A stretch of 39,630 nucleotides of DNA from the IMG/VR virus record IMGVR_UViG_3300045988_044422, one strand, 5' to 3'. This stretch comes from a virus. Below are positions 1 through 39,630 of the stretch, piece by piece (positions within the stretch are counted from its first letter, which is position 1; each line of letters opens with the position of its first letter). The position numbers were made by a program, and so were the translations under genes. The notes under the pieces were generated by a model. It saw only the letters and a list, made by a program, of their open reading frames with translations, was not told where the DNA came from and ran no database searches.

Positions 1-141
1 CCTGAAGAAGCTGACAGTGACTTCAGACACATATGATTTTTATACAAGGCTGATCCCACTTGGTAAAGATGGAATCGGAATCGAATGGCTTGGCAAGCCG
101 TATCTTGAAAATTATCAATACAGCAGCAAGGTCAAGACATA
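1..141. repeat. Terminal overlap copy 1 (identical to 39490-39630)
   Basis: Base-by-base identity of CCTGAAGAAGCTGACAGTGAC...GTCAAGACATA at both window ends. Confidence 0.95.
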
Positions 142-1672
142 TGTGTGGAGCGATGAAAGATACACAAACACAACAAGCCTGATCGAAGATGGAATCGCAA
201 AGCTGGAAGAAATGTCGAAGCCTTATGTAGCATACAAAGCAGATGTGATTGACCTTGCAAGGCAATCAAAGAAATACAGCAGCGTATTTGATTTTGACAT
301 CGGCGACACTGTCTGGATGATCAGCAAGTCAACGAAGACAAAAGAGAAGCAGCGAATTGTGAAGCTGACGGAATATCCAGAAAGCCCACAAAGCAACACT
401 GTCGAACTTTCAAATGCAACGAAGACCTTTGCTGAAGTACAGCAGGAAGCGACAGATCAGGCGAAATCAGAAGCGATCAAGATTGCGAACAGCAGCGCGA
501 AGAAAGTTCTTGAAGATGGATATTACACGAAAACAGAGGTTGAAACACACATAACAGCATCGAAGGAAGAAATCGAACTGGGCGTGTCAAAGACCTATGA
601 AACGAAGACCATTGTTGACCAGAAGATCAAGAGTGTGAACGATCTGACAGATGAAAAACTGACGGAATACAGCACGACAGAACAGATGCAGGCTGCAATC
701 AACCTGAAGGCAGAAGAAATTGATCTGGAAGTGTCGAAGGTGTATGAAACAAAGACCAGCGTCACTGAAAAAATTAAAAGCGTGAATGACCTGACGGACG
801 AAAAACTGACATTGTATTCAACAACAGAGGAAATGAACGCGGCTATCAAGGTGAAGGCTGAAGCGATTGATCTTTCAGTTTCAAAGACCTATGAAACGAA
901 GACGACAGTCACAGAGAAGATCAAGAGCGCAAACGAACTGGCACAGTCAGCAGCGGACACGGCTGAAGAAAATGCGAACGATGAAACCGATAAAAAGCTG
1001 AAAGAGTATTCAACGACAAAGGAAATGAACGCGGCTATCAAATTACAAGCCGACAGCATCACGACTGAAGTCAACAAGAAGGTCAACAATTCGGAGTTCG
1101 GAACAAAGATCACACAGAATGCCTACAACGTGCGTGTGGCTTGGAATAATAACAGCAAATACATTCAGCTGGAATATGGTCAGCTTGCAATCTACAACGG
1201 CGATGTGACGGCAGCAGAAAAAAGAGCAGTATTTGACGAACGAGGAAATCATTTCTATCGTGATGGGTATTATGTTGGGAAAATAGGGACAAACGAATGG
1301 TCGGGGAACAACGCGCACAAAGGGCTTGTGTTCGATCTGGACTATCAGGGCAAATACATGGCATTTGCACAGATGAAATCACAGAGCGCAGGATCATACA
1401 CAACAATGCTGTGCTTCTCACGCGCGAATAGTATATATGACCAGTACGGCATCCATCTGGGATGCGACTTTTATGGTCATTGGTTCGACATGTACAATGT
1501 CGATCTTCACGATGTCAATATAAACGGCTACGGCGTGGCAGATGGTAAAAGCATACCGATAGTGACAGAAATTCACGACAACGGAAACGGAACAGTCGGC
1601 TGGACGACATCATCAATCAGTGTCAGAGGTGGAATGATTACAGCAGTACCACAAGGGAGCGCGAATATATAA
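1..1672 (+). CDS. Tail-associated protein (Tal / phage minor structural protein), C-terminal part of the gene that starts at 38963
   Basis: Same phase as the open frame from ATG 38963 when 39490 is equated with 1. It follows the tape measure and Dit genes. It contains three 49-aa tandem repeats. Stop TAA is at 1670-1672. Confidence 0.8.
   Translation, partial: LKKLTVTSDTYDFYTRLIPLGKDGIGIEWLGKPYLENYQYSSKVKTYVWSDERYTNTTSLIEDGIAKLEEMSKPYVAYKADVIDLARQSKKYSSVFDFDIGDTVWMISKSTKTKEKQRIVKLTEYPESPQSNTVELSNATKTFAEVQQEATDQAKSEAIKIANSSAKKVLEDGYYTKTEVETHITASKEEIELGVSKTYETKTIVDQKIKSVNDLTDEKLTEYSTTEQMQAAINLKAEEIDLEVSKVYETKTSVTEKIKSVNDLTDEKLTLYSTTEEMNAAIKVKAEAIDLSVSKTYETKTTVTEKIKSANELAQSAADTAEENANDETDKKLKEYSTTKEMNAAIKLQADSITTEVNKKVNNSEFGTKITQNAYNVRVAWNNNSKYIQLEYGQLAIYNGDVTAAEKRAVFDERGNHFYRDGYYVGKIGTNEWSGNNAHKGLVFDLDYQGKYMAFAQMKSQSAGSYTTMLCFSRANSIYDQYGIHLGCDFYGHWFDMYNVDLHDVNINGYGVADGKSIPIVTEIHDNGNGTVGWTTSSISVRGGMITAVPQGSANI
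584..1069 (+). repeat. Three tandem 147-bp (49-aa) coding repeats inside Tal
   Basis: Units start at 584, 731 and 878 (GTGTCAAAGACCTATGAAACGAAGAC-like). They encode VSKxYETKTxVxxKIKSxNxLTDEKLTxYSTTExMxAAIxxKAExIDL. The third unit carries an insertion. Confidence 0.85.
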
Positions 1673-1869
1673 TGAGCAAAGAAATCATAATTGAAGAAGA
1701 TACAAAGACGGAAACAAAAGAAATGATCATTGATCTGCCTGAAGGCGAAAGAGGGATCACAGAAGAAGAAACAGAAACAAAGGAACAGGAGATCAAAAAC
1801 ACGATGCTTGCGCAGATGGATTCAAAGCTGGACTTGATACTTGCATATCAGGAAGCTGCGCTGGAATAA
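1672..1869 (+). CDS. Hypothetical acidic small protein (tail module)
   Basis: ATG overlaps the upstream stop (TAATG). 65 aa, E/T-rich. No motif recognised. Confidence 0.5.
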   Translation: MSKEIIIEEDTKTETKEMIIDLPEGERGITEEETETKEQEIKNTMLAQMDSKLDLILAYQEAALE

Positions 1870-1883
1870 CAGGAGGATGGCAC

Positions 1884-2201
1884 ATGAAACCGATCGAACA
1901 AAGAATTGCTTGTGCGAAAGGAGAAATCCTGAACGCAATGGCAACAATCAGCACAGAACACGATCTGTCAGCGACAGTCATGGAAGGCGTGCTGGCTGAC
2001 ATACTGTCTGAAGTGAAGTCACAATCAAAGATGGAACTGCTGAACGCATACAACAAAGAAGTGAACGATGCACAACAGGAAATCAAGCAGCTGAAGGAAG
2101 AACTTGAAAAAGCGAAGACAGCAGCAAAGAAAACATTGAAGACCGAACCTGACACCGATCAGGAAGGAGGGGACGACAATGGCGATGCAGCTAATAACTG
2201 A
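1884..2201 (+). CDS. Hypothetical coiled-coil protein (tail module)
   Basis: AGGAGG RBS 7 nt upstream of the ATG. 105 aa with a heptad-like KQLKEELEKAK segment and an acidic tail. Confidence 0.55.
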   Translation: MKPIEQRIACAKGEILNAMATISTEHDLSATVMEGVLADILSEVKSQSKMELLNAYNKEVNDAQQEIKQLKEELEKAKTAAKKTLKTEPDTDQEGGDDNGDAANN

Positions 2202-3045
2202 CATAACACTGGAACTGACAGGCGATGAACGATTATATATGGCATCAGCGAAGCAGGGCGACAAGCGCACACGATTCATCAGGATTGCGCTGACGAATAA
2301 TGGCAAGGTATTCACGATCCCGACAGGGTACATCGTAATTGCGAACATAAAAAAGCCTGACAAACATTTCTGTTATAACGAATGCACAGTGACCGACAAC
2401 AAAGTCATGGTTGAACTGACAAATCAGGCACTTGCAGCAGCAGGAACAGCACACTGCGACATTGAGATCAGGGACGCACAAAACGTGTATGTGTTATCTT
2501 CGCAGGCGTTCACTATCGAAATTGAAGAAACAAACAGGAATGATGCTGCGATTGAAAGCTGCAACGAGATCACAGCACTGGAAAAGAAAGTGCAGCAGTA
2601 CATCGACAACATCGTTTCGACAAAGAATGACATCTTGTCAGTTGAAGCAGCGATGAAGGTTGCTGAAGCTGCCAGAGCATCGGCAGAGGTTGACAGGATC
2701 AATGCTGAAGCACGAAGGAAGAAAAGCGAACAGGACAGGGAAACTGCTGAAACAGCAAGACAACAGCAGCTTCAGATCATGCAGGAAGCGACAGGAGCAG
2801 CAAACAACGCAGCTTCTTCAGCAAATACGGCAGCAGGCGCAGCGAATACAGCGGCGGCACGCGCTGAAGCAACATACAAGTCACAGGAAGAATTGCAGAA
2901 GATGTATGAAAAGATGCTGGACATCAAGGGGGCAGTCGGAAGCACGATTGACGGCGGCACAGCGTTCAGCATTGATCCGATGACCTGTGACGGCGGCACA
3001 GCGTTCACAGCAGAAGAATGCGAAGCGGATGCAGGCACAGTGTAG
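2179..3045 (+). CDS. Baseplate upper protein (BppU N-terminal domain)-like tail fibre protein
   Basis: The N-terminus ITLELTGDERLYMASAKQGDKRTRFIRIALTNNGKVFTIPTGYIV...AHCDIEI resembles the BppU_N Ig-like domain. An Ala/Gln-rich coiled coil follows. The C-terminus carries a DGGTAF duplication. Confidence 0.6.
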   Translation: MAMQLITDITLELTGDERLYMASAKQGDKRTRFIRIALTNNGKVFTIPTGYIVIANIKKPDKHFCYNECTVTDNKVMVELTNQALAAAGTAHCDIEIRDAQNVYVLSSQAFTIEIEETNRNDAAIESCNEITALEKKVQQYIDNIVSTKNDILSVEAAMKVAEAARASAEVDRINAEARRKKSEQDRETAETARQQQLQIMQEATGAANNAASSANTAAGAANTAAARAEATYKSQEELQKMYEKMLDIKGAVGSTIDGGTAFSIDPMTCDGGTAFTAEECEADAGTV

Positions 3046-3060
3046 GAAGGAGGAAACACG

Positions 3061-3474
3061 ATGGCAACATGGACAGTCAAACCAAAGAAGGACACAACAG
3101 CGAACTGGAAGGTTTCAGGGCGCATCCTTGAAGTGAATGAATGGGGCGTTGAAGAAACAACATCAGGCAAGTACATATTGAGGATCGGAAACGGAAAAGA
3201 CAAGTTTCTTGATCTTCCAGCGGTCGTTGATACGCCGACACTTGAAACGATGTACAACACGATTCGGAACTTCAACAACAATATGCAGCAGGCGACATCA
3301 GCCGCGAACGCAGCAGCACAGTCGGCACAGCAGCAGGCAGCGGCAGCACAGGCAGGCGCGGCAGCTTGCAAGGACATCCAGAAGGGAATCAATTCAATGT
3401 CGGATTCTGCAACAGGGAAGAAGTATACGATCGGCGTTGAAGCAGGGCTTGTGTACTTGGAAGAAACAACATAA
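3061..3474 (+). CDS. Tail fibre-associated protein with Mtd_N / hyaluronidase-type N-terminal motif
   Basis: KKDTTANWKVSGRILEVNEWGVEETTSGKYILRIGNGKDKFLDLPAV matches the (T.A.W...L..GE.G.E.....K.GdG...f..LP) motif seen at the N-termini of phage fibre and Mtd proteins. Confidence 0.5.
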   Translation: MATWTVKPKKDTTANWKVSGRILEVNEWGVEETTSGKYILRIGNGKDKFLDLPAVVDTPTLETMYNTIRNFNNNMQQATSAANAAAQSAQQQAAAAQAGAAACKDIQKGINSMSDSATGKKYTIGVEAGLVYLEETT

Positions 3475-3489
3475 CAGGAGGAAAAAGAA

Positions 3490-4746
3490 ATGGCAAGGCT
3501 TTATGTAGCAGACAAAGAAACGCTTGACGCTGTGAAGGCTGACACAACAGGAATACTGGCACAGCTTCAGGATAAAGATGGAAAATTCAGCAATGTCAAG
3601 CGATATGGAATCAAGATCAACAAGGCTGACAGCAATCCTGACACGCGCATCACATATCTGTATGACGCAGCAGGATTCACGCCAGCAAAGATGAACTTCA
3701 CAGACGGATCATTCGACTTCGGTTCATGGGGCGAAGTGTTCTTCATTAAGCAGAACAGACCAGTCATGCTGAAGGCAGACAGAACAGTTGCGTATGAGTT
3801 AAACCACACAGACCATTCAAAGAAGCTGGACGGCACTGCATCCGATGTCGGGGACGCATCAACGACACTGAATGCGATGTCTGAATTTCCTTTGATGTGG
3901 CTGTGCCAGTACGAAGTCGGAAACTATGAATATATCATCGTATCTGACACAAGAGTTGACAGCAACTACAACGCAGATGCATACACAAGAGAAGATGGAA
4001 GCGTTGCAGATCATATGTACATGCCTATGTACGGCGGCAGCTATGACGGCGCGAAACTGCGCAGCTTGTCAGGAAAGAAACTGGACTGCAACACGAACGC
4101 ACAGACAGAGATCAGCAGGGCAGCAGCAAACGGAACAGGCTGGACGATCATTTCATGGAGCAGAAGAAACTTGATCGAAAGCCTTCTGACATTGATCAGC
4201 AAGTCTGAAAACTATCAGGCGAAGTTCGGTCAGGGCGTATGTAGCACATATGTCAATGATTCATCAAAAGACTACGGAAAAGTTGTGACAGGAACACTGG
4301 ACACAAAAGGGCAGTTCTTCGGCTATAATGACGGAACACATGAAGTGAAAGTGTTCTATTGCGAAAAGCCATGGGGAAACCGCTGGGACAGACTTGTGGG
4401 CTATATCTGCGACAACGGAACAATCAAAGTGAAGATGTCGCCGCCTTATAACCTGACAGGAAAAGACTACATAAAAGTCGGAACAGCGTGCAAGACAGAA
4501 GGATGGCAGAAAGACACATTGATGACGCGCTATGGACGATTTGTCAAATCTGTCGGCGGCAGTGCTTCGACATATCGTTGTTGTTATTACTGGATCAACG
4601 TGACGATCGTTGCGGTCGCGCTTGTCGGCGGTCACACCAGCAACGGCGCGAACTGCGGTGCTTGCGTCAGCTTGAACAGCACTGCTGCGAATGCGTATTG
4701 GAACGTCGGTGGCTCGCCTTCTTGCGAAGAACCTTTGGCGGCATAG
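3490..4746 (+). CDS. DGR target protein: putative receptor-binding tail fibre protein with C-terminal variable region
   Basis: 418 aa. The last ~40 codons contain VR (4608-4715). WGNRWDRLVGY and the C-terminal GG...W..GG pattern are compatible with a C-type-lectin/Mtd-like fold. The gene lies in the fibre module. Confidence 0.85.
   Translation: MARLYVADKETLDAVKADTTGILAQLQDKDGKFSNVKRYGIKINKADSNPDTRITYLYDAAGFTPAKMNFTDGSFDFGSWGEVFFIKQNRPVMLKADRTVAYELNHTDHSKKLDGTASDVGDASTTLNAMSEFPLMWLCQYEVGNYEYIIVSDTRVDSNYNADAYTREDGSVADHMYMPMYGGSYDGAKLRSLSGKKLDCNTNAQTEISRAAANGTGWTIISWSRRNLIESLLTLISKSENYQAKFGQGVCSTYVNDSSKDYGKVVTGTLDTKGQFFGYNDGTHEVKVFYCEKPWGNRWDRLVGYICDNGTIKVKMSPPYNLTGKDYIKVGTACKTEGWQKDTLMTRYGRFVKSVGGSASTYRCCYYWINVTIVAVALVGGHTSNGANCGACVSLNSTAANAYWNVGGSPSCEEPLAA
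4608..4715 (+). repeat. DGR variable repeat (VR)
   Basis: 108 bp aligned without gaps to 4843-4950 (offset 235). There are 8 mismatches, and 7 correspond to TR adenines. Confidence 0.9.
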
Positions 4747-4760
4747 CCGCACAGGGGGAC

Positions 4761-4778
4761 AGGGGGAGCAATCCCCCT
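4761..4778 (+). promoter_or_regulatory. Hairpin downstream of VR (candidate DGR target-recognition hairpin/cruciform)
   Basis: Perfect 7-bp stem AGGGGGA/TCCCCCT with a GCAA (GNRA) loop. It lies 15 nt after the target stop codon and has no following U-tract. Confidence 0.55.
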
Positions 4779-4842
4779 TGAAGTGTAAGTAAAAAGAAAA
4801 ATTAAATAATAGGGATATTGTGTGCGCCTTCCGATGCTTCTG

Positions 4843-4950
4843 CGTTGCGGTCGCGCTTGTCGGCGGTAACACCAACAACGGCGCGAACTGCGGTGCTTAC
4901 GTCAACTTGAACAACACTGCTTCGAATGCGAATTGGAACATCGGTGGCTC
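4843..4950 (+). repeat. DGR template repeat (TR)
   Basis: Non-coding copy of VR. It holds 24 adenines and, read in the target frame, 8 AAC and 2 AAT codons. The invariant-looking copy sits 141 bp upstream of the RT. Confidence 0.9.
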
Positions 4951-5091
4951 TCACTCTTAACAATCATGGGACAATAACCTAATGCACACGATATTCCGCG
5001 CCACTTGGCGAAAGTTAAACCGAAGAAAGGGTTGTGCTAGTAGGGCGAAAGCCGTGAACGTGCAACAGGTGTTAAGAAGGAAACCTTTTGA
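4843..5091 (+). ncRNA. Probable DGR RNA (TR plus spacer preceding the RT)
   Basis: No credible ORF here. TR is followed by a 141-nt spacer. The spacer has a GAAA-capped helix (5044-5053) nested in an imperfect helix (5031-5066). The organisation matches TR-spacer RNAs of known DGRs. Confidence 0.5.
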
Positions 5092-6453
5092 ATGAAGACA
5101 TATAAACATATATTTGAAGAATTGCTGAAAGAAGAAAACATCACACAATGTTTTCACGATGCAGCAAAGCGCAAGACGACACGTCCCGAAGTCGCCAGAG
5201 TGCTGAAGGAAGAAAGAGAAGTCGGAAACGACAGACCTGAACCGCAATGTCTTCAGGAACATGTGAAAGCACTTCAAAAAATGCTGGAAGAAGAAACATA
5301 TCAACCACCAGAACATAAAAAGATGCTGATAAACGAATATAGCTGCGGAAAGGTCAGGGAAATCATAAAACCTGAATTTCAGTATGAACAGGTCGTGCAT
5401 CATTGCATCATAAAACAGCTTCAACCGATCGTACTTCATGGACTATATGAACACGCACTGGGAAGCATACCGAACAGAGGTTGTCACAGCGGAAAGAAGC
5501 AAGTTGAAAAGTGGATAAAAGGATATAAGGGAAAGAAGTTCTATATCCTGAAGGCAGATGTCCGACACTGCTTCGATACAGAAGACATTCGCGTAATTGA
5601 AACAAAGCTGAAACGCGTGATTAAAGACGAAAGATTTGTCAGATTATGCAGCACAGTCATGGAGCATGAAGCGACAATGAAGCCACCTGAATTTGATCGG
5701 GAATGGATCGAGGACGAACAATGGAAAGATACTGAATTTTTATCAGGACTTCCGCTTGGGTTCGTGACTTCACAATGGTTCACACAGCTGAACTATAAAG
5801 AACTTGATCATAAAATTGTTGAAGAGTGGAAGGAACTGGGCGGCGTTGACCATTCAATTCGATACGCGGACGACATTGTTGCGTTCGGAAGAAACAAAAA
5901 GAAACTTCACAGACTGAAAGATGTTATGTCGGAATATATGAAAAATGAAATGAATCAGAAAATCAAATACAACTGGCAAGTGTTCCGTTTTGAATATCCC
6001 GACAGGAAAGCACCGCCAGTCATTGACAAGAAGACAGGAAAAGAGAAACCGAAGACCAGAGGGCGTGCGCTGGACTTCATGGGATTTGTATTTCATTACA
6101 ATCGCACAACGCTTCGCAAATCAATCCTGAAGCGTGCGACAAAGAAGGCGCACAGAATCGCAAAGAAAGAGAAAGTCAACTGGTATGATGCTTCAGCAAT
6201 GCTGGCATCAATGGGCTGGTTTACACATACGGACACTTATGGCTTTTATGAAGATCATATCAAGCCATATGTCAATATAAAGCAACTGAAAAAGAAAGTC
6301 AGCAAGCATTCAAAGAAAGGAGTGAAGAACAATGATGTCAGAATGGTATCAGTCAGAAAGCATGGACAAGCCGACAGAGTGGGACACGACATCAAGCCCG
6401 ACAGTGGTCTATCAGCGAAAGAACATCGCAGAGCAGATCAGGAAGGGCATTGA
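5092..6453 (+). CDS. DGR-type reverse transcriptase
   Basis: Contains RYADDIVAFG (YxDD), the DGR-diagnostic LGxxxSQ motif (LPLGFVTSQ), GSIPNRGCHSG and KADVRHCFD. It lies directly downstream of TR. The lysine-rich C-terminal tail overlaps the next gene by 122 nt. Confidence 0.9.
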   Translation: MKTYKHIFEELLKEENITQCFHDAAKRKTTRPEVARVLKEEREVGNDRPEPQCLQEHVKALQKMLEEETYQPPEHKKMLINEYSCGKVREIIKPEFQYEQVVHHCIIKQLQPIVLHGLYEHALGSIPNRGCHSGKKQVEKWIKGYKGKKFYILKADVRHCFDTEDIRVIETKLKRVIKDERFVRLCSTVMEHEATMKPPEFDREWIEDEQWKDTEFLSGLPLGFVTSQWFTQLNYKELDHKIVEEWKELGGVDHSIRYADDIVAFGRNKKKLHRLKDVMSEYMKNEMNQKIKYNWQVFRFEYPDRKAPPVIDKKTGKEKPKTRGRALDFMGFVFHYNRTTLRKSILKRATKKAHRIAKKEKVNWYDASAMLASMGWFTHTDTYGFYEDHIKPYVNIKQLKKKVSKHSKKGVKNNDVRMVSVRKHGQADRVGHDIKPDSGLSAKEHRRADQEGH

Positions 6454-6622
6454 CGGAGAAAAAGACCGCACTGTCTATGTGTACAGCGAAAGGACTATGA
6501 CACAGGAAGAATATGCAAGACTTCAGGCAGAGCTTGAAAGTCCAGCAACAAAGATGATCATGCAGTCAATGTCATCAATTGAAATGAACGTGGCAATGAT
6601 GCAAGAAATGATGGAGGTATAA
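6332..6622 (+). CDS. Hypothetical protein upstream of XkdX-like gene
   Basis: AAAGGAG RBS then ATGATG. 96 aa. It occupies the slot that xkdW holds in PBSX-like elements, but no motif was verified. Confidence 0.55.
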   Translation: MMSEWYQSESMDKPTEWDTTSSPTVVYQRKNIAEQIRKGIDGEKDRTVYVYSERTMTQEEYARLQAELESPATKMIMQSMSSIEMNVAMMQEMMEV

Positions 6623-6624
6623 GC

Positions 6625-6840
6625 ATGGCAGAAACAAGCACAGGAACAAACACAGAAACAACCGAAAAGGTACACAGTAAAAAGTTCGATTCACTGAAGA
6701 AAAAGTGGGAAATGGACTATATCACAAAAGACACACTGAAAGGCTGGGTTGCGCTGAATGAGAAGAGAGCAGGAAAGGGCATCACAGCAGAGGAATACAA
6801 GGAAATTACTGGCGAAGAGTATGAAGCCAGTGAAGAATAA
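6625..6840 (+). CDS. xkdX: XkdX-family small phage protein
   Basis: The C-terminal GKGITAEEYKEITGEEY and the preceding W..DYITKDTLKGWV match the XkdX family signature. Confidence 0.7.
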   Translation: MAETSTGTNTETTEKVHSKKFDSLKKKWEMDYITKDTLKGWVALNEKRAGKGITAEEYKEITGEEYEASEE

Positions 6841-7055
6841 TGACGCAGTTTGAATTGATCGACAGGCTGTGCGCTGTGAATACGCTTCTGACAGACATTG
6901 TCAGGGAACAGGCGGCAATCATGGCGCAGCATGGAATTGAACCGATACAGACGCAGGACGAAGCCACAGACAGGCTTGACGATCTATTCGGGAAGCGCAA
7001 AAGGGCAGAAGACGAAAACGATGCAATCGAAGCAGCACTTCGCAAATATATTTGA
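6840..7055 (+). CDS. Hypothetical helical protein
   Basis: TAATG start/stop overlap with the upstream gene. 71 aa. No motif recognised. Confidence 0.45.
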   Translation: MTQFELIDRLCAVNTLLTDIVREQAAIMAQHGIEPIQTQDEATDRLDDLFGKRKRAEDENDAIEAALRKYI

Positions 7056-7069
7056 CGAAGGAAAAGAAA

Positions 7070-7393
7070 ATGACTATTGAAGTATCATTGTTACTTTCAG
7101 GCGTGTCGATTGCGTTTGCAATCTTCTTCGGAATCAGCACACGCAACAGAAATGTGAAGAAGGACACACAGGACGAAGCCAGAGAGGATGCAACGATCCT
7201 GACCAAACTGGAAAACATTCAGAATACTATGATTGAAGTGAAGTCTGAAATGGGATCATACAGAAACGAAATGAAAGAGATCAGGGAGTATTACATCAGG
7301 GCATCAGAAAGCCTGAAGCAGCTTCACAAGCGTGTGGATAGAATTGACAAGATCATTGATGAATCACATCCACATCAGTACATCGAAGAGTAA
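7070..7393 (+). CDS. Membrane-anchored coiled-coil protein (lysis cassette)
   Basis: ATG 7070 with a GAAGGA RBS is preferred over TTG 7052. N-terminal TM segment VSLLLSGVSIAFAIFFGI, then a coiled coil. Confidence 0.55.
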   Translation: MTIEVSLLLSGVSIAFAIFFGISTRNRNVKKDTQDEAREDATILTKLENIQNTMIEVKSEMGSYRNEMKEIREYYIRASESLKQLHKRVDRIDKIIDESHPHQYIEE

Positions 7394-7407
7394 CAGGAGG
7401 AAAGCGC

Positions 7408-7725
7408 GTGGAGAAGTACAGCTATACAATACCAGCAAGAAGGAAGAAAAGACGCAAGAAGTCACTGACAAGCTGGATCATGGAGTTTTCAAAAAAAGTT
7501 GTGGTTGTCTGCGTGCTGCTTTACATCATCATTGAACTGTTTTCAGTAATAGCGATCTGGCACTTTGCAGACACATCGGTGCTGACCACACTGATCAGCG
7601 AAACATCTGAAGTGCTTCGCATGGGTGTGTTCGGGTACATGATAAAGGCAGGAATTGAGAACTGGCAGAAAATCAAAAAAGGAAAGCAGGAAAGTGAAAA
7701 CGAGGAAGGCGGTGCGAACGGATGA
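7408..7725 (+). CDS. Small membrane protein, possible holin/antiholin
   Basis: GTG start 7 nt after AGGAGG. Basic N-terminus, TM segment VVVVCVLLYIIIELFSVIAIW, and a second amphipathic/hydrophobic stretch. Confidence 0.5.
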   Translation: MEKYSYTIPARRKKRRKKSLTSWIMEFSKKVVVVCVLLYIIIELFSVIAIWHFADTSVLTTLISETSEVLRMGVFGYMIKAGIENWQKIKKGKQESENEEGGANG

Positions 7726-8198
7726 AAAATGCAGCTTTAATATTAAAAACAATTTATGATAATTTGCCGATGATCCTGACAATCATTGCGATTGTGGCAG
7801 GCATCGGAATCAAGGTCAGAAACTTCCTGAAGCAGTCAAAGGAAGACCAAAAGAAGCAGCTTCAGGAACAGGCAGACAAAGTCGTGGAACTGGTAAAAGA
7901 AAGCCTTCTGTCTATCGTATCAAAGGCAGAAAAGGAGTGGGGAAGCGGCACAGGAACAATCAAGAAGTCATGGGTGTGGGAACAACTTCAGGCACAACAG
8001 CAGAAGTTGACGGAATACATATCAGAAGGACTGATCGACAAAGACATGGTCGATGATCTGATTGAAGCGGCAGTTGAAGAACTGAACACTATTTTGAAAA
8101 AGAATCAGAAGGCTGCTGAAGCAGTCAAGCCGCCTGAAGAAAGGGAAGCGGCAGCGGTAGCAGCTGCGATTCAGGCGCAGAAGATACAGACGGAATAA
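7722..8198 (+). CDS. LL-H-family-like holin
   Basis: N-terminal TM segment (PMILTIIAIVAGIGI), then VSKAEKEWGSGTGTIKKSWVWEQL, which resembles the Holin_LLH core. It lies upstream of the endolysin. Confidence 0.5.
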   Translation: MKNAALILKTIYDNLPMILTIIAIVAGIGIKVRNFLKQSKEDQKKQLQEQADKVVELVKESLLSIVSKAEKEWGSGTGTIKKSWVWEQLQAQQQKLTEYISEGLIDKDMVDDLIEAAVEELNTILKKNQKAAEAVKPPEEREAAAVAAAIQAQKIQTE

Positions 8199-8219
8199 AA
8201 AGACAGGAGGTCAAAAGGA

Positions 8220-8495
8220 ATGCTACATGCTTACATTACATCATACGCGATCTGCTTCATGGCGACAGTAGTCATCATTATGCTATTGCTGATCGCAGGC
8301 GTTGAGATTGACAAGGAAGAAGCAAAACATCACGGCGCAGAGGTTGAGCCGCCGCCAACAGCGAAGGACTGGATCGGGTATATATTAAAAGCATTCCTGA
8401 TCGCCTTCGTGGTATCATTAGCAGCCCCACTGGTATTGATATTTTATATCTTCGTGATCGGTTGCATTATCATTTCAGCATTAACAGAAGAATAA
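8220..8495 (+). CDS. Two-TM small membrane protein (holin-like)
   Basis: AGGAGG RBS. 91 aa with two long hydrophobic segments. It lies immediately upstream of the endolysin. Confidence 0.55.
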   Translation: MLHAYITSYAICFMATVVIIMLLLIAGVEIDKEEAKHHGAEVEPPPTAKDWIGYILKAFLIAFVVSLAAPLVLIFYIFVIGCIIISALTEE

Positions 8496-8510
8496 CAGGA
8501 GGAAAAGAAC

Positions 8511-9320
8511 ATGGGAACATTATGCGGATGGGCTAGTATTGACGAAAGAGGAAAAGCAACAGGAGGACAGAAGGGCGATCAGACAGGTCGTGAAGTAAAG
8601 ACTGGAAACTGGTATGACTTCGGTCAGACAGTCGTGCTTCGTTTCAAGGATAGAAACAAGGCAGCGAAGGCGGCGACAGCGATGAAGCAGCTGTGCGCGA
8701 ATGACAATGTTGGATATTGTCAGGGACACAGAACTTCACTGTACACAGAACTTGAAAAGGTCGGCTGGAATCCAACAGAATTGAAAACACCTTGCGAAAC
8801 TGATTGCAGTGCGATGATGCCGCCAGTGCTTAAATGCGCAGGAATCAGCGTGTCAAAGGATATTTACACAGGCAACATGGTCAATGCTATTATGGCGACA
8901 GGAGAGTTTGAAAAACTCACAGGAAGCAAGTACACAGGCACAGGCGACAATCTTATGACTGGCGATATTTCAGTGGCAGAAGGCAAGCATACAATCATGG
9001 CACTGGAAAACGGATGCAACGTGTCAGGCGGCAACGGATCAGGAAGCGGATCAGGCAATAATCCAGCTGTACCATACGGAACAGCAAAGACAGCGACATT
9101 CACTGGATATGTGAACACAGGCGCACTGAATGTCAGAAAGCAGCCTGATCCAGATGCAGACAAACTTGTGTCATATCCTTGCATTAAGCAGAACACAGAA
9201 GTCGGAGTGTGCGGAAGTGCAAAAGCACCGAACGGCGCATTGTGGTATTACATCTATATTGACGGAGCAAAGGGCAAGAAGTACGGATATGTAAACGCAA
9301 GATACATCACAGCGAAATAA
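8511..9320 (+). CDS. Endolysin: peptidoglycan hydrolase catalytic domain + G/S linker + SH3b cell-wall-binding domain
   Basis: The N-terminal domain carries GGQKGDQTGREV and conserved Cys/His residues (catalytic family not assigned). A GNGSGSGSGNN linker follows. The C-terminal segment LNVRKQPD...ALWYYIYIDG...GYVNARYI is SH3b-like. Confidence 0.7.
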   Translation: MGTLCGWASIDERGKATGGQKGDQTGREVKTGNWYDFGQTVVLRFKDRNKAAKAATAMKQLCANDNVGYCQGHRTSLYTELEKVGWNPTELKTPCETDCSAMMPPVLKCAGISVSKDIYTGNMVNAIMATGEFEKLTGSKYTGTGDNLMTGDISVAEGKHTIMALENGCNVSGGNGSGSGSGNNPAVPYGTAKTATFTGYVNTGALNVRKQPDPDADKLVSYPCIKQNTEVGVCGSAKAPNGALWYYIYIDGAKGKKYGYVNARYITAK

Positions 9321-9332
9321 GGAGGAAGCGCG

Positions 9333-9950
9333 ATGGAATACTTCATGGGCGAAACATTCGACAAAGAAAAAAACAAGCCATACAAGAAACTGGATGCAGC
9401 AGAGAAAGCGGCAGAGAAGCAGAAAGCCGCTGTATTTGATGAAAATGGCGCAGTGGTAAAAGACTTTAGGGAAAAGGAAGAAAAGCCAGCAGAGCAGCCA
9501 CAGACAGCCACAGACGGCAGTCAGGAGCAGCAGCCAGCAGACAGCACCGATCAGGAAGGACAGGAGCAGCAGGCGACAATGACAGACAAAGTCCCTGAAG
9601 GTGCGCTGGATGCTGACGCAGACGGAAACGTGCCGACATTCGATGCAGACGGAAATCAGGTCGGAACTGCAACGCCTGAAGAAATCAAGGCGGCTGAAGA
9701 AGCTGTCACAGAAAACATTGACGGCGTGCCAGCGGTCAGAATCAAGGGAAAGATCAGAAGGGTGTTCAATGGTAGCATCAGGATCAGAAAAGCACCTTCA
9801 TGGAGCAATGACGCTGTCAGAGGTGCAACGACATTCACAGAAAAGATTGTCACACATGTGATGGAAGTGGACGGAAAGCCGATGTACAAGACACTTGATG
9901 GATATTTCATCAGCGGCGATCCGAAGCTGGTTGAATACATCGAAGAATAA
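9333..9950 (+). CDS. Acidic low-complexity protein with C-terminal SH3b-like domain
   Basis: AAGGAGG RBS. The C-terminal ~65 aa (IRIRKAPSWSNDAVRG...VDGKPMYKTLDGYFISGD) resemble SH3b. No catalytic domain is present. Confidence 0.5.
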   Translation: MEYFMGETFDKEKNKPYKKLDAAEKAAEKQKAAVFDENGAVVKDFREKEEKPAEQPQTATDGSQEQQPADSTDQEGQEQQATMTDKVPEGALDADADGNVPTFDADGNQVGTATPEEIKAAEEAVTENIDGVPAVRIKGKIRRVFNGSIRIRKAPSWSNDAVRGATTFTEKIVTHVMEVDGKPMYKTLDGYFISGDPKLVEYIEE

Positions 9951-9975
9951 TGTCGATAATTTTGGAGTAAAAGAG

Positions 9976-10012
9976 AAGCAAGACGGACAATGTGCCGCCT
10001 TGCTTTTATTTT
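9976..10012 (+). terminator. Rho-independent terminator ending the tail/lysis operon
   Basis: Stem AAGCAAG/CTTGCTT (9976-9982 / 9999-10005) with inner CGG/CCG pairing, followed by TTTTATTTT. Confidence 0.65.
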
Positions 10013-10109
10013 GTCCACATATAGAGGATAACTGTGTGGATAACCACAATATATTGATTGTACTAACAAAGCAGTACCGACAGGCGGTGCGTAGTTAGTA
10101 CGAAGATGA

Positions 10110-11498
10110 TCATAAAAAATGAATGTCCATGCTTCCATCTTCGTATACCAGCACCGATTCAACAAAAGACTTCCAGAAGACGTTCTTTTCCTGATTGCTG
10201 AATGTGCCGTATACAGCTTCCCAGTTTTCGTTCAGCAGCTTGCGGACGCTGTCGAGATTGCGGACAGGGGCAGCAGGACACTTCTGAAGTTCTTCGATCT
10301 GCTTTTTGAATTTATCGTATTCACTTCTATATGCGTTTTTATCAATTAAGTCATCCATAAACAAATCATACAGCTTCTTGATCTTGCGTTCGATCTTCGA
10401 TATTTCTTCAACAGGATTCTTTCGCACTGCGCTGGCAGCAGTAACTTCATACTTCGCAACATAGTCGGACAAAGCTGGTCTGATATGGTTCAGCATGTAT
10501 TCTTCAACATATTCTTCACGATAAGACCGCCCACGATCACACAGCTTCGATTGCGCCCTGAAGTTGCAACGATAGCTTTTATATGCTTTTTCTGTGCCGT
10601 CTGCCATTTTCCTATATGTAACAGTGCCAGTCATAATGTGATTGCAGGACGAACAGATCAGAAGACCTGAAAAAATATAGAATTGCTGCGTGTGCCTGAT
10701 CCGAACATTCCTGATCGCAAGTTTCTGGATGCGTTCAAAGCGTTCAGGACTGATTGTCGCAGGACAAAAGTCAGGATCATCGCGATACTGACCTTTGAAA
10801 AGCGGATTCTTCAGGTATCGTGCAACTGTATCATAGCAGACACGAATGTTGTATTTGTTCTGAAGAAAAAGCTGCGTGTCACGTTTGCTGCATGTAGCTT
10901 CAAAGCGGTCAAACATATCAAGTGCAAAGCAGTTCCATTCGGGATCAATGATGACATGCTTTTCTGCATCCAGCTTCAGACCGCGTGGAAGGCTGCCTGA
11001 CACATAGGTTTTATTCTTCAGCTTATAAGCGAACACATCTTTGATTCGGTCAGAATCACGATCACATTCATCCTGTGCAACAGACAGACGAATGTTGATG
11101 TGCAGTCTTCCGTTCGTGGTTGTGGTATCATAGTTTTCTGTGACAGCCTTCCACTGCACACCATTAGCTTCAAGTATTTCCTGAATTTTATGATAATCGC
11201 CGATATTCCTGAACCATCGGTCAAGTTTGGTAAATATGATCAGGTCGAAAGCATGAGCCTTCACACCAGAAAGAAGTCTGACAAACTCTTTTCGTTTGTT
11301 GAACTTCTTTCTTGCTGTCAGGGCTTCGTCAATGAATGTGTCAACAAGTATCATCCGATTCACTTTGATGAAATCTTCAAGAATCAGATCTTGCGCTTCA
11401 AGCGTATCGCCATGAAGCACCTGATCATCGTGGCTGCATCTGATATATTTAACTACACGAAGCCCGAAAAGTTGTGGGTTTGGAGTAAAAAAAGACAT
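10110..11498 (-). CDS. int: Large serine recombinase (integrase)
   Basis: Resolvase-type N-terminus YIRCSHDDQ (catalytic Ser) and FTKLDRWFRN. Recombinase domain and Zn-ribbon CSSCNH...YRC follow. 462 aa. Confidence 0.85.
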   Translation of the reverse strand: MSFFTPNPQLFGLRVVKYIRCSHDDQVLHGDTLEAQDLILEDFIKVNRMILVDTFIDEALTARKKFNKRKEFVRLLSGVKAHAFDLIIFTKLDRWFRNIGDYHKIQEILEANGVQWKAVTENYDTTTTNGRLHINIRLSVAQDECDRDSDRIKDVFAYKLKNKTYVSGSLPRGLKLDAEKHVIIDPEWNCFALDMFDRFEATCSKRDTQLFLQNKYNIRVCYDTVARYLKNPLFKGQYRDDPDFCPATISPERFERIQKLAIRNVRIRHTQQFYIFSGLLICSSCNHIMTGTVTYRKMADGTEKAYKSYRCNFRAQSKLCDRGRSYREEYVEEYMLNHIRPALSDYVAKYEVTAASAVRKNPVEEISKIERKIKKLYDLFMDDLIDKNAYRSEYDKFKKQIEELQKCPAAPVRNLDSVRKLLNENWEAVYGTFSNQEKNVFWKSFVESVLVYEDGSMDIHFL

Positions 11499-11530
11499 AT
11501 AAAAACCTTCTTTCTGGTAGCGAAAGAAGG
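11499..11530 (-). promoter_or_regulatory. Perfect 9-bp hairpin + U-run that contains the integrase Shine-Dalgarno
   Basis: On the int strand the sequence reads CCTTCTTTC-gctacca-GAAAGAAGG-TTTTTAT-ATG. The 3' arm is the only SD-like sequence for int. Confidence 0.6.
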
Positions 11531-11611
11531 CTTAATATGATAGAATGTAAAAGGACATAATATCATCGTGGGCGGTCTTCCGCGATATATTTTGTTTCAA
11601 TGTTTCGCAAG

Positions 11612-11643
11612 GGAAGTCGCTGGTCACGGCTTCCTTTTTATTT
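11612..11643 (+). terminator. Orphan rho-independent terminator (+ strand) with no upstream + strand gene
   Basis: Stem GGAAGTCG/CGGCTTCC (one G.U pair), 7-nt loop, then TTTTTATTT. Confidence 0.6.
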
Positions 11644-11693
11644 GAATAGAGTGCCTGAAGCGTGTGCATAATCTAAACTAGGAGGATGACGCA

Positions 11694-11891
11694 ATGGAAA
11701 TCCTGACGTGGCAGGCACGAACAGACAGACACTTGACCTTGAAGCAGTTGGAAGCCTTGACAGGAATCAGCAAGTCAACGCTGAACACGATTGAAAACGG
11801 CATCACATCGCCAACACTGCGCCAGCTTGAAGCGATAGCAGCTGCACTTGATGTCAAGATCACTGATCTGTTTGATTCTGAATATAAATGA
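11694..11891 (+). CDS. XRE-family helix-turn-helix transcriptional regulator (65 aa)
   Basis: LTLKQLEALTGISKSTLNTIENGITSPTLRQLEAIAAAL is a canonical Cro/CI-type HTH. AGGAGG RBS. Confidence 0.8.
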   Translation: MEILTWQARTDRHLTLKQLEALTGISKSTLNTIENGITSPTLRQLEAIAAALDVKITDLFDSEYK

Positions 11892-12012
11892 TAAACTGTG
11901 CGCCGACAATGCTTCTGACGCTTATTTCCTGATATATGGAAATAACTGGAAGCGGTCTTTCATTCCAATAATTTCCATGATACAATCCCGACAAGAGAAG
12001 GGAGGGAAGCAG

Positions 12013-12111
12013 ATGATCCGAAAGAGAATCAACACGCTTCTGAATAAGTTGTCGGATGCACAGCTGAAGCGCATATATAAATACATAAAGTATGTATACA
12101 TACACGGATAA
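12013..12111 (+). CDS. 32-aa basic peptide MIRKRINTLLNKLSDAQLKRIYKYIKYVYIHG
   Basis: Strong GGGAGGGA RBS 7 nt upstream of the ATG. An extended -10-like TGATACAAT lies at 11978-11986. A terminator follows directly. Confidence 0.4.
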   Translation: MIRKRINTLLNKLSDAQLKRIYKYIKYVYIHG

Positions 12112-12113
12112 AG

Positions 12114-12159
12114 CAAAAGGAAGTAGGACTGGTCAGGTCACTGCTTCCTTTTGTTTTGC
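12114..12159. terminator. Terminator hairpin between convergent genes
   Basis: 10-bp stem CAAAAGGAAG/CTTCCTTTTG (12114-12123 / 12144-12153), then TTTT on the + strand. The 3' arm overlaps the last codons of the - strand exonuclease gene. Confidence 0.6.
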
Positions 12160-12905
12160 TTAAATTCTTTATATGCTTTATGACGCTTGAAACCAAAATA
12201 TAAAAGCAACGCAGCAATCACAACACACACAGGATTGAAAGCAACGAAGAAACCTAACAGCATAAAAATACCGAAGCCGATCAGAATATTTCCGCTTTTA
12301 GGAATTGGAACAACTTCAACAGGCTTTTGATCTTCATGCTTAATAATATTATCAACCGAACGATAAACGCCAGTCGCATACACAGGAACTTCAGGAACAT
12401 CGCCGAAGATTTTATAAAAGCAGAATAGTGTTGCTTTTGCATCGTCAAGCGCATTGTGCCAGCTGTCTTCGCTATATGAATAAAATTCTGCACATGTCTT
12501 CAGCTTTTGCCATTTATATTCGTTGTAACGCTTTTGCCCATAAATTTCAGCAAATGCAAGCATTACATCAACGACAATAGAATTTTCTTTTGCATGATAT
12601 TCAATGCCAGAATTAAATATAAAAGGCAAATCGAAGCCGTGAATGTTATAACCGACAATCATGTCTGCATTTTCTAAAATGCGTTGAATAGTATGTGCAT
12701 AATATAAAAGCGGCTTACAGTCTTTTACCATTGAAGGGCTTATGTGGTTTACTTTTTCAGCATCAGTCCAGCATTCGTGATGAACAGGCTTCACATGTTC
12801 ACTGAAAAGGATTGCACCAGAGCCGTCAATAATAGAAAGCTGAAGAATTTCATCGTCATAGTGATTCAGTCCTGTTGTTTCTGTATCAAGACAAATAATG
12901 TTCAA
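12138..12905 (-). CDS. DnaQ-like DEDDh 3'-5' exonuclease with C-terminal transmembrane anchor
   Basis: ExoI CLDTETTG, ExoII GYNIHGFDLPF, ExoIII HNALDDAKAT. The C-terminal hydrophobic stretch GNILIGFGIFMLLGFFVAFNPVCVVIAALLLYFGF forms 1-2 TM segments, followed by a KRK tail. TTG 12905 with an AAAGGAAG RBS is the preferred start. The ORF is open back to 12941. Confidence 0.75.
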   Translation of the reverse strand: MNIICLDTETTGLNHYDDEILQLSIIDGSGAILFSEHVKPVHHECWTDAEKVNHISPSMVKDCKPLLYYAHTIQRILENADMIVGYNIHGFDLPFIFNSGIEYHAKENSIVVDVMLAFAEIYGQKRYNEYKWQKLKTCAEFYSYSEDSWHNALDDAKATLFCFYKIFGDVPEVPVYATGVYRSVDNIIKHEDQKPVEVVPIPKSGNILIGFGIFMLLGFFVAFNPVCVVIAALLLYFGFKRHKAYKEFKQNKRKQ

Positions 12906-12918
12906 TAGATCACTTCCT

Positions 12919-13296
12919 TTATTCAGTTTTATCCCAACCAACCTTCTTGACTAGCTGCTTCATATATTCTTTGATTCGTTCACGGCTTCCAGCTGGTAAA
13001 GACACATACATTTCAACAAGTGCCTTGTCAAAATCGTTCAAATCATACTGCGCACACAATTCATCAACGATTGTCTGCGGAAGGTCGTCAAACATTTCCC
13101 CTTCGCCATACATTAAATAATCATAATTCACATTGTATTCACGACAGATAGAAATTGCCATCTGATCAGTTAAGTTGTTCACACCTTTTTCGATTCTGGA
13201 AATAGTGGTTTTTGTTACACCTAACTTTTCCCCGAACTTTTCAAGAGTTAAACCAAGTGATTTTCGCACTTCGTTGACGCGTTCGCCATTTGTCAT
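12919..13296 (-). CDS. CI-like XRE-family repressor (125 aa)
   Basis: Starts at ATG 13296 with an AAGGTGGA RBS. HTH segment LTLEKFGEKLGVTKTTISRIEKGVNNL. It is divergent from the early operon. The longer 206-aa ORF extension is rejected. Confidence 0.8.
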   Translation of the reverse strand: MTNGERVNEVRKSLGLTLEKFGEKLGVTKTTISRIEKGVNNLTDQMAISICREYNVNYDYLMYGEGEMFDDLPQTIVDELCAQYDLNDFDKALVEMYVSLPAGSRERIKEYMKQLVKKVGWDKTE

Positions 13297-13335
13297 ATTT
13301 ATTCCACCTTTCTGTATATTTGCTTTTCTGATTGT

Positions 13336-13364
13336 AGAATAACACGACAGCAAGCAAAGGTCAA
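13336..13364 (-). promoter_or_regulatory. Candidate leftward (repressor maintenance) promoter
   Basis: On the - strand: TTGACC, 17 nt, TATTCT. It lies about 35-40 nt upstream of the repressor ATG. Confidence 0.45.
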
Positions 13365-13374
13365 TAAAAAAGTT

Positions 13375-13437
13375 ACCGTAAGCAACAAAAAACTGTTGAC
13401 AAAGTGACTGTAAGCATCTATACTGTAACTGTAAGCA
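13375..13437. repeat. Three direct copies of AC(C/T)GTAAGCA: putative repressor operators
   Basis: Copies at 13375-13384, 13407-13416 (inside the early promoter spacer) and 13428-13437 (just after the -10). Confidence 0.55.
13396..13424 (+). promoter_or_regulatory. Candidate rightward early promoter
   Basis: TTGACA (13396-13401), exactly 17 nt, TATACT (13419-13424). Confidence 0.6.
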
Positions 13438-13738
13438 ACAGAAGAAAGCAGGAAGAACGGATGAAGCGAGAGGGCGGCACGCAAGTGACATGGCGGTCAG
13501 GCTGTACGATAACAGACAGAGCGTGTGCAGAATAAACATGATCCGTCAAAGTAGTTGAAGAAAGCAGGAACATCAGGACAAGAAAGCAAAGTGTTCATAC
13601 TACTGGAAGAAAATGAACAGGTTGAGCCGATCAACACTTTACTCCTTAAACAAGAAGATGTTAAGCGGAAGAATCAATCGCGCGAGATGACACAGCACTT
13701 CTGTTTCTTACATTAAAAACCAGAAGGGAGCAGACAAG

Positions 13739-14209
13739 ATGAACGCAACAGTATCAACAAGGAAAAGAGCATGGCAGCTTGCAGACAAACTTTTTCCGAC
13801 AGATTACATGAAAGACGAACGCGACAGCCTTCGCGCTGGTTATCCAGTATTCAACACAACATCAACAGATGATAAATACACAGGCTTCCACATATCAGAC
13901 CTGAACACAGCACTTGAACTGAATATGGGAGCAGAAACAATCAGGATCAACATTGAGGATCAGGAAGCGGAGATCAAGAACAACTTCGACAAGCTGCTTC
14001 AGTATGTGAGCGACAAAAGAAAGTCAGCAGAACTTCACGAAAGACAGAAATACAACTATTACTGTGACAGACAGGCTGGCTGCTGGAACTGGACGAAGGA
14101 ACAGGATGAAGCATATCAGAAGGAATGGGACGACATCATCATTCAGATGCACGCATTGAAAGACCTTGAAAACGCGATGAACCTTGCAAGAACCAAAGGG
14201 ATCATATAA
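13739..14209 (+). CDS. Hypothetical early protein (156 aa)
   Basis: GAAGGGAG RBS. First sizeable ORF of the rightward operon. No motif recognised. Confidence 0.55.
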   Translation: MNATVSTRKRAWQLADKLFPTDYMKDERDSLRAGYPVFNTTSTDDKYTGFHISDLNTALELNMGAETIRINIEDQEAEIKNNFDKLLQYVSDKRKSAELHERQKYNYYCDRQAGCWNWTKEQDEAYQKEWDDIIIQMHALKDLENAMNLARTKGII

Positions 14210-14237
14210 ACATCACAGAACGAAGGGAGGAAACAAC

Positions 14238-14399
14238 ATGGCAGCAGTTACAAACGAAAAGAAAAACCTGAACAGCCAGACTGAAGATGTCAGCGAATTT
14301 ATTATGCTGCTGAAGCAGATGTCTGACAGCGACAGAATGGTCATCAAAGGGATGATGATGTGGGCGGCAGGAGAAAACAGACCAGTGAAAACAGCCTAA
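14238..14399 (+). CDS. Hypothetical small protein (53 aa)
   Basis: ATG 14238 with a GAAGGGAGG RBS is preferred over the upstream in-frame start at 14184. Confidence 0.45.
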   Translation: MAAVTNEKKNLNSQTEDVSEFIMLLKQMSDSDRMVIKGMMMWAAGENRPVKTA

Positions 14400-14439
14400 A
14401 AGGGCATAGGATGTCCCCGACAGAAATGTCGGGGAGTAA

Positions 14440-14775
14440 ATGAAAGGAAAGTACAACATGAACACAAAAGGAAAGATTGATTTTACAAAGACAGACAATA
14501 TTCAGTTTATTGAAGAAGTAGCCAGAGAGATCAGCAAGGAAGACAAGGACTGGCAGTGGGAAGCAAGAAAAATAAAACAGCATAGCTTGTTGCTGTGGTG
14601 GGAACTTCTGGAAGGTAGTGGACAGGAAGGCTTCAGGATTGAATATGACGAAGCTAATGAAGTATTCAGCGTATATGATGAATGGAACAGCAACATCACA
14701 TATGAACTGGAAGACACACTTGACCTGAAAAGTACGATGCGAAGTGTGTTCTGGTATGCATCAAGCAGATATTAA
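14440..14775 (+). CDS. Hypothetical protein (111 aa)
   Basis: ORF in operon context. The start is ambiguous (14440 or 14458). Confidence 0.45.
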   Translation: MKGKYNMNTKGKIDFTKTDNIQFIEEVAREISKEDKDWQWEARKIKQHSLLLWWELLEGSGQEGFRIEYDEANEVFSVYDEWNSNITYELEDTLDLKSTMRSVFWYASSRY

Positions 14776-14793
14776 GAAGGGCGGTGCAGCAGT

Positions 14794-15255
14794 ATGGAAA
14801 AGCAGAATTTATTCACAGAAGAAGAACTTGCAAAGGTTACAGACGAAGCGGAAAGAAAGCACCTGATCGAGTGCGCGCAGGATCAGTCAAAGATTGATTT
14901 GCAGTATATGAAGATCATGGAAAAATACGACTTATGGGAAAAAGGAAGCCGATCAAGATATTTTCACGCAACAACACATGAAAACGCAGAAAAGATCATG
15001 CAGGACGGAGTGATCCGAAAAGGAATGGACGGCGGTGTGTATATCTGCAAACAGCCACTTGAAGCAGCGCGATTTGTTGCGATCCGCGGACATGAAACAG
15101 GAACGATCTTTGAAGTCGAACTGGAAGACAGAAAAGTGTTTGAAGCACACGATCACAATGAAGAGTTCTTCGGATGCAAAGCATATATGTACACAGACGA
15201 CATACCGACAGCAAAGATTGTGAAAATGTCAAGATATTCAACGAAGGAAGATTGA
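14794..15255 (+). CDS. Hypothetical protein with ADP-ribosyltransferase-like H-Y-E motif spacing
   Basis: RYFHATTHENAEKIMQDGVI ... GGVYICKQP ... TIFEVELED resembles the H / Y / E triad arrangement of ART-fold enzymes. Not verified. Confidence 0.3.
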   Translation: MEKQNLFTEEELAKVTDEAERKHLIECAQDQSKIDLQYMKIMEKYDLWEKGSRSRYFHATTHENAEKIMQDGVIRKGMDGGVYICKQPLEAARFVAIRGHETGTIFEVELEDRKVFEAHDHNEEFFGCKAYMYTDDIPTAKIVKMSRYSTKED

Positions 15256-15268
15256 CTGTAAAGCCGAA

Positions 15269-15311
15269 ACAGCGCGACACGCGCTGTCGATGAATGATGG
15301 CTTCATTCATC
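15269..15311 (+). terminator. Two back-to-back hairpins after the 153-aa gene (possible terminator / RNA element)
   Basis: ACAGCGC-gacac-GCGCTGT (15269-15287) and GATGAATGA-tggct-TCATTCATC (15289-15311). No U-tract follows. Confidence 0.35.
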
Positions 15312-15558
15312 CTGACGATGGCAAGCTAACAGCCAGCATCAGAACATTGTGAAAAAATAGCGGCGTGTGTGTACTGCCAGAACTATGCACAGATGGTCAA
15401 CAGGTTTTAGGGATGTTTTTAATGTGAAAACAAACGACACAATGAAAAATCAAGACCAGAAGGGGGAATGTTGAAAAAATTATTTTGGACTTTGCGAAAG
15501 CAGTATGTGAAGGAGAATGAACGATGATTGATGAAAAGAAAAACAAGGAGGAAAACGC

Positions 15559-15678
15559 ATGAACACGCCAGACGCAAGAAGAATATTTGAAGCAATAGCA
15601 ATGATCCTGTCGAACAGGAATGATGGAGTCAGGGTGCAGCTGTCAGAGATTAAGACAAAGGCAGCGAAAGCATCTTGA
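15559..15678 (+). CDS. 39-aa ORF MNTPDARRIFEAIAMILSNRNDGVRVQLSEIKTKAAKAS
   Basis: AAGGAGGAAAACGC precedes the ATG. It lies upstream of the Rep gene and is followed by hairpin GCCTTCGG/CCGAAGGC (15694-15725). Confidence 0.45.
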   Translation: MNTPDARRIFEAIAMILSNRNDGVRVQLSEIKTKAAKAS

Positions 15679-15891
15679 AGGACAAAAAAGAAAGCCTTCG
15701 GACTAGCTTGGCGGCTTCCGAAGGCGATCCAGATTGTGACTTTTTAAGGTCTGCACATCTATAAAAAATTATACAGCAGACTTCCAAAAAAGTCAATAAA
15801 TCAGGGACTTTCAAAAGGCTTCGCGTCCTTGTAATAGATAGTAACAAATCAAAGAAATATATAAATATCTATAACAGGAGCAAAGAAGGAC

Positions 15892-16896
15892 ATGAAGAGA
15901 AGGAAGAAAGCTGTGTATATAGATTATGACTATGAAGCAGCATACCAGAAGATGTTGACTGACTTGGAAGAAGACAACATGTGCAGGATGCTGAATGAAG
16001 GCAAGGTCAGATCAATATATGCCACTAAGGAGATAAAGGCAGCAGAGCAGATGGATGTTGAAATATATCCAGAGTTCAGAAGAGGACAGAAAGAGCAGAT
16101 ACCAGACGAAGCAAAGCTGAAGAAGCAAAGACAGGCACAAAGAAATCTGAATGAGAAGAACAGCAGGAAGGAATGTGAACGGACGATCAATGCAAACTTC
16201 ACGGACAATGACATCTGGGGAACACTGACATATACAGACAACAACATGCCGAACAGCATGAAGGAAGCGCAGCACGATATGACGCTGTACATAGGACGAC
16301 TAAACTATGAGCGAAGGAAGAAGGGACTTGCAAAGCTGCGTTATGTGTATGTGACAGAGTGTTCAGACAAAGGACGCTGGCATCATCATTTTGTGTGCGA
16401 TGGCGACATGGGGCTGGAAGCGGTTGAAGAAAAGTGGAAGAAGGGGCGCAGGAATCAAGTGCGCAGGCTTCAGAAGGATGAACATGGACTGTCAGGAATG
16501 GCGAACTACATCACGAAACAGAAGCACCCTGAAAAGAAGGGCAAAGAACCGAAACCAGTTGAAAAGTATCAAAAGGCATGGAAAGCAAGCAAAGGACTGA
16601 AAAAGCCTGAAGTGAAGAAGAATCACTATAAATTCAAGCAGAAGGATGTTGACGAAATCGTCACAGGCAGATGCGATCTGGAAGACAAGCTGAAGAAATG
16701 GTATGCAGCAGACGGCTACAAGCTGACATCGTATGAAGTCAGATACAACAACATGAATGGCAGATTTTATATATACGCAAGGATGTATAAACAGCCACAG
16801 GAAGGAGAAAAGATTGACAAAGCAACAAGTAAGATTAAGCAGAAAACAGCGAAGAAGAAGGCAAAGAAGAAGACAGCTGCACGATGCAGTACATAA
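15892..16896 (+). CDS. HUH-superfamily rolling-circle replication initiator (Rep)
   Basis: Motif 1 WGTLTYTD, motif 2 RWHHHFVCDG (HUH), motif 3 GMANYITKQ (YxxK), in canonical order and spacing. Confidence 0.65.
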   Translation: MKRRKKAVYIDYDYEAAYQKMLTDLEEDNMCRMLNEGKVRSIYATKEIKAAEQMDVEIYPEFRRGQKEQIPDEAKLKKQRQAQRNLNEKNSRKECERTINANFTDNDIWGTLTYTDNNMPNSMKEAQHDMTLYIGRLNYERRKKGLAKLRYVYVTECSDKGRWHHHFVCDGDMGLEAVEEKWKKGRRNQVRRLQKDEHGLSGMANYITKQKHPEKKGKEPKPVEKYQKAWKASKGLKKPEVKKNHYKFKQKDVDEIVTGRCDLEDKLKKWYAADGYKLTSYEVRYNNMNGRFYIYARMYKQPQEGEKIDKATSKIKQKTAKKKAKKKTAARCST

Positions 16897-17644
16897 CTTC
16901 ATCAGGACAGCAAAGAACTTTCTTCAGCGAAAACCGAAGACGGCAGCAGCAATCCTGATCACATTCATCACAATATATGTGTCGGTAATGCTGGGATTTG
17001 CGATCGGCGACATGATCAGCGCAAAAGGAAAGACGGAAACAAAACAGGAAAGCGAAGCAGAAGAACAGACAGAAAGTGACTTGGATGCAGATGAAGAATA
17101 TCCATTCAATACAATGTCACAGGATTGGAGTGGCGAAGACATGGAAGGATTCTGCTATCACGAAATATCAGACGAATGCAAGGCAGCAGGCGGCAAGTTT
17201 CCAGTAATGGCGCAGATATATACATACATTGTTTGTCAGAACTATGGTGTTGACTATGAAATGGTGTTCGCACTGATCGAACAGGAAAGCGAATGCAACT
17301 GGAACGCTTCAGGCGATGGCGGCACATCATGGGGGTATATGCAGATAGCGCAGAAATGGCACAAAGAAAGAATGCAACGCCTGAACTGCACCGATCTGAC
17401 AAATCCATACCAGAATGTGACAGTCGGCATTGATTACCTGAAGGAGATTCAGGACAGCTTGCAGGAAGTTCCGGAAGATGTGCGTCCATATTACGTTCTG
17501 GCGGTCTACAACTACGGAGCAGCAGGCGCAAAGGAAAACTTGTGGAATCATGGTGTGTATAAATACAGCTATAACACAGCAATCATGGAAAGAGCAGCGC
17601 AGCTGAAGGCAGAGAAAGAAAGACAGGAAATGAAGGAGGAATAA
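16814..17644 (+). CDS. Membrane-anchored lytic transglycosylase (SLT domain)
   Basis: ALIEQESECN (catalytic E-S), GYMQI and VYNYGAAG motifs. N-terminal Arg-rich segment and TM AAAILITFITIYVSVMLGFAIG. TTG 16814 after AGGAAGGAG is the preferred start. The ORF is open from ATG 16757. Confidence 0.8.
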   Translation: MTKQQVRLSRKQRRRRQRRRQLHDAVHNFIRTAKNFLQRKPKTAAAILITFITIYVSVMLGFAIGDMISAKGKTETKQESEAEEQTESDLDADEEYPFNTMSQDWSGEDMEGFCYHEISDECKAAGGKFPVMAQIYTYIVCQNYGVDYEMVFALIEQESECNWNASGDGGTSWGYMQIAQKWHKERMQRLNCTDLTNPYQNVTVGIDYLKEIQDSLQEVPEDVRPYYVLAVYNYGAAGAKENLWNHGVYKYSYNTAIMERAAQLKAEKERQEMKEE

Positions 17645-17646
17645 AA

Positions 17647-17973
17647 GTGGACAACGAAAAAAGATTGTGCTTGGAAGATGCGGTCACAAAAGCAGAAATC
17701 TACGCAGTGAAAGTGATTGAAGAAGAACTGAACCGAAAAGGAATCGCACCGAACAGCATTGAAAGAAAAATCATCATCACACGCACAGCGGATGTGCTGG
17801 CGGCACACAGGGAAGAAGTCAGGGATATGTATAAAAAGTCAGGATTGCTTCTTCAGGACTGGATCATAAAGATGTCAGGCATAAAAGACCTGATCGCGTT
17901 CAAGAAAATGAAGCAGCTGGGATTCACTGGCGATGTCATGCAGGACATGAAGAAGATGGAGGAAGCGCGATGA
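17647..17973 (+). CDS. Hypothetical protein (108 aa)
   Basis: GTG start 7 nt after AAGGAGG. No motif recognised. Confidence 0.5.
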   Translation: MDNEKRLCLEDAVTKAEIYAVKVIEEELNRKGIAPNSIERKIIITRTADVLAAHREEVRDMYKKSGLLLQDWIIKMSGIKDLIAFKKMKQLGFTGDVMQDMKKMEEAR

Positions 17974-18464
17974 ATATGAAGTATGCGATGCGTTCGGAAG
18001 ATACCGAACAGATCAATGTCATCAGCTGGGCTTCTTGGCAGATGCAGAAATATCCTGAACTGAAATGGCTGCATCATATCCCGAACGGCGGCAGCAGGAA
18101 CAGAGCCGAAGCAGTAAAGCTGAAGCAGATGGGCGTGAAGTCAGGCGTGTCGGACTTATGCCTTCCGTACCCAAAAGGAATATATTGCGGACTGTACATC
18201 GAAATGAAGTATGACAAGGGCAGACACCAGCCGTCACAGAAAGAGTTCTTGACCGATATGGCAGCAGCAGGACACTATGTCGCGACATGCTACACGGAAA
18301 GGGATGCGGTTGAAGTTCTTGAAAAATACTTGAATTTGAAGCGTTTACAGACACACATTCATGTGTCAGATTCAGACACCGCAGTCACGGAAACAGCAGA
18401 ACGCATGAAAGAGCCGAACAACAGCGTATGGAAAGACGGCGAAGTGAAACCGCTGAAGGTGTAG
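17970..18464 (+). CDS. VRR-NUC domain nuclease
   Basis: E.QINVISW...HIPNGGSRN..EA.KLK.MGVKSGVSDL.LP......GLYIEMK......S..Q..F......GH.V..C matches the VRR-NUC pattern. Confidence 0.75.
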   Translation: MNMKYAMRSEDTEQINVISWASWQMQKYPELKWLHHIPNGGSRNRAEAVKLKQMGVKSGVSDLCLPYPKGIYCGLYIEMKYDKGRHQPSQKEFLTDMAAAGHYVATCYTERDAVEVLEKYLNLKRLQTHIHVSDSDTAVTETAERMKEPNNSVWKDGEVKPLKV

Positions 18465-18467
18465 GAC

Positions 18468-18722
18468 ATGAACGGACATGCGGCAGCAGTCAGACAGTTT
18501 TATGACATATACAGACCAATCGCAAGGAAGTACGGACTGCGAATGTCAAGCCACACTTCAATATACGATGATGGCTGGATAAAGATATATAAAGGCGAAG
18601 GAGCAGACAGACAACAGATCATCAAGATTGAAGAAGCGAACGACACAGACCTATACGACAGGGCAAGGGAAGCAGTGATCAGCTGGGAGAACAGCAAGAA
18701 GGAAAGAAATGCAAGACGATAA
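18468..18722 (+). CDS. Hypothetical protein (84 aa)
   Basis: ORF in operon context. No motif recognised. Confidence 0.45.
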   Translation: MNGHAAAVRQFYDIYRPIARKYGLRMSSHTSIYDDGWIKIYKGEGADRQQIIKIEEANDTDLYDRAREAVISWENSKKERNARR

Positions 18723-19041
18723 AAAAGCACATCAAATCACATTGCAGGAACTTGGGATCATACCGAAAGAGCCGAAGCGAAAAGAAGAAGTCAGAAAACA
18801 ATATGCTTTTCCTTGCGGCGGTTGCGTGTGTAGCCACTGCGCAAACAATGTGGAAACGCCAGACACATGCACAGGAGAAATGAAAGAACCTTGCTTCACA
18901 TGTGACTATTGCAAGCATTATGACGGAAAAGGAACAGACAGGCGACTTCAAGATTGTGACAAATACATTGTGACGGACGAACACGCGAGAAGGTTAAGAA
19001 GGCACATGAAAATAATAAACAGGAGGAAAGCACATCAATGA
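18709..19041 (+). CDS. Cys-rich (probable Zn-binding) small protein
   Basis: CGGCVCSHCANN...CTGEMKEPCFTCDYCKHY cluster of 10 Cys residues. Confidence 0.5.
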   Translation: MQDDKKAHQITLQELGIIPKEPKRKEEVRKQYAFPCGGCVCSHCANNVETPDTCTGEMKEPCFTCDYCKHYDGKGTDRRLQDCDKYIVTDEHARRLRRHMKIINRRKAHQ

Positions 19042-19811
19042 AAATAATAGCAGTAATGAATCAAAAAGGCGGCATCGGAAAGACAATGACCGCAGCAGCT
19101 ATCGCCTACATAATGGGCGAAGAAAAAGAAAAGAAAGTGCTGATCTGTGACGCGGATCAGCAGGGCAACATATCACTTCTTTACGACAGGTTTGATCCTG
19201 AAGGACAGGGAATGTCAGAATTGCTTGAAAATCATCAGGCAGCAGGCGGCGCATATTCGACAACAGACCTGATCCAAACAACACCATATGGAAATATTGA
19301 CATCATACCAGCGAACGGATATTTGATGCGAACAAACATGACGCTGCTTCAGGAAGAAGGAGAAGATCAGATTCTTCGATTTGCAGCAGCGATGAATGAA
19401 GTCAGAACTATATATGATTATTGCATTGTTGATTGTGGTCTGATCATGGACATGACAGTCACAAATGTGATGATTGCAGCAGACCTTGTGATTGTGCCTG
19501 TCAAGATTGGCGGCTTCGAGATTGAAGCCGCTGCAAACATGGACAGTCAGCTGACATCGTTCAGAAGGATAAATCCTGACATTCGCATGAAAGTATTGAT
19601 GACGATGCGCCAGAAGAACCAGACGACACTTCAGGTTGAAGAATGGCTGAAAACACAGTCAGGACACGATTGCTTTGCGACAGCGATCAGGCGATCAATA
19701 ATCGCAGAGAAGTCAACAGTCGCACAAGTGCCGCTTCCAAAGTTTTCAAAAAACTGCATCGTGACGCAGGACTATCGTGCAGCAGCATATGAATTGATGA
19801 AAGAGGTGTGA
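19038..19811 (+). CDS. parA: ParA/Soj-family partition ATPase
   Basis: Deviant Walker A NQKGGIGKT at the N-terminus, CDADQQGN, and Walker B-like IVDCG. Confidence 0.85.
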   Translation: MKIIAVMNQKGGIGKTMTAAAIAYIMGEEKEKKVLICDADQQGNISLLYDRFDPEGQGMSELLENHQAAGGAYSTTDLIQTTPYGNIDIIPANGYLMRTNMTLLQEEGEDQILRFAAAMNEVRTIYDYCIVDCGLIMDMTVTNVMIAADLVIVPVKIGGFEIEAAANMDSQLTSFRRINPDIRMKVLMTMRQKNQTTLQVEEWLKTQSGHDCFATAIRRSIIAEKSTVAQVPLPKFSKNCIVTQDYRAAAYELMKEV

Positions 19812-19813
19812 AC

Positions 19814-20389
19814 ATGGGAGTGTATGAGATAATCACAGGAATCACAGAAAACGAAGAAAATCTGAAAGTCGAAATCAGGCAGACGGAAGGAACGATGGGA
19901 GGAAATCTTGTGTACATCAAAAACACAAAAACAAACAAGGCGTATTCCTTTACATTAGCGGACGGCGATGAATATGGCGCAGACGCAATGACACGAAATG
20001 CAGTCGCAAAGCTGCATTCGGATATGTGCGGCTGCAACGAAAAGACACTTGACAGAATCGAACATGCGCTGGGAATAAAACTTGAAACATGGCAGTCAGA
20101 ATATATCCTGTCAGAAGGCATCACATATCCGTATGAAGGAAGAAGGACAGGGAAGACGCTTGCATATCAAATCAAGACGCTTCTGACTGCACACAACGAC
20201 ATAACGATCTACGGCAACGAAGCGCAATACTACGTTGACGAAATACATGGCAGCATATACGAAAAAAATTATGTCACAGACCTTGCAAGACTTTCAGAAC
20301 ACCTTCGCAAAGCTGGCATCGGAGTTCCGAAAGTGACATTGAAACTGGACAAAATGAGAAGAAGGGAGGATGGAATGCGATGGAACTAA
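19814..20389 (+). CDS. Hypothetical protein (191 aa)
   Basis: ATG 19814 after AAAGAGG. No motif recognised. Confidence 0.5.
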   Translation: MGVYEIITGITENEENLKVEIRQTEGTMGGNLVYIKNTKTNKAYSFTLADGDEYGADAMTRNAVAKLHSDMCGCNEKTLDRIEHALGIKLETWQSEYILSEGITYPYEGRRTGKTLAYQIKTLLTAHNDITIYGNEAQYYVDEIHGSIYEKNYVTDLARLSEHLRKAGIGVPKVTLKLDKMRRREDGMRWN

Positions 20390-20769
20390 AAGGACAAGTC
20401 ACAATCAGCATCGAAGACTTTGAAAAGCTGAAGGCAGCAGCAGACGCGAAGGAATATGCAGAAAACCAGCTGGAAGCGTTCAGGGACAGGATGACACAAT
20501 TCTATGAACTGGACGACACAGACTTCTGGAAGCGTATAAAAGAGATTGACAGCACACCGAACATGTCGGACAGGCAGATCGGAAAAGCAATAAGCGAAGC
20601 CAGAAAGACACTGAAGATCGTGATTGATACAGACAAGCTGAAGAAGCAGATCAGGGCATCAATAAACAAAAAGGCATACAAAGACGATGATTCACACATT
20701 GACCTGAAGAACACGACAGACAGCGAACTGGATGCAATAGAAATATGCTTCAGAGAAAAGGAGGATTGA
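20380..20769 (+). CDS. Hypothetical coiled-coil protein (129 aa)
   Basis: ORF in operon context. No motif recognised. Confidence 0.5.
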   Translation: MELKGQVTISIEDFEKLKAAADAKEYAENQLEAFRDRMTQFYELDDTDFWKRIKEIDSTPNMSDRQIGKAISEARKTLKIVIDTDKLKKQIRASINKKAYKDDDSHIDLKNTTDSELDAIEICFREKED

Positions 20770-20771
20770 AG

Positions 20772-22175
20772 ATGGCGTGGAATGTAATGGAGCAGCTTAA
20801 CAAAAACGCACAGAAGGCAGCAGTCGGCGATGAAACACCAAAGGCAAGATTCAGAACGAAGGACATTAGCATAAAAAAGCTATACAGCAACGACAAGAAC
20901 TTCTATTCAGTCACAGACATTGAACCACTCGCACAGAAGATATTGCTTGTCGGGCTGATCGAAAATCTTGAAGTCGTTCACGATCCTTGCGATCAGGGCG
21001 AATACAGAATAACGGCAGGCGAAAGAAGATGGCGCGCCCTGAAGTTACTTGTCGAACAGGGCTATACAGATTTTGAAATGGTAACGTGTCAGATTCAGAC
21101 ACCAGCGTCAGCAGATGAAGAAATGCTGCGCTTGATTATTGCAAATGACTATCGAAACAAGACAGTCACAGACATTTTGGAAGAAGAAAAGCAGCTGAAG
21201 GACATCTTGCAGAGAATGAAGCAGGAAGGAAGGGAGATCAAGGGGTATAAACTTGACAGCGGTCGCCTTCGTGATGTCATTGCAAAGATGCTTCAAATGC
21301 CAGCGACAAAGATTGCACAGATCGAGAGTATCAACAAGCATCTGATCCCTGAATTTGCCGAAGAACTGAAAGAAGGTCGCCTGACTTTTTCCGCTGCCTA
21401 TATGATCAGCGGAATGAATGAAGAAACACAAGCAGAAATGCTGGAACGCTATCAGGAAAACGGCTTGACCTACAAGGAAGTGAAAGAGATCAAGCAGCAG
21501 CAGGAGGAAAAGGCGGCAGCAGAACAGATTGAAGGTCAAATGAACATTGACCAGTACACAGAAACAGAAGAAGAGATCGAAGAACCTGAAGACGATGCAG
21601 AGGACACAGAGGACGAAGACGAATGGGAAGATGCACACCCTGAAAGCGTCACATCGCTGTGTTATAGCTGCAAGAGGTATTCAGACTGCAATGTGAAGAC
21701 AGGAACATGTCAAAGCTGTGATCAGTACATCAACAAGGCAGAAGCCGAAAAGACTGAAGAAGAAAGATACAGCGAAGAACAGGACGCGATTGACAGGGAA
21801 ACAGCAAAGAAACTTCGCGAGAAGGCAGACGAAGAAAAGATGCAGCAGCTTCCTTCGGACAGCAACAAGGACAAGTGCATCAGAATGTCACAAAGCGCAT
21901 TTGAAGAAATTGAAGAAGGCAAGCCGTATATCATCACGAAAGACGACAGCTTCAGAAAAGGACAGGAAGTGACACTGATTGCATTCAAGGAAGGCAAGGC
22001 GACAGGGCAGCAGTGCAAGAAGACGATTATCTGCGTTGACACAAGCATCACATCATCAGCACTTGAAGACGGCTATTGCATTTTAGGACTGGGAGAAGTT
22101 GAAGAAAGGCTTCAGGAAGCAGCAGCAGGCGCAGGACAGGACGCAGACAACAGAACACTACAATATGGAGCATAG
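20772..22175 (+). CDS. parB: ParB-like nuclease-domain protein fused to a Cys cluster and an ASCH/DUF3850-like C-terminal domain
   Basis: ParB N-terminal motif ITAGERRWRALKLL. Acidic linker. CYSCKRYSDCNVKTGTCQSC cluster. The C-terminal F..IEEGKPYIITKDDSFRKGQEVTLIAF..GKATGQ....I.CV......LEDGYCILGL resembles DUF3850/ASCH. ATG 20772 after AAGGAGG. Confidence 0.65.
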   Translation: MAWNVMEQLNKNAQKAAVGDETPKARFRTKDISIKKLYSNDKNFYSVTDIEPLAQKILLVGLIENLEVVHDPCDQGEYRITAGERRWRALKLLVEQGYTDFEMVTCQIQTPASADEEMLRLIIANDYRNKTVTDILEEEKQLKDILQRMKQEGREIKGYKLDSGRLRDVIAKMLQMPATKIAQIESINKHLIPEFAEELKEGRLTFSAAYMISGMNEETQAEMLERYQENGLTYKEVKEIKQQQEEKAAAEQIEGQMNIDQYTETEEEIEEPEDDAEDTEDEDEWEDAHPESVTSLCYSCKRYSDCNVKTGTCQSCDQYINKAEAEKTEEERYSEEQDAIDRETAKKLREKADEEKMQQLPSDSNKDKCIRMSQSAFEEIEEGKPYIITKDDSFRKGQEVTLIAFKEGKATGQQCKKTIICVDTSITSSALEDGYCILGLGEVEERLQEAAAGAGQDADNRTLQYGA

Positions 22176-22186
22176 GAGGAAAACGG

Positions 22187-22372
22187 ATGCAGGACAGCAA
22201 TGAAGTGAGAGAAATGGCGAAAACATTCAGAGAAGCAGCAGATATTCTGGATGAAATGGCGGACTTCGCAGAAAACCGCAAGGAAATGACGAAAGAAGAA
22301 AAAGAAAGCAAGGAAGAAGAACTTCTGGGAAGATTCGCAGTGAAAATGATCAAGATTCAGAGATTCAGCTAA
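22187..22372 (+). CDS. Hypothetical acidic small protein (61 aa)
   Basis: AGGAGG RBS. No motif recognised. Confidence 0.45.
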   Translation: MQDSNEVREMAKTFREAADILDEMADFAENRKEMTKEEKESKEEELLGRFAVKMIKIQRFS

Positions 22373-22392
22373 CAGCAGAAAGGGGAATCGAC

Positions 22393-22737
22393 ATGAATGA
22401 AATAATATGCGATAAATGCGCGGCGACATTCACACCTGACATGATAGAGATTCAAAACAGAGTGATCACACAGGATGAAGAACACAACGACATCATCGAA
22501 CAGTATTATGAATGCCCGATCTGTGGCACACATTACACAATCACAATCACTGACAGGGTGCAGCGAATAGCAATTCAGAAACGCAGACAGCTTCAGACAG
22601 CAGTCAAGAACGCGATCAGAGCCAAAAGACCAGCAAGGGCGCAGACATACAAGAACAAAGAAAAAGAACTTGCAGACGACATTCAGGCGCGTGCAAAGAT
22701 GTTAAAAGAACAATACGCAGAATATACGGAGGAATAA
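22393..22737 (+). CDS. Zn-ribbon protein with basic helical C-terminus
   Basis: CDKC...CPICG pairs. It ends 5 nt upstream of the MazF-like gene. Confidence 0.5.
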   Translation: MNEIICDKCAATFTPDMIEIQNRVITQDEEHNDIIEQYYECPICGTHYTITITDRVQRIAIQKRRQLQTAVKNAIRAKRPARAQTYKNKEKELADDIQARAKMLKEQYAEYTEE

Positions 22738-22741
22738 AAAC

Positions 22742-23266
22742 ATGTACGAACATTTCACAAAGACACAGCAGCAGTTTGATGTCAGACGCGGCGATGTGTA
22801 TTATATCAACAACAACAGAGGACAGAGAGGAAACGAGATCAGGAAGGACAGACCAGCCGTCATTGTGTCGGCTGACTTCCTGAACAAACACAGCGGCGAT
22901 GTGGTCGTTGTGTTCCTGACATCACAGCCGAAGAAAGACATGTCAACACATGTGACGATCAGAACAACTGGAAGAGCGTCGGAAGCATTGTGTGAACAGC
23001 CGACAACAATCAGCGTGGAAAGATTAAACAACAGAATCGGCAGCGTGACAGAAAGAGAAATGCAGCAGATAGACATTGCGCTTCAGATAGCTTTGAATCT
23101 GGATGCAGGAGCAAACACACAGCCAGAACCCGAAAATCAATCGGGGGGGGCATCACACGGCAGCGATGCAGTGATTGAAAGCGAACACGATTGTATTATA
23201 AGACTTGAAACGGAGCGCAACACATACAAGAAACTTTATGAAGACATTATGAACCGAAGGAGATAG
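22742..23266 (+). CDS. PemK/MazF-family toxin-like protein with ~55-aa C-terminal extension
   Basis: RRGDVYYI......G.E.RKDRPAVIVS....N.....VVVVFLTSQ......HV.I.......ALCEQPTTISVERL...IG matches the PemK/MazF core. A G8 tract lies in the linker at 23143-23150. Confidence 0.7.
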   Translation: MYEHFTKTQQQFDVRRGDVYYINNNRGQRGNEIRKDRPAVIVSADFLNKHSGDVVVVFLTSQPKKDMSTHVTIRTTGRASEALCEQPTTISVERLNNRIGSVTEREMQQIDIALQIALNLDAGANTQPEPENQSGGASHGSDAVIESEHDCIIRLETERNTYKKLYEDIMNRRR

Positions 23267-23272
23267 AAAAAC

Positions 23273-23449
23273 ATGCGAAGTATATGGATTGAACAGGCGA
23301 TCAGCAATCTGGGTGGAATTATCGTGATTATATTGCAGTTGGGATTCATAGCAGTCCTGACAGCACTGATCATCTTGATTGTTATAGAGACAATCAAGGC
23401 AGTAGTCAAAGGAAACAAAGAACAAAAAGGAGCAAAGAAGAATGAATAA
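23273..23449 (+). CDS. 58-aa single-TM protein (below the ORF-track cutoff)
   Basis: AAGGAG RBS. MRSIWIEQAISNLGGIIVIILQLGFIAVLTALIILIVIETIKAVVKGNKEQKGAKKNE. Its end overlaps the ssb start. Confidence 0.45.
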   Translation: MRSIWIEQAISNLGGIIVIILQLGFIAVLTALIILIVIETIKAVVKGNKEQKGAKKNE

Positions 23450-23864
23450 GGTCATATTGATGGGAAGGCTGACAAGGGATGCACAGACACGATATACAGA
23501 AGGCGCAGAGCCTATGGCAATATCGCGCTTCACACTTGCGGTTGACAGGAGAGTCCAGAGAGATCAGGAAGGACAGTCAGCTGACTTCATTTCCTGTGTG
23601 GCATTCGGAAAGACAGGACAGTTCATGGAGAAGTACGGACAGCAGGGAACAAAGTTTGTGATTGAAGGACGCATTCAGACTGGCAGCTATACAAACAAAG
23701 AAGGTCGCAAGATTTACACAACGGAAGTTGTTGTGGAATCGGTCGAGTTTGCGGAAAGTAAAGCGGCAGCAGGCGACAACCAGTCAAGACCACAGCCAGC
23801 ACCAGACAGCGGCGATGGTTTTATGAACATACCAGACGGCGTTGACGATTTGCCTTTTACATAA
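23442..23864 (+). CDS. ssb: Single-stranded DNA-binding protein
   Basis: MNKVILMGRLTRD... OB-fold consensus, G/P/Q-rich tail and C-terminal acidic tip DDLPF. Confidence 0.9.
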   Translation: MNKVILMGRLTRDAQTRYTEGAEPMAISRFTLAVDRRVQRDQEGQSADFISCVAFGKTGQFMEKYGQQGTKFVIEGRIQTGSYTNKEGRKIYTTEVVVESVEFAESKAAAGDNQSRPQPAPDSGDGFMNIPDGVDDLPFT

Positions 23865-23887
23865 AGGCGCAGGAAGGAGTGAAAGAC

Positions 23888-24496
23888 ATGAAGCTGAAGG
23901 AATATGCAACAAAGATAAAAAACAGGCTTGTGGGACAGCGTGCGAAGCCACAGGAGGAAGAAAAAGACGATCTGTCAGAGAAAATTGCAGAACGCACACA
24001 GGAATTGATTGCGGAAGACAGACAGGAAGCTGTCAGGGCAGCAGTCGTGGAAGAACCTGAACCAGAAGAAACGACAGAACAGCCGAAAGCAGAAAGAAAC
24101 ATCAGTGCAGATGTGATGAAACTGGCAGCAGTCACAAGAGGACTGAAGATTGATCCTGAATGGACAAAAGAAGAAACGATCAAAGCTGTATCGGAATACA
24201 GCGGACTTCCTGAAGAAGAAGTCGAAGTGCTGCTTGAATCGACAGCAAAGTGGGCGCAGGAAACAGGAAGAAAAATGGTAAAGAGTATCACGGAAGCGTT
24301 TGAAAAGTTGAAGCCAGCGTTTGAACAGGTAGGGAAAGCAATCACAGAAGCATTCAGGAAGACAAAATGGACAGGATTGCAGTTGCGAAAAGAGCTGATC
24401 AGCAATAACAGACGCAAAATGAAAGGAATGCCGATGATCAGGGCAAAGGCGATTGAAAAAGCCAGAAGGAATGAAAGGCGAAAGCCTAAAAAGTAG
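23888..24496 (+). CDS. Hypothetical charged protein (~202 aa)
   Basis: ATG 23888 after GGAAGGAG (GTG 23879 is also possible). No motif recognised. Confidence 0.5.
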   Translation: MKLKEYATKIKNRLVGQRAKPQEEEKDDLSEKIAERTQELIAEDRQEAVRAAVVEEPEPEETTEQPKAERNISADVMKLAAVTRGLKIDPEWTKEETIKAVSEYSGLPEEEVEVLLESTAKWAQETGRKMVKSITEAFEKLKPAFEQVGKAITEAFRKTKWTGLQLRKELISNNRRKMKGMPMIRAKAIEKARRNERRKPKK

Positions 24497-25013
24497 AAAG
24501 AAGGTGTGCAATGTGCAAAATAGCGATGAAACGCAGCAGGACATGACGGAAGCAATCAGGATCGCGGTGCGGAAGGCGTTTGCTGAAGTCAAAATTGAAG
24601 AAAAGAGAGCAGAGAAGAAAAAAACACTGTATAACACACGAAGATTGATGGAATCATACATAGATTTGAAAAAATACATCAATAATGCAATTACGGAGGA
24701 AGAAGAAGTCACAGAAGCAGCATACAGCGTCCTGAAGGGCGAAAATGCAAAGCTGAAATCTGTCAAGGAAGCGAAAATGGTCACAGCGATGATGATTATT
24801 AACATTGACAGGGCATTGACCGAACTGGAAACCGAAAGCAGGAAAGAAGGCACATTGTACAAGTATGAAGCGTTCAGAATGCACTATATTGACGGACTGA
24901 CCTTTGAAGAAATTGCGGATCAGCTTGATTGCGGAAAAAACAGCCCTTCAAACTGGTGCAAGGCGATTTTGAAGAAAATGTCTGTCAAATTATTCGGAAT
25001 TAACGGAATTTGA
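24453..25013 (+). CDS. Sigma-70 region-4-like transcriptional regulator (probable late-gene activator)
   Basis: The C-terminal YIDGLTFEEIADQLDCGKNSPSNWCKAILKKM resembles a sigma region 4 HTH. It is the last gene before the late operon. The true start is uncertain (candidates 24453, 24504, 24540). Confidence 0.5.
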   Translation: MKKPEGMKGESLKSRKKVCNVQNSDETQQDMTEAIRIAVRKAFAEVKIEEKRAEKKKTLYNTRRLMESYIDLKKYINNAITEEEEVTEAAYSVLKGENAKLKSVKEAKMVTAMMIINIDRALTELETESRKEGTLYKYEAFRMHYIDGLTFEEIADQLDCGKNSPSNWCKAILKKMSVKLFGINGI

Positions 25014-25140
25014 AAAAGGCGATCTGAAAAAGGCTTTTTTCGAGGGAAACGACAACGAAAGCATGGGAAAAGCGTGGGAAAAGTGAGGGTTTTTATAGGG
25101 GACATCCTAAAGTAAAATAGTATCGTGAAATGTTGTACAG

Positions 25141-25182
25141 AAAGACCGAAACAGCACAGAAGTGTTGAATCGGTCTTTTTTA
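25141..25182 (+). terminator. Rho-independent terminator closing the early operon
   Basis: AAAGACCGA...TCGGTCTTT outer stem, inner CAGCAC/GTGTTG helix, AGAA loop, followed by TTTTTTATT. Confidence 0.7.
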
Positions 25183-25220
25183 TTGCATTTCTGCCCTCTT
25201 ATTTGCGGAATGTGGGTGCT

Positions 25221-25324
25221 TATATAAGGGCATCCACAGGAAGCATAAAAACAAGGCTTTATATAGGGGCATACCTGACAGGGGTGCATATATAGGGCAT
25301 ATATAAGGGGCATATATAAGCGGC
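25221..25324. repeat. Five iterations of TATATA(A/G)GGG(G)CAT-like motif upstream of the HNH/terminase genes
   Basis: Copies at 25221-25233, 25260-25272, 25289-25300, 25300-25313 and 25313-25324 (the last is degenerate). A weaker copy TATAGGGGACAT lies near 25094-25106. Confidence 0.7.
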
Positions 25325-25390
25325 TGCGTACAGAGCCTATACAGACGGATATATGAAGCATATGCAGCAGTAGGAAGGTGGTGCAAGGGT

Positions 25391-25834
25391 TTGTTATTTC
25401 ACAAGTGCAGATGTGGGGCTTTAATACCACAGAATATAGCTGAATGTGAAGCCTGTGCAGCGAAGGCGGCAGGGCAGCAGTCAAGACACATGGAATACAA
25501 CAAACACCGAAGAAACAAGAAGACAGCAGCCTTCTATGTATCAAGTGAGTGGAGGAAGACAAGAGCCGAAACAATCAGGCGGTTTGATGGCGTTGATATA
25601 TATGCCTTCTATGTGCTGCATGTAATACAGACAGCTGACATGGTGCATCATATCACACCTATTGAAGAAGACTGGAACAGACGACTTGATGCAACCAATC
25701 TGATCCCATTGAGCAATCACAGCCATGGAATCATTGAAGCCTTGTACAGCAAGGATGAACAGACAAAAAAAGCGACACAAAAGATGTTGTATGACCTGAT
25801 AGAACGCCACTGGAAGGCGACAGGGGGAGTATGA
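25391..25834 (+). CDS. HNH endonuclease (terminase-associated)
   Basis: N-terminal CxxC...CxxC, HHI.P......N...NLIPLS..SH motif. It lies immediately upstream of the terminase genes. TTG start. Confidence 0.8.
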   Translation: MLFHKCRCGALIPQNIAECEACAAKAAGQQSRHMEYNKHRRNKKTAAFYVSSEWRKTRAETIRRFDGVDIYAFYVLHVIQTADMVHHITPIEEDWNRRLDATNLIPLSNHSHGIIEALYSKDEQTKKATQKMLYDLIERHWKATGGV

Positions 25835-25988
25835 AAAAGTATCGGGTTAAGTTTATTTAGTCGCGCTTCCCCTTTTCCGTGGAGAAAACTCCCCACGAAA
25901 AATCCAGATCAAAGCCCTACAAGAAGGGTGTGTCATATTCTGACACGAACGCAAGGAAATCCAGCAAAGAAGGGAGGTCGCGAAAGAT

Positions 25989-26510
25989 ATGGCAGGACAA
26001 CGACAACCGATAGAACTGGTTATTGCAAAGGGCAAAAAACACCTAACAAAAGCGGAAATCGAAGAACGCCAGCGAACGGAAGTGAAGGCAGCAGCAGACA
26101 AAGTGACTGCGCCGTCTTATTTGACACCTTCACAGAAAAAGACGTTCAAAAAGATTGTGAAAGAACTTCGCGCGATTGACCTTGTGTCAAATCTTGATGT
26201 TGATGCACTGGCAAGACTGGTCATCGCACAGGAAAACTATGTGGCGGTAACGGAAGAAATGAAGTCGCAACCACTCACGATCAGAATGGAGTTCAAAGAG
26301 AATGACGCGGACGGAAACCCGATCATTGTTGAAAGACAGGTCGTGAACAGTACAGTTGAACGACTGGCACTTCTTCAGGATCGCTATTTTAAGCAGTGCC
26401 GACAGGGTGCTGCGGACTTCGGGCTGACAGTGTCGTCACGCTGTCGCCTTGTAGTGCCAAAAGCCGACAAGGAAACGCCGAAGGAAAACAAATTCGCTAA
26501 ATTTGCATAG
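25989..26510 (+). CDS. terS: Terminase small subunit (P27-family-like)
   Basis: Position upstream of TerL, plus the pattern L.P..YL....KK.F..IV..L.....L...D...L......Y. Confidence 0.65.
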   Translation: MAGQRQPIELVIAKGKKHLTKAEIEERQRTEVKAAADKVTAPSYLTPSQKKTFKKIVKELRAIDLVSNLDVDALARLVIAQENYVAVTEEMKSQPLTIRMEFKENDADGNPIIVERQVVNSTVERLALLQDRYFKQCRQGAADFGLTVSSRCRLVVPKADKETPKENKFAKFA

Positions 26511-26517
26511 GCGATAA

Positions 26518-28260
26518 ATGACGGACAGAACCACACAATACGCACTGGATGTCCTTGCAGACAAGATCGTTGCTGGCGATCTGGTCAAAGCTGCGTGTCA
26601 AAGACACATAGACGACATGAAAGCGGCTGAAGCTGCGCCATATCGCTATTATTTTGATGTTGAAGAAGCTGAAAGGATCATTGACTTTGCAGAAACGCTG
26701 ACGATTGCGGAAGGCGAAGAAGAACAGCCAGTGACAGCATATCCGTTTCAGTGCTTCATTTTGGGAAGCCTGAACGGATGGAGAACTAAAGACGGACATC
26801 ACAGACGATTCAGAACCAGCTATATACAGTTGGGGCGACAGAACGGCAAGTCATTCCTGAATGGTATTCTGGCGGCTTATTACGGCAACTTCGACAAGTA
26901 CAAATATGGTCAAATTTACTGTACAGCCACAAAGAAAGATCAGGCAATGATTGTCTTCAACGAAATTGTGAAGTTCATAAATTCTGACAGCGATTTGTCA
27001 GAGTGCTTCAAGATTCACGAACACAATTCAACAATTGACTGCAAGATCACACATAGCAAGATCAAGGCACTGTCAGGCGACACGAAGTCGATTGACGGCT
27101 TCAGACCATATCTGGGAATCGTGGACGAATATCACGCCCATAAAGATGATCAGATGTACAAGCTGCTTGAAGGCGGCATCAAGAAAATGAAGTCGGCACT
27201 GATCAGCGTGATCACAACGGCAGGATTCGATCTGAAATCGCCGTGTTTTGCACTGTATGAATACTGTGTGAAAGTCCTGAAGGGTGTAGCAAGTAATGAT
27301 TCACAATTCATTTATATCGCGCAAATGAATGAATCTGACGATATGTGGACACCTGAAAACTGGATCAAGGCAAACCCGATTCTGGAATATGACAGGGACG
27401 CATTGCAGAACATGATCCCGATTGCTGCAACAGCGAAGGAAATGGGAGGATCGACACTGCGCGACTTCATCGTCAAGCAGCTCAACATGTGGATTCAGTG
27501 GACAAACGATGTCTATATCAAGGACATGGATGTCTGGACAAGGGCAACAGTTAAGAAGACGCTAGCTGACTTCAGAGGTCAGAAGGCTTATGTCGGACTT
27601 GACCTGTCATCAGGCGGCGACTTGACATCAATCGCAATCGTGATCCCATTCATGCGCGGCGAAGACAAATGTTACTTCATACACGCACACAGCTTCATTC
27701 CGAAAAGGAGAGTTGAAGAACACATCAAGACGGATCGCGTGCCTTATGACCTATGGATCAGACAGGGGCTTGTCGAAGTCACTGAAACAATGGGCGGCGT
27801 AAAAACAGACTATAAGTACATAATCGCGTACTTGCAGAAGATCGTGAAGCTGTATGAATTGGATGTGCAGTGGATTTGTTACGATCCGCACAATGCTTCA
27901 GCGTTCCTGACAGACTTGGAAGCACTGGGATTTGACAGTATCGCAGTGAAACAGTCGGCAAGAGAATTGAACGATCCGACAGTTGACTTCAGGCTGGAAC
28001 TGGAAGCAGGGCATGTCGAACATGACGGAAACGAAGCAACAAAGTGGTCTATTGCGAACGCAAAGACGACTTCAAACAGCTTCGGGGAAATAAAAATTGA
28101 TAAAGAATACGCAACAGAGCGAATCGACATCGTGGATGCAATCATTGATGCATGGATGATGGCAATGAAGGGCGAAATCAAGCCAGATGTCAACAGATAC
28201 CTTGATATTTGGTTTGCAGGAACAGAGAAATTGCGACAGAAGGGAGGTGCGCAAGGTTGA
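26518..28260 (+). CDS. terL: Terminase large subunit
   Basis: Walker A LGRQNGKS, Walker B LGIVDEYH, C-terminal nuclease domain. 580 aa. Confidence 0.9.
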   Translation: MTDRTTQYALDVLADKIVAGDLVKAACQRHIDDMKAAEAAPYRYYFDVEEAERIIDFAETLTIAEGEEEQPVTAYPFQCFILGSLNGWRTKDGHHRRFRTSYIQLGRQNGKSFLNGILAAYYGNFDKYKYGQIYCTATKKDQAMIVFNEIVKFINSDSDLSECFKIHEHNSTIDCKITHSKIKALSGDTKSIDGFRPYLGIVDEYHAHKDDQMYKLLEGGIKKMKSALISVITTAGFDLKSPCFALYEYCVKVLKGVASNDSQFIYIAQMNESDDMWTPENWIKANPILEYDRDALQNMIPIAATAKEMGGSTLRDFIVKQLNMWIQWTNDVYIKDMDVWTRATVKKTLADFRGQKAYVGLDLSSGGDLTSIAIVIPFMRGEDKCYFIHAHSFIPKRRVEEHIKTDRVPYDLWIRQGLVEVTETMGGVKTDYKYIIAYLQKIVKLYELDVQWICYDPHNASAFLTDLEALGFDSIAVKQSARELNDPTVDFRLELEAGHVEHDGNEATKWSIANAKTTSNSFGEIKIDKEYATERIDIVDAIIDAWMMAMKGEIKPDVNRYLDIWFAGTEKLRQKGGAQG

Positions 28261-28262
28261 AC

Positions 28263-29729
28263 ATGTGGAAAACACTGAACAAAGGAATTATGAAAGCATT
28301 CGGAATGAATATTGAAACAGATACAGCAACACTGAATGATGAATCGTTTCTGGAATGGGTTGGGATTAAGCGCGACAGTGAAAGCAAGAAGCCGACATCT
28401 GACGTGACATACTTCACTTGTTTGAAAATGATGTCAGAAACAGTCGCGAAAATGCCATGGAAGTTGTACCAGAAAACAAACAAGGGCATCAGTGAGCCGA
28501 TAGACAACGACATTGCAAGGCTTATGAAGCAGCGTCCGAACCCTTTTATGACACCGACAACCTTCTGGAACGCTGTAGAAATGAATAGAAACCATTATGG
28601 GAACGCATATGTCTATGTACGCAGGAAATTCAAGCGCAAGAAATATGGTGGAGAATATAAAGCACTGGACATGTGGATCATGCCATCGGACAGGGTGCAG
28701 ATCATAGTTGACGACAAAGGCATTTTCGCAGGCAAAGGGAAAATCTGGTACTTGTACAGTGATGAATATTCAGGCGAACAGTACATATTCAGGACGGAAG
28801 ATGTCTTGCACTTCAAGACTTCACACTGCCTGAACGGAATAGTCGGACTACCAGTTCAATACATCCTGAAGCAGACAGTTGAAGGCGTGATTGAATCGCA
28901 ACGCTTCCTGAATAATTTGTACAAAAATGGATTGACAGCGAAAGCGGTGCTGGAATACACAGGCGAACTGAATGAAGATGCAGCCACAAAGCTGCGACAG
29001 ACTTTTGAACGCTTCGGAGCAGGAAGCCAGAACACAGGCAAGATTCTTCCTGTGCCACTGGGAATGAAGCTGACACCGCTAGATATTAAGCTGACAGATT
29101 CACAGTTCATCGAATTGAAGAAATATTCTGCACTTCAAATTGCAGCAGCGTTCGGAATCAAGCCGAACCAGATCAACGACTATGAAAAATCATCATACAG
29201 CAATTCGGAAATGCAGCAGCTGTCATTCTATGTGGACACAATGCTTTTCGTACTGAAGCAGTACGAAGAAGAAGTGAACTACAAGCTATTATCGGATGAC
29301 GAAACGGAAGACGGACTGTACTTCAAAATGAATGAAAAAGTATTGCTTCGTACCGACAGCAAGACACAAATGGAAATCCTGAAAGAAGGAATCAACAACG
29401 GCATCGAAACAGTAAACGAAGCCAGAAGAAAACTTGATTTGATGGATATGGAAGGCGGCGACACATTGATTGTCAATGGAACTTATGTGCCATTGACGAA
29501 AGTCGGGGCAGCATATGACAAAGCTGAAGAACAGGACACTGAAGAAAACAGCGATCCTGACAATCCTATAAATGAGCCAAACACAGAAGGCGGCGAAAAT
29601 ACGGATCAGGATGAACAGGAGCAGGAAACAGCCGAAACGAATGAACCTGACACCGATCAGGAAGGAGGGAAAGACGATGGCGAAGAAAATGAACTTCACA
29701 AGAAGAAATCGAACGAAAAGAACGATTGA
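28263..29729 (+). CDS. Portal protein (HK97 family-like)
   Basis: ATG 3 nt after the TerL stop. Size and position fit. Acidic C-terminal tail. Confidence 0.8.
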   Translation: MWKTLNKGIMKAFGMNIETDTATLNDESFLEWVGIKRDSESKKPTSDVTYFTCLKMMSETVAKMPWKLYQKTNKGISEPIDNDIARLMKQRPNPFMTPTTFWNAVEMNRNHYGNAYVYVRRKFKRKKYGGEYKALDMWIMPSDRVQIIVDDKGIFAGKGKIWYLYSDEYSGEQYIFRTEDVLHFKTSHCLNGIVGLPVQYILKQTVEGVIESQRFLNNLYKNGLTAKAVLEYTGELNEDAATKLRQTFERFGAGSQNTGKILPVPLGMKLTPLDIKLTDSQFIELKKYSALQIAAAFGIKPNQINDYEKSSYSNSEMQQLSFYVDTMLFVLKQYEEEVNYKLLSDDETEDGLYFKMNEKVLLRTDSKTQMEILKEGINNGIETVNEARRKLDLMDMEGGDTLIVNGTYVPLTKVGAAYDKAEEQDTEENSDPDNPINEPNTEGGENTDQDEQEQETAETNEPDTDQEGGKDDGEENELHKKKSNEKND

Positions 29730-30459
29730 AAATGTCGGCTTTATGCAGATCAAAGACGCGGCAGCAGGCGGCGTTGAACTGTACATATACGGCGACATTG
29801 TATCTTCGGCGTGGGACAAGTGGACATCAGAAGACACCTGTCCACAGGACATCACAGACTTTCTGAACGGCATTGACAACAATGCAGAACTGACAGTGTA
29901 CTTCAACAGCTGTGGCGGCGATGTATTCGCAGGAATTGGCATATACAACATTTTGAAACGCCACAAAGGACATATCACAGGCATTGTGGACGGAATTGCA
30001 GCGTCAATCGCATCCGTGATCCTTATGGCGTGCGATGACATTGTTGTGTCAACAGGCGCACAGATTATGATTCACAAGCCGCTGACAATGGCGTGGGGCA
30101 ATGCAGACGACTTCGCGGCGGTTATAAGCCAGCTTGACAGCTGTCAGCAGATGATCACAGACATCTACATGACAAAAGCAAAGGAAGGCGTGACAGCAGA
30201 CCAGTTTGAAGAACTGATCAATGCAGAAACATGGATGTCGGAAAGCGAAGCATCAGAGTGTCGCGCTTCAGACTATTTCAACATCAAAGTGGATGAATCA
30301 GCGGAAGCAGTCGCAGCATGTGTCGGCTACATGATAGACAGATTCAAACATGCGCCAACAGGAATGAAGACTGAAACAGCTGAAGACATCGAAGCAAGAC
30401 AACAGCAGGCAGACGAAACAGAAGAAATTCTGGGCGATCTGTACATGTATGGAATTTAA
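29677..30459 (+). CDS. ClpP-like (S14) prohead maturation protease
   Basis: FNSCGGDVFAGIGIYN and GIAASIASVILMACD...IMIHKP (Ser/His). GAAGGAGGG RBS. It overlaps the portal 3' end by 53 nt. Confidence 0.85.
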   Translation: MAKKMNFTRRNRTKRTIENVGFMQIKDAAAGGVELYIYGDIVSSAWDKWTSEDTCPQDITDFLNGIDNNAELTVYFNSCGGDVFAGIGIYNILKRHKGHITGIVDGIAASIASVILMACDDIVVSTGAQIMIHKPLTMAWGNADDFAAVISQLDSCQQMITDIYMTKAKEGVTADQFEELINAETWMSESEASECRASDYFNIKVDESAEAVAACVGYMIDRFKHAPTGMKTETAEDIEARQQQADETEEILGDLYMYGI

Positions 30460-30478
30460 GAAAACGGAGGAAAAAGCA

Positions 30479-31687
30479 ATGAGCAAAGAAGCAAGAGCGT
30501 TATTAAAAAAGATCAACGACAAAAAGAACGCAATCAAAGCCCTTGTGAATGAGGGAAAAACAAAGGAAGCAAAGGAAGCAAAAGCAGAACTTGTGGACAT
30601 GCAGGATCGTTTCAACATCCTTATGGATTTAGAGGATGACGAGGACGAGAGCATCAAAGACCAGCTTGACAAGGACGAAGCAACAAGGGTTGAAGGAAAA
30701 GACAAAGCACCTTCAAAGAAAGACATTGCGCGTGCATTTGTCAATTGTATTGTCTGCGGAATGCGCAAGACAAAAATGGACGAGAAAGACAAGAAGATCA
30801 TGGATGCAATGTCGGAGAAGACAGACGAGGACGGCGGCTTCACAGTTCCACAGGACATTCAGACAGACATCCACGAATTAAGAAGGACAGATGATGACCT
30901 TGAACAGTATGTCAATGTTGAGCCTGTCAGCACATTATCAGGAAGCAGAGTGCTTGAAAAAGATGCAGATTCAACACCATGGGACGATGTAGATGAAGCA
31001 GCAGAGTTCGGAGAGGAAGAAACACCGAAATTGCGACAGATCAAATACAAGATCGGCAAGAAGGGCGGCATCCTGGAAGTAACACGCGAACTTCTCCAGG
31101 ATACAGCAGAAAACATTCTGGGCTTCCTGAATAAGTGGATCGCGAAGAAGTCAAGAGCCACAAGAAACGCTGCGATCCTGAAGAAACTTGCAGAGATTAC
31201 AAACACGAAAGAAGTTGCAATCAGCACTGTGGACGATCTGAAGACAGTCTTCAATGTGACACTTGATCCAGCGATTGCAGCGTCTTCAATCGTTCTGACA
31301 AACCAGTCAGGATTCAACTATCTTGACACATTAAAGGATGAACGCGGCGACTACATTTTGCAGCCAGATGTCACAGACAAAACAAAGATGCTTCTTTTTG
31401 GTGTATATCCGATCAAGAAGGTCAGCAACAAAGTTTTGAAGAATGTCGAAGTGAAGACTGATGGAAGCAATGTGTCAGCGTACAAGTACCCACTTTATAT
31501 GGGCGACTTGAAGGAAGCAATCACTTTATTTGACCGCGAGAAGATCAGCATCGAACTTTCAACCGAAGCTGGCGATTTATGGGCGAAAGACCAGACAGGA
31601 ATCAAGGTGCGTGACAGATTCGATGTGCAGGCATTTGATGAAGAAGCAGTCATCAAGGGAGAAATCACAGTTCCTGTTGCTGGTTAA
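30479..31687 (+). CDS. Major capsid protein, HK97 fold, with N-terminal delta/scaffold domain
   Basis: Coiled-coil N-terminus, then GGFTVPQDIQTDI and an HK97-type core. It follows the protease. Confidence 0.85.
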   Translation: MSKEARALLKKINDKKNAIKALVNEGKTKEAKEAKAELVDMQDRFNILMDLEDDEDESIKDQLDKDEATRVEGKDKAPSKKDIARAFVNCIVCGMRKTKMDEKDKKIMDAMSEKTDEDGGFTVPQDIQTDIHELRRTDDDLEQYVNVEPVSTLSGSRVLEKDADSTPWDDVDEAAEFGEEETPKLRQIKYKIGKKGGILEVTRELLQDTAENILGFLNKWIAKKSRATRNAAILKKLAEITNTKEVAISTVDDLKTVFNVTLDPAIAASSIVLTNQSGFNYLDTLKDERGDYILQPDVTDKTKMLLFGVYPIKKVSNKVLKNVEVKTDGSNVSAYKYPLYMGDLKEAITLFDREKISIELSTEAGDLWAKDQTGIKVRDRFDVQAFDEEAVIKGEITVPVAG

Positions 31688-31719
31688 TGGCAGCAGGCTT
31701 CAGGAGAGGAGGAAAAGAC

Positions 31720-31983
31720 ATGGAACTGGAAGAACTGAAGGCATATTGTCGTATCGACTATGACGATGACGATGAAGTGATCAAACTGATTTATGCAGCA
31801 GTGCTGGAAGAAATGACAGACCTGATCAAAGACTTCAATCCTGAAGCACTCACGAACCGTCAGAAGTTATTGATCTGCATGTATGTCAAAGAAGCCTACG
31901 ACAGCAGGGACAGAACAGCACCAACAGACGACAAAGTCAGATTCGCGGTGCAGTCGATGATGTTGAAAGAAAGGTTGAAGTGA
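31720..31983 (+). CDS. Head-tail connector (gp6-like)
   Basis: LEELKAYCRIDYDDDDEVIKLIYAAVLEEM matches the gp6-like connector signature. GAGGAGG RBS. Confidence 0.7.
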   Translation: MELEELKAYCRIDYDDDDEVIKLIYAAVLEEMTDLIKDFNPEALTNRQKLLICMYVKEAYDSRDRTAPTDDKVRFAVQSMMLKERLK

Positions 31984-31984
31984 T

Positions 31985-32311
31985 ATGTCAAGCGCAAGGA
32001 TCAAAATATACAAATATCAGTATGGGAAAGTTGATGGAAGGCGAGTGGAAGCAGAACCGATATTGTATCACGAATGCTGGTGCGAGATCGGCAGCCTTTA
32101 CGGAAAAGAACTGTACAAGGCAATAGAAATCAGACTGGAAGACACAATCGTGTTTAACAAGGTCAGGTATTGCAAAAAGGTCAAAGAGATAGCAGCACAC
32201 CTGAAGGACTACTTTGTGGAATACGAAGGGGAAAGATACAACATATTTGCAAGGGACTTCAGGAACAACGACAGGCAATATGTGCAGTTGAAAGCGAACC
32301 GCACAACATAA
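31985..32311 (+). CDS. Head closure / head-tail adaptor protein
   Basis: Size, position and the pattern I.IY.........E......WCEI....GKE...A.......I.F..RY matching SPP1 gp16-like proteins. Confidence 0.6.
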   Translation: MSSARIKIYKYQYGKVDGRRVEAEPILYHECWCEIGSLYGKELYKAIEIRLEDTIVFNKVRYCKKVKEIAAHLKDYFVEYEGERYNIFARDFRNNDRQYVQLKANRTT

Positions 32312-32344
32312 GTGTCAGATTATGACACAAGGGAGGGACACAGC

Positions 32345-39630: not shown

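Follow-up and report, generated by a model that had tools for sequence, protein, structure and literature searches.

Does the region between a phage tail-fibre gene and the reverse transcriptase (RT) gene downstream of it hold a working diversity-generating retroelement (DGR), and, if so, which protein surface does it diversify and by what route? The locus (3490-6453) is part of a 39,630-nucleotide viral DNA (IMG/VR record IMGVR_UViG_3300045988_044422), which we call the window; the parts of the element described here all lie on its plus strand. Our overall reading, in which we have high confidence, is that this is an intact, currently active, accessory-free target–TR–RT DGR in the tail-fibre module of a temperate Lachnospiraceae phage.

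The original prediction started from a 108-bp repeat pair, and we could reproduce both its coordinates and its letters. In our alignment VR (4608-4715) and TR (4843-4950) differ at exactly 8 positions of the 108-bp core, and a repeat search returned a direct repeat of 91% identity with an offset of 235 (4608-4723 vs 4843-4958). VR comprises codons 373-409 of the 418-codon target gene and is thus inside the coding sequence near its 3′ end, whereas TR is a separate, non-coding copy. We measured 96 nt between the target stop codon and TR, and 141 nt between TR and the start of the RT gene, in agreement with the spacings proposed. Seven of the eight mismatches are adenines in TR (4868, 4875, 4899, 4905, 4914, 4931 and 4940), opposite which VR reads, in order, C, G, G, G, G, T and G; the eighth is a non-A difference (T4922 in TR, G4687 in VR). 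For a TR with 24 A in 108 nt, the hypergeometric probability of at least 7 of 8 mismatches falling at A is 8.5e-5. The claim that every change falls at codon position 1 or 2 holds for 8 of 8, and our translations of TR and VR agree with those given previously. The DGR-type codon design also stands: read in the VR frame, TR contains 8 AAC and 2 AAT codons (10 AAY) plus ACC, TAC, ACT and ATC, and all 24 adenines are at codon positions 1 or 2, with none at position 3, vs 108 third-position adenines in the target ORF outside VR. None of the TR codons can become a stop by A substitution, and the peptide space open to such substitution is ~1.5e14 variants. The 14 diversified residues are 382-385, 388, 392, 394, 396-398, 401, 403, 405 and 406.

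Within this genome itself, the evidence consists of 7 A-site differences in one sequence. As a stand-in for read mapping, we therefore looked for A-specific heterogeneity, on which the original prediction had staked itself, across a population of 31 cassettes: that of the window and those found on 30 related viral contigs. They carry 31 distinct VRs vs only 10 TRs, the TR being nearly invariant over the 31 loci, and only in L019 and L021 do its variants touch A sites. In VR, variation is seen at all 24 TR-A sites, with a mean entropy of 1.42 bits vs 0.13 bits at other sites. Pooled over the cassettes, 344 of 385 VR/TR mismatches are at TR adenines (P ~1e-174 for the A-specificity of the spectrum), and 21 of the 41 non-A mismatches are at the repeat edge, positions 1-2. 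Silent non-A polymorphisms of TR (sites 22, 52, 55, 58, 61, 64 and 103) are mirrored with equal entropy in each cognate VR, and TR-to-VR copying is therefore ongoing. In a consensus of 53 homologues, the freely variable positions are the TR-A codons, and the intervening scaffold G/C/A/L/W residues are at least 90% conserved. Cassettes with RTs only 30–42% identical have the same layout, with A-biased mismatches wherever a VR/TR pair was located, and in Closwp03, FP_Epona and MT835666, phages that have been cultured or deposited, the mismatches at A number 9/9, 13/13 and 11/11, respectively. Judged from these sequences, transfer across the population is ongoing and runs in one direction, from a near-invariant TR to a hypervariable VR.

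Because only one copy of this genome was seen, the cassette in the window might instead be a recently inactivated relic of a lineage that diversified earlier. Its one non-A mismatch and the loss of adenines from the TRs of the relatives L021, L034 and L045 would fit such a history, but we consider it highly improbable: the window's TR keeps all 24 family-conserved adenines, its full-length RT ORF has retained the catalytic motifs and shares 99% identity with relatives, and the spacer RNA, the helix that brackets TR and the hairpins downstream of VR (all described below) are intact. Very close relatives also carry different VRs. In the L008 contig, for example, the 591 bp upstream of VR are 100% identical to those of the window, whereas VR itself has 10 differences in 108 positions, of which 9 are at TR-A sites.

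The enzyme itself is the second part of the argument. The original prediction of a 453-aa RT (5092-6453) with YADD and LGFVTSQ motifs proved correct: we found an RVT_1 domain, LGFVTSQ at aa 222-228 (nt 5755-5775), which fits [LIV]GxxxSQ, and YADD at aa 258-261 (nt 5863-5874), followed by a basic C-terminal tail (aa 410-453) that is predicted to be disordered. To which group this RT belongs was examined by sequence and fold searches of the PDB, and the Bordetella DGR RT (8ub7_A) came first in both, with E 2.6e-8 in sequence (vs 4.9e-5 for a group II intron RT) and, in fold, a TM of 0.86 (target length) and E 2.8e-16. In a tblastn search of phage records, the RT matched RTs of DGR-carrying phages, among them BIP-1, VHML, ANMV-1, crAss-like and Faecalibacterium phages. 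If one went by NCBIfam scores alone, the locus might look like an ordinary duplication or recombination remnant beside an unrelated retron, group II intron or defence RT, since the best-scoring models are group II (73.8 against a cut-off of 300), Drt3a (34/200), Drt2 (33.6/390) and retron (30.8/235). These models top the list because the library gave no DGR model match, however, and every score is far under its curated cut-off, so that the RT belongs to none of the group II intron, retron or DRT families by this measure. An Rfam scan found neither intron RNA domains nor a retron msr/msd, the sole match in the spacer being RT-18. Together with the DGR RT ranked first in both PDB searches, the A-biased mismatches of the population effectively refute a chance pairing of a duplication with an unrelated RT, to which we assign a negligible probability.

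What, then, is being diversified? The target gene (3490-4746) encodes a 418-aa tail protein whose C-terminus has a lectin fold of the DGR type, although the labels "tail protein" (phrog_5302, E 5.5e-81) and "tail collar fibre" come from family and automatic names alone. A C-type-lectin/Mtd-like fold had been proposed for its C-terminus. The AlphaFold (AF2) model (pLDDT 89.6) agrees: among PDB structures, Foldseek ranks TaqVP, the DGR variable protein of Thermus aquaticus (5vf4; E 5e-11), first, and Mtd is absent among the listed matches. TaqVP matches the whole target model (~385 aligned columns, probability 1.00), but identity is 12–14% and TM ~0.45-0.49, and TaqVP is cellular rather than part of a virion. 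Lower-ranked PDB matches are FGE-type lectin-like domains (EgtB/OvsA) with non-significant E values of 0.3-0.5. Viral fold matches are tail fibres; those in BFVD are named "tail collar fiber protein", and the protein is 84% identical to that of Myoviridae sp. ctBvM24, an uncultured gut phage whose RT is 82% identical to ours. The 14 re-randomized codons are in the C-type-lectin-fold C-terminal domain and most likely encode the ligand-binding face of the tail protein.

The element lies within the tail-fibre module of a gut prophage, a temperate phage of siphovirus type that infects Lachnospiraceae; the genome record nearest to it is that of a Blautia wexlerae MAG. The fibre-gene context proposed earlier was borne out for the BppU_N baseplate/fibre protein (2179-3045; Pfam, E 4.9e-14) and for the lysis genes, which follow three small ORFs further downstream (holin-like, 7722-8198; endolysin, 8511-9320), but only at a sub-threshold level for the Mtd_N-like gene: the small ORF directly upstream of the target (3061-3474, 137 aa, phrog_38006) has an Mtd_N match of E 0.023 and only 15 bits, under the cut-off of 26.3. 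Also upstream of the target is the gene for a Prophage_tail (Tal) protein of 551 aa, which has a long extension at its C-terminus. Megablast found no nucleotide-level relative in the phage collection, and among deposited phage genomes the best RT identity was 38% (tblastn).

This context suggests that the target protein may bind a receptor and that its diversification may switch tropism or host range. A different reading, which we consider rather unlikely, keeps the DGR active but casts the target as an accessory fibre of the tail or collar, with variable glycans (such as a capsule), mucus or other gut surfaces as its ligands in place of the primary receptor; the changes in VR would then adjust adhesion or keep pace with phase-variable surfaces of the host, with no switch of tropism between hosts. 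The names of the closest viral structures fit such a role, the BppU_N or Tal protein could be the main receptor binder, and the DGR targets of F. prausnitzii phages include Hoc-like decoration proteins, which are proposed mucus binders (PMC5883640). The fold of our target, however, is an Mtd/TaqVP-type lectin rather than an Ig-like Hoc, and its gene closes the run of structural genes in the fibre module, as mtd does in BPP-1 and the Mtd-like target gene in FP_Epona.

Returning to the active DGR, we asked which nucleic acid elements accompany the repeats. At the 3′ boundary of VR (4707-4726), the two repeats share the GC-rich block CGGTGGCTC (4707-4715 in VR, 4942-4950 in TR), and past it the VR (GCCTTCTTGCG) and TR (TCACTCTTAAC) sequences part; by analogy with BPP-1, this boundary may function as an IMH / IMH* analogue. 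Starting 22 nt after VR, hairpin 1 (GCGGC-ATA-GCCGC, 4738-4750) holds the target stop codon TAG (4744-4746). It shows a compensatory change in L031 (GCAGC/GCTGC), and in other lineages its counterparts are hairpins that differ in sequence; the required hairpin of BPP-1 likewise contains the mtd stop codon (PMC3240598). Hairpin 2 (AGGGGGA-GCAA-TCCCCCT, 4761-4778, dG -13.4) starts 45 nt after VR, and a second G5 tract lies upstream of it (4754-4758). Both of its arms are extended together in L035, and the G5...G5-loop-C5 layout is present downstream of VR in 7 of the 7 other lineages compared. Since no T-run follows it, hairpin 2 is not a typical terminator. The loops ATA and GCAA are outside the published GRNA consensus, and hairpin 2 is past the published 4–34 bp range (PMC3240598).

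Two RNA features around TR add to what the original prediction had observed: a covarying helix that brackets TR, and an RT-18 RNA in the spacer. The helix pairs GGGATATTGTGTGC (4812-4825) with GCACACGATATTCC (4984-4997), the longest inverted repeat of the region, and also forms when 4805-5091 is folded by MFE; AACCTAAT (4977-4983), a conserved block, comes just before its 3′ arm. Over 8 lineages, 86.6% of the cells of its 14 pairs are paired and 11 pairs show compensatory changes, although we selected the arms visually, at homologous sites, a choice that favours pairing. None of 500 shuffles matched this covariation. Directly downstream, the RT-18 RNA (RF03021, 4999-5079) is a full-length model match with 47.3 bits vs a gathering score of 41.3, and it ends 12 nt before the RT start codon. 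It consists of a P1 stem-loop (CGCC-ACTT-GGCG, 4999-5010), AAA (5011-5013) and then the nested helices P2-P4. The same motif scores over threshold in Lactobacillus phage LBR48, where no VR was located, and in the uncultured gut phage MT835666, both of which have RT-18 at the equivalent site and share the bracketing helix; scores in distant loci are sub-threshold. In a second long-range duplex, TCTTAACA (4955-4962) pairs with TGTTAAGA (5070-5077), which ends at A5077. A 6–8 bp stem of differing sequence occurs at this anchored position in 8 lineages, with a weakly significant signal (Fisher P 0.06 when taken alone). By analogy with Sp A56 of BPP-1 (bioRxiv 10.1101/2023.10.23.563531), 4955-4962 is a candidate template strand and 5070-5077 a candidate priming strand of a template:primer duplex. 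We found no promoter-like site for a separate TR transcript.

The original prediction did not remark that the element has no Avd. Most DGRs carry Avd (or HRDC), though it is not universal. A Pfam scan of the 63 window ORFs revealed no Avd or HRDC accessory gene, the VR–TR interval offers no room for an Avd gene, and no small basic ORF adjoins the cassette. We infer that the element is independent of Avd. Among 372 curated DGRs, 29% are without accessory genes, and our element has the TG-TR-RT core of this group, Architecture A1; for such DGRs, an Avd-independent variant of mutagenic retrohoming has been inferred (Wu, Gingery, ... Zimmerly 2018, PMC5758913).

Comparison with the prototype BPP-1/BIP-1 (mtd–avd–TR–brt) shows how much is shared nonetheless. 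In both, VR lies at the 3′ terminus of the gene for a C-type-lectin-fold tail fibre, TR is rich in AAY, the RT has [LIV]GxxxSQ (bRT being the best sequence and fold match of ours), and the GC-rich 3′ block shared by VR and TR gives way to divergence and then a hairpin where the target's stop codon is (PMC3240598). The order of a long-range helix between TR-upstream sequence and the spacer, then a short stem-loop and a run of adenosines, resembles the Bordetella "cPRT Stop" layout (bioRxiv 10.1101/2023.10.23.563531). Unlike in BPP-1, there is no avd, just 96 nt from target stop to TR, and no stem-loop directly after TR, the site of the Avd-binding stem-loop in BPP-1. Our RT is only ~20–25% identical to bRT and 125 aa longer, with an insertion at ~aa 185-215 (roughly 30 aa) as well as the basic disordered tail; the spacer RNA is RT-18 rather than RT-10; and, relative to the stop-helix strand, our candidate primer lies on the 3′ side, whereas that of BPP-1 lies on the 5′ side. 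Given the missing Avd, the Bordetella mechanism therefore does not transfer wholesale.

FP_Epona, a temperate phage of gut Firmicutes, provides a further parallel (Cornuault et al. 2018, PMC5883640). It has no Avd homologue, and it shares the gene order of tail fibre genes, an Mtd/FGE-like target, a non-coding TR and an RT, followed by a small ORF overlapping the RT 3′ end, XkdX, holin and endolysin; all its VR/TR mismatches are at TR-A, and a perfect 12-bp helix brackets its TR. FP_Epona differs in being of myovirus type, with baseplate genes that resemble P2 J/I, its RT is 31% identical to ours, and its longer spacer (223 nt) contains the related Rfam RT-4 (124 bits) rather than RT-18.

These elements suggest the following working model. 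An RNA of ~4812-5079 would be transcribed, probably through read-through from the late operon, and TR would be looped out by the 14-bp helix, with the stem-loop, the A-run and the RT-18 domain after it. The RT may bind this RNA and cis-prime cDNA synthesis near the 3′ edge of TR, with 5070-5077, paired to 4955-4962, as the candidate primer strand. TR would be copied faithfully except opposite adenines, and the RT would halt before the bracketing helix. The cDNA would then replace VR, guided by the shared GC-rich 3′ block and the hairpins downstream of it, re-randomizing the 14 codons of the C-type-lectin-fold C-terminal domain.

We also put forward, tentatively and as possible rather than probable, that this lineage uses a naturally Avd-independent DGR RNP, in which an RT enlarged by the ~30-aa insertion and the basic tail, together with an RT-18/RT-4 spacer RNA, replaces bRT plus Avd. 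The "cPRT Stop" layout would be retained, and the primer strand would have moved to the 3′ end of the spacer, with priming from A5077 on the 4955-4962:5070-5077 duplex. Were this true, Rfam RT-18 and RT-4, so far without known function, would be DGR priming/scaffold RNAs, and one protein and one ~270-nt RNA would constitute the minimal natural DGR.

The system type is already known from other gut phages, of which this is a genuine, well-formed example; gut-phage DGRs are well documented, and the existence of one in the window is therefore unsurprising. Because Avd is absent while the RNA layout that is essential in Bordetella is kept, the element is a compact candidate for studying how cDNA synthesis is primed and stopped without Avd, and a candidate basis for simpler DGR-based mutagenesis tools. 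For RT-18 and RT-4, which have been orphan motifs in Rfam, it also points to a likely role. Its value lies in being a clean and well-populated natural example: dozens of near-identical phage genomes differ almost solely at 24 programmed nucleotides, a series suited to linking tail-tip sequence with host range in Blautia/Lachnospiraceae, which are abundant gut commensals.

The sole long direct repeat in the region pairs 4608-4723 with 4843-4958 (91% identity, offset 235). Within it lies a 108-bp core in which the variable repeat (VR, 4608-4715) differs from the template repeat (TR, 4843-4950) at eight positions, seven of them adenines in TR (4868, 4875, 4899, 4905, 4914, 4931 and 4940). Given 24 A per 108 nt of TR, the probability of at least seven of eight mismatches falling at A is 8.5e-5. 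These are the same seven positions named in the original prediction, whose coordinates, translations and counts for the repeat pair were all confirmed on recomputation. The eighth mismatch, T4922 in TR versus G4687 in VR, changes Ser to Ala and probably arose by simple point mutation or as a rare error of the reverse transcriptase (RT) at a non-A site; among 31 related cassettes, it is private to this genome. All 24 TR adenines fall at codon position 1 or 2 of the VR frame, and the remainder of the target ORF holds 108 third-position adenines. The template has 10 AAY codons; no A substitution in TR can create a stop codon, and variation across 14 codons gives access to about 1.5e14 peptides. 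The 3′ end of VR lies 31 nt upstream of the stop of the target ORF (3490-4746, + strand, 418 aa). TR is non-coding and lies 141 nt upstream of the RT ORF (5092-6453, + strand).

Scanning IMG/VR in a protein-guided manner, with the RT as query, yielded 40 loci, 30 of which have a VR/TR pair at identical spacing. In the resulting 31 cassettes (these loci plus the window), the VRs are all different (31 of them), and there are just 10 TR variants. TR-A positions account for 344 of the 385 VR/TR mismatches, and 21 of the 41 non-A mismatches lie at repeat positions 1-2, forming a ragged edge. All 24 TR-A positions showed variation in VR, and the mean column entropy was 1.42 bits for A sites versus 0.13 bits for other sites. 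The proposal that polymorphism would be specific to A therefore passed its comparative equivalent of a read pile-up. In related locus L008, the 591 bp upstream of VR are identical to those of the window, yet VR shows 10 differences in 108 positions, nine at A sites. A few silent polymorphisms exist in the TRs outside the A sites, at positions 22, 52, 55, 58, 61, 64 and 103; at each of these the cognate VR matches its own TR, implying that, since the lineages diverged, VR has been copied anew from its TR. The target-TR-RT layout is also found at loci with RT identities of just 30-42%, where mismatches are A-biased wherever a VR/TR pair can be located. For two cultured phages, Butyrivibrio phage Closwp03 and Faecalibacterium phage FP_Epona, all mismatches are at A (9/9 and 13/13, respectively). 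Judged by these sequence comparisons, the diversity-generating retroelement (DGR) is genuine and intact, and its activity is demonstrable at the lineage level.

Some related TRs have fewer adenines. The TR of locus L021 (5752-5859 in IMGVR_UViG_3300045988_027320) contains 14 A versus 24, ten adenines that are otherwise invariant being replaced by G or T, and those of loci L034 and L045 (TR 5766-5865) show the same kind of loss when compared with the sister loci L042 and L043. These three TRs seem to have been overwritten by mutagenised cDNA or VR, in which case the diversifying capacity of the element would erode.

The RT contains an RVT_1 domain, matches phrog_1423 ("reverse transcriptase"), and carries the motifs LGFVTSQ (aa 222-228) and YADD (aa 258-261). 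Its best match among all PDB sequences is the Bordetella DGR RT (bRT, 8ub7_A; E 2.6e-8), with the GsI-IIC group II intron RT ranking lower (4.9e-5). The same chain is the top fold match of the RT's AlphaFold model (pLDDT 82), with an E value of 2.8e-16 and a TM score of 0.86 on target length, as compared to ~0.60 for group II RTs. Against the NCBIfam group II, retron and DRT models, the RT scores far under the cut-offs. The two motifs, together with the first rank of 8ub7_A by both sequence and fold, bear out the assignment as a DGR-type RT. Relative to bRT (328 aa), it is extended by a low-confidence insertion (~aa 185-215) and by a C-terminal tail that is basic and predicted to be disordered (aa 410-453). 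A tblastn search of phage genomes found RTs from Faecalibacterium phages, LBR48, crAss-like phages, BIP-1, VHML and ANMV-1, all of which we take to be DGR carriers.

The target protein had no match in Pfam, NCBIfam or the PDB sequences; PHROGs was the sole sequence library to respond ("tail protein", E 5.5e-81). A model based on 53 homologues was confident (pLDDT 89.6), and its only significant PDB fold matches were three chains of TaqVP, the DGR variable protein of Thermus (E 5e-11 to 3e-10). With TaqVP as top match (E 5e-11), the predicted lectin-type fold is upheld; EgtB/OvsA FGE-type domains came next in the ranking and were non-significant (E 0.3-0.5). In a viral structure library, the target resembles "tail collar fiber" proteins and crAss-like tail fibres. 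The consensus of the homologue alignment across VR is VALVGGxCxxGAxCGAxxLxLxxxASxAxWxxGA, in which the x positions are the TR-A codons and the scaffold between them (G, C, A, L and W) shows conservation of 90% or higher. According to this model, the DGR diversifies a predicted C-terminal lectin-fold domain of a tail protein, and it is reasonable to view the target as a putative receptor binder with tropism switching. Its sequence cluster has 3720 members, but that of the RT is large too (2160), and we did not take cluster size as evidence of hypervariation.

The window reads as the whole, circularly permuted genome of a temperate siphovirus type, and its genes include a terminase, portal-size and capsid-size ORFs, tail tube, chaperone, tape measure and Dit. 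Upstream of the target lie Tal (17-1672), a BppU_N protein (2179-3045) and a small ORF (3061-3474, + strand) with a sub-threshold match to Mtd_N (PF18454; E 0.023, model positions 1-36 of 37). Of the two fibre-gene neighbours originally predicted, BppU_N thus stands, whereas Mtd_N was found below threshold only; from its sequence, this small ORF may separately encode the Mtd N-terminal module. After the target, TR and RT come small ORFs, XkdX among them; a holin-like gene, an endolysin and a large serine recombinase are also present. The first of the small ORFs (6332-6622, + strand) overlaps the final 122 nt of the RT gene and encodes an acidic protein of 96 aa (pI 4.5) that is weakly similar to its FP_Epona equivalent (E 0.001) and shows no similarity to that of LBR48; its position suggests a fibre-module gene (XkdW-like). 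A small ORF overlaps the RT 3′ end in FP_Epona and LBR48 as well.

Because megablast of 3490-6453 against 50,697 phage records gave no match, context was obtained by searching at the protein level and in IMG/VR. The closest genome record is a 40.6-kb contig of a Blautia wexlerae MAG with a 100% identical RT protein, an uncultured-virus record has a target and RT that are 84% and 82% identical, and long Lachnospiraceae contigs carry more distant cassettes; the host assignment is based on the MAG binning and these relatives. Elsewhere in the window, a full-length RAGATH-8 RNA (RF02687; 13435-13707, + strand; 290 bits versus a gathering threshold of 86.7) sits in the divergent region between an HTH repressor-like ORF (12919-13539, − strand), which it overlaps by ~100 nt, and ORF 13739-14209 (+ strand), and therefore at the presumed lysis-lysogeny switch. 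The early region encodes a PemK/MazF-type toxin domain protein (22742-23266, + strand, E 1.2e-25) and a ParA/AAA_31 ATPase (19038-19811, + strand, E 6.4e-34), and 16757-17644 encodes a protein with an SLT transglycosylase domain.

Just 96 nt separate the target stop codon from TR, and none of the 63 scanned window ORFs matched the Pfam family of Avd, the accessory protein of the Bordetella phage BPP-1 DGR. Among small neighbouring ORFs, none is basic except one membrane protein. ORF 6332-6622, which is acidic and by position resembles a fibre-module gene, was provisionally set aside as an Avd substitute. The window's DGR has the known accessory-free architecture A1, to which 29% of curated DGRs belong (PMC5758913), and its order of target, TR, RT, small ORF, XkdX, holin and endolysin is that of FP_Epona, in whose DGR no Avd was found (PMC5883640). 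The architecture is already published and a related target/RT pair is known, but the phage records contain no similar nucleotide sequence.

The spacer between TR and RT contains an RT-18 RNA (4999-5079; Rfam, 47.3 bits versus a threshold of 41.3), one of the motifs RT-1 to RT-19 described near RT genes (Weinberg et al., PMC5737381), for which a DGR link was made for RT-10 only (BPP-1) and was otherwise speculative. RT-18 likewise occupies the TR-RT spacers of LBR48 (59 bits; L049:702-777) and MT835666 (41.9 bits), and the related RT-4 is found in FP_Epona (124 bits; L047:3358-3474); in more distant loci the RT-18 score falls under threshold. A-biased VR/TR pairs accompany the spacer RNAs of FP_Epona and MT835666, and no VR was located for LBR48. 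In related locus L048, the motif (2416-2493) sits exactly in the TR-RT spacer, and RT-4, RT-17 and RT-18 have a common 3′ domain (GAAAU...UAGUA...GAAA...AUAGAA).

Upstream of TR, 4812-4825 (GGGATATTGTGTGC) pairs with 4984-4997 of the spacer (GCACACGATATTCC), so that TR is looped out. The MFE fold of 4805-5091 recovers this bracketing helix unaided, and a helix is present in 8/8 lineages examined at constant position with differing sequence: AAGGGCAC/GTGCCCTT in Closwp03, and a perfect 12-mer in FP_Epona. RNAduplex between the TR flanks beat shuffles only in the window and FP_Epona; as its energy alone was uninformative, we adopted positional covariation. In a hand-registered alignment with arms chosen by eye, the helix has 14 pairs, 86.6% of cells paired and 11 pairs with compensatory changes, and for arms so chosen neither shuffles nor slid registers came near the observed pairing. 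Directly 3′ of the helix's 3′ strand is P1 (4999-5010), a 4-bp stem-loop, and then AAA; MAFFT plus RNAalifold on the spacers mis-registered P1 and recovered just 8 pairs. Helix, stem-loop and adenosines occur in the same order as in the Bordetella "cPRT Stop", where an avd:Sp duplex (Sp being the BPP-1 spacer RNA) and a short stem-loop are followed by adenosines in A-minor contacts; that element is needed for cis-primed reverse transcription, marks the cDNA end, and is reported to be conserved across Avd-containing DGRs (bioRxiv 10.1101/2023.10.23.563531). Promoter and terminator scans of 4500-5300 found none, and we propose no separate TR promoter.

Starting 5 nt past the end of TR/VR identity, 4955-4962 (TCTTAACA) can base-pair with 5070-5077 (TGTTAAGA), which is located at the 3′ end of RT-18. 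All eight lineages have a stem of 6-8 bp at the equivalent anchored position, a result that alone is only weakly significant (Fisher P 0.06), and by our reading of the stems the 3′ strand ends in A in all eight. In BPP-1, TR117-129 pairs with Sp47-56 and the priming nucleotide is Sp A56; by analogy, we propose 4955-4962:5070-5077 as a candidate template:primer duplex.

VR and TR have the GC-rich block CGGTGGCTC in common and diverge right after it. Downstream of VR are two conserved hairpins. Hairpin 1 (4738-4750, GCGGC-ATA-GCCGC) spans the target stop codon and shows a compensatory change in related locus L031; in L035 the two arms of hairpin 2 (4761-4778, AGGGGGA-GCAA-TCCCCCT) are extended in concert. 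All lineages with available VR-downstream sequence retain a G5...G5-loop-C5 layout. BPP-1 depends on a hairpin immediately after VR that is GC-rich, has a 4-nt loop and contains the stop codon of the target gene mtd (PMC3240598). The loops of both window hairpins differ from the published GRNA consensus, however, and hairpin 2 is farther from VR than the published range. As a terminator, hairpin 2 is not canonical. The two G5 tracts and one C5 tract (4754-4778 in the window, with equivalents in L032, L034, L046, L047 and L048) are conserved across RT lineages at just 30-40% identity and would permit two alternative hairpins.

Rfam RT-4 and RT-18, RNAs described without a known role near RTs, thus occupy the TR-RT spacers of phage DGRs. 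For us the most interesting point is how cDNA synthesis is primed and stopped in an Avd-less DGR, a question that the RNA features found here make directly testable.

What the first reader, a model, noticed from the sequence alone, without database searches (positions are those of the whole stretch)
12138..13296. Membrane-anchored DEDDh exonuclease co-transcribed with the CI-like repressor: candidate prophage-encoded defence or exclusion gene
The gene directly downstream of the repressor (13-nt gap, same strand, no intervening promoter or terminator seen) encodes a complete DnaQ-like exonuclease core. Its motifs are CLDTETTG, GYNIHGFDLPF and HNALDDAKAT. The core is fused to a C-terminal hydrophobic anchor (GNILIGFGIFMLLGFFVAFNPVCVVIAALLLYFGF) and a KRK tail.

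The slot after the repressor is where temperate phages commonly carry lysogen-expressed exclusion or abortive-infection genes, as with rexAB in lambda. A nuclease tethered to the inner face of the membrane is well placed to attack incoming DNA ends. I do not recognise this exonuclease-plus-TM architecture as a described defence system.
Basis: inference. Interest (0 to 1): 0.65.

Follow-up and report, generated by a model that had tools for sequence, protein, structure and literature searches.

The report
Membrane-tethered exonuclease cargo in a prophage
A gut-bacterium prophage carries, right after its repressor gene, a swappable accessory gene for a DNA-end-chewing enzyme tied to the inner face of the cell membrane; it is most likely a guard against incoming foreign DNA, but this has not been tested.

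Summary
On the minus strand, a 125-aa HTH repressor (12919-13296) is followed after 13 nt by a 255-aa gene (12138-12905). That gene encodes an intact DEDDh 3'-5' exonuclease core, a variable linker, a two-helix hydrophobic hairpin and a basic tail.

The window is a temperate siphovirus of gut Lachnospiraceae. It has no DNA polymerase.

Comparative evidence favours an accessory, lysogen-expressed role:
- Near-identical phages replace exactly this gene with an unrelated 110-aa ORF.
- In relatives the repressor-integrase slot holds other cargo, mostly membrane-associated.
- GC3 is 0.32, against about 0.5 for the structural genes.
- Every anchored homologue whose context I read lies between a repressor and a serine integrase.
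- The same anchor also carries a HIRAN-like head, a fold known to bind DNA 3' ends, in the same slot.

I conclude it is most likely a membrane-tethered nuclease acting on 3' ends of DNA entering the cell. Superinfecting phage DNA is the likeliest target and transforming DNA the main rival. This parallels SNIPE, Mpr and eukaryotic TREX1, but it belongs to none of them.

Function, expression and localisation remain untested. I rate it a new variant of a known kind, of moderate interest.

The parts
13372..13443 (.). Three operator-like direct repeats (GTnACnGTAAGCAnC) in the switch region between the divergent promoters
   Evidence: the repeat finder family D1, copies at 13372, 13404 and 13425
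13336..13364 (-). Promoter-like site upstream of the repressor (TTGACC, 17 nt, TATTCT, with TG); candidate maintenance promoter for the repressor-exonuclease operon
   Evidence: Consensus scan; function is inferred
13396..13424 (+). Divergent promoter-like site (TTGACA, 17 nt, TATACT; 11 of 12 matches) facing the early genes
   Evidence: Consensus scan
12919..13296 (-). CI-like HTH repressor, 125 aa, with no S24 peptidase and no ImmA partner
   Evidence: Pfam HTH_3 E 2e-14; PHROG 8 and 4, transcriptional regulator/repressor; NCBIfam RstR/DicA-type hits below cut-off
12906..12918 (-). 13-nt spacer containing the RBS AGGAAG (12913-12918), 7 nt before the TTG start
   Evidence: Read directly from the sequence
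12396..12905 (-). DEDDh 3'-5' exonuclease core (aa 1-170); catalytic residues D7, E9, D92, H150, D155
   Evidence: Pfam RNase_T, PADLOC DEDDh, PHROG 192; residue conservation; AF2 pLDDT mostly above 85; Foldseek to the DinG exonuclease domain, TREX1 homologue, PolC exonuclease, epsilon, RNase T and ExoX
12291..12395 (-). Variable linker (aa 171-205); length and sequence vary among homologues
   Evidence: Alignment A1 columns about 190-260; AF2 pLDDT below 50 at residues 189-198
12189..12290 (-). Hydrophobic helical hairpin (aa 206-239), broken at N223-P224; predicted membrane anchor
   Evidence: Hydropathy; AF2 helices 206-222 and 225-254; pattern conserved in homologues
12138..12188 (-). Basic C-terminal tail KRHKAYKEFKQNKRKQ plus the stop codon
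   Evidence: 8 K/R in 16 residues; by the positive-inside rule it should be cytoplasmic (inference)
12114..12153 (.). Hairpin followed by a T-rich run, lying between the convergent exonuclease gene and the plus-strand 32-aa ORF. It is a likely bidirectional terminator and marks the 3' boundary of the swappable cassette.
   Evidence: RNA fold; homology with the L023 backbone resumes at 12152

Best explanation
The gene is an accessory 'moron' cargo of the prophage lysogeny module.

Expression (inferred). It is transcribed with the repressor in the lysogen.

Product. An active DEDDh 3'-5' exonuclease is held at the cytoplasmic face of the membrane. A two-helix hairpin with both ends inside anchors it, and a flexible linker of about 35 residues connects head and anchor.

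Proposed mechanism (inferred). The tether keeps the nuclease away from the nucleoid. It also places the enzyme where foreign linear DNA emerges into the cytoplasm. There it attacks free 3' ends, most probably those of a superinfecting phage genome during injection. This would give entry-stage exclusion without killing the cell. The circular chromosome and the integrated prophage offer no free 3' ends near the membrane.

Shown here: the domain, the catalytic residues, the predicted anchor, dispensability for the phage, the cassette boundaries, the conserved position, and head-swapping on a common anchor.

Inferred only: expression, localisation, DNA as the substrate, and protection.
For: 1. Intact enzyme. 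The DEDDh core scores above curated cut-offs, with conserved catalytic residues and matching folds.

2. Membrane anchoring.
- The anchor pattern and its basic flanks are conserved while the linker varies.
- At least three unrelated C-terminal anchors, and also N-terminal anchors, recur on this exonuclease clade.
- The N-terminally anchored relative P0048 has the charge distribution expected for a cytoplasmic catalytic domain.

3. Accessory status.
- Among 23 IMG/VR phages whose integrase is at least 92% identical, 17 carry the gene and 6 carry a 110-aa ORF instead.
- Homology with the alternative backbone stops at the repressor stop codon and resumes 14 nt before the exonuclease stop.
- More distant relatives carry other cargo in the slot: TM2+SWIM proteins, a K+ channel, lipoproteins, a DEDDh+BRCT protein, or nothing.
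- GC3 is 0.316, against 0.49-0.53 for structural genes.

4. Conserved position. The gene lies between a repressor and a serine integrase in all contexts read, including homologues with different anchors.

5. Head swapping.
- A family of about 190-aa proteins carries a different head on the same linker and anchor in the same slot.
- DNA identity between an exonuclease allele and such an allele (96%) begins exactly at the anchor.
- That head's only credible Foldseek matches are HIRAN domains, including HLTF HIRAN bound to DNA. From established knowledge, HIRAN binds DNA 3' ends. Both heads therefore point at 3' ends.

6. No replication partner. There is no DNA polymerase in the phage.

7. Mechanistic precedents. 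SNIPE cuts phage DNA during injection, and its membrane anchor prevents self-damage. Mpr is a membrane-anchored 3'-5' exonuclease that needs both the anchor and the nuclease activity for defence.
Against: - There are no expression, localisation, biochemical or phage-challenge data.
- DEDDh enzymes can be RNases or dinucleotidases, so DNA as substrate is assumed.
- The hairpin helices have only about 14-17 hydrophobic residues. It may be a monotopic hairpin rather than a spanning one. No dedicated topology predictor was available.
- PADLOC matches are at domain level only.
- Soluble relatives sit in conjugative-element regions beside SSB, ParB and ArdC, where an establishment or anti-defence role is more natural.
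- One related phage (L058) has a soluble DEDDh+BRCT protein in the slot, so anchoring is not universal.
- One allele (L060) has lost three catalytic residues.
- All anchored members whose context I read belong to one broad group of prophages with large serine integrases (about 460 or 555 aa). Linkage could therefore partly reflect shared ancestry.
Confidence: 0.45

Rival explanations
1. Anti-transformation ('anti-curing') factor. The tethered 3'-5' exonuclease destroys single-stranded DNA as it leaves the competence channel. This stops homologous recombination from deleting the prophage.
For: From established knowledge, transforming ssDNA enters Gram-positive cells 3' end first, which matches a 3'-5' exonuclease and a HIRAN-like 3'-end binder. 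PMC12637031 documents conflict between pneumococcal prophages and transformation. [quoted passage not shown]
Against: Natural competence of the Lachnospiraceae hosts is unknown. thaL was not functionally tested in that paper. Nothing in the window links the gene to competence.
Confidence: 0.2
2. Input or modulator of the lysis-lysogeny switch. The membrane protein senses DNA or envelope events and tunes prophage induction or burst timing, rather than excluding foreign DNA.
For: The repressor has no S24 peptidase and no ImmA partner, so another induction route is needed. In L063 the position just after the repressor holds an ImmA-type protease. Lysogeny-module surface proteins SzaL and SpaL modulate activation of pneumococcal prophages.
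Against: Near-isogenic phages lack the gene, and some relatives have an empty slot. A conserved active nuclease site is not expected of a sensor. No interaction motif with the repressor is evident.
Confidence: 0.12
3. Counter-defence or nucleic-acid housekeeping for the element itself, for example removal of signalling oligonucleotides, nanoRNAs or DNA fragments. Soluble relatives on conjugative elements may do this.
For: Relatives lie next to SSB, ParB and ArdC in leading-region-like contexts and on a plasmid that carries an AcrVA2-like gene. The DEDD superfamily includes dinucleotidases associated with mobile elements.
Against: The gene is in the repressor operon, not the early lytic operon. 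A membrane tether gives no obvious advantage against diffusible signals. The HIRAN-like alternative head points to DNA ends.
Confidence: 0.08
4. Proofreading subunit or replication exonuclease of the phage, as the PHROG label 'DNA polymerase exonuclease subunit' suggests.
For: PHROG 192 and NCBIfam epsilon/PolC-type hits.
Against: All NCBIfam hits are far below their cut-offs. The phage has no DNA polymerase; it has a rolling-circle-type initiator. The gene lies on the lysogeny strand and is membrane-anchored. It is absent from near-identical phages.
Confidence: 0.02

Closest known systems
SNIPE (E. coli; bioRxiv 10.1101/2025.11.03.685801)
   Same: A constitutively membrane-anchored nuclease with a cytoplasmic catalytic domain. 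It cleaves phage DNA during injection, and the anchor keeps it away from the host chromosome. This is the same proposed logic of spatial self/non-self discrimination.
   Different: SNIPE has an N-terminal single transmembrane segment, a DUF4041 domain and a GIY-YIG endonuclease. The protein here has a DEDDh exonuclease with a C-terminal hairpin and no DUF4041. SNIPE is chromosomal or defence-island encoded in Proteobacteria. This gene is prophage cargo in Clostridia.
Mpr of Mycobacterium smegmatis (PMC12596739)
   Same: A membrane-anchored, sequence-independent 3'-5' DNA exonuclease. Both the anchor and the nuclease activity are needed for non-abortive defence against phage D29.
   Different: The Mpr nuclease region resembles no known nuclease, and Mpr depends on a DUF4352 domain and GDP-sensitive oligomerisation. 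Neither feature was found here.
Mammalian TREX1
   Same: A DEDDh 3'-5' DNA exonuclease held on a membrane by a C-terminal anchor with its catalytic domain in the cytosol (abstract of PMC11904002). From my own knowledge, not checked here: loss of the anchor misdirects the enzyme, as in the C-terminally truncated disease form (the truncation itself is stated in the abstract of PMC12316019). Structures of a TREX1 homologue and of TREX2 are among the top Foldseek matches.
   Different: Identity is only about 17-22% at the generic DEDDh-fold level. TREX1 is eukaryotic, attached to the endoplasmic reticulum by a single tail anchor. This is an analogy of architecture, not orthology.
Superinfection-exclusion and lysogen-expressed exclusion genes (lactococcal Sie2009, Ltp lipoproteins, lambda rexAB)
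   Same: They occupy the lysogeny module next to the repressor and/or integrase. They are membrane-associated and are expressed from the prophage (established knowledge).
   Different: Those proteins have no nuclease domain. They act by blocking injection or by membrane depolarisation.
thaL of pneumococcal prophage phiRMV8 (PMC12637031)
   Same: It is described as a transmembrane HIRAN-domain protein in a lysogeny module. This matches the architecture of the alternative-head family found here.
   Different: I did not compare its sequence and its function is untested. It carries a HIRAN head, not an exonuclease head.
CRISPR-associated DEDDh (Cas2-DnaQ fusions; PADLOC model PDLC01247)
   Same: It is the best PADLOC hit (E 1.7e-25), and the DnaQ domain of the S. 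thermophilus protein is a top structural match.
   Different: There are no cas genes nearby; the neighbours are the repressor and the integrase. The match covers the generic exonuclease domain only.

Membership tests
DEDDh (DnaQ-like) 3'-5' exonuclease superfamily | Exo I (DxE), Exo II (D) and Exo III (Hx4D) motifs on an RNase H-like fold | tested here: met
   D7/E9, D92 and H150/D155 are conserved in 27 sequences. Pfam RNase_T scores 54.2 bits against a cut-off of 24. Foldseek gives probability 1.0 to many DEDDh structures.
DEDDh (DnaQ-like) 3'-5' exonuclease superfamily | Metal-dependent 3'-5' exonuclease activity | not testable with these tools
   Requires a biochemical assay of the purified head domain.
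Pol III epsilon / PolC proofreading exonuclease | Equivalog-level sequence match and a partner replicative polymerase | tested here: not met
   All NCBIfam epsilon/PolC hits score 37-43 bits against cut-offs of 236-1043. No polymerase-sized unassigned ORF exists in the window.
SNIPE | DUF4041 domain plus GIY-YIG nuclease, usually with an N-terminal membrane-targeting region | tested here: not met
   Pfam finds only RNase_T-type domains. The architecture described is absent.
Mpr | C-terminal DUF4352 domain and an N-terminal anchor/nuclease region | tested here: not met
   No DUF4352 hit. The anchor is C-terminal.
CRISPR-associated DEDDh (Cas2-DnaQ) | Fusion to, or adjacency with, cas genes and a CRISPR array | tested here: not met
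   The neighbours are the repressor, an HTH gene and the integrase, in the window and in all homologous loci.
PADLOC candidate PDC-S48 | Full-length match to the 411-position model | tested here: not met
   Only model positions 9-166 of 411 are matched, at E 8.7e-7.
Prophage lysogeny-module cargo (moron / exclusion gene) | Dispensable, replaceable cassette with deviant composition in a variable slot beside the repressor or integrase | tested here: met
   Cassette swap with exact boundaries; slot variability in 42 loci; GC3 of 0.316 against about 0.5.
Prophage lysogeny-module cargo (moron / exclusion gene) | Expressed in the lysogen and protective against superinfection | not testable with these tools
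   Needs lysogen RNA-seq and phage challenge. Only the operon layout supports expression.
Membrane-anchored protein with cytoplasmic catalytic domain | Transmembrane or hairpin segment with in/in topology | tested here: inconclusive
   Hydropathy 2.5, two AF2 helices, a basic C-terminal flank and no signal peptide. No dedicated topology predictor and no experiment were available.

The most novel reading that the evidence does not exclude
Gram-positive gut prophages carry a modular family of 'tethered 3'-end effectors'. One conserved membrane hairpin and flexible linker bears interchangeable heads: an active DEDDh exonuclease, a HIRAN-like 3'-end binder, and occasionally a catalytically dead exonuclease. 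These intercept the 3' end of DNA as it crosses the membrane. This would be a new, prophage-borne class of entry-stage immunity against phage DNA and/or transforming DNA. It would be mechanistically convergent with SNIPE, Mpr and eukaryotic TREX1.
Probability: 0.35. Interest if true: 0.75.

Novelty: new variant of a known kind. Interest (0 to 1): 0.55.

Why it matters
Entry-stage destruction of foreign DNA by membrane-bound nucleases has only just been shown experimentally, in E. coli (SNIPE) and in mycobacteria (Mpr). If this protein works that way, three things would follow:
- The principle would extend to an unrelated nuclease fold.
- It would extend to prophage-encoded immunity.
- It would extend to abundant but poorly studied gut Lachnospiraceae.

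The head-swapping on a common tether gives a clean natural experiment. An exonuclease, a HIRAN-like head and a dead exonuclease all sit on the same anchor. This lets one ask what matters: cutting, or merely seizing, a DNA 3' end at the membrane.

The gene is also a compact single-gene candidate that is easy to test. The repressor-integrase slot of this phage group can be mined as a hotspot for further cargo.

Tried and rejected
- Nucleotide search of cultured-phage records with 11500-13800 found nothing.
- tblastn of the protein against the same collection gave only partial, exonuclease-only matches of 40% identity or less. No hit covered the anchor.
- tblastn of the HIRAN-like protein gave nothing.
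- A profile of the anchor alone (A3) against the large protein database returned only three fragments and no new head domains.
- Pfam does not recognise the HIRAN-like head. That assignment rests on Foldseek alone.
- A sequence-profile search of PDB with the exonuclease family found only a PolC exonuclease domain. With the HIRAN-like family it found nothing significant.
- Literature searches for DEDDh plus transmembrane plus anti-phage found no description of this architecture.
- The 12941 TTG start, which gives 267 aa and is used by some gene callers, was rejected. It overlaps the repressor and has no RBS, and homologues start at MNIIC.
- The proofreading-subunit reading was rejected (see rival explanations).
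- A toxin-antitoxin reading of the repressor-exonuclease pair was considered and set aside. The HTH gene sits at a divergent-promoter switch with three operator-like repeats. It also stays in place when the cargo changes.
Full report
**What is in the sequence**

On the minus strand a 125-aa HTH protein is encoded at 12919-13296. Its stop codon TAA lies at 12919-12921. The reading frame runs to a stop at 12138 and gives a 255-aa protein. The longer mechanical ORF starting at 12941 overlaps the repressor and is not supported by homologues, which start at MNIICLDTETTG. All three quoted motifs, the hydrophobic stretch and the basic tail are present.

**The enzyme**
- The N-terminal 170 residues match Pfam RNase_T at 54 bits against a cut-off of 24. 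They also match PADLOC's DEDDh model (E 1.7e-25) and PHROG 192 (E 1.5e-36).
- In an alignment of 27 homologues with 41-79% identity, D7, E9, D92, H150 and D155 are invariant or nearly so.
- An AlphaFold2 model has mean pLDDT 85.8. It shows a confident exonuclease core, a low-confidence linker around residues 189-198, and two helices at 206-222 and 225-254.
- Foldseek places the core among DEDDh DNA exonucleases: the S. aureus DinG exonuclease domain, a TREX1 homologue, PolC exonuclease, the Cas2-associated DnaQ domain, epsilon, RNase T, ExoX and TREX2.
- NCBIfam hits to epsilon and PolC models fall far below their cut-offs.

**The anchor**

The hydrophobic segment (aa 206-239) is interrupted by N223-P224 and is followed by 8 K/R in 16 residues. 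Many homologues also have KKKTGR immediately before it. The protein has no signal peptide; catalytic motif I starts at residue 4. Together these features point to a helical hairpin with both ends in the cytoplasm and the nuclease on the inner face of the membrane. This is a prediction from hydropathy, charge and the AF2 model. The helices are short, so a monotopic hairpin is also possible.

**The element**

The window is a temperate siphovirus, read in circular permutation. It has a large terminase, portal, major head protein and tape measure at 26.5-38.2 kb. Tail genes, a holin-like gene and an endolysin-like gene lie at 0-9.3 kb. A 462-aa serine integrase lies at 10110-11498. The phage also has a rolling-circle-type replication initiator, ParA and ParB-like proteins and a VRR-NUC nuclease. 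No ORF is large enough to be an unassigned DNA polymerase.

The region upstream of the repressor looks like a genetic switch. Two back-to-back promoter-like sites face opposite ways, and three operator-like repeats lie between and over them. No terminator-like site separates repressor and exonuclease. A hairpin at 12114-12153, followed by a T-rich run, comes directly after the exonuclease stop. It lies between that gene and a convergent 32-aa ORF.

Related genomes name the hosts as gut Clostridia: Hominisplanchenecus faecis and an uncultured Eubacterium. A 97%-identical fragment is deposited as 'DEDDh [Myoviridae sp. ctu6J18]'.

**Is it core or cargo?**

I fetched 42 IMG/VR loci through the integrase and annotated them with a script.
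- Among the 23 loci whose integrase is at least 92% identical, 17 carry the exonuclease gene (one of them split). The other 6 carry an unrelated ORF of about 110 aa (PHROG 16443, function unknown).
- Between the window and one such phage, homology is 90% up to the repressor stop at 12919. It resumes at 95% from 12152, inside the terminator hairpin. The swap therefore removes exactly the spacer plus the exonuclease gene.
- More distant relatives fill the repressor-integrase interval with other cargo: a TM2+SWIM membrane protein (8 loci), a K+ channel, putative lipoproteins (one follows an ImmA-type protease), a soluble DEDDh+BRCT protein, or nothing.
- The exonuclease gene has GC3 of 0.316, against 0.49-0.53 for structural genes.

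The gene is therefore dispensable for replication and lysogeny. It behaves as a moron in a cargo hotspot that is rich in membrane proteins.

**Conservation of context**

Every anchored homologue whose context I read lies in the same place, either just downstream of an HTH repressor or just upstream of a large serine integrase at a prophage end. This holds for members whose C-terminal anchors are unrelated in sequence (P0028, P0031, P0228).

Among the 150 best representatives of the wider exonuclease clade:
- about 14-18 have C-terminal hydrophobic anchors;
- about 9-14 have N-terminal hydrophobic anchors;
- many have soluble extensions.

One N-terminally anchored relative is chromosomal, lying next to guaA. 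Its charge distribution again predicts a cytoplasmic head. Soluble relatives lie on conjugative elements and plasmids beside SSB, ParA/B and ArdC. The clade as a whole is thus cargo of mobile elements, and it need not have one single role.

**Head swapping**

One related phage (L057) has a 188-aa protein in the slot that shares only the linker and anchor with the exonuclease protein. It defines a family of about 190-aa proteins. Members of this family occupy the identical position between repressor and integrase.

Some members carry anchors nearly identical to those of particular exonuclease alleles. At the DNA level, 96% identity between an exonuclease allele (L002) and such an allele (L073) begins exactly at the first codons of the anchor and continues into the integrase.

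The new head is confidently modelled, with most 10-residue blocks of the head above pLDDT 87. Its only credible Foldseek matches are HIRAN domains: L. plantarum lp_0118 and human HLTF HIRAN, including the DNA-bound form. These have probability 1.0, E 4e-4 to 5e-3 and target TM-scores of 0.52-0.62. All other hits fall below probability 0.21. Pfam does not detect the domain, so the assignment is moderate.

From established knowledge, HIRAN binds DNA 3' ends. Two different heads on one tether therefore both point at DNA 3' ends. In addition, one allele (L060) keeps the fold and anchor but has D7H, H150G and D155K. This hints that binding alone may sometimes suffice, or that this copy is decaying.

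**Mechanism proposed**

The best-supported reading is that the lysogen makes a nuclease tethered to the inner face of the membrane, which attacks free 3' ends of DNA entering the cell. The tether would serve two purposes. It restricts access to the chromosome, and it places the enzyme where foreign DNA appears.

This logic has been demonstrated for SNIPE. That protein is a membrane-bound GIY-YIG nuclease that cuts lambda DNA during injection, and its anchor-deleted form attacks the nucleoid. It has also been shown for Mpr, a membrane-anchored 3'-5' exonuclease that needs both anchor and nuclease activity. The closest architectural analogue is TREX1, a tail-anchored DEDDh DNase.

The protein here fails the defining features of SNIPE (DUF4041, GIY-YIG), of Mpr (DUF4352), of CRISPR-associated DEDDh (no cas genes) and of proofreading epsilon. 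It works like these systems by hypothesis, but it belongs to none of them.

**Rivals**
- The main rival is an anti-transformation role. Transforming ssDNA enters 3' end first. [quoted passage not shown]
- A role as an input to the lysis-lysogeny switch is possible. The repressor has no obvious induction partner, and ImmA occupies this position in one relative. However, the gene's dispensability and its active site argue against this.
- A counter-defence or housekeeping role fits the soluble relatives better than this anchored, repressor-linked form.
- A replication role is essentially excluded.

**Verdict**

Accessory status, the lysogeny-module position and a membrane-tethered active nuclease are all well supported computationally. 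Expression, localisation, substrate and protection are untested.

I found no published description of this DEDDh-plus-anchor family. The concept, however, has recent precedents, so I rate it a new variant of a known kind with moderate interest (0.55). The modular tether with exonuclease and HIRAN-like heads is the most interesting part and is directly testable.

Noticed in passing
window 3490-6453: A diversity-generating retroelement. The variable repeat (4608-4723) lies at the 3' end of a tail gene, the template repeat is at 4843-4958, and a reverse transcriptase is at 5092-6453. Eight of the 11 mismatches are template A changed to another base in the variable repeat.
   Followed up: partly
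L057 4263-4829; L073 4001-4588; proteins P0262-P0284: A family of about 190-aa proteins has a HIRAN-like head (Foldseek evidence only) on the same linker and membrane hairpin as the exonuclease. It occupies the same repressor-integrase slot. DNA homology with an exonuclease allele starts exactly at the anchor.
   Followed up: yes
L060 3592-4353: An exonuclease-anchor allele with D7H, H150G and D155K. The head is catalytically dead but the anchor is intact.
   Followed up: partly
L023, L045-L053, L055, L058, L059, L063 (interval between repressor and integrase): The slot is a cargo hotspot. It holds a 110-aa ORF (PHROG 16443), TM2+SWIM membrane proteins, a K+ channel with a TVGYGD filter, putative lipoproteins, a DEDDh+BRCT protein, or an ImmA-type protease followed by a lipoprotein.
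   Followed up: partly
window 11694-12111 (+): A 65-aa HTH gene and a 32-aa ORF with a strong RBS (12013-12111) converge on the exonuclease gene. Both stay in place whatever cargo is present. Their role, perhaps control of the integrase, is unknown.
   Followed up: no
L009-L011 (protein P0048); protein P0166: A chromosomal relative with an N-terminal membrane anchor lies directly after guaA in at least three contigs (8 carrying contigs were read). Another relative has the exonuclease, one transmembrane segment and a C-terminal domain of about 540 aa that is presumably outside the cell.
   Followed up: no
L064, L066, L068: Soluble relatives of the exonuclease lie on conjugative elements and plasmids, next to relaxase, SSB, ParA/B, ArdC-N and an AcrVA2-like gene. 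This suggests a different role, in establishment or anti-defence, for that branch.
   Followed up: no
L002 3148-4416; L003 1084-2352: Related prophages carry a 422-aa reverse transcriptase gene among the early genes, on the strand opposite the repressor. I did not examine it further.
   Followed up: no
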